A stretch of DNA of 20,000 nt from an uncultured virus (IMG/VR IMGVR_UViG_3300048502_000057) (lineage: Duplodnaviria; Heunggongvirae; Uroviricota; Caudoviricetes). Position 1 is the first letter of the stretch; the number at the start of each line of letters is the position of its first letter. A program made the translations under genes and the position numbers. The stretch lies in the IMG/VR virus record IMGVR_UViG_3300048502_000057. One strand, given 5' to 3'. The notes under the pieces were generated by a model that worked only from the letters and a program-made list of their open reading frames with translations, searched no databases and was not told where the DNA came from. Shown here in pieces: positions 1-20,000 of the stretch.

Positions 1-183
1 GATGTAGACGCACATGATAGCGACTACGCACCACAGAACGATATTGATGATTTGAGCAACGAGCGGGATTCCAATCATTCCGGTCAAAAACGGCACAAGC
101 AGCCGGATGATTGCGACAACGGCGCAGACGACGATAAGCCAGATACAAAGCTGTTCAATCCATCCTAATGAAAAACAACCCAT
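1..183 (-). CDS. Small two-TM membrane protein, 3' end runs off the window
   Basis: Hand translation from ATG 183: MGCFSLGWIEQLCIWLIVVCAVVAIIRLLVPFLTGMIGIPLVAQIINIVLWCVVAIMCVYI...; GGAGG RBS upstream; not in the ORF track. Confidence 0.75.
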   Translation of the reverse strand, partial: MGCFSLGWIEQLCIWLIVVCAVVAIIRLLVPFLTGMIGIPLVAQIINIVLWCVVAIMCVYI

Positions 184-215
184 AGTCTTTGCCTCCGGTT
201 GGAAGCACAATTCAT

Positions 216-431
216 TTAGGGAACAATTGTTCCTCCTGGTCCGTCGATCTCTTCGAACGTCACCCGGTAGTAAGTCAGGTGCGTTAGATCCAAGACGGAT
301 TGACGGGCCATAACCAAGGAATATTCCGCTTTTGTCGGGATGCTTGGAACGTGCTCAAGGAAATAGTTGCGCAACCCACTTCGGTTCATGTCCCGCAAGG
401 CTTCGCAGCGTATTTCTATGACTTGGATCAT
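216..431 (-). CDS. Hypothetical protein (71 aa)
   Basis: ATGA overlap with the stop of the upstream gene. Confidence 0.6.
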   Translation of the reverse strand: MIQVIEIRCEALRDMNRSGLRNYFLEHVPSIPTKAEYSLVMARQSVLDLTHLTYYRVTFEEIDGPGGTIVP

Positions 432-919
432 TTGCTTTGGCCTTGGAGTAACGGAGAGTCGTTGCGCCGGTACCCATTTTGCAGAATAGAAGCGGCTATT
501 TGTCTGTTTATGTCGTTGATCTGTTGTTGAATTAGTTCGATTCGCTTGTCTACGGAGCTTGAAAGCTGATCTACTTCTTTAGCTTCGACCGGCGAGTGTG
601 CGGAATGACCTAAGAGCTCTCTCTGTTCGGTTTCTAGAACCGTCAGCCTAGATCCTACCGCTACAAGAGAATCATCTAGTGCTTGTTTGAATGAATTGTG
701 CTCTCGAAGAGTTAGATATTCATCGCGAATGTTTTTTATGTCTGCTCTATTTTCTTGAATTTGCTTGCTGATATCTGAAAAAGCAGCGTCGGAAGATTGT
801 CTTACATAATCGAATTGAGATTCGACGATCTTGTATCCGCCTCCGGCAATCACACAAATCACAGCGATCGTAGCAACTACGTTAGTCCAAGTTAGTTGCG
901 GGCCGGATGCCTCTGCCAT
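428..919 (-). CDS. Membrane-anchored coiled-coil protein
   Basis: GAGGG RBS before ATG 919 (MAEASGPQ); one N-terminal hydrophobic helix, then heptad-like Q/E/L-rich sequence. Confidence 0.75.
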   Translation of the reverse strand: MAEASGPQLTWTNVVATIAVICVIAGGGYKIVESQFDYVRQSSDAAFSDISKQIQENRADIKNIRDEYLTLREHNSFKQALDDSLVAVGSRLTVLETEQRELLGHSAHSPVEAKEVDQLSSSVDKRIELIQQQINDINRQIAASILQNGYRRNDSPLLQGQSK

Positions 920-1001
920 TGTGTTGCCCTCAAAGCACAACTTATAGCAAAGTCGGAAATCGTACAATCTTCAGGATTGTTCAATCGCAACATTCCTCTG
1001 T

Positions 1002-1017
1002 AGGGATAAAATTCCCT
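1002..1017. promoter_or_regulatory. Degenerate copy of the 16-bp operator (AGGGATAAAATTCCCT)
   Basis: Resembles the GGGGATAATTTTCCCC sites; lies between divergent genes just before the OMP RBS. Confidence 0.45.
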
Positions 1018-1037
1018 CAACAAGGAGCTTGCTCAAA

Positions 1038-1724
1038 ATGAAGATTTTCCTTTCCATTCTTGCGGCTTTGTTTTGCACGTCCGTACTTGCTGCGGATCTG
1101 CCGACGAAAGCCGCTGCCTATGTTGGCTATCCAACGACGAACGGTTTCTATTACGGCATCGGCACGGGCGGCAACGCGGGCGCCGTCAGTGGTGGAGCGA
1201 TCGGCACTCAGATTGTTCAAGGCGAGATCGATGCAATCATCGGCTATACGGGCAAGTTCGCCGGCAACGCGTTTTGGTTCGCCGAGATGCAAGGCGGCTT
1301 TTCCAACCTGAACGGCAACAGCAACGGGTTTTCTCTTTCTGGCCCCGGCGTTTTTGTCGAGCGTGTCGGCGTCGGATCTCCGATCAATAACCTTTTGAAC
1401 ATTCTGCCGTCGTTCAACTTCCCAAGCGTCCCGACTTTGCCGGTGTTGCCGGCAGGCATTACAGCATCACCCGGCAATCTGTACCTGTTCGCCGGCCTCG
1501 TTGAGCAAGATTTCGGCATCCTCACTGCCTCGGCTACGGGTCACAACTGGATCTTATCCCCACTTATCGGCACGGGCATTTTGACTCGATTGTCAAATAA
1601 CGTCGTGCTCGATACCTGGGCCGGGTGGCAGATGACCGCGACAAATTCGGTTTGCCTAGGCGGCGATCGTCAATGCGTGAAGCCGGGGAACATGATTCGT
1701 ATCGGAACCAGTCTGAAATACTGA
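1038..1724 (+). CDS. Outer-membrane beta-barrel protein, Omp25/RopB-like
   Basis: AAGGAG RBS; signal peptide followed by ADLPTKA, typical of rhizobial small OMPs; GFYYG first strand; amphipathic strands; C-terminal beta-signal IRIGTSLKY. Confidence 0.8.
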   Translation: MKIFLSILAALFCTSVLAADLPTKAAAYVGYPTTNGFYYGIGTGGNAGAVSGGAIGTQIVQGEIDAIIGYTGKFAGNAFWFAEMQGGFSNLNGNSNGFSLSGPGVFVERVGVGSPINNLLNILPSFNFPSVPTLPVLPAGITASPGNLYLFAGLVEQDFGILTASATGHNWILSPLIGTGILTRLSNNVVLDTWAGWQMTATNSVCLGGDRQCVKPGNMIRIGTSLKY

Positions 1725-1757
1725 GCTATATCGAACACGTCCTATTGTGTGGTATCG

Positions 1758-1792
1758 AAAGGCCACCGCCTACCTTGGGTGGTGGCTTTTTT
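1758..1792 (+). terminator. Intrinsic terminator after the OMP gene
   Basis: GCCACCGCC-loop-GGTGGTGGC stem followed by TTTTTT. Confidence 0.8.
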
Positions 1793-1809
1793 CGTTGGGA
1801 GGGGTTCTA

Positions 1810-2100
1810 GTGCTCGACTTCCTGCCTGCATTAGGCTTTGATTTGCAGAGTTTAATCGCAGGTTTTGCCGGAGGAATATGCGTTTCTTTCTCTTTCAAAA
1901 AAAGCAACCCTTGGGATATAGTCGGTTCCATCGTAGTCGGTGGACTGTTCGGAAATTATGTTGTGACTGCAACTGACGGATTAGTCGGAACCTTGCGGGT
2001 TGTTCCCGCCTTACACAACACGTCGGCATTTTTTGTCGGTGTTGTAGCAATGCCTCTCTGCAAATTCTGGGTCGAGCGCTTCAAGGGCAGCAAGGAATAA
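1810..2100 (+). CDS. Holin-like three-TM membrane protein
   Basis: GGAGGGG RBS before GTG 1810; 96 aa, three hydrophobic segments, charged C-terminus (ERFKGSKE). Confidence 0.6.
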   Translation: MLDFLPALGFDLQSLIAGFAGGICVSFSFKKSNPWDIVGSIVVGGLFGNYVVTATDGLVGTLRVVPALHNTSAFFVGVVAMPLCKFWVERFKGSKE

Positions 2101-2103
2101 GTC

Positions 2104-2478
2104 ATGACGGTTCCGGACGTTTACAACGCGATTATGGTGCCAGGGGCTTTATTGCTGATCTACGTAAGCCAACAAGCATCGCACGATCAAACGTGTATCC
2201 GCGACCGGTTCTGGATCAGATGGGCTCGGCGAGGATCGTTTTATGCGACCGCGCTCGCCGGGCTAAATTCGGTAGCCGACGCCATGTCGCAACTCTCGAT
2301 GCTGATCCTGATCGTATGCGCTCTTTGCATTGTAGCGGTTAATGCGATCACACTGCATCTCCGAGAAACTAACGATCACTTGGACGGCAGCGCCATCCTT
2401 GCCAAAGGCAAAGCCGTCGGCACGGGTGACGACGGCTTGCTAGTCAAATCTCACAAGAAGATCAGGGTTGTCCGCTGA
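2104..2478 (+). CDS. Hypothetical membrane protein
   Basis: Starts 3 nt after the previous stop with AAGGA RBS; 2-3 hydrophobic helices. Confidence 0.7.
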   Translation: MTVPDVYNAIMVPGALLLIYVSQQASHDQTCIRDRFWIRWARRGSFYATALAGLNSVADAMSQLSMLILIVCALCIVAVNAITLHLRETNDHLDGSAILAKGKAVGTGDDGLLVKSHKKIRVVR

Positions 2479-2480
2479 GG

Positions 2481-2984
2481 CTATTGGTCAACTTCAAGGA
2501 TCGGCCGCAGCGCGGTAAGAACCGTCACGGCAATCTCATTGCGATCAAGCTTAAGCTCGGATGCCTTGATCTTGGCTAGATCCTGAGTTCCCGCCGCCGG
2601 CTGATCAAGAGCTTCGGAATACTGTTTCAAGAACACGTCGTATTCCGGAGTTCCCGGCTTGATCTCGGCTCCGCCGTGTTCTTTCTGGATTTCCTTGACC
2701 ATGGCCTGCCGGGCCTTCTCAAGGGACGTTTCGGCGGCGCCGGCAATGACGAGATCATTGGCGATTCGCAGCCGGAGGGAACCTGACGAAAACTCCCAGG
2801 GGATCATGATTGTCTGTTCGACGCCGTTCTGCTTGGTGACGATCATGTGGCCGTCAAGGTTCCGGAGGGCCGTAGCGAGGCTCAGGGCTTCCCTGACGGT
2901 TATCTTGCCCGGCTCCGTCGAACGCACGGGCGGGCTTCCTAGGCCGATGGCGACGGCAATCACGGGTAGGGTATAGCGGAGCAT
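2481..2984 (-). CDS. Hypothetical protein with possible signal peptide
   Basis: TGATG coupling at 2984 and GAGGA RBS; N-terminus MLRYTLPVIAVAIGLG. Confidence 0.75.
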   Translation of the reverse strand: MLRYTLPVIAVAIGLGSPPVRSTEPGKITVREALSLATALRNLDGHMIVTKQNGVEQTIMIPWEFSSGSLRLRIANDLVIAGAAETSLEKARQAMVKEIQKEHGGAEIKPGTPEYDVFLKQYSEALDQPAAGTQDLAKIKASELKLDRNEIAVTVLTALRPILEVDQ

Positions 2985-3187
2985 CAGATATCCTCGTTCT
3001 TGGGGTGAATTTGATGGACGCTGTTCCCGCGGGGCACGAGAGGGCCGTCGATCAGCGGCCACGGGCAATCGTCGTAGAGTTGGTCCGTATCGTCGTCATA
3101 CCTTCCGCCGATGATGCAGGAAGCGAAAACTATGAACGCGATAATAGCGATTGGAACCGCAATCGCCGCGGCTAACAAGATCATCAT
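2984..3187 (-). CDS. Small single-TM protein
   Basis: GGAGG RBS, ATGA overlap at 3187; hydrophobic N-terminus and acidic tail. Confidence 0.6.
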   Translation of the reverse strand: MMILLAAAIAVPIAIIAFIVFASCIIGGRYDDDTDQLYDDCPWPLIDGPLVPRGNSVHQIHPKNEDI

Positions 3188-3378
3188 GGTTGCCTCCTGC
3201 AATCGCCGGCAATGTCGATCGCGTTGGCGATCTGAACGCAAGTTCTCTCGATCGGCGGAATTGGCCATAGCAATACGACTACGAGCTCAATGACGCATAC
3301 GACCGCCAGGACGCTTAGCGACATAATCGGCGACCATCGCAAGCGCGGCGCGATAGCGCGGTTTTCAAAGTCGTTCAT
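3184..3378 (-). CDS. Small single-TM protein
   Basis: GGAGA RBS; coupled to neighbours; one TM helix. Confidence 0.6.
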   Translation of the reverse strand: MNDFENRAIAPRLRWSPIMSLSVLAVVCVIELVVVLLWPIPPIERTCVQIANAIDIAGDCRRQP

Positions 3379-3579
3379 TTTGTATTCTCCACTGCTTTAG
3401 AGAGCATTTCTTTCAACTCGGCTTTGGATAGTGTGCAGCGTCCGAGCATCCGCCGCTTAATGACCTTTTGAGCGGGAAAGTCCGAGGACTTAACGGCAAC
3501 GTCAAGTTTCTTGGAAAAGAGCAGCCTTTCGCCGGTTCTCTCTTTTCCGCTTGATCGCTTCGGGTGATTTTGCAGGCAT
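3375..3579 (-). pseudogene. Small basic protein interrupted by one frameshift
   Basis: Coupled start (TGATG at 3579) gives MPAKSPEAIKRKRENRR; after a shift near 3528 it reads RLLFSKKLDVAV...LSKAVENTK*, ending in an ATGA overlap with the next gene. Confidence 0.55.
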
Positions 3580-4049
3580 CACTTTTTCCTTTTTTGAAAT
3601 GGCCTTGACGGGATCTTGGCCTTGCGCTTCGCCGGCCTCTCCCGGCGCCGTTGCCGTTTGATCATGGCGATATCCGAGAACTGCCCGTGCTCGCCGCGGA
3701 TACGCGTTTTTACGTCGTGCGATCCGGCATGTTGCGCGCCGTGCGGCCGGTAAACTAGATATTCCGGATCGTTGGCGTCCGGCTCATAAACCCATATTTC
3801 GCCGCGCAAGTAAGGTCTCCGAATCACTACCTTTCTCAGCGCAAGAGCTAGTTCATGGTCAAGCCGGAGTTCGGACACTTCGCAACCAAACGCGTCGGCC
3901 AACAGCGGGAGCAACGCCTTGAGCCTATTTCCGCTTGAATGTGGTTTGCCTACTAGGTGTCCGGCCTTATCAGGGCATAGCTGCATGAACTGCCGTTCCG
4001 CGACTTTCACGCGGACAGATAAGGGGATGTGAGGCCGGTAAAGCTTCAT
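3579..4049 (-). CDS. Degenerate HNH endonuclease-like protein
   Basis: LDH...ANDPEYL...HDVKT...DI pattern and basic tail, as in phage HNH proteins. Confidence 0.55.
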   Translation of the reverse strand: MKLYRPHIPLSVRVKVAERQFMQLCPDKAGHLVGKPHSSGNRLKALLPLLADAFGCEVSELRLDHELALALRKVVIRRPYLRGEIWVYEPDANDPEYLVYRPHGAQHAGSHDVKTRIRGEHGQFSDIAMIKRQRRRERPAKRKAKIPSRPFQKRKK

Positions 4050-4207
4050 TTTTTTACCTTTTTCTTGGCCTTCTTTGGCTTCGGTTTGATCTGAGAAATC
4101 TTGGCCCGGAGCTTATCGGGCAAGTCAGCATCACGCGCCGCTTCGTCGATGCGGTTCTCTCGCTGCTGGCGTAGCCAAGCCTCTTTTGGTCCAATCTCTT
4201 TGGCCAT
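4046..4207 (-). CDS. Small Lys-rich protein (53 aa)
   Basis: MAKEIGPKEAWLRQQRENR...KKKVKK; AAGGGG RBS; coupled at both ends. Confidence 0.65.
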   Translation of the reverse strand: MAKEIGPKEAWLRQQRENRIDEAARDADLPDKLRAKISQIKPKPKKAKKKVKK

Positions 4208-4500
4208 CACGTTTCCCCTTTGAACTGTTCAAGAGCTTGGCGGATTGTCGCCCATTCGCTTTGAACAACCTCCGCAATTTTTGCGAGCCGTTGCCGGTCA
4301 GTGTGCAGGTTCATTGCGCGCTCAAGGCGGTCTTTGGCGCGGCTCGGAGCGTTTGGCTTTTGCCCGGCTATGTCCTTGGCGATTTGCTTAAACACTTCCA
4401 GTTCGTAAACATGGGTTCTTCCAACTAGCCAAATAGTTTGGCGCAATTGTTCATCGCTGTTCGACAACGGCAGCTTTTCATCGGGCGTGAAGCTATCCAT
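4207..4500 (-). CDS. Hypothetical protein (N-terminal part may contain indels)
   Basis: ORF in operon, coupled to the downstream gene. Confidence 0.6.
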   Translation of the reverse strand: MDSFTPDEKLPLSNSDEQLRQTIWLVGRTHVYELEVFKQIAKDIAGQKPNAPSRAKDRLERAMNLHTDRQRLAKIAEVVQSEWATIRQALEQFKGET

Positions 4501-4617
4501 TTTTTTTCAACCATTCTCGGACTTGATTGCGAACAAAGCCGAAATGAGACTGCCGGAGGTATTAACGGATTCGCCTGACGAAAGCGTGACCAATCGCGAG
4601 TTTTCATCGGGCGTGAA
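4475..4617. repeat. 17-bp direct repeat TTTTCATCGGGCGTGAA (4475-4491 and 4601-4617)
   Basis: Exact match read from the sequence; both copies encode FTPDE on the minus strand. Confidence 0.85.
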
Positions 4618-5167
4618 TGTTTTTGGGTCGTCGTGATACAGACGCCATCTGCCATGCCGTTTTGCCTCATGATTGAGTTGTGATGCGGTAGTGCGGGACA
4701 TGCTCGCGACTAGATCGAGCACGTCTTGCTTTGATTTTTCGAACCGATCCTTGCGCATCGCAGCTTTTGATTGCGATTCGGCATCCCAAACCTGCACGAC
4801 GTTGCCTTTGACCGAGATCACGGCATAGGGGCTGCGAAGCCTGATCCCAGATGCGAGCTTGCGCGCCTCTTCCGGGCTTGCCATGACGTAGTTTGTTTCA
4901 TGGGCGTAACCCGTGGTGAACAAGCGCCCAAGCGCGTAAATGCTCGCTACTCGGAAACTGTCTTGCGTTTTCCTCGGACAAATTATTGAACGCCTCTTTG
5001 AGGGCTGCGAAATAATGACCTTGCGATGCCTGCGACCGTTGCTCGTCTACGATCATCGGGTAGACTTCGCCGGCCTGAAATTCCCGATTGCAGTAGGCAA
5101 CAAACGCCGGCTCTGGCGTGAACACTTCGCCAGTCCATCGTAGGAAAGCCGGGCGCGGGCGGGCCAC
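4507..5167 (-). pseudogene. Recombination-associated (NinB/DUF1367-like) protein split by a frameshift near 4915
   Basis: ORFs 4898..5167 (RSQASQGHYFA...SEHLRAWAL) and 4507..4923 (TGYAHE...FEKSKQDVLD) join into one coherent protein; the true stop is probably near 4647. Confidence 0.6.
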
Positions 5168-5908
5168 CTAAGCCATCCTCCTGATCTTTTCGACAAGCAT
5201 ACGAGTTTCGTATTCGAACCGTTCGACGGCTTTGGCGAGCTCGGCTATGTAAGTTTCATCGCGCCGTATCGTGAATTTTGGCGCAACAGGCATGCCTTCG
5301 TAATAGAGAAGTAAGTCTACTTCTTCGAGATCAGCAATCCACATAGTACCGTGCACTTGCGCTCTGTGTTCGCTTGGCGCACCGGCACCGGTTTCAAGGC
5401 GTTCAATCATCAAGTGCGGCGCAAGTGTCTTGATCTCAAGTGCTTTCCGATTGCCTATCAATGCATCTGGCGAGCAACCTGCCCAATTCCCGCTTGGTAG
5501 ACGACGGCGGATAAACCCAACTCGGCGGAGTTCGACGAAATTAGTTCGCGCGTAATAGTCGCGAGCGGCCGGTTCCATTTCATTGCCGCGCATCATTGCG
5601 GCGGTTTGGATCTTTCCTTCGGCAACCCTGCCCGTCAGAATTTCTCCGGCAAGCTTGCGCATGAGCTCGGCTCGTTGCAAACTTTCCTCACCGTCTTTGC
5701 CCGTTGCCATCATAATTCTAAAATTTGATGCGCTAGGTGTGCCGAGCTTGATCCGATACCATTCCTCCGAGCCTTGTTCGATTTCGTCGAACACTTCAAT
5801 TTCGGCAGGCTTGACCGCAGGTGCCGATCGAGCGTTGCGTATGTCCGCAACAAACTCGTTCGGAGTCCGACTTTTGCCAAGCCTGCTACTTGATCCGAAC
5901 TTAGCCAT
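5168..5908 (-). CDS. YqaJ-like / lambda-exonuclease family recombination exonuclease
   Basis: EQGSEEW, TPSAS, MMRGNEMEPAAR, GCSPDAL, LEIK, QVHGTMW motifs. Confidence 0.92.
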   Translation of the reverse strand: MAKFGSSSRLGKSRTPNEFVADIRNARSAPAVKPAEIEVFDEIEQGSEEWYRIKLGTPSASNFRIMMATGKDGEESLQRAELMRKLAGEILTGRVAEGKIQTAAMMRGNEMEPAARDYYARTNFVELRRVGFIRRRLPSGNWAGCSPDALIGNRKALEIKTLAPHLMIERLETGAGAPSEHRAQVHGTMWIADLEEVDLLLYYEGMPVAPKFTIRRDETYIAELAKAVERFEYETRMLVEKIRRMA

Positions 5909-6752
5909 GCTTTGCCTTGTAAGCCTTGAGTGCTCGCTTCACTTCGGCAAACTTGCCGGCTGGAATATCCTTGAAGGACTCGACGTCATATCCGCCGCAG
6001 ACTCGCGCCTCGGTTAGATCGGTGCCGTCGATTTCAAGCTTAAGTTCCTCTACTTCGGCAGCGGAGATCATGCGAACAACGTCAATAACGTCATCCTTTT
6101 TCTTATACCCGTCGTTGTCGAGATCCTGTTGCGCCTCGGAAACGATATTCAGAAGCGCAATCGCGTTGTAACGCATGCCGTATTGCTGAGAGCTTCCCCA
6201 GCCTTGTTGATTATTTTTACTGCCGGTCGTGTCAATCCCAAGCGGGAAGCGAGAAATCCGCGAGTGACCGTCGATATGTTCGAGGTAGCCAACGACGACA
6301 ATTCTCGACGCATCTGCGGCCGGCTCAATCACGTTGGATAGCGTAAAACCGTGCTTGCGTAACAGCGGCCGGCAAACACTCATAATGTTTGGGTATGTCG
6401 CCCATTTGGTCTTGAGCTTTTTGTTTCCCTTGGCGGTCGTCCCCTCGCCGTGATCAATGATGCCATCTTTGTTGATGACCGGAAGTTCTTCCTGCAACGC
6501 GTTGAAGGCGCGCGTAAAGGCTTTCCGAGCTTCATTGGCTTCAACCTGCATTTGCAGATCGACAAGGGTTTTCATCTTTTCCGCGTCGATACTCGGATCT
6601 CGCGCGGCTTGAATGATTGCCTGATAGAGCGTTGCCGGCGCGGCGACTGCAACCGGTTGGGGAGCCGTCTGGATTGCAACGGCCTGTTTCCCCGGGCTAC
6701 CGCCGCGTCCGGCTTGGACCCGGACGCGTTCTTTTGATTGGTCAGTCATCAA
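5901..6752 (-). CDS. erf: ERF family single-strand annealing protein
   Basis: QQGWGSSQQYGMRYNAIALLNI...DLDNDG signature; adjacent to the exonuclease. Confidence 0.9.
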   Translation of the reverse strand: MMTDQSKERVRVQAGRGGSPGKQAVAIQTAPQPVAVAAPATLYQAIIQAARDPSIDAEKMKTLVDLQMQVEANEARKAFTRAFNALQEELPVINKDGIIDHGEGTTAKGNKKLKTKWATYPNIMSVCRPLLRKHGFTLSNVIEPAADASRIVVVGYLEHIDGHSRISRFPLGIDTTGSKNNQQGWGSSQQYGMRYNAIALLNIVSEAQQDLDNDGYKKKDDVIDVVRMISAAEVEELKLEIDGTDLTEARVCGGYDVESFKDIPAGKFAEVKRALKAYKAKHG

Positions 6753-7627
6753 TACACCTTGGATTTCGGACGCGTGCCAAACTTTGCACCGGCAATCTGT
6801 ACGGATTCGTCATTCGAGAATGACACCGACTCGGCATACTTCCGAATAGCCGTAACAAGGGCGTCGGCCGGCAGGTAAGGCCGCAGCTTGTTCAGATCGA
6901 GCGTATTGCGATCGGTAATCTCGACGAACTTTTCCTTTGCCATTGTCGCTAAGGAACCGTCTGCGGCCCGCGTCCGCATGATATCGGCAGGCGCGGCGAG
7001 CGTTGCCATGTAGGCTTCCTCCGCAGCCGCAGCGGTAGCCGTTTGTTCGACGCGAGCCGCCATTGCAGCTTCCTCAGCCGCGGCGGCAATAGCAGCCTTT
7101 GCGGCGGTCGTATCAGGCTTGCGGGCGCGTTCCGCGGCGAGCCGGGCAGCTTCGGCCTCTTGCTCTTTGCGCAAACGTTCGGCCTCCGCAGCCTGGGCAA
7201 TGCGGGCGGCCTCAAGCGCGGCGGCCTTGCGCTTTTCTTCCTCGATTGCGAGTTGTCGCACGTCGTAGGCAGTCAGAAGCTTGTTGAGCCGATCGCCCTC
7301 GCCATCATTGCCCTTTTTGTCACGCTTCCAGAGCCTATCGACAATCCCGAAAAAGAATTGATCGACGCCTTGGCCGCGGCGAAAGTGCGGAGCCTTTTCG
7401 ATCTCATGCAGGCCGGTCGATCGCTTGGCTTCATCGCGCAAGAGCTTAATCAGGCCAATCACCTTGCTCTTGTCGTCATTGTCGGCAATGACCGTGATCG
7501 CCTTGGCTTGCTCAATGAGCCGCAACGCGGACTCCTGCACATAGCCGTATTCGTTCTTAAGCCGTTCAACCTCGACTTTCGCGAAGTCGATCGTTTGCGT
7601 ATTGTCGCCGATCCCTGGAATGTTCAT
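6749..7627 (-). CDS. Ala-rich coiled-coil protein of the recombination module
   Basis: 292-aa ORF coupled at both ends; IGDN N-terminus; long A/E/R-rich helix. Confidence 0.8.
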   Translation of the reverse strand: MNIPGIGDNTQTIDFAKVEVERLKNEYGYVQESALRLIEQAKAITVIADNDDKSKVIGLIKLLRDEAKRSTGLHEIEKAPHFRRGQGVDQFFFGIVDRLWKRDKKGNDGEGDRLNKLLTAYDVRQLAIEEEKRKAAALEAARIAQAAEAERLRKEQEAEAARLAAERARKPDTTAAKAAIAAAAEEAAMAARVEQTATAAAAEEAYMATLAAPADIMRTRAADGSLATMAKEKFVEITDRNTLDLNKLRPYLPADALVTAIRKYAESVSFSNDESVQIAGAKFGTRPKSKVY

Positions 7628-7965
7628 AGCTCAACCTCGATTTGTGGGTATCCGGTGTTAGGGGACCGGACAAAGGTTGCCCGGATTGCATAGATTTTGT
7701 CGCTCGCGGCATCGCAGGCGATACCGTCCTCGGCACAGATCGACGGGAAAGAAAACGCCTTGGCGTCGATTACCTTGGCAACCGCGACGTTTTCTCTTTT
7801 CGAGAGGTAGCCGACATGCTTCCCGGCTACATAAACCGCGACGGCAAAACCATCATGCGGGTTGTCTCGCTCGCGGACTAGCATTGCAGGCGAGCCGGCA
7901 ACTGCCCCAGGCAAGTAAGGGTCTAACCCGCGAAACTTCTGCCCAACGATTGAATAGCGCATCAT
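7624..7965 (-). CDS. Stand-alone HIRAN domain protein
   Basis: IVGQKFR ... LVRERDNPHDGFAVAV ... HVGYL motif. Confidence 0.85.
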   Translation of the reverse strand: MMRYSIVGQKFRGLDPYLPGAVAGSPAMLVRERDNPHDGFAVAVYVAGKHVGYLSKRENVAVAKVIDAKAFSFPSICAEDGIACDAASDKIYAIRATFVRSPNTGYPQIEVEL

Positions 7966-8435
7966 CGCATTTGCTCCGGGCGTTTGCGTTTCTTGGCCGG
8001 CGGTTTCTTGTCGTTTTGCCGATTTCGGAATGCCGGCTTAACTTTGACCGGCGCGAACGGATCTTCAAAATCTCGGCCATCGCCGTATATGTCGGTCGGA
8101 AACAATCGCGGCTTGCCGGAGTACGGCGCTTGTGGCTGCAAACTCGCCATAGCGGTCCAAACCCGCATGTAGGCATTGTGCAGCGGATCATCGTCAACCG
8201 AGCTCTTGAAGTTGTCGTAGGTGATCCGGTCAACTTCGTTCGCGAGCGCGGCCTTGATCTCAGTCTTTTTGACCGCGGCCCGGTAGTGATAATCGGACGC
8301 CGTGTATTCGGTCACGACGGCACCGGGAAACAGCTTTTCGATATCTCCCGGCCGGCGAGCGCGGACCATCAATTCGTCCGGCTTGCAGTCCTTGGCCACG
8401 ATTGAGAGGAAACAGTCAGACATCATGATCCACAT
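7962..8435 (-). CDS. Conserved phage hypothetical protein
   Basis: GGAGG RBS; FLSIVAK...LMVRARR...DYHYRA...ITYDNFK pattern. Confidence 0.8.
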   Translation of the reverse strand: MWIMMSDCFLSIVAKDCKPDELMVRARRPGDIEKLFPGAVVTEYTASDYHYRAAVKKTEIKAALANEVDRITYDNFKSSVDDDPLHNAYMRVWTAMASLQPQAPYSGKPRLFPTDIYGDGRDFEDPFAPVKVKPAFRNRQNDKKPPAKKRKRPEQMR

Positions 8436-8771
8436 TTACAATTCCTCCATAAATTCGCGGTCGCCAAAGACGATTGCGATATCTCCGACGAGGCAATCTT
8501 TGAGATCCAAGACAGAGCAGCGCCGCGCTTGTGCCCATAGGACCGTCGCCGCAGCGTTAAAATGCTGCATTTGGCCTTTGCCGTCTTCGTCGCAGAACGC
8601 AACGCAATCAACGATTTTCCCGTTGAATTGAAATTTCGTAAACCACGGTACTATCTCGATGTAACCGCCGCCGATTGCAGCCTTGAGTAAATCGAGGGTT
8701 GGAAGACCGTTGATTTCGCGGACGATCTCTTGTCCGTCTTCGGCTCGGATTGTGTTGATGTAGCCCTTCAT
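8436..8771 (-). CDS. DUF3846-like protein
   Basis: Start at ATG 8771 (MKGYIN); LKAAIGGGYIEIV, DEDGK, FNAAAT, LVGDIAIV motifs. Confidence 0.75.
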   Translation of the reverse strand: MKGYINTIRAEDGQEIVREINGLPTLDLLKAAIGGGYIEIVPWFTKFQFNGKIVDCVAFCDEDGKGQMQHFNAAATVLWAQARRCSVLDLKDCLVGDIAIVFGDREFMEEL

Positions 8772-8775
8772 CGCA

Positions 8776-8940
8776 TCACCCGATATCGAACAGGCCGAAT
8801 GCCCATCCGGCAACGGCACCTGCGGCAATGACTTCGCCGGCAACGATAAATGCGGCAAATCCGACTGATGCGAGGTAAAAGGTAACGATCGCAACCCGGT
8901 CGATAAGCGGCGGGGTAAGCGGGTTTCGTGTTCGGTTCAT
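8776..8940 (-). CDS. Small membrane protein (54 aa), first gene of the leftward operon
   Basis: Hand translation MNRTRNPLTPPLIDRVAIVTFYLASVGFAAFIVAGEVIAAGAVAGWAFGLFDIG; GGAAGGG RBS. Confidence 0.6.
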   Translation of the reverse strand: MNRTRNPLTPPLIDRVAIVTFYLASVGFAAFIVAGEVIAAGAVAGWAFGLFDIG

Positions 8941-8978
8941 TTCGGCGGCCCTTCCATATTTGGTTCCGACGCAAGATC

Positions 8979-9007
8979 ACCCTAGGGGATAATTCTCCCC
9001 ATTGCCA
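8979..9007 (-). promoter_or_regulatory. Leftward promoter with operator filling the spacer
   Basis: Minus strand TGGCAA-TGGGGAGAATTATCCCC(17)-TAGGGT; spacer identical to the 10664-10680 copy. Confidence 0.7.
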
Positions 9008-9036
9008 GCACAAAATGATGCGGGGACAAAAATATC

Positions 9037-9065
9037 TTGAGGGGGAGGCCGGGGCCTGATATTGG
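9037..9065 (+). promoter_or_regulatory. Candidate rightward promoter, possibly giving a leaderless mRNA
   Basis: TTGAGG-N17-TATTGG ending 7 nt before ATG 9073. Confidence 0.35.
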
Positions 9066-9072
9066 GTAGGGA

Positions 9073-9336
9073 ATGTTTGAACAGCTTATAATCGATAATT
9101 TGCTAGCTATTGCATCAGCCTATTGCCAGGGAACCGGCAGGACGATCAATGCCGTCAGTAAGGATTTCTACGGCCGGTCCGACTTTTTCGACAAGCTCAA
9201 GGCTCGGGAAGCCACGATTACCATCGATCGGCTAGGGCAAATGATCGAACGATTTCGGGCAGAATGGCCGACAGGCAAGGTTTCATGGCCCAATACGCGG
9301 CCGGTATTTATGACAATCGTTCCGTCTGAAACCTAA
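9073..9336 (+). CDS. Cro-like HTH transcriptional regulator
   Basis: 87 aa; AYCQGTGRTINAVSKDFYGRSDFFDKLK...TI...WP pattern of alphaproteobacterial phage Cro-like proteins; first gene of the divergent operon. Confidence 0.7.
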   Translation: MFEQLIIDNLLAIASAYCQGTGRTINAVSKDFYGRSDFFDKLKAREATITIDRLGQMIERFRAEWPTGKVSWPNTRPVFMTIVPSET

Positions 9337-9343
9337 AATAGAC

Positions 9344-9359
9344 GGGGATAATTTTCCCA
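9344..9359. promoter_or_regulatory. Operator copy GGGGATAATTTTCCCA
   Basis: 15/16 match to the 18076 copy; intergenic, just after the regulator gene. Confidence 0.7.
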
Positions 9360-9383
9360 AATCTTGTTGCGAAACGTCCCGCT

Positions 9384-9596
9384 ATGTGGGATTTTGCGCG
9401 AATCATGCAGACGAATTTGCCAGATACCGATCTTGACGAAGTCGAGATTGTGTCGCTCGCTCTCCCGCTAGATCGGGCGACGGTCGCGTGGCTTGGGAAA
9501 ATATCCGTTGATGACAGGGACGCAGCGGAAAAGGTAGCCTGCATGTTGCGCATGATCCGCGAGGACGATGATTACGCGCATCGATCCCTTCATTAA
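9384..9596 (+). CDS. Hypothetical protein (start 9384 or 9405)
   Basis: ORF in operon orientation. Confidence 0.55.
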   Translation: MWDFARIMQTNLPDTDLDEVEIVSLALPLDRATVAWLGKISVDDRDAAEKVACMLRMIREDDDYAHRSLH

Positions 9597-9614
9597 CCCT
9601 TAGGAGCATCCCCA

Positions 9615-10049
9615 ATGGGGCGACCGCGAAAACCGAAACCGGAACCTGAAATCGAGGCACTGCAAGCCGCCGAAGCCGCAAAACCCAAGTCGGCAGATAC
9701 GGCGATTGCTGTCATCTCCGCCGGCAAGCTCAAGAAACTGCTCGCCTCACACCGCGCCGCAAAGCGGGATTCGGCCCAGATCGCTCAGGCTCTCGGTGCT
9801 GAGATCAAGGAAGCGGTATCCAACAATCATCTGCACGGCGGCGCGTTCAAGCTCGTTGCCAAGTTGGACAAGATGGAGCCGGAAGAGCTCTCCCTGTTCA
9901 TGGATCATTTCGAGCACTATTACGTGTCGGCCGGGCTCGAAAAGCGGGCCAATTCCGTCATGCGGATGGATTTGCCAGAGGGCGACGAAGCCGAAGGCGA
10001 GGAAGAAACGAACGCGGTTCAGTTCCCGACTACGGCCGGATCGGCGTAA
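9615..10049 (+). CDS. GapR/DUF2312-like DNA-binding protein
   Basis: AGGAG RBS; helical core KLKKLL...IKEAVSNNHLHGGAFKLVAKLDKMEPEE...YYVSAGL resembles the GapR pattern. Confidence 0.55.
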   Translation: MGRPRKPKPEPEIEALQAAEAAKPKSADTAIAVISAGKLKKLLASHRAAKRDSAQIAQALGAEIKEAVSNNHLHGGAFKLVAKLDKMEPEELSLFMDHFEHYYVSAGLEKRANSVMRMDLPEGDEAEGEEETNAVQFPTTAGSA

Positions 10050-10055
10050 TCGGCA

Positions 10056-10655
10056 TTGACCGTAATTCTTGGCATAGATCCCGGGATGACTGGCGGCATT
10101 GCGCTGATAGAATCGGGCAATTCCGCTAAGGTCTTATTTGCCGGTCACATTCCGACAACCGGGGATCTTGCCAAGAAACGGGTTAACGTTCTTGCCGTAT
10201 TGGCGATCATTCAGAAATACAAACCAAATCACGGTTTTATCGAGCGCGCCCAGGCGATGCCTAGCCGTATGCAGGATGGCAGGCTTGTTGCGCAGGGCGC
10301 ATCATCAGGCTTCAACTACGGGCGCGCTGTAGGGGCTTTAGAAGCCTCTGTGCAGGGCTCCCGCGTGCCCCTGACGATTATCGAGTCTACAGCCTGGAAA
10401 CGAGCCCACGGCCTTATCAAGCCTCAGGGCGTTGACGGAAAGGAATGGGCGAAGGTCGTCAAGGAAAACAGCCGGCAACGTGCGCTGATGCTATTTCCCG
10501 ATGCGGCACCGTTTTTTGCTCGTCGGCTCGACCACGGCCCTGCCGAGGCCGTCCTGATCGCGCATTACGGATTGCAATACCTAGCCGGAGCCTTTGCGCC
10601 GGCGCCAAAGGCCACCCTCCGCGGCGGCCGGCAACTCAATTTGCTAGAACGGTAA
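10056..10655 (+). CDS. RuvC-like Holliday junction resolvase
   Basis: ILGIDPGMTGGIA, FIE, QGASSGFNYG, WK, DHGPAEAVLIA motifs. Confidence 0.88.
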   Translation: MTVILGIDPGMTGGIALIESGNSAKVLFAGHIPTTGDLAKKRVNVLAVLAIIQKYKPNHGFIERAQAMPSRMQDGRLVAQGASSGFNYGRAVGALEASVQGSRVPLTIIESTAWKRAHGLIKPQGVDGKEWAKVVKENSRQRALMLFPDAAPFFARRLDHGPAEAVLIAHYGLQYLAGAFAPAPKATLRGGRQLNLLER

Positions 10656-10657
10656 CC

Positions 10658-10686
10658 TTGCATTGGGGAGAATTATCCCCTAGAAC
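10658..10686 (+). promoter_or_regulatory. Internal promoter with operator filling the spacer
   Basis: TTGCAT-TGGGGAGAATTATCCCC(17)-TAGAAC upstream of the AAGGAGG RBS of the helicase. Confidence 0.75.
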
Positions 10687-10710
10687 CTCCGAAGCGAGCA
10701 AGGAGGATCA

Positions 10711-12084
10711 ATGACCGACTATCAGAAATTTCTAGCAAAAAAGAAACTTCGCGCTCAGGAACGCGGATTAAAGCATATGCCGGTGCTTTCCAATCATCTT
10801 TTTCCATTTCAGAAAACATGCGTCGAATTTGCCTTGCGTGCCGGATCGGCCGGTAACTTTCTGTCGACGGGGCTCGGCAAGACAGCATGTGAGCTCGAAT
10901 GGGCCGCTCATGCCGCCGACGCCACGAACGGTCGCGCGCTCATATTGGCCCCGCTGTCGGTTGGCTGGCAGATTGCGCAAGAGGCCGAGCGCTGGGGATA
11001 TGACGCCAAAGTCATCCGCGATATGTCGGAGATCGATTGGGGCATTAATATTTGCAATTACGATCGGCTGGACAAGTTGGAACCGGCAGCGTTCGGCGCC
11101 GTGGCACTTGATGAAGCGAGCATACTAAAATCGTTCGGGGGGAAAACGTCTCAGGCGCTAATCCAGGCGTTCGCGAGTCACCGTTTTCGGCTCTCTGCCA
11201 CGGCGACGCCGGCCCCGAACGATCACATGGAATTGGGGCAGCAATCCGATTTCCTCGGGATCATGCCATCGTCAGAAATGCTCATGCGGTGGTTCATCAA
11301 CGATACGTCCGTTGCCTCGCAGGAATGGCGCCTCAAGAAGCATGCCGTCAATGACTTCTGGGATTGGTGCGCTTCGTGGTCGCGCATGGCGGAAATGCCA
11401 TCCGATCTTGGCGATAGCGACGAAGGTTTCGTTCTGCCGGCAATGAAGATCATTCGGCATCGGGCAGAGGCATCGCCAATCAAGGGCGCGGACCTATTCG
11501 GCATGGTCGATATGTCGGCAACGCAGATGCATGAGGTCAAACGGACCACGGCCGGCAATCGGTCGAAGTCGGTTGCCGATCTCGTCAACGCATCCACATC
11601 GGAGCCGTGGGTTATCTGGTGTGATACCGATTATGAGGCGGACGCGATCAAGGAACGTATCTGCCCTACGCAAAGGAAATCCGCGGTTCGCACACGCCGG
11701 AGTGAGAGAGGGAATACTGCGAGCTTTCGCTGATGGCATCTGTGCGCGTGCTCGTAACTAAACCCTCAATTGACGGGTTCGGGCTCAACTGGCAGCACTG
11801 CGCGCGTACTGCGTTCGTCGGCCGCACATTCTCGTATGAAGGCATGGTATCAGGCCGTGCGCCGGTTCTGGCGGTTCGGTCAAAAGCGCGAAGTCGAAGT
11901 CCATCTGATCGTGGCAGAAGGCGAAGACGCGATTGCGCGCGTGATTGACCGCAAGGCAGACGACCATATCATCATGAAAAATGCGATGCGCGCCGCGATG
12001 GCGCGAGCCAACGACAAGTCAGTAAAACGACAGACCGCATATGCCCCGAAACACAAAGCAAAGGTGCCTGAATGGCTAAAGTAA
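10711..12084 (+). pseudogene. SNF2/SF2 helicase-like ATPase with about 4 frameshifts in 11655-11845
   Basis: LSTGLGKT, LDEAS, ATATPAPND; C-terminal motifs TKPSI.GFGLNWQH and YQAVRRFWRFGQ lie in other frames. Confidence 0.85.
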
Positions 12085-12605
12085 TCAAGTGCATTGAGGC
12101 TACTCATGGTGAAAATTTCTCGACATATTGCGGGGACAGTTGCCAGATCGTGCCTCAGCTCGCATCGGAGACGGTAGGATTTTCCCTGTATTCTCCACCG
12201 TTTACGAACATTTTTATTCGTATACAGCGACAGCGAAGCTGACATGGGGAACTGCACAACGGATGAAGAGTTCAATCAGCACTATGCATATCTCGTTCGT
12301 GATCTTCTGCGAGTCACTAAGCCCGGTCGTTTGACAGCAGTTCATTGCTCTGACTTGCCGTCGTCGAAGTGGAAAGACGGCGTGATCGGGCTCAAGGACT
12401 TCCCCGGCGATATCGTCCGCATCCATCAGTCCGAGGGTTGGATTTTTCATTCGCGAACGATCGTCTGGCGCGATCCCGTTGTCGAGATGACCCGCACCAA
12501 GGCTCTCGGGCTGCTCTACAAGCAACTCAAGAAGGACAGCACCAAGAGCCGCATGGGCATTTGCGATCAAGTTCTTGTATTTCGTAAAATGAGGCCGCCG
12601 AGTGA
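12072..12605 (+). pseudogene. N4-C/N6-A DNA methyltransferase, frameshifted near 12215 and missing its C-terminal half
   Basis: ATG 12072 MAKVIK...YCGDSC...YSPPF, then in another frame YSDSEADMGN...RVTKPGR...VLVFRK; no SAM-binding motif follows; a residual EAAE* ends at 12605. Confidence 0.8.
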
Positions 12606-12703
12606 CTTCGGTTATTGTGCGTCATTCATTCGCCAATCCGTATTGGTGGGGTTGGCACCGCTTTTTGATTTGGGAAGGTATCCGCCGCGGGCGGATGCCA
12701 TGA
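12602..12703 (+). CDS. 33-aa Trp-rich peptide
   Basis: GTGA and ATGA overlaps at both ends; MTSVIVRHSFANPYWWGWHRFLIWEGIRRGRMP. Confidence 0.45.
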   Translation: MTSVIVRHSFANPYWWGWHRFLIWEGIRRGRMP

Positions 12704-12936
12704 CCGATCGGAAAGCCAAGCAGATGCTCCGGGCTGAGCTCTACGGCGATCAGCACGGTTGCTGCTATTACTGCGAGGAACCGATGACGCTGCTTTCTCG
12801 GTATCCGATGGGTACTTCCCTAGCCTCCAACGTTTGCACGCTTGGGCGGGCTCCGGAAGGTCACCACGTGGCCGTCTGCAACGGGTGCAACGTCGGCAAG
12901 AATGAGCGAGATAAGATGAGGCGGCGGGCTGGATAG
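12700..12936 (+). CDS. Degenerate HNH-like zinc-binding protein
   Basis: QHGCCYYCEEPM ... VAVCNGCNVGK; the usual D/E-H motif is absent. Confidence 0.65.
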   Translation: MTDRKAKQMLRAELYGDQHGCCYYCEEPMTLLSRYPMGTSLASNVCTLGRAPEGHHVAVCNGCNVGKNERDKMRRRAG

Positions 12937-12939
12937 CAC

Positions 12940-12969
12940 TTGCCAGCGTCCGGGAATATGGCTTACAAA
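12940..12969 (+). promoter_or_regulatory. Candidate promoter for the structured sense leader RNA
   Basis: TTGCCA-N18-TACAAA right after the HNH stop. Confidence 0.4.
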
Positions 12970-13005
12970 AGCAAACGGCCCGCTAGAAGCTGATCCAGCG
13001 GGCCG
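12967..13005 (-). terminator. Intrinsic terminator of the antisense RNA
   Basis: Minus strand CGGCCCGCTGGA-TCAGCT-TCTAGCGGGCCG-TTTGCTTTT; the G-U pair favours minus-strand folding. Confidence 0.75.
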
Positions 13006-13042
13006 AAACTAAAAGTCCGATATGCTTGGCGGCGGTCGGACA
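12967..13042 (-). ncRNA. Putative CopA/Inc-like antisense RNA (~75 nt)
   Basis: Own sigma70-like promoter upstream, hairpin exposing CGCCAA, ends in a GC-rich stem plus U-tract. Confidence 0.7.
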
Positions 13043-13048
13043 GGAAAA

Positions 13049-13077
13049 GACTTAGGGTCTTTATGCCCTTTTGTCAA
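13049..13077 (-). promoter_or_regulatory. Antisense promoter
   Basis: Minus strand TTGACA-AAAGGGCATAAAGACCC(17)-TAAGTC. Confidence 0.75.
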
Positions 13078-13425
13078 ATATCCTGACAAATAATCCCGCC
13101 AAGCGTCATCGGTTCCATACCTGCCATCTTGGCCGGGGCGCATTCGTGCGTCGGGGCTCGCCATGTCGGGGGCAGGGACGCTGTGTGAGGGTTCTTGCGC
13201 TTGTTCGCTTGCCCTGGCCGGGTGCGTCGCATGGGATATGCCGGTACAGCTGGCGGCGCAGTGGCCGCAAGTTGCATCTTCTAACTTCCGGAGGCGTAAT
13301 TTTATTGCGCCGAAGGGGGTAAGGGGGTGTGACTGTGGGTAGGAAGAAAGAAGGTCTATCGGTTAAGGAAGAATAGTAAGAAAGTATAAGAATATTACAC
13401 TGTTAGCTGTTGAAAGAGGGGAACC

Positions 13426-15900
13426 ATGATCTCGGAACTTCGACCCTACCAAGTTGAAGCGTTGGCCAACATCCGCAACAGCATTCGGGGAGGGGTCAAG
13501 CGGCTGGTTGTGCAGGCTGCGACCGGGGCCGGAAAGTGCCTTGGCATCGGCACGCCAGTTTTAAAATTTGATGGCCAGATTGTTCCAGTCGAAAGCATTG
13601 TTGCTGGCGACCGACTGATGGGGCCAGACAGCAAGCCTCGGAATGTGGTCGGCGTTTGCCGCGACCGTGGCCCGCTGTTTCGGATTGTTCCGACCAAGGG
13701 CGACCAATGGGTTTGCAATGACGTTCATGTTTTGACGTTGGTTGAAAGTCAAAGCGGTCAGATTGTGGACGTTCCCTTGGACGAATATCTTCGCACAAAC
13801 AAAACATTCAAACATGTTCATAAATTATTTTCACCGGAATGTGGGATAGATTTTTCGCCGTCTAACGATCCGGACGTGCCGGGTTATTTTCTTGGTTTAT
13901 GGATTGGAGATGGCACGAAGTCGCTTCGGGGTGTTTCAATATCCAAACCTGACATCGAGGTCCGAGATGAATGTGAGAGGGTTGCGGTCGCCAATAGAGG
14001 AACAATTTCTACTAGTTCTTCTGGCAGTTGCCCAACCTATCATGTCGTCACGCCGCGTGGAAAACCTAATCGGTTATTGGAAAAAATGCGGGCGCTTATG
14101 GGGCGCGGCGACATACCGTTATCGGTGTTAACCGCATCTCGCCAATATCGCGCCTCGGTTTTGGCTGGGGTAATTGATACCGATGGGTACGTTGCAAAAG
14201 GATGTTGTGAAGTTGCTCAGAAGTCCGAGATGCTGGCTAGCGGAATAACGTTTCTTGCTAGGTCATTGGGAATGAAAGTTACATGCGCTGACAAAATAGT
14301 TAATGGAGCAGTTTACAAGCGCATGATGATTAGTGGAGATTTTTCAAATATCCCGACTAGAATAGCTCGCAAAACTGCCGGTACTCGCAAACAAAAAAAA
14401 TGTGCCACTAGAACTGGATTTGCTGTTGAGCCAATTGGTGTCGGAGAATATGCCGGGTTTGAACTAGATGGAGACGGTCGATTTTTGCTTGGAGATTTCA
14501 CCGTTACGCATAACACGAAAATCTCAGCGGCTATAGTCGAGGGGTGCCGCAGCAAAAACAATCGGGTGGCCTTTGTATGCCCAGCAATCAGCCTTATCGA
14601 TCAGACGGTCGAAAGTTTCTACGCGGAGGGTATTCGCGACATCGGGGTTATCCAAGCGAATCACGAAATGACCGATTGGAGCCGTCCGGTCCAAGTTTGC
14701 TCAATCCAGACCATTCAAGCGAGGGGCGCATTTCCACAAGCGCAAACTGTGCTATTTGATGAATGCCACAAGATCCACAAATCTATGATTGCATGGTTGC
14801 AGCATCCGGACTGGCGCAACGTCCCGATGATTGGTCTCTCAGCTACGCCATGGACGAAAGGGCTCGGCAAATATTTTGACAGCCTGCTAGTCGCTGCGAC
14901 GACTTCGGAATTAATCGAGCAGGGATATTTGTCACCGTTCAAGGTATTTGCTTCAGGTCATCCAGATTTGTCCAACGTGAAGGTTGTTGCCGGCGATTAT
15001 CATGAGGGGCAGTTGAGCATGGCGATGCAAAGCGGGGAGCTTACTGCCGACATCATCAAAACATGGCGCGAGAAATGGGGGAAAGGAAAAACCTTGTGCT
15101 TTGGGGTAGACAAGGCGCATGCCAAATCAATCCAAGAGCGGTTCGAATATGCTGGTATCCGTTGCGGATATCAGGATTCTGAAACGACTGCCGACGAACG
15201 CCGCGAGATCAAGCGCAAATTTCACAACGGAGAGTACGCGGTAGTTTCGAATATCCAAACGCTAACAACGGGTGTGGACTGGGATGTTAGGTGTTTGATC
15301 CTTGCGCGCCCAACGCGCTCGGAAATGCTTTACACGCAAATCATTGGACGTGCATTGCGGACGGCGCCTGGAAAGGACTGCGCCTTGATTTTAGATCATT
15401 CAGACAGTTCGACAAAACTCGGTCTAGTTACTGACATTCATCATGATCATCTTAATGGCGGAAAGGTTCAGCAAAAGGAAAAGACAAAAGAAAAATTGCC
15501 GAAGGAATGTCCGCAGTGCCACATGATTAAGAAGGCCAAGAAATGCCCTAACTGCGGCTACGAGGTGGTGATTACGTCCGACATCATGGAGCAGGATGGC
15601 GAACTCGTTGAATTTTCAGGCGGGAAAAAGGGAAAAGGGAAAGCGCGCGAGATGACATCGGACGAGAAGCGCACCTTTCTTGCCGAACTGAAATGCTATT
15701 GTTTGCAGCATGGCTACAAGTCTGGCTGGGCCGCGAATAAATACAAAGATCGATTGAAAGTATGGCCGCATCATTCGATAGCAGATGTGCCGCCCGCAAA
15801 GATGGTTTCTCCCACTACGGCGCTTTGGATCAGAGCGAGAGCTATTGCATTTGCAAAAACAAAAAAAATTGGAGTTGAAGCGGGGACTCCTAGAGCATGA
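13426..15900 (+). CDS. DEAD/DEAH-box SF2 helicase (RadD/YejH-like) with C-terminal Zn finger, interrupted by an intein
   Basis: LRPYQ, AATGAGK|T, FDECH, GLSATP, LTTGVD, QIIGRALR, CPQC...CPNC; GAGGGG RBS. Confidence 0.93.
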   Translation: MISELRPYQVEALANIRNSIRGGVKRLVVQAATGAGKCLGIGTPVLKFDGQIVPVESIVAGDRLMGPDSKPRNVVGVCRDRGPLFRIVPTKGDQWVCNDVHVLTLVESQSGQIVDVPLDEYLRTNKTFKHVHKLFSPECGIDFSPSNDPDVPGYFLGLWIGDGTKSLRGVSISKPDIEVRDECERVAVANRGTISTSSSGSCPTYHVVTPRGKPNRLLEKMRALMGRGDIPLSVLTASRQYRASVLAGVIDTDGYVAKGCCEVAQKSEMLASGITFLARSLGMKVTCADKIVNGAVYKRMMISGDFSNIPTRIARKTAGTRKQKKCATRTGFAVEPIGVGEYAGFELDGDGRFLLGDFTVTHNTKISAAIVEGCRSKNNRVAFVCPAISLIDQTVESFYAEGIRDIGVIQANHEMTDWSRPVQVCSIQTIQARGAFPQAQTVLFDECHKIHKSMIAWLQHPDWRNVPMIGLSATPWTKGLGKYFDSLLVAATTSELIEQGYLSPFKVFASGHPDLSNVKVVAGDYHEGQLSMAMQSGELTADIIKTWREKWGKGKTLCFGVDKAHAKSIQERFEYAGIRCGYQDSETTADERREIKRKFHNGEYAVVSNIQTLTTGVDWDVRCLILARPTRSEMLYTQIIGRALRTAPGKDCALILDHSDSSTKLGLVTDIHHDHLNGGKVQQKEKTKEKLPKECPQCHMIKKAKKCPNCGYEVVITSDIMEQDGELVEFSGGKKGKGKAREMTSDEKRTFLAELKCYCLQHGYKSGWAANKYKDRLKVWPHHSIADVPPAKMVSPTTALWIRARAIAFAKTKKIGVEAGTPRA
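13537..14514 (+). mobile_element. Intein (326 aa) with LAGLIDADG homing endonuclease
   Basis: Starts CLGIGTPV, ends GRFLLGDFTVTHN before T(+1); motifs FLGLWIGDG and LAGVIDTDG; splits Walker A GK|T. Confidence 0.95.
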
Positions 15901-16106
15901 ACGAGGACAGCCACAAAGATTTCATGCTGAGCGCACTTCGCGCCGCTAGCCTCCGCGCCAAAATGATTGAAATGGATTTGAATACTGTAGGCGTGGCTCT
16001 CAAATCCGACATGGTTACTCCAATGGAAGCGGTCGAATGGCTGCGCCAAATCGGGGCTTTAGATTTCGTGGGAAAAATTCCAGCGGCGATTGAGGCATCG
16101 ATATGA
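15897..16106 (+). CDS. Hypothetical protein (69 aa)
   Basis: ATGA-coupled at both ends. Confidence 0.7.
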   Translation: MNEDSHKDFMLSALRAASLRAKMIEMDLNTVGVALKSDMVTPMEAVEWLRQIGALDFVGKIPAAIEASI

Positions 16107-16363
16107 AATACCTGTTTGGCATCAAAGAGCGCAGGCCGGTGTTCTTTTTTCATTTTGTAAGGTGGTCATGCATCAGTTTCGGCTTTTACATTGATTTGGC
16201 ATCTCCAAATATCGAGATCCACGTTCCGTTTGGTTTCGTGCGAATTGGTTGGCAAGGAACATATAAATGGAAAAAACCTGTTTCTTTTGGAGTTACCTAT
16301 CCTGCTGAAGGCGCAACGCTTGTGCCTCCGATAGGATGGAAACCGTTGGGAAAGGAGCAATAA
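16103..16363 (+). CDS. Hypothetical protein (86 aa)
   Basis: GAGG RBS, ATGA coupling. Confidence 0.6.
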   Translation: MKYLFGIKERRPVFFFHFVRWSCISFGFYIDLASPNIEIHVPFGFVRIGWQGTYKWKKPVSFGVTYPAEGATLVPPIGWKPLGKEQ

Positions 16364-16365
16364 GC

Positions 16366-16503
16366 ATGAAAAAAACATTGGATAAGATGGACAAGAAGAC
16401 AAAACCGGGAAAACCAACCAAGCCGGTCAAACACCCCGAACGGGAGCACAAGCCGCGCCCGCTGGACGACGACGCGATGCCGCCGATCATCACGCCGATT
16501 TGA
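16366..16503 (+). CDS. Small Lys/Pro-rich protein (45 aa)
   Basis: AAGGAG RBS; MKKTLDKMDKKTKPGKP...PPIITPI. Confidence 0.55.
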   Translation: MKKTLDKMDKKTKPGKPTKPVKHPEREHKPRPLDDDAMPPIITPI

Positions 16504-16517
16504 AGGACTCGCAGGCA

Positions 16518-16721
16518 GTGATGAACGAGGAAACGCTTATGCCTATGCCAAGCGCCTCGGCTTCGAGGATGAAACTGCGACAGATGATCCGCGAAGGAAA
16601 TGGCGATCCGGAATCGCCTCCGCACCGAACCGACAATCCAGACGTAATCCAGGCGATGCGCGGAGATCCGGCGACTATTTCGGTAGTGCGAGATGGGCAG
16701 AACGTGCCGAAGCGCCGCTAA
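16518..16721 (+). CDS. Hypothetical protein
   Basis: ORF in operon; start GTG 16518 or ATG 16521. Confidence 0.5.
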   Translation: MMNEETLMPMPSASASRMKLRQMIREGNGDPESPPHRTDNPDVIQAMRGDPATISVVRDGQNVPKRR

Positions 16722-16767
16722 CGGCAAGCAAAGGTTAAACGAGGTTCCCAACGACGGAGATCCAAAC

Positions 16768-17028
16768 ATGACAATCGAAGTTGTGTTCCTAGACTCAGGC
16801 CGTGAGCCGCAGTGCAAGCCGGACCCTAAATATCCGAACGGGTGAGATATTGAAATTGCAGGCAGCAACGCTCGTTGCTGTAACAACCTGCCGTATCCCG
16901 CACCTCGCTGCGGCATTTACGAGATCACATGCAATGATTGCGGGTTGAAGGTCGCGCTCACGGTTGCCGGGCGAATTGACGATCCTCGCACAATCACAAT
17001 CCCATGCAAGGTAAAGCTAGCGTCATGA
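16768..17028 (+). CDS. Cys-rich small protein with in-frame TGA at 16843-16845 (recoded, pseudogene or error)
   Basis: GGAGA RBS; frame stays open for 60 codons after the TGA and ends in an ATGA overlap with the ParB-N gene. Confidence 0.65.
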
Positions 17029-17570
17029 AAAACGGAGCTTTACCGTTAGCTAAAGATCCCTTTGCGGCCGGCGCTGCAAAGATGAAATCTGGATTGGCAC
17101 CGCTCAAAAAGTTCAAGCCGTTTCCTAACAATCCCCGAATGCATCCGAAAGCCGAGATCGACATGCTTGCGGCGGTCATCAAGCTCCGCGGTGCAGATCA
17201 GCCTATCGTTGTTGACGAAAAATTCGTGATCCTAAAAGGGCACGGCCGGCTTGCTGCGGCTACGGTCGCAGGCTTAACCGACTTCCCATACGTGCAGCGG
17301 TTTGGGCTATCCGAAACCGAAAAGATCGCAATCCGCATAGAAGATAACGCGCTGCCGCTTTTGTCTGGGTGGAACAAGGAATTGCTTTCGTCGCAATTGG
17401 GCGAGCTCCAATCCGGCGGATACGAAATGCAAACGCTTGGCTTTCCTGCAACGCAACTAACTGCATTCATGACGACGCCAGAAGCGCCGGCAGCGTTCGA
17501 AGCATTCGGCGAGGATATCCCGACAGAGCATACTTGCCCAAAATGCGGGTTTCGGTATTCGGGGAAATGA
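17025..17570 (+). CDS. ParB/Srx N-terminal domain protein with C-terminal CPKCG Zn ribbon
   Basis: PFPNNPRMH, QPIVVD...ILKGHGRLAA, RIEDN motifs. Confidence 0.88.
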   Translation: MKNGALPLAKDPFAAGAAKMKSGLAPLKKFKPFPNNPRMHPKAEIDMLAAVIKLRGADQPIVVDEKFVILKGHGRLAAATVAGLTDFPYVQRFGLSETEKIAIRIEDNALPLLSGWNKELLSSQLGELQSGGYEMQTLGFPATQLTAFMTTPEAPAAFEAFGEDIPTEHTCPKCGFRYSGK

Positions 17571-17745
17571 AACCGCCTTACCGTGTTCCGTCGATGCAGC
17601 AAATCGCGCGGATCAAGCCGAATGGCTTCAAAGCGATTAGCCTATTTGCCGGCGCTGGCGGTAGCAGCCTCGGCTATAGGCTTTCAGGTTTCAGGATGCT
17701 TTGGGCGTCCGAATTTATTGACGCAGCCCGCGACGTCTACGCGGG
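17567..17745 (+). pseudogene. N-terminal fragment of a C5-cytosine DNA methyltransferase
   Basis: AISLFAGAGGSSLGY (motif I), WASEFIDAARDVY (motifs II-III); no PC catalytic motif; runs into an oppositely oriented gene. Confidence 0.82.
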
Positions 17746-18039
17746 TCATGTCTTTTCCCCAATGCTAGCGAGAAACTTTCTCGCGTCGTCCCGCCACTTG
17801 TCGATAACTACCATGCCGTTGTCGGCTATCGGTTCGGCCGGGTCGTTCTGGATCAATGTACGGACAAGATCGACAAGACGATAATGCGAGTTAACCGCTT
17901 TTACGATCAGGGCGGCGTTGGCGGCCCATTGTTCGTTGCTCACAAATATTCTCAAATTCAAAATGTAAGGTACGGCGCAATCAATGTGCTCAATCAATAA
18001 ATCTCGCATCTCGGGAGTGATCTTATTTGTTGATTTCAT
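17746..18039 (-). CDS. Hypothetical protein (97 aa)
   Basis: AAGGGG RBS; ANAALIVKAVN helix pattern seen in many phage proteins. Confidence 0.65.
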   Translation of the reverse strand: MKSTNKITPEMRDLLIEHIDCAVPYILNLRIFVSNEQWAANAALIVKAVNSHYRLVDLVRTLIQNDPAEPIADNGMVVIDKWRDDARKFLASIGEKT

Positions 18040-18068
18040 TGAATTTTGCCCCTTTGTTCAAATAGCTC

Positions 18069-18097
18069 TAGCATTGGGGATAATTTTCCCCTATAGT
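18069..18097 (+). promoter_or_regulatory. Promoter with operator filling the spacer
   Basis: TAGCAT-TGGGGATAATTTTCCCC(17)-TATAGT. Confidence 0.75.
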
Positions 18098-18131
18098 TAT
18101 CCACATGTCAAGCTTCCAAGGATCTGATGCG

Positions 18132-18458
18132 ATGAAGTGGAAACTCAAGCGCACGGTGCAATGCGAGAAATGCCCATGGCGTGTTGACGTTGATCCGCAC
18201 GATATCCCGAATGGGTACTGCGAACGGAAGCACGCTGCTCTATCTGAGACAATAGCCGTGCCCGGCGACTTTCGTGGTTCTGGCAAAGCCATGGCATGCC
18301 ATGAAACGCACAATGCGCATTGCCTCGGATGGCTGATGAATCAGATCGGCGTAGGAAATAATATCGGCCTTCGTATTCGGATGATGAATTGCGAGAATGC
18401 TAGCAAGATTCGCCTTAAGGGCGAACAGCACGCTACGTTCGAGGATACATTACCGTGA
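18132..18458 (+). CDS. DUF6283-like Cys/His metal-binding protein
   Basis: CEKCPWR ... MACH ... CLGWL pattern; AAGGA RBS before ATG 18132. Confidence 0.7.
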   Translation: MKWKLKRTVQCEKCPWRVDVDPHDIPNGYCERKHAALSETIAVPGDFRGSGKAMACHETHNAHCLGWLMNQIGVGNNIGLRIRMMNCENASKIRLKGEQHATFEDTLP

Positions 18459-18634
18459 CCTTGCGCAAGGAACTGATATGCTGGTCGGTTCTGAAACGAT
18501 TGATACCCTCGTTTTTGCGCCGCGAACCGGCTCCTACTCTTGCCGAAGCCAACATTCGCGTGCAGCAGGCTTTGCGGAACATTCCCCGGTCTTGGTATGA
18601 TGTTCGCTATCAGCAACCAAGGAAATCAAAATGA
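18455..18634 (+). CDS. Hypothetical protein (59 aa)
   Basis: GTGA start overlap and ATGA end overlap; hand translated. Confidence 0.5.
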   Translation: MTLRKELICWSVLKRLIPSFLRREPAPTLAEANIRVQQALRNIPRSWYDVRYQQPRKSK

Positions 18635-18810
18635 GCAGACTAGACGATCTCGCCCATGAATTATGGGCAACCGCTCAACTTCTGCCCGGAGAATGCATTC
18701 TAGACGGCGTTGAGCGCATCAAGGAAACGATCAGGGAGTTTGCCGCCAATGAAGCGCATCAGTACGCCAACGATTCGGAAAAAGGCGCGACGAGCTCCGA
18801 TCCGTTGTAG
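18631..18810 (+). CDS. Hypothetical protein (59 aa)
   Basis: AAGGA RBS; MSRLDDLAHELWATAQLLPGE... Confidence 0.6.
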   Translation: MSRLDDLAHELWATAQLLPGECILDGVERIKETIREFAANEAHQYANDSEKGATSSDPL

Positions 18811-18991
18811 CCACGGGATCTTGCTTTCGGAGAAGTGCGCGAAATGCGAGATCGATAGCAACGATCTTCGCCGGCCATGGGATTACGGCCAATCAATCGG
18901 AACGGGGCCGACAATGCGCCCGACAAATCCTCACCCTGATTCGGATCGGGCGAGAAACTTAGAGGCAAAGCGCCATGAACAAGAAATTTGA
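18749..18991 (+). CDS. Small CxH...CxxC zinc-finger-like protein
   Basis: GGGAG RBS; CSHGILLSEKCAKC. Confidence 0.5.
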   Translation: MKRISTPTIRKKARRAPIRCSHGILLSEKCAKCEIDSNDLRRPWDYGQSIGTGPTMRPTNPHPDSDRARNLEAKRHEQEI

Positions 18992-19622
18992 CCCATACGA
19001 GGTTCTTGGCGTCGATCGGAATGCTACCGAAGCCGAGATCAAGAAAGCTGCCAAACAATCGGCGCGCAAGGCGCATCCCGATGCAGGCGGCAGCGATGAC
19101 GCGTTCATTGAAAACCGCAAGGCGTTAGCCGTATTCTCAAATCCAGAGAAGCGCGCCAAGTTTGACGCGACCGGAGCTATCGACGAAGAAAAACCCGACA
19201 ATTCAACGTCGATAGCAATGCAAATCATAATTTCCGTTATGGCAGAAATCACGAACGGCTATCTTGCGAGTGGTTTCAGTTCGTCAAGAGATCCGCGTCA
19301 TTTTGATTTGATCAAGCTCGTTGAGGGCAAGATCATGGATAAAATTGATAATGATCAGGAAACGGTGCGGCAGGGTAAAAAGCACGCGGCTTTTCTCCAA
19401 GATTTCGTGAAACGGTTCAAGTTGCGCAAAAAGGGAAAAGCATCATTCGATTTCATTTCCCGTCAAATCAATGACGAGATCGCCGTCATCGATGCCAAGA
19501 TTGCGGAAGTAGAAATCATGATTGAAAGCACGAAGCTAGCCTTGGAATTGCTCGCGTCCTATCACTATGATTTCGACAAGCCGCAATCAACGGTGATGAA
19601 CTATTATTTTACGACCACATAA
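18975..19622 (+). CDS. J-domain (DnaJ-like) protein
   Basis: DPYEVLGV...EIKKA...HPDAGG...KRAKFDATG, then a helical/coiled-coil C-terminal domain. Confidence 0.9.
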   Translation: MNKKFDPYEVLGVDRNATEAEIKKAAKQSARKAHPDAGGSDDAFIENRKALAVFSNPEKRAKFDATGAIDEEKPDNSTSIAMQIIISVMAEITNGYLASGFSSSRDPRHFDLIKLVEGKIMDKIDNDQETVRQGKKHAAFLQDFVKRFKLRKKGKASFDFISRQINDEIAVIDAKIAEVEIMIESTKLALELLASYHYDFDKPQSTVMNYYFTTT

Positions 19623-19728
19623 CCCGTAAAATAACCGCCCAAAGCCCTATGGTCGCAAGAAACGAAACAAGCGCAAGAAACTCAACAGGTCCGCCTAGAA
19701 TGATAGTCTCGATGATGATCTTCTTCAT
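19609..19728 (-). CDS. 39-aa single-TM peptide
   Basis: GGAG RBS; MKKIIIETIILGGPVEFLALVSFLATIGLWAVILRVMWS. Confidence 0.5.
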   Translation of the reverse strand: MKKIIIETIILGGPVEFLALVSFLATIGLWAVILRVMWS

Positions 19729-19826
19729 AGCCAAACTCCGGTCAAAAGCCGCGTCATTGCGGCAACGATCAAAGTAACGGACAGGCGTTAATAAACCGTA
19801 AACTCGAAACAAACAGGGGAACAAAA

Positions 19827-20000
19827 ATGCAGGCTTTCCACAACGACGCCACTATCAAATCCGCTATCATGGCCGGTCTCGCGGTCCACCGTGCCGCAGA
19901 CGAACTTGTTCAAGGGTCATATTGGGAGAACGGCAAAGGTTGCGCAGTCGGTTGCACGCTCGAAACGATCCGTGTAGTACTCTGCGTTGATACCACTGCT
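19827..20000 (+). CDS. Conserved phage hypothetical protein, partial
   Basis: AGGGGA RBS; MQAFHND...HRAADELVQGSYWENGKGCAVGCT. Confidence 0.75.
   Translation, partial: MQAFHNDATIKSAIMAGLAVHRAADELVQGSYWENGKGCAVGCTLETIRVVLCVDTTA

What the first reader, a model, noticed from the sequence alone, without database searches (positions are those of the whole stretch)
12940..13112. Plasmid-style antisense RNA switch (TTGGCG hexaloop) in a phage replication region
Seen in the sequence: (1) a sense hairpin at 13015-13041 whose loop is exactly TTGGCG (13026-13031); (2) a minus-strand TTGACA-N17-TAAGTC promoter starting transcription at about 13042; (3) a minus-strand intrinsic terminator at 12967-13005, which together define a ~75-nt countertranscript presenting CGCCAA; (4) a downstream segment CCGCCAAGCGTCATCGG (13096-13112) that can pair with 13017-13032 over ~16 bp (one G-U, one bulge) as a competing helix. 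Established knowledge: the UUGGCG U-turn loop is the recognition loop of R1 CopT/CopA and ColIb-P9 Inc control, and in ColIb-P9 it also forms an activating pseudoknot with a downstream complement. Inference: this phage uses an analogous RNA switch for copy-number or helicase control, suggesting a possible phage-plasmid lifestyle.
Basis: partly seen in the sequence, partly recalled or inferred. Interest (0 to 1): 0.85.

Follow-up and report, generated by a model that had tools for sequence, protein, structure and literature searches.

The report
Antisense switch heading phage replication module
This soil-type phage carries a conserved, plasmid-style antisense RNA switch at the start of its replication genes; in many relatives it sits before a probable replication-initiator gene, but here a folded non-coding RNA takes that gene's place and may itself help start replication.

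Summary
Real, and larger than reported. Convergent promoters (sense 12940-69, antisense 13077-49) make a predicted ~77-nt antisense RNA covering the whole 5' end of a sense transcript. The same cassette was found in 27 phage loci (23 non-redundant). Its terminator covaries strongly (8 of 9 pairs), and target and downstream complement match better in cognate pairs (p~1e-3; 0.14 in the 11 rows not selected on the complement). The TTGGCG loop is not the defining feature (6 of 27). In 16 loci the complement arm precedes a gene and can fold over its Shine-Dalgarno/start codon, as in ColIb-P9. In 11, including the window, a structured ~230-330-nt non-coding RNA follows instead. The window's RNA shares a covarying fold with five relatives and ends in a G5-N3-G5 tract before an origin-like purine tract, recalling ColE1 RNA II. 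No transcript is shown. Some non-coding-type phages keep initiator-like genes elsewhere. Phage-plasmid lifestyle is unproven (no integrase, but no ParA). The scan earlier noted similar designs on other DNA, not this sequence family. Verdict: new variant of antisense replication control; RNA-primed origin ~35%.

The parts
12940..12969 (+). Predicted sense promoter TTGCCA-N18-TACAAA; start near 12975-12976
   Evidence: Same two boxes found in 24 of 27 members (16 of 17); not part of the patterns that collected them
12966..13005 (-). Intrinsic terminator of the antisense RNA; its U tail overlaps the sense -10 box
   Evidence: 23 aligned members: 95.6% of cells paired, 8 of 9 pairs with changes on both sides, 0 of 500 shuffles, slid controls 31-51%; T-A to C-G change in the near-identical strain L001/L002
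12966..13042 (-). Predicted ~77-nt two-hairpin antisense RNA, loop CGCCAA
   Evidence: z -6.2; 74-85 nt and z -2.0 to -6.1 in 27 of 27 members; no transcript seen
13015..13041 (+). Target hairpin; 5' arm CCGAT, loop TTGGCG
   Evidence: base of the stem kept in 24 aligned members without compensatory change, upper stem and loop variable
13049..13077 (-). Predicted antisense promoter TTGACA-N17-TAAGTC
   Evidence: -10 box at 17 nt in 16 of 17 members (the -35 box was in the collecting pattern, the -10 was not)
13095..13116 (+). Downstream complement (switch arm), ending ATCGGTTCC; pairs with the target, or with downstream sequence when the target is blocked
   Evidence: identical in L172, where it covers the SD and ATG of a DUF1376 gene
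13117..13345 (+). Structured non-coding RNA that stands where relatives have an initiator-like gene
   Evidence: z -4.6; common fold with L470, L475, L476, L177, L318: 12 of 37 pairs with changes on both sides; the ATG of the 59-aa ORF at 13163 is absent in L470; that ORF has no Pfam or PHROG family
13315..13327 (+). G5-TAA-G5 tract, 3' arm of a G.U-rich terminal hairpin; candidate R-loop / hybrid G-quadruplex seed
   Evidence: Split G tract in 5 of 15 non-coding loci and 0 of 18 gene-bearing loci, also L475, L476; function inferred
13328..13425 (+). Purine-rich tract, candidate origin / unwinding region, then helicase SD
   Evidence: Aligns by eye with the tracts that follow the initiator-like gene in L172, L173, L175 and the RNA in L092, L366 (mean column identity 49%); origin role inferred
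13426..15900 (+). DEAD/ResIII-type helicase with an intein (Hint + LAGLIDADG)
   Evidence: Pfam, PHROG 16; intein absent in L004

Best explanation
An antisense-RNA switch that limits initiation of phage DNA replication. A sense transcript starts near 12976; a ~77-nt countertranscript from the convergent promoter is complementary to its first ~67 nt. Without antisense RNA, the target loop and 5' arm capture the downstream arm (13096-13112): ON. With antisense RNA bound, the arm is released and pairs downstream: OFF. In gene-bearing relatives the released arm covers the SD and start codon of an initiator-like gene. In the window there is no such gene: the switch instead decides the folding or read-through of a ~230-nt structured RNA that runs through a G5-N3-G5 tract into an origin-like tract, most simply as a ColE1-like primer or origin-opening RNA. 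Shown here: sequence, conservation, covariation, gene context. Inferred: both transcripts, the ON/OFF direction, the initiator role of the genes, the origin. My odds: antisense switch on replication ~0.8; that its output in the window is an origin-acting RNA ~0.45 given that.
For: Cassette in 27 loci, always before replication-type genes or a structured gap. Sense promoter 24 of 27, antisense RNA 74-85 nt in 27 of 27. Terminator covariation. A pattern using only the 5' arm and antisense promoter gave 49 distinct matches: 17 were cassettes, 6 of them new and each with a downstream (A/C)CGGT arm; 0 of the other 32 had the sense promoter or TCGGTTCC. Cognate target/complement duplexes beat swapped ones: p 8e-4 (23 non-redundant), 1.4e-3 on variable letters, 3.7e-3 without the window. 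Loop/complement swaps: TTGGGA/TCCCAA in L382; TTGCCGG/CCGGCAA in L106 against TGGCCGG/CCGGCCA in L220. With the target blocked, the arm pairs downstream with P>=0.72 in 14 of 15 gene-bearing loci, mean 0.36 in 9 non-coding ones; the long-range helix has P>0.5 in 9 of 9 non-coding loci. L172 (73% helicase identity) has the same loop and complement, then a DUF1376 gene, then a similar purine tract. Three unrelated non-coding types show compensatory changes: 12 of 37, 15 of 115, 8 of 87 pairs. Near-identical strains differ mainly inside the antisense region, as expected of incompatibility-like diversification. No initiator match in the window or its six strain contigs with 27 queries.
Against: No transcript evidence. 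Cognate advantage not significant in the 11 rows not selected on the complement (p 0.14), and rows are related. The long-range helix wins in only 8 of 15 gene-bearing loci; mean SD-AUG accessibility fell on binding in 6 of 13, rose in 5, unchanged in 2. The rise in downstream pairing when a competitor is blocked is expected by construction. The conserved CCGAT/ATCGG pairs never covary. In the full-length window RNA the main downstream helices and the G-tract hairpin are the same in both states. Complete genome G001 (L092, non-coding type) has a DUF1376 gene ~2 kb downstream of the helicase, and G004, L327, L387 have ORFs like initiator C-terminal domains. 10 of 15 non-coding loci lack the split G tract by the regex. 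Only 4 of 9 initiator-like proteins scanned hit DUF1376 and one weakly Phage_rep_org_N.
Confidence: 0.6

Rival explanations
1. The switch is real, but in the window the 230-nt RNA is only a long structured leader: antisense binding cuts expression of the helicase operon (Rho-dependent attenuation or mRNA decay), and initiation uses a protein encoded elsewhere.
For: Helicase follows on the same strand; G001 keeps a DUF1376 gene, and three other non-coding loci keep initiator-C-terminal-like ORFs; the window is only 20 kb of the genome.
Against: No plus-strand intrinsic terminator in 13040-13425; the helicase SD lies in a weakly folded purine tract; the RNA replaces a gene at exactly the initiator slot and keeps its fold across phages with different downstream genes.
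Confidence: 0.2
2. A lambda OOP-like antisense RNA that simply degrades the overlapping message; the downstream complement is an anti-SD arm (or its relic), and the long-range helix is incidental.
For: Same length (OOP is 77 nt, PMC3349717 passages) and position before replication genes; long-range helix loses in 7 of 15 gene-bearing loci; p 0.14 in the unselected rows.
Against: OOP overlaps the end of cII inside a long message (PMC3349717); here the RNA covers the 5' end of a transcript with its own promoter; loop and complement change together in L382, L106/L220, L138; the arm persists in non-coding loci that have no SD to cover.
Confidence: 0.1
3. The hairpins act as single-stranded DNA (origin or primosome signals), not RNA.
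For: No transcript seen; the tract lies where an origin is expected; Weinberg et al. note that replication-linked motifs may act as ssDNA (PMC5737381 passage).
Against: Two conserved convergent promoters and a U-tailed terminator with covariation define transcription units. This rival could still hold for 13117-13345 alone.
Confidence: 0.07
4. A P1 c4 / P4 CI-type immunity RNA, in which TTGGCG loops are also reported (recalled; earlier scan note e1-308239).
For: Shared hexamer.
Against: No Rfam match up to E 10 in 12850-13450 or up to E 1 in 12 related loci; a single target, antisense made from the opposite strand, no antirepressor gene downstream; loop not conserved (6 of 27).
Confidence: 0.03

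Closest known systems
ColIb-P9 / I-complex Inc RNA (RNAI)-SLI-pseudoknot control of repZ (PMC4705826, PMC10724649, passages)
   Same: Antisense RNA competes with a downstream complement for one target loop; the intramolecular pairing would free a masked SD/start codon; UUGGCG loop in 6 of 27 members
   Different: No leader peptide; partner is a ~16-bp helix that invades the stem rather than a short pseudoknot; transcript starts at the target region; in the window no gene follows; phage, not plasmid; no Rfam or plasmid match
ColE1 RNA I / RNA II primer origin (PMC5043065, PMC3167613, PMC6317783, passages)
   Same: Antisense RNA complementary to the 5' end of a non-coding transcript with its own promoter; G-rich stretch upstream of the presumed origin; no initiator gene in place
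   Different: Shorter (77 nt and ~370-450 nt against ~110 and ~550); no sequence match; a phage helicase follows; the same cassette also drives protein genes in relatives; R-loop and priming untested
RNA-based origins of extrachromosomal mycobacteriophage prophages (Wetzel et al. 2020, PMC7157519; abstract, passages, Discussion)
   Same: Related phages use either a Rep protein or a non-coding RNA at one replication slot
   Different: Those have parABS and are proven plasmid prophages; no antisense switch is described in the parts I read; here no ParA in 5 complete relatives and relatives point to Alphaproteobacteria
repABC ctRNA (PMC2783167, passages; S-element mechanism recalled)
   Same: Alphaproteobacterial small countertranscript just upstream of an initiator gene; variable sequence as incompatibility determinant
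   Different: No repA/repB/repC; own sense promoter; no Rfam match
Lambda OOP RNA (PMC3349717, passages)
   Same: 77-nt self-terminating antisense RNA directly upstream of phage replication genes
   Different: OOP overlaps the 3' end of cII; here it covers a transcript's 5' end, with an internal competing helix

Membership tests
ColIb-P9 / I-complex Inc control | UUGGCG target loop | tested here: inconclusive
   Present in the window, but in only 6 of 27 members
ColIb-P9 / I-complex Inc control | Downstream complement that competes with the antisense RNA | tested here: met
   (p 8e-4; 0.14 in the unselected subset)
ColIb-P9 / I-complex Inc control | Rep SD/start codon masked in a hairpin next to the complement | tested here: not met
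   No gene follows in the window; the arm pairs downstream at P>=0.72 in 14 of 15 gene-bearing relatives
ColIb-P9 / I-complex Inc control | Leader peptide (repY) coupled to rep | tested here: not met
   The 11-codon ORF at 12958 starts upstream of the predicted sense start, and its ATG is CTG in L002; no conserved leader ORF seen
ColIb-P9 / I-complex Inc control | Sequence or model homology | tested here: not met
   No Rfam hit; no plasmid blastn hit
ColE1-type RNA primer origin | [quoted passage not shown] | tested here: met
   Predicted from conserved promoters and terminator; transcripts not observed
ColE1-type RNA primer origin | G-rich stretch upstream of the origin | tested here: inconclusive
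   G5-TAA-G5 at 13315-27, in 5 of 15 non-coding and 0 of 18 gene-bearing loci; origin not mapped
ColE1-type RNA primer origin | No element-encoded initiator | tested here: inconclusive
   None in the window, its strain contigs, G002 or G005; present in G001; partial in G004, L327, L387; the window's whole genome is not held
ColE1-type RNA primer origin | Antisense binding changes the fold of the primer | tested here: inconclusive
   Switch arm changes partners, but the main downstream helices stay the same at equilibrium; cotranscriptional folding not modelled
ColE1-type RNA primer origin | Persistent R-loop, RNase H cleavage, Pol I extension | not testable with these tools
   Needs experiment
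repABC ctRNA | Located between repB and repC | tested here: not met
   No such genes among flanking ORFs; ParA 0 of 5 related genomes
Lambda OOP | Overlaps the 3' end of a cII-like gene | tested here: not met
   Upstream ORF ends at 12936, 30 nt before the terminator tail
P1 c4 / P4 CI immunity RNA | Rfam model match; two target sites before icd/ant or kil | tested here: not met
   single target, helicase downstream
Phage-plasmid | No integrase; partition system or proven extrachromosomal prophage | tested here: inconclusive
   Tyrosine integrase over cut-off 0 of 10 (one weak); ParA, resolvase, serine recombinase, S24 repressor each 0 of 5; HTH_3 2 of 5

The most novel reading that the evidence does not exclude
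A modular phage replicon in which one antisense switch controls either translation of an initiator protein or, in the window and at least ten other loci, a structured primer RNA that opens the origin as an R-loop (G5-N3-G5 hybrid G-quadruplex, as at ColE1 ori and mitochondrial CSB II). At least three unrelated RNA folds have been plugged in behind the same switch, so protein-to-RNA replacement of the initiator happened repeatedly, and the hypervariable antisense module defines incompatibility-like groups among phages that lack integrase and partition genes.
Probability: 0.35. Interest if true: 0.9.

Novelty: new variant of a known kind. Interest (0 to 1): 0.72.

Why it matters
Antisense copy control is textbook for plasmids; my ten literature searches found no such cassette on phage replication modules of this group. 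The family is compact, covarying and easy to test, and close relatives (window against L172) differ almost only in protein gene versus RNA behind the same switch. That makes an open question directly testable: how RNA-based phage origins work and how they interchange with protein initiators, left open for mycobacteriophages by Wetzel et al. 2020. It could also give orthogonal RNA regulators and replicons for Alphaproteobacteria.

Tried and rejected
Rfam: nothing in the window at gathering score, in 12850-13450 up to E 10, or in 12 related loci up to E 1. blastn: one chance hit in phages, none in plasmids. A pattern built on TTGGCG...TGTCAA...CCGCCAA gave 69 loci, of which only the window's own strain (2) had the cassette: the hexamer is a poor handle. 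The origin-tract pattern gave 15 loci, only own strain and L004's contig relevant; the RNA-helix pattern gave 13 loci, only own strain. Public RNA runs: 9 listed, 4 laid; only seven single-read-length contigs (151-155 nt, depth under 4), X1 and X2 identical, one covering 13000-13150; no strand or end information, so no evidence either way. Coding readings of the gap rejected: the 83-aa ORF has a stop in L090, the 59-aa ORF lacks its ATG in L470, neither has a family. Mean SD-AUG accessibility did not separate the two states. GC skew of five related genomes follows gene direction and did not place an origin. A sequence-only model found 0 of 151 and 1 weak, non-cassette match of 151 alphaproteobacterial genomes; only 18 candidates per genome were scored, so this is weak. 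My first helix for 13119-13185 was replaced by the six-sequence consensus. Pfam scan of related genomes covered 134 of the 250 ORFs called in G001, G004, G005. Literature: searches found no description of this family; the supplement of PMC5737381 could not be read and might hold a motif not in Rfam; subscription papers are outside the library.

Full report
Context. The window is part of a phage early region: ERF and YqaJ recombination genes on the minus strand, then RuvC-like, SNF2-like and methyltransferase-like genes, a gap from 12937 to 13425, and a DEAD/ResIII helicase with an intein. Helicase relatives in named genomes are mostly Alphaproteobacteria; the closest ones are uncultured contigs. 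No whole genome is held.

Observation. All four features are present as described. Taken alone in this window the evidence is modest: TTGGCG occurs 17 times on the + strand, the long-range duplex is matched by 35 of 1000 shuffles, and the promoter fails the strict scan. Rfam has nothing.

Relatives. Near-identical strain contigs differ from the window in a cluster at 12984-13036: one terminator pair changes T-A to C-G, and the target arm becomes a 17-base complement of the downstream arm with one G.U. A scan of the regions upstream of helicase relatives found the same layout in more distant phages. Two DNA patterns and a profile search brought the tight family to 27 loci, 23 non-redundant; looser members are L092, L102, L105, L106, L138, L178, L179, L220, L470, L471, L475, L476. 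Selection bias matters: the first pattern contained CCGAT, GTCAA and ATCGGTTCC; the second contained CCGATR and both antisense promoter boxes. Features outside the patterns still appeared: a sense promoter in 24 of 27, an antisense RNA of 74-85 nt with z -2.0 to -6.1 in 27 of 27, and a terminator stem with 95.6% paired cells, 8 of 9 pairs changed on both sides, 0 of 500 shuffles and 31-51% in slid controls (23 rows aligned). Of 49 distinct matches to the second pattern, 17 were cassettes, 6 new, each with a downstream arm; the other 32 had neither the sense promoter nor TCGGTTCC.

Geometry. The sense promoter (12940-69) starts a transcript at about the first base of the terminator hairpin, so the antisense RNA covers the first ~67 nt of that transcript. 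This is the geometry described for ColE1 RNA I and RNA II (PMC5043065, passages), not that of lambda OOP, which overlaps the end of cII (PMC3349717, passages).

The switch. The loop varies: TTGGCG in 6 of 27. The complement follows it in several cases: TTGGGA/TCCCAA in L382, TTGCCGG/CCGGCAA against TGGCCGG/CCGGCCA in L106 and L220, and an unrelated arm and complement in L138. Cognate duplexes beat swapped ones with p 5.5e-4 (27 rows), 8e-4 (23), 1.4e-3 (variable letters) and 3.7e-3 (without the window), but p 0.14 in the 11 rows not selected on the complement; rows are related, so these are not true probabilities. The invariant CCGAT/ATCGG pairs give no covariation. Some phages share a target hairpin but not the complement, or the reverse (window and L327; L366 and L418; L327 and L387), which suggests module swapping and tolerance of mismatches.

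Output in gene-bearing loci. In 16 of 27 loci a gene follows within ~25 nt, directly or via a short ORF. Four of nine such proteins scanned are DUF1376, one weakly Phage_rep_org_N, four have no family; calling them initiators is inference from position and my recall. With the target blocked, the ATCGGTTCC arm pairs downstream at P>=0.72 in 14 of 15, over differing SD/start sequences. This is the logic of ColIb-P9, where pairing of the target loop with a downstream complement opens a masked start and Inc RNA blocks it (PMC4705826, passages). Against: the long-range helix wins in only 8 of 15 free leaders, and average SD-AUG accessibility showed no consistent change in 13 rows.

Output in the window. 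Here, and in 10 other tight loci, no gene follows. L172 is the telling comparison: 73% helicase identity, same loop, identical complement, then a 115-aa DUF1376 gene and a purine tract like the window's 13328-13425. The window has in its place ~230 nt that fold at z -4.6 and share a fold with L470, L475, L476, L177 and L318 (12 of 37 pairs changed on both sides; structure predicted from the same six rows, no shuffle control). Two unrelated RNA types behind the same cassette also show compensatory changes (15 of 115 pairs in 3 rows, 8 of 87 in 2 rows). The window type ends in a split G tract 185-222 nt after the arm, seen in 5 of 15 non-coding and 0 of 18 gene-bearing loci. A G-rich stretch upstream of the origin is essential in ColE1, and a hybrid G-quadruplex stabilises the mitochondrial R-loop (PMC6317783, passages). 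I therefore favour a primer or origin-opening RNA, as inference. Against: equilibrium folding leaves the downstream helices unchanged between states; G001 has a DUF1376 gene 2 kb past the helicase; G004, L327 and L387 have ORFs like initiator C-terminal domains; none was found in the window, its strain contigs, G002 or G005 with 27 queries.

Lifestyle. Tyrosine integrase over cut-off in 0 of 10 related records, one weak hit; ParA, resolvase, serine recombinase and S24 repressor each 0 of 5 complete genomes, HTH_3 in 2 of 5. A plasmid prophage without partition, a carrier state and a lytic phage with exclusion all remain open. The ParB-like gene at 17004 resembles nuclease/methylase-linked families and is not taken as partition evidence.

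What is known. Wetzel et al. 2020 (PMC7157519; abstract, passages, Discussion) showed related mycobacteriophages using RepA or a non-coding RNA for prophage replication: the closest precedent for the swap, with parABS and a different host phylum. repABC ctRNA (PMC2783167, passages) is the closest alphaproteobacterial precedent. Ten searches found no description of this cassette; the supplement of PMC5737381 was not readable. Earlier notes of this scan describe similar designs on other DNA and none on this sequence family; they are leads, not support.

Verdict. A real, conserved, uncatalogued antisense switch on a phage replication module: it works like ColIb-P9 or repABC control in gene-bearing relatives and may work like ColE1 in the window, but is a member of none. 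New variant of a known kind; interest 0.72; RNA-primed origin 0.35, interest 0.9 if true.

Noticed in passing
window 13070-13090: Perfect 7-bp inverted repeat with a 7-nt spacer over the antisense -35 box; possible operator. Not kept in the aligned relatives.
   Followed up: partly
window 10711-12586 against L001 182-2567: The window's SNF2-like and methyltransferase-like genes are split across frames, and the near-identical contig L001 carries different, intact versions in this slot: module swap, decay or assembly error.
   Followed up: partly
window ~16532-16588, 17740, 17855: Strain contigs L001-L003 hold extra DNA at these points (about 0.14-0.23 kb and 1.4 kb, and more after 17855) that the window lacks.
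   Followed up: no
L475 1-294 (-), L105 1038-1385, L101 3001-3324: ProQ/FinO-family genes lie next to the replication region in three relatives; an RNA chaperone beside an antisense switch. A ProQ/FinO protein in plasmid copy control is listed in PMC8053102 (search listing only).
   Followed up: partly
window 13537-14514: Intein with LAGLIDADG domain in the helicase at the Walker A motif; absent in L004, and an intein-like insert also in L099/L100.
   Followed up: no
L094 3248-5371: Behind the cassette a Rep-like frame runs without a stop into the helicase: possible initiator-helicase fusion.
   Followed up: no
L120 2850-3300, L243 ~1500-1750, L104 3250-3700, L101 3330-3880: Further long, hairpin-rich gene-free stretches upstream of helicase or primase genes in more distant relatives; possibly other RNA types in the same slot.
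   Followed up: no
L012 and L036, at the pattern match: Unrelated viral contigs with a TTGGCG element and an extended downstream complement; a different possible switch.
   Followed up: no
L454 6252-8315 (-): Portal protein fused to an Acb1 anti-CBASS domain in related genome G005.
   Followed up: no
window 8894-9073: Divergence point of the early operons has a Cro-like 87-aa gene but no recognisable CI-type gene.
   Followed up: partly

Follow-up and report, generated by a model that had tools for sequence, protein, structure and literature searches.

A conserved element with predicted RNA structure takes the place of an initiator gene upstream of a phage helicase: a candidate RNA-primed origin

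What might start replication in a phage when the place upstream of its helicase gene, where many relatives encode an initiator, holds a stretch with no evident gene? The question is raised by positions 13113-13425 of a 20,000-nucleotide stretch of viral DNA (the window), a slot between a predicted antisense module and the gene of an SF2 helicase (Table 1). The window is the final 20 kb of G000, a virus record of 71,235 bases whose ends overlap by 2,024 bases and that is rated 96% complete, the genome being about 69 kb. Its terminase, portal, sheath and baseplate genes mark the phage as a myophage, and the DNA runs that contain the window are peat metagenomes. Promoter style, together with relatives in Roseibium, Aureimonas and Methylobacterium, suggests an alphaproteobacterial host; a contrary hint comes from two close loci on short contigs of an Acidobacteriota bin.

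Table 1. Features of the slot and its surroundings, in window coordinates.
Feature	Position	Strand	Basis
Predicted sense promoter TTGCCA-18 nt-TACAAA, start near 12975	12940..12969	+	Loose scan; same position in 7 initiator-bearing homologs
Predicted antisense RNA of ~75 nt, two stem-loops, terminator hairpin (13005-12976) and U-run	12967..13042	-	Terminator match; fold z -5.3
Switch helix 13017-13036/13093-13112 of the sense RNA (predicted); module end GGTTCC (13116)	13017..13116	+	Folding, alignment
Predicted antisense promoter TTGACA 13077-13072, 17 nt, TAAGTC 13054-13049	13049..13077	-	GTCAA invariant in 9/9 aligned modules
5' motif GTGTGAGGG...CTTG-CCCTGRCCGG...CCGGT, predicted to form two small stems; the window copy has a 16-nt insert	13183..13247	+	Common to L004, L148, L188
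Pyrimidine-rich 5' arm of the terminal G·U-rich helix	13263..13289	+	Folding
Hairpin of the first-pass annotation, capping the terminal helix; L004, L148 and L188 have a three-way junction instead	13293..13311	+	Folding
G-rich 3' arm with G5-TAA-G5-TG (13315-13329)	13312..13339	+	Kept or varied in L148, L188, L004
Purine/AT-rich tail (GAAGGTCTATCGG motif) and helicase ribosome-binding site; candidate unwinding element	13340..13425	+	Match to L025 tail, E 0.002
SF2 helicase of RadD type, LAGLIDADG intein at about residues 38-361	13426..15900	+	Pfam ResIII, Helicase_C, Hom_end_hint

The hairpin GGCGTAATTTTATTGCGCC and the tract GGGGGTAAGGGGG, which a first-pass annotation had read as parts of an RNA-primed origin, lie exactly at 13293-13311 and 13315-13327, and the purine-rich run that it described is present as well (13328-13425 holds 37 A, 30 G, 23 T and 8 C; 13313-13392 ties for the most purine-rich 80-nt stretch in the window). 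The G-tract occurs once in the window and none of 200 shuffles yielded one, the pattern having been picked after the tract was seen. No convincing ORF had been noted, and the sole ATG-started ORF of the slot, 59 codons at 13163-13342, indeed has no PHROG or Pfam match and is frameshifted in the near-identical L026. Reading through the stops in 12 frames gave no similarity to initiators (DUF1376, phrog_1408, 3926, 1701 and 1032; best window E 1.5). No reading frame is conserved across the members of the element described below, the L148 copy having a stop, and the slot contains no iteron-like repeats, unlike the initiator-bearing relatives. It is not an assembly gap, since it is identical in L002, differs at only 3 of 315 positions in L001, L027, L028 and L029, all independent assemblies, and is crossed entirely by single DNA-run contigs. 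From three of six RNA runs, contigs gave six 151-nt pieces, one touching 13387-13425, the others on the helicase and none over the element; such contigs cannot show absence.

When folded, the slot ends in a G·U-rich hairpin predicted at 13263-13339, with the G-tract as its 3' arm. The hairpin first described is therefore present but forms only the tip of a longer predicted helix, and the G-tract is not the free run that had been assumed, 38 of 39 G across the members being predicted as paired. The terminal domain of the window (z -6.6) reaches -43.6 kcal/mol as sense RNA, against -13.7 as antisense RNA and -12.1 as DNA, with 10 of its 33 pairs being G·U, and folding of the sense RNA is the favoured one (z -6.9 vs -3.6). 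Isolated fragments of the G-tract gave weak quadruplex predictions in three of four members and none in L188, while in full context the same 38 of 39 G are paired. As RNA:RNA values, the G·U helix is worth -24.8 kcal/mol, compared with -50.5 kcal/mol for a perfect complement of the G arm.

Three distant loci carry a homolog of the element. L004 has two motifs in common with the window; L148 was found with a DNA pattern taken from the 5' motif and L188 with a second pattern, neither of which held the G-tract or the helicase. Both L148 and L188 nevertheless carry G4-6-TAA-G4-6-TG, a purine tail and, 1.2-1.4 kb downstream, a helicase of the same RadD-like family. The tract reads G6-TAA-G6-TG in L148 and G4-TAA-G4-TG in L188, with the variant G6-AGA-GG-T-GGG in L004, so the conservation asked of relatives extends to the TAA form in three of the four members but fails for L004. 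Folded singly, all four give a terminal helix with the G-tract as 3' arm, a C/U-rich 5' arm and an unpaired A in the TAA, the partners of the G residues alternating between C and U; the top of the helix is a three-way junction in three members and a single tip in the window. The terminal domain has z values of -2.5 in L004 and L188 and of -0.8 in L148, the last no better than shuffles. A search of 573 kb with a covariance model built from L004, L148 and L188 recovered the element of the window with E 7e-4, the next non-member lying at E 0.15 (E 2.4e-5 when the window alone is searched); with the search patterns derived from the window and L004, this recovery is not fully independent. MAFFT and RNAalifold alignments of the members are poor, and four lineages are too few for covariation statistics. 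The sequence-only model R1 missed L188, and further members may thus be hidden.

No Rfam match was seen for the window even at E 10, for 13 related loci at gathering score, or for L148, L188 and three modules at E 1. A literature search of papers outside subscription revealed no description of the element, though a related motif missing from Rfam may be described in the supplement of PMC5737381. We take the element to be real, conserved and uncatalogued and, as modelled, structured. The pattern scans also returned chance matches, which made up 11 of 15 in one scan (the other four being L001, L002, L004 and L148) and 31 of 34 in another; the L011 match, and L153 and L154 among five pattern matches, were due to chance.

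To see what relatives carry at this position, 52 non-redundant helicase loci at >=45% identity, the window included, were compared after duplicates, weaker matches and unmatched helicase starts had been dropped. A short initiator-like ORF, mostly of 110-180 residues and of five PHROG/Pfam types, lies within 1.6 kb upstream of the helicase in 27, while 12 have a GC-rich stretch of 200-600 nt that, judged by eye, has no initiator ORF; 5 have less than 500 nt of flank and 8 were not classed. The antisense module of the window is homologous in seven of the initiator-bearing loci (four by blastn and three more by alignment), from which the window diverges right at the module end. In the relatives the initiator gene comes immediately after GGTTCC, except in L036, where a single short ORF intervenes. 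An intact initiator in relatives had been named as evidence that would overturn the first reading, and with such an ORF in 27 loci, several behind a homologous module, that is half the case; the other half, a deletion remnant, is not borne out, 12 loci being non-coding. When the non-coding state is mapped onto a quick tree of 46 helicase rows, from which 5 short ones and L015 were omitted, eight changes are required, at least five of them forced by well-supported branches, and the rows nearest to the window carry DUF1376. Judged from these sequences, the comparison shows an alternative cassette, the slot being filled by a short initiator ORF in some relatives and by non-coding sequence in others.

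The other ten non-coding slots match neither model R1 nor model R2 and are analogous, not demonstrably homologous, to the window element; for most of them folding predicts a pyrimidine/purine hairpin of similar kind at the end. Across the class, non-coding slots fold with a mean z of -2.4 (n=14) against -1.0 for initiator slots (n=17), an excess that is not significant (p 0.059), and strand asymmetry has p 0.08. G-runs of >=4 near the slot end occur in 11 of 14 non-coding and 12 of 27 initiator slots, a weak difference that is not independent. The purine tail, present as first noted, is not specific to the element, a similar tail following the initiator ORFs of relatives; its motif scores above shuffles in the 27 initiator loci (235 vs 180-185), and in the window it ranks 79 of 20,000 for a 135-nt target, which is not significant alone. 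Further, seemingly unrelated non-coding elements fill the slot in L052, L053 and L081; in L018 and L075; and in L049, L077 and L080. L052 and L053 have one antisense module in common with different downstream elements, that of L053 ending in G5-CCA-G8. Phage ProQ/FinO genes adjoin 2 of the 12 non-coding slots, lying between the antisense module and the non-coding stretch (L055:4324-4674, L075:3382-3843).

The initiators found before the helicase are mostly trimmed to the N-terminal DNA-binding part (L014:4102-4455, L041:795-1130, L044:1405-1800, L056:4459-5004). They belong to five interchangeable families, often in genomes with no primase, and are followed by short repeats and the common purine tail. 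In L017 the initiator slot (4273-5004) encodes a candidate new initiator, a protein of 243 residues that belongs to no known family; a primase gene follows the helicase in this locus. Among 401 genomes of one alphaproteobacterial order there were four helicase matches, the three new ones having an initiator or primase beside the helicase; in cultured phages and plasmids there was no DNA match, and helicases of 36-43% identity were all that turned up.

Scans of selected ORFs and six-frame searches of known families found no initiator, primase, DnaB, PolA, integrase, serine recombinase or ParA in G000, so the original remark that the window has no initiator or primase extends, for known families, to the whole 71-kb record. 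Six custom initiator models and family searches found nothing in G000, G002 or G004, and in G002 and G004, complete genomes with non-coding slots, no initiator or primase was found (one scan covering 87 of about 150 ORFs). The partial records of L148 and L188, 43% and 38% complete, likewise gave no initiator. G001, the genome of L004, does encode a full-length DUF1376 initiator-like protein, 3.6 kb downstream of the helicase start. True as it is of G000, the absence of a primase is not specific, the initiator-bearing G010, G011 and G012 also being without one. Six metagenome loci were left out of the whole-record searches. ParA (PF13614) was not found in G000, G001, G023 or G426; a ParB-like ORF at 17004 lies 3.6 kb away, among methylase genes. 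Many ORFs of G000 belong to no family, and recombination genes (Erf, exonuclease, resolvase) are present. A phrog_510 'primase' match in G000 proved to be the helicase intein. Cumulative GC skew turns at divergent promoters 4 kb from the slot and is uninformative.

Upstream lie promoter-like sites of opposite orientation and a terminator, from which we predict a sense RNA that starts at about 12975 and, overlapping its 5' end, an antisense RNA of ~75 nt. The sites are weak singly, shuffles giving 0.2-0.5 per strand, and their support is conservation; a strict sigma-70 scan did not find the sense promoter, and the loose scan missed the sense promoter of L188 and the antisense promoter of L004. 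Five of ten consensus pairs of the terminator have double changes across nine sequences. The window and L001 modules differ by 7 bases and 8 gap positions, all within the predicted antisense RNA; the element, by comparison, differs at 3 of 315 positions and the helicase at 4 of 1,389. Both alleles are present in three of four DNA runs examined. It would seem that these differences fit specificity variants. When the part covered by the antisense RNA was blocked in the model, the switch helix was lost and the freed strand paired at 13128-13137 or 13240-13256, with the G-tract helix staying intact; on this modelling, antisense gating of priming is plausible. The module end TCGGTTCC can pair with the ribosome-binding site of the initiator, with changes that preserve pairing (L014:4077-4104, L088, L041, L025, L032), and is a candidate translational switch. 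In the seven initiator-bearing modules, blocking the antisense-covered part did not consistently lower accessibility of the ribosome site.

Several known systems invite comparison. The ColE1 origin has no Rep, and the 5' end of its long sense transcript is overlapped by a short antisense RNA (PMC8683028, PMC12966454). The phage resembles it in the lack of a detected Rep, in predicted antisense geometry and in antisense variants that differ between otherwise identical relatives. It differs in having no Rfam match and a best plasmid blastn hit of only E 2, in distance to the G-tract (~365 nt vs ~550 nt), in a ~75-nt two-loop antisense RNA instead of the ~100-nt three-loop RNA I, and in being a 69-kb myophage with a helicase in the same operon as opposed to a small gammaproteobacterial plasmid. 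The MRB plasmids pB1067/pES213 of Vibrionaceae have a 68-nt RNA I of two stem-loops, complementary to an RNA II of at least 465 nt, and are unrelated in sequence to ColE1 (PMC3035462). A short two-stem-loop antisense RNA over a longer RNA is predicted here too, in a phage and not a plasmid, and with no significant plasmid match.

The nearest precedent for an RNA replacing an initiator in phages is the plasmid prophages of mycobacteriophages: among related cluster A phages one position is occupied either by a protein initiator or by a non-coding RNA, and the non-RepA origins adjoin parABS, serve plasmid prophages and are dispensable for lytic growth (PMC7157519). The likeness lies in the non-coding stretch that stands for an initiator among relatives (27 vs 12 of 52), the RNA being predicted here; unlike those phages, this one yielded neither ParA nor integrase, and its slot belongs to an early lytic-type operon that includes a helicase. 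At T4 oriF and oriG a promoter precedes an AT-rich unwinding element, and the SF2 helicase UvsW acts on R-loops and shuts the origins off; these R-loops need no specific sequence or antisense RNA, and T4 has its own replisome (PMC3016281). A predicted promoter, AT-rich tail and SF2 helicase recur here, with the difference of a specific conserved element and an antisense module. In mitochondria the G-rich CSB II, which acts by way of an RNA-DNA hybrid quadruplex, has been linked to the formation of R-loops and primers (PMC3488243), whereas the G-runs here are predicted to be paired in an RNA helix. The structured motifs ARRPOF, GEBRO and PAGEV, of 223-349 nt, are tied to replication, ARRPOF lying in a region that replicates without rep (PMC5737381); they are plasmid motifs of other phyla, and the window has no Rfam match. 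In repABC an antisense ctRNA and a large leader stem-loop lie upstream of an alphaproteobacterial initiator gene (PMC3155836), an arrangement like that of the initiator-bearing relatives; in the window no initiator ORF follows, and no Rfam ctRNA match was obtained there or in L014, L071, L025, L036 or L041.

We consider the chances about even that the element is an antisense-gated, ColE1-like primer RNA, an RNA-primed origin in place of a protein initiator, of which priming and gating are the steps that we infer. The transcript from about 12975 would fold, hybridise to its template at or just past the G-tract and prime DNA synthesis, gated by the predicted 75-nt antisense RNA, whose binding would refold the RNA upstream. 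Being much weaker than a perfect hybrid of the G arm, the G·U-rich helix could swap into an R-loop beside the AT-rich tail, exchanged for pairing with the C-rich template strand, and the hybrid would anchor the R-loop over the AT/purine tail. By analogy with ColE1 (PMC12966454), host RNase H and Pol I would process and extend the primer. The helicase, of which an intein-free relative has RadD as its only PDB match (E 9e-17), may remodel or remove the R-loop, or may serve recombination-dependent replication with Erf, exonuclease and resolvase; since UvsW, the T4 SF2 helicase, removes origin R-loops, it may oppose priming and not assist it.

What points to an origin cassette is that initiator and repeats are replaced while the upstream switch and downstream tail are kept. 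Positional equivalence to the 27 initiator ORFs, seven behind a homologous module, argues for a primer origin, as do the recurrence of the non-coding state (12 of 52 loci, at least five changes on the tree) and three distant homologs upstream of the same helicase, L148 and L188 having been found by DNA pattern alone. Sense-favoured RNA folding, the missing coding signal and the lack of a detected initiator in G000, G002 and G004 point the same way, as do geometry like that of ColE1 and MRB plasmids (PMC8683028, PMC3035462), the replacement of repA by RNA in mycobacteriophage origins (PMC7157519) and the ProQ/FinO genes beside two non-coding slots. Against it are the DUF1376 gene of G001 and the partial L148 and L188 records; modelled antisense binding that leaves the G-tract helix intact, with the tract paired; the departures of L004 (no TAA form) and L148 (terminal z), together with a marginal class-wide folding excess; the promoters missed in L188 and L004; and the initiator-bearing genomes G010-G012 that equally have no primase. 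With no integrase, serine recombinase or ParA found in G000, a need for copy control is unexplained.

The next reading, which we regard as having a modest but real chance, is an antisense-controlled leader, an attenuator or an RNA antiterminator in the manner of repABC ctRNA or HK022 put, that sets expression of the helicase operon, with replication by recombination or from elsewhere. It would account for the same module standing before initiator genes, as ctRNA does before repC (PMC3155836), for the element lying on the operon's transcript in a phage with recombination genes, and for the absence of partition or integration genes calling for copy control. It sits less well with the gene after the element, which varies, the helicase being 0 to 1.8 kb away, with the purines, not a U-run, that follow the terminal helix, and with the position of the element in place of initiator plus repeats, ahead of the tail that follows initiators.

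Unlikely, though not negligible, is an origin of folded single-stranded DNA, as in the ssi and Frpo signals, with transcription opening the duplex and top-strand hairpins, once displaced, loading host primase, PriA or the phage helicase. The sense strand is the displaced strand of an R-loop too, the three homologs fold at -21 to -27 kcal/mol as DNA, and RNA and ssDNA motifs are hard to distinguish (Weinberg et al., PMC5737381). The window domain, however, relies on G·U pairs and as DNA reaches only -12.1, close to its antisense strand (-10.1). Only marginally less probable is a cis origin needing an initiator in trans, supplied by an unrecognised phage gene, a co-infecting phage or the host; the DUF1376 gene elsewhere in G001, the many G000 ORFs of no family and the stretches missing from the window assembly would allow for it, but the slot has no iteron-like repeats, and the custom models and family searches came back empty in G000, G002 and G004. 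That the slot is what remains of an initiator gene lost by deletion or decay, or that it reflects a gap in assembly, as the initiators of 27 relatives and the frameshifts and gaps elsewhere in the window might suggest, is very improbable and largely refuted by structured homologs in three distant phages, the slot also being intact in independent assemblies with no initiator similarity through its stops.

A broader form of the primer-origin reading, which we hold tentatively and would not expect to be the likelier outcome, is that in this phage group a single antisense switch and a single purine tail flank a plug-in slot, in which structured primer RNAs of several unrelated families have repeatedly replaced protein initiators. 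If so, there would be RNA-primed, antisense-gated origins in phages without integrase, partition system, primase or polymerase, and a G·U hairpin that flips into an R-loop. RNA-primed, antisense-controlled origins are already known from ColE1 and MRB plasmids, and RNA-based origins from some mycobacteriophage prophages. If true, the present case would add a new family of structured RNA, absent from Rfam, in phages whose hosts are probably Alphaproteobacteria. It would also provide a natural series in which the slot behind a single switch is taken by either a protein initiator or an RNA, and from the 500-bp unit one could derive vectors that need no Rep and whose compatibility is set by the antisense RNA.

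Elsewhere in the genome, the genes for an SNF2 helicase, methylases and terminase are frameshifted or cut (window 10711-12936, 16532-16535, 17570-17950; G000:C1:4691-5889). In L001 and L003 the SNF2 and methylase genes are intact but different, and these loci also have stretches of 140 bp and 1.4 kb that are missing from the window; the frameshifts and gaps are likely to be assembly errors or strain mosaicism. The LAGLIDADG intein (window 13537-14508) sits in the Walker A motif of the helicase and is missing from most relatives, such as L004 and L014. A 231-residue ORF at window 1029-1724 has no PHROG match and by eye resembles an alphaproteobacterial outer-membrane protein. The early-middle region encodes a DnaJ-like protein (by eye) and a DHH phosphoesterase (window 18975-19622; G000:C1:2564-3463), and the portal ORF (G000:C1:7743-12038), of 1,431 residues, includes a fused NUDIX domain as well as a long C-terminal part.
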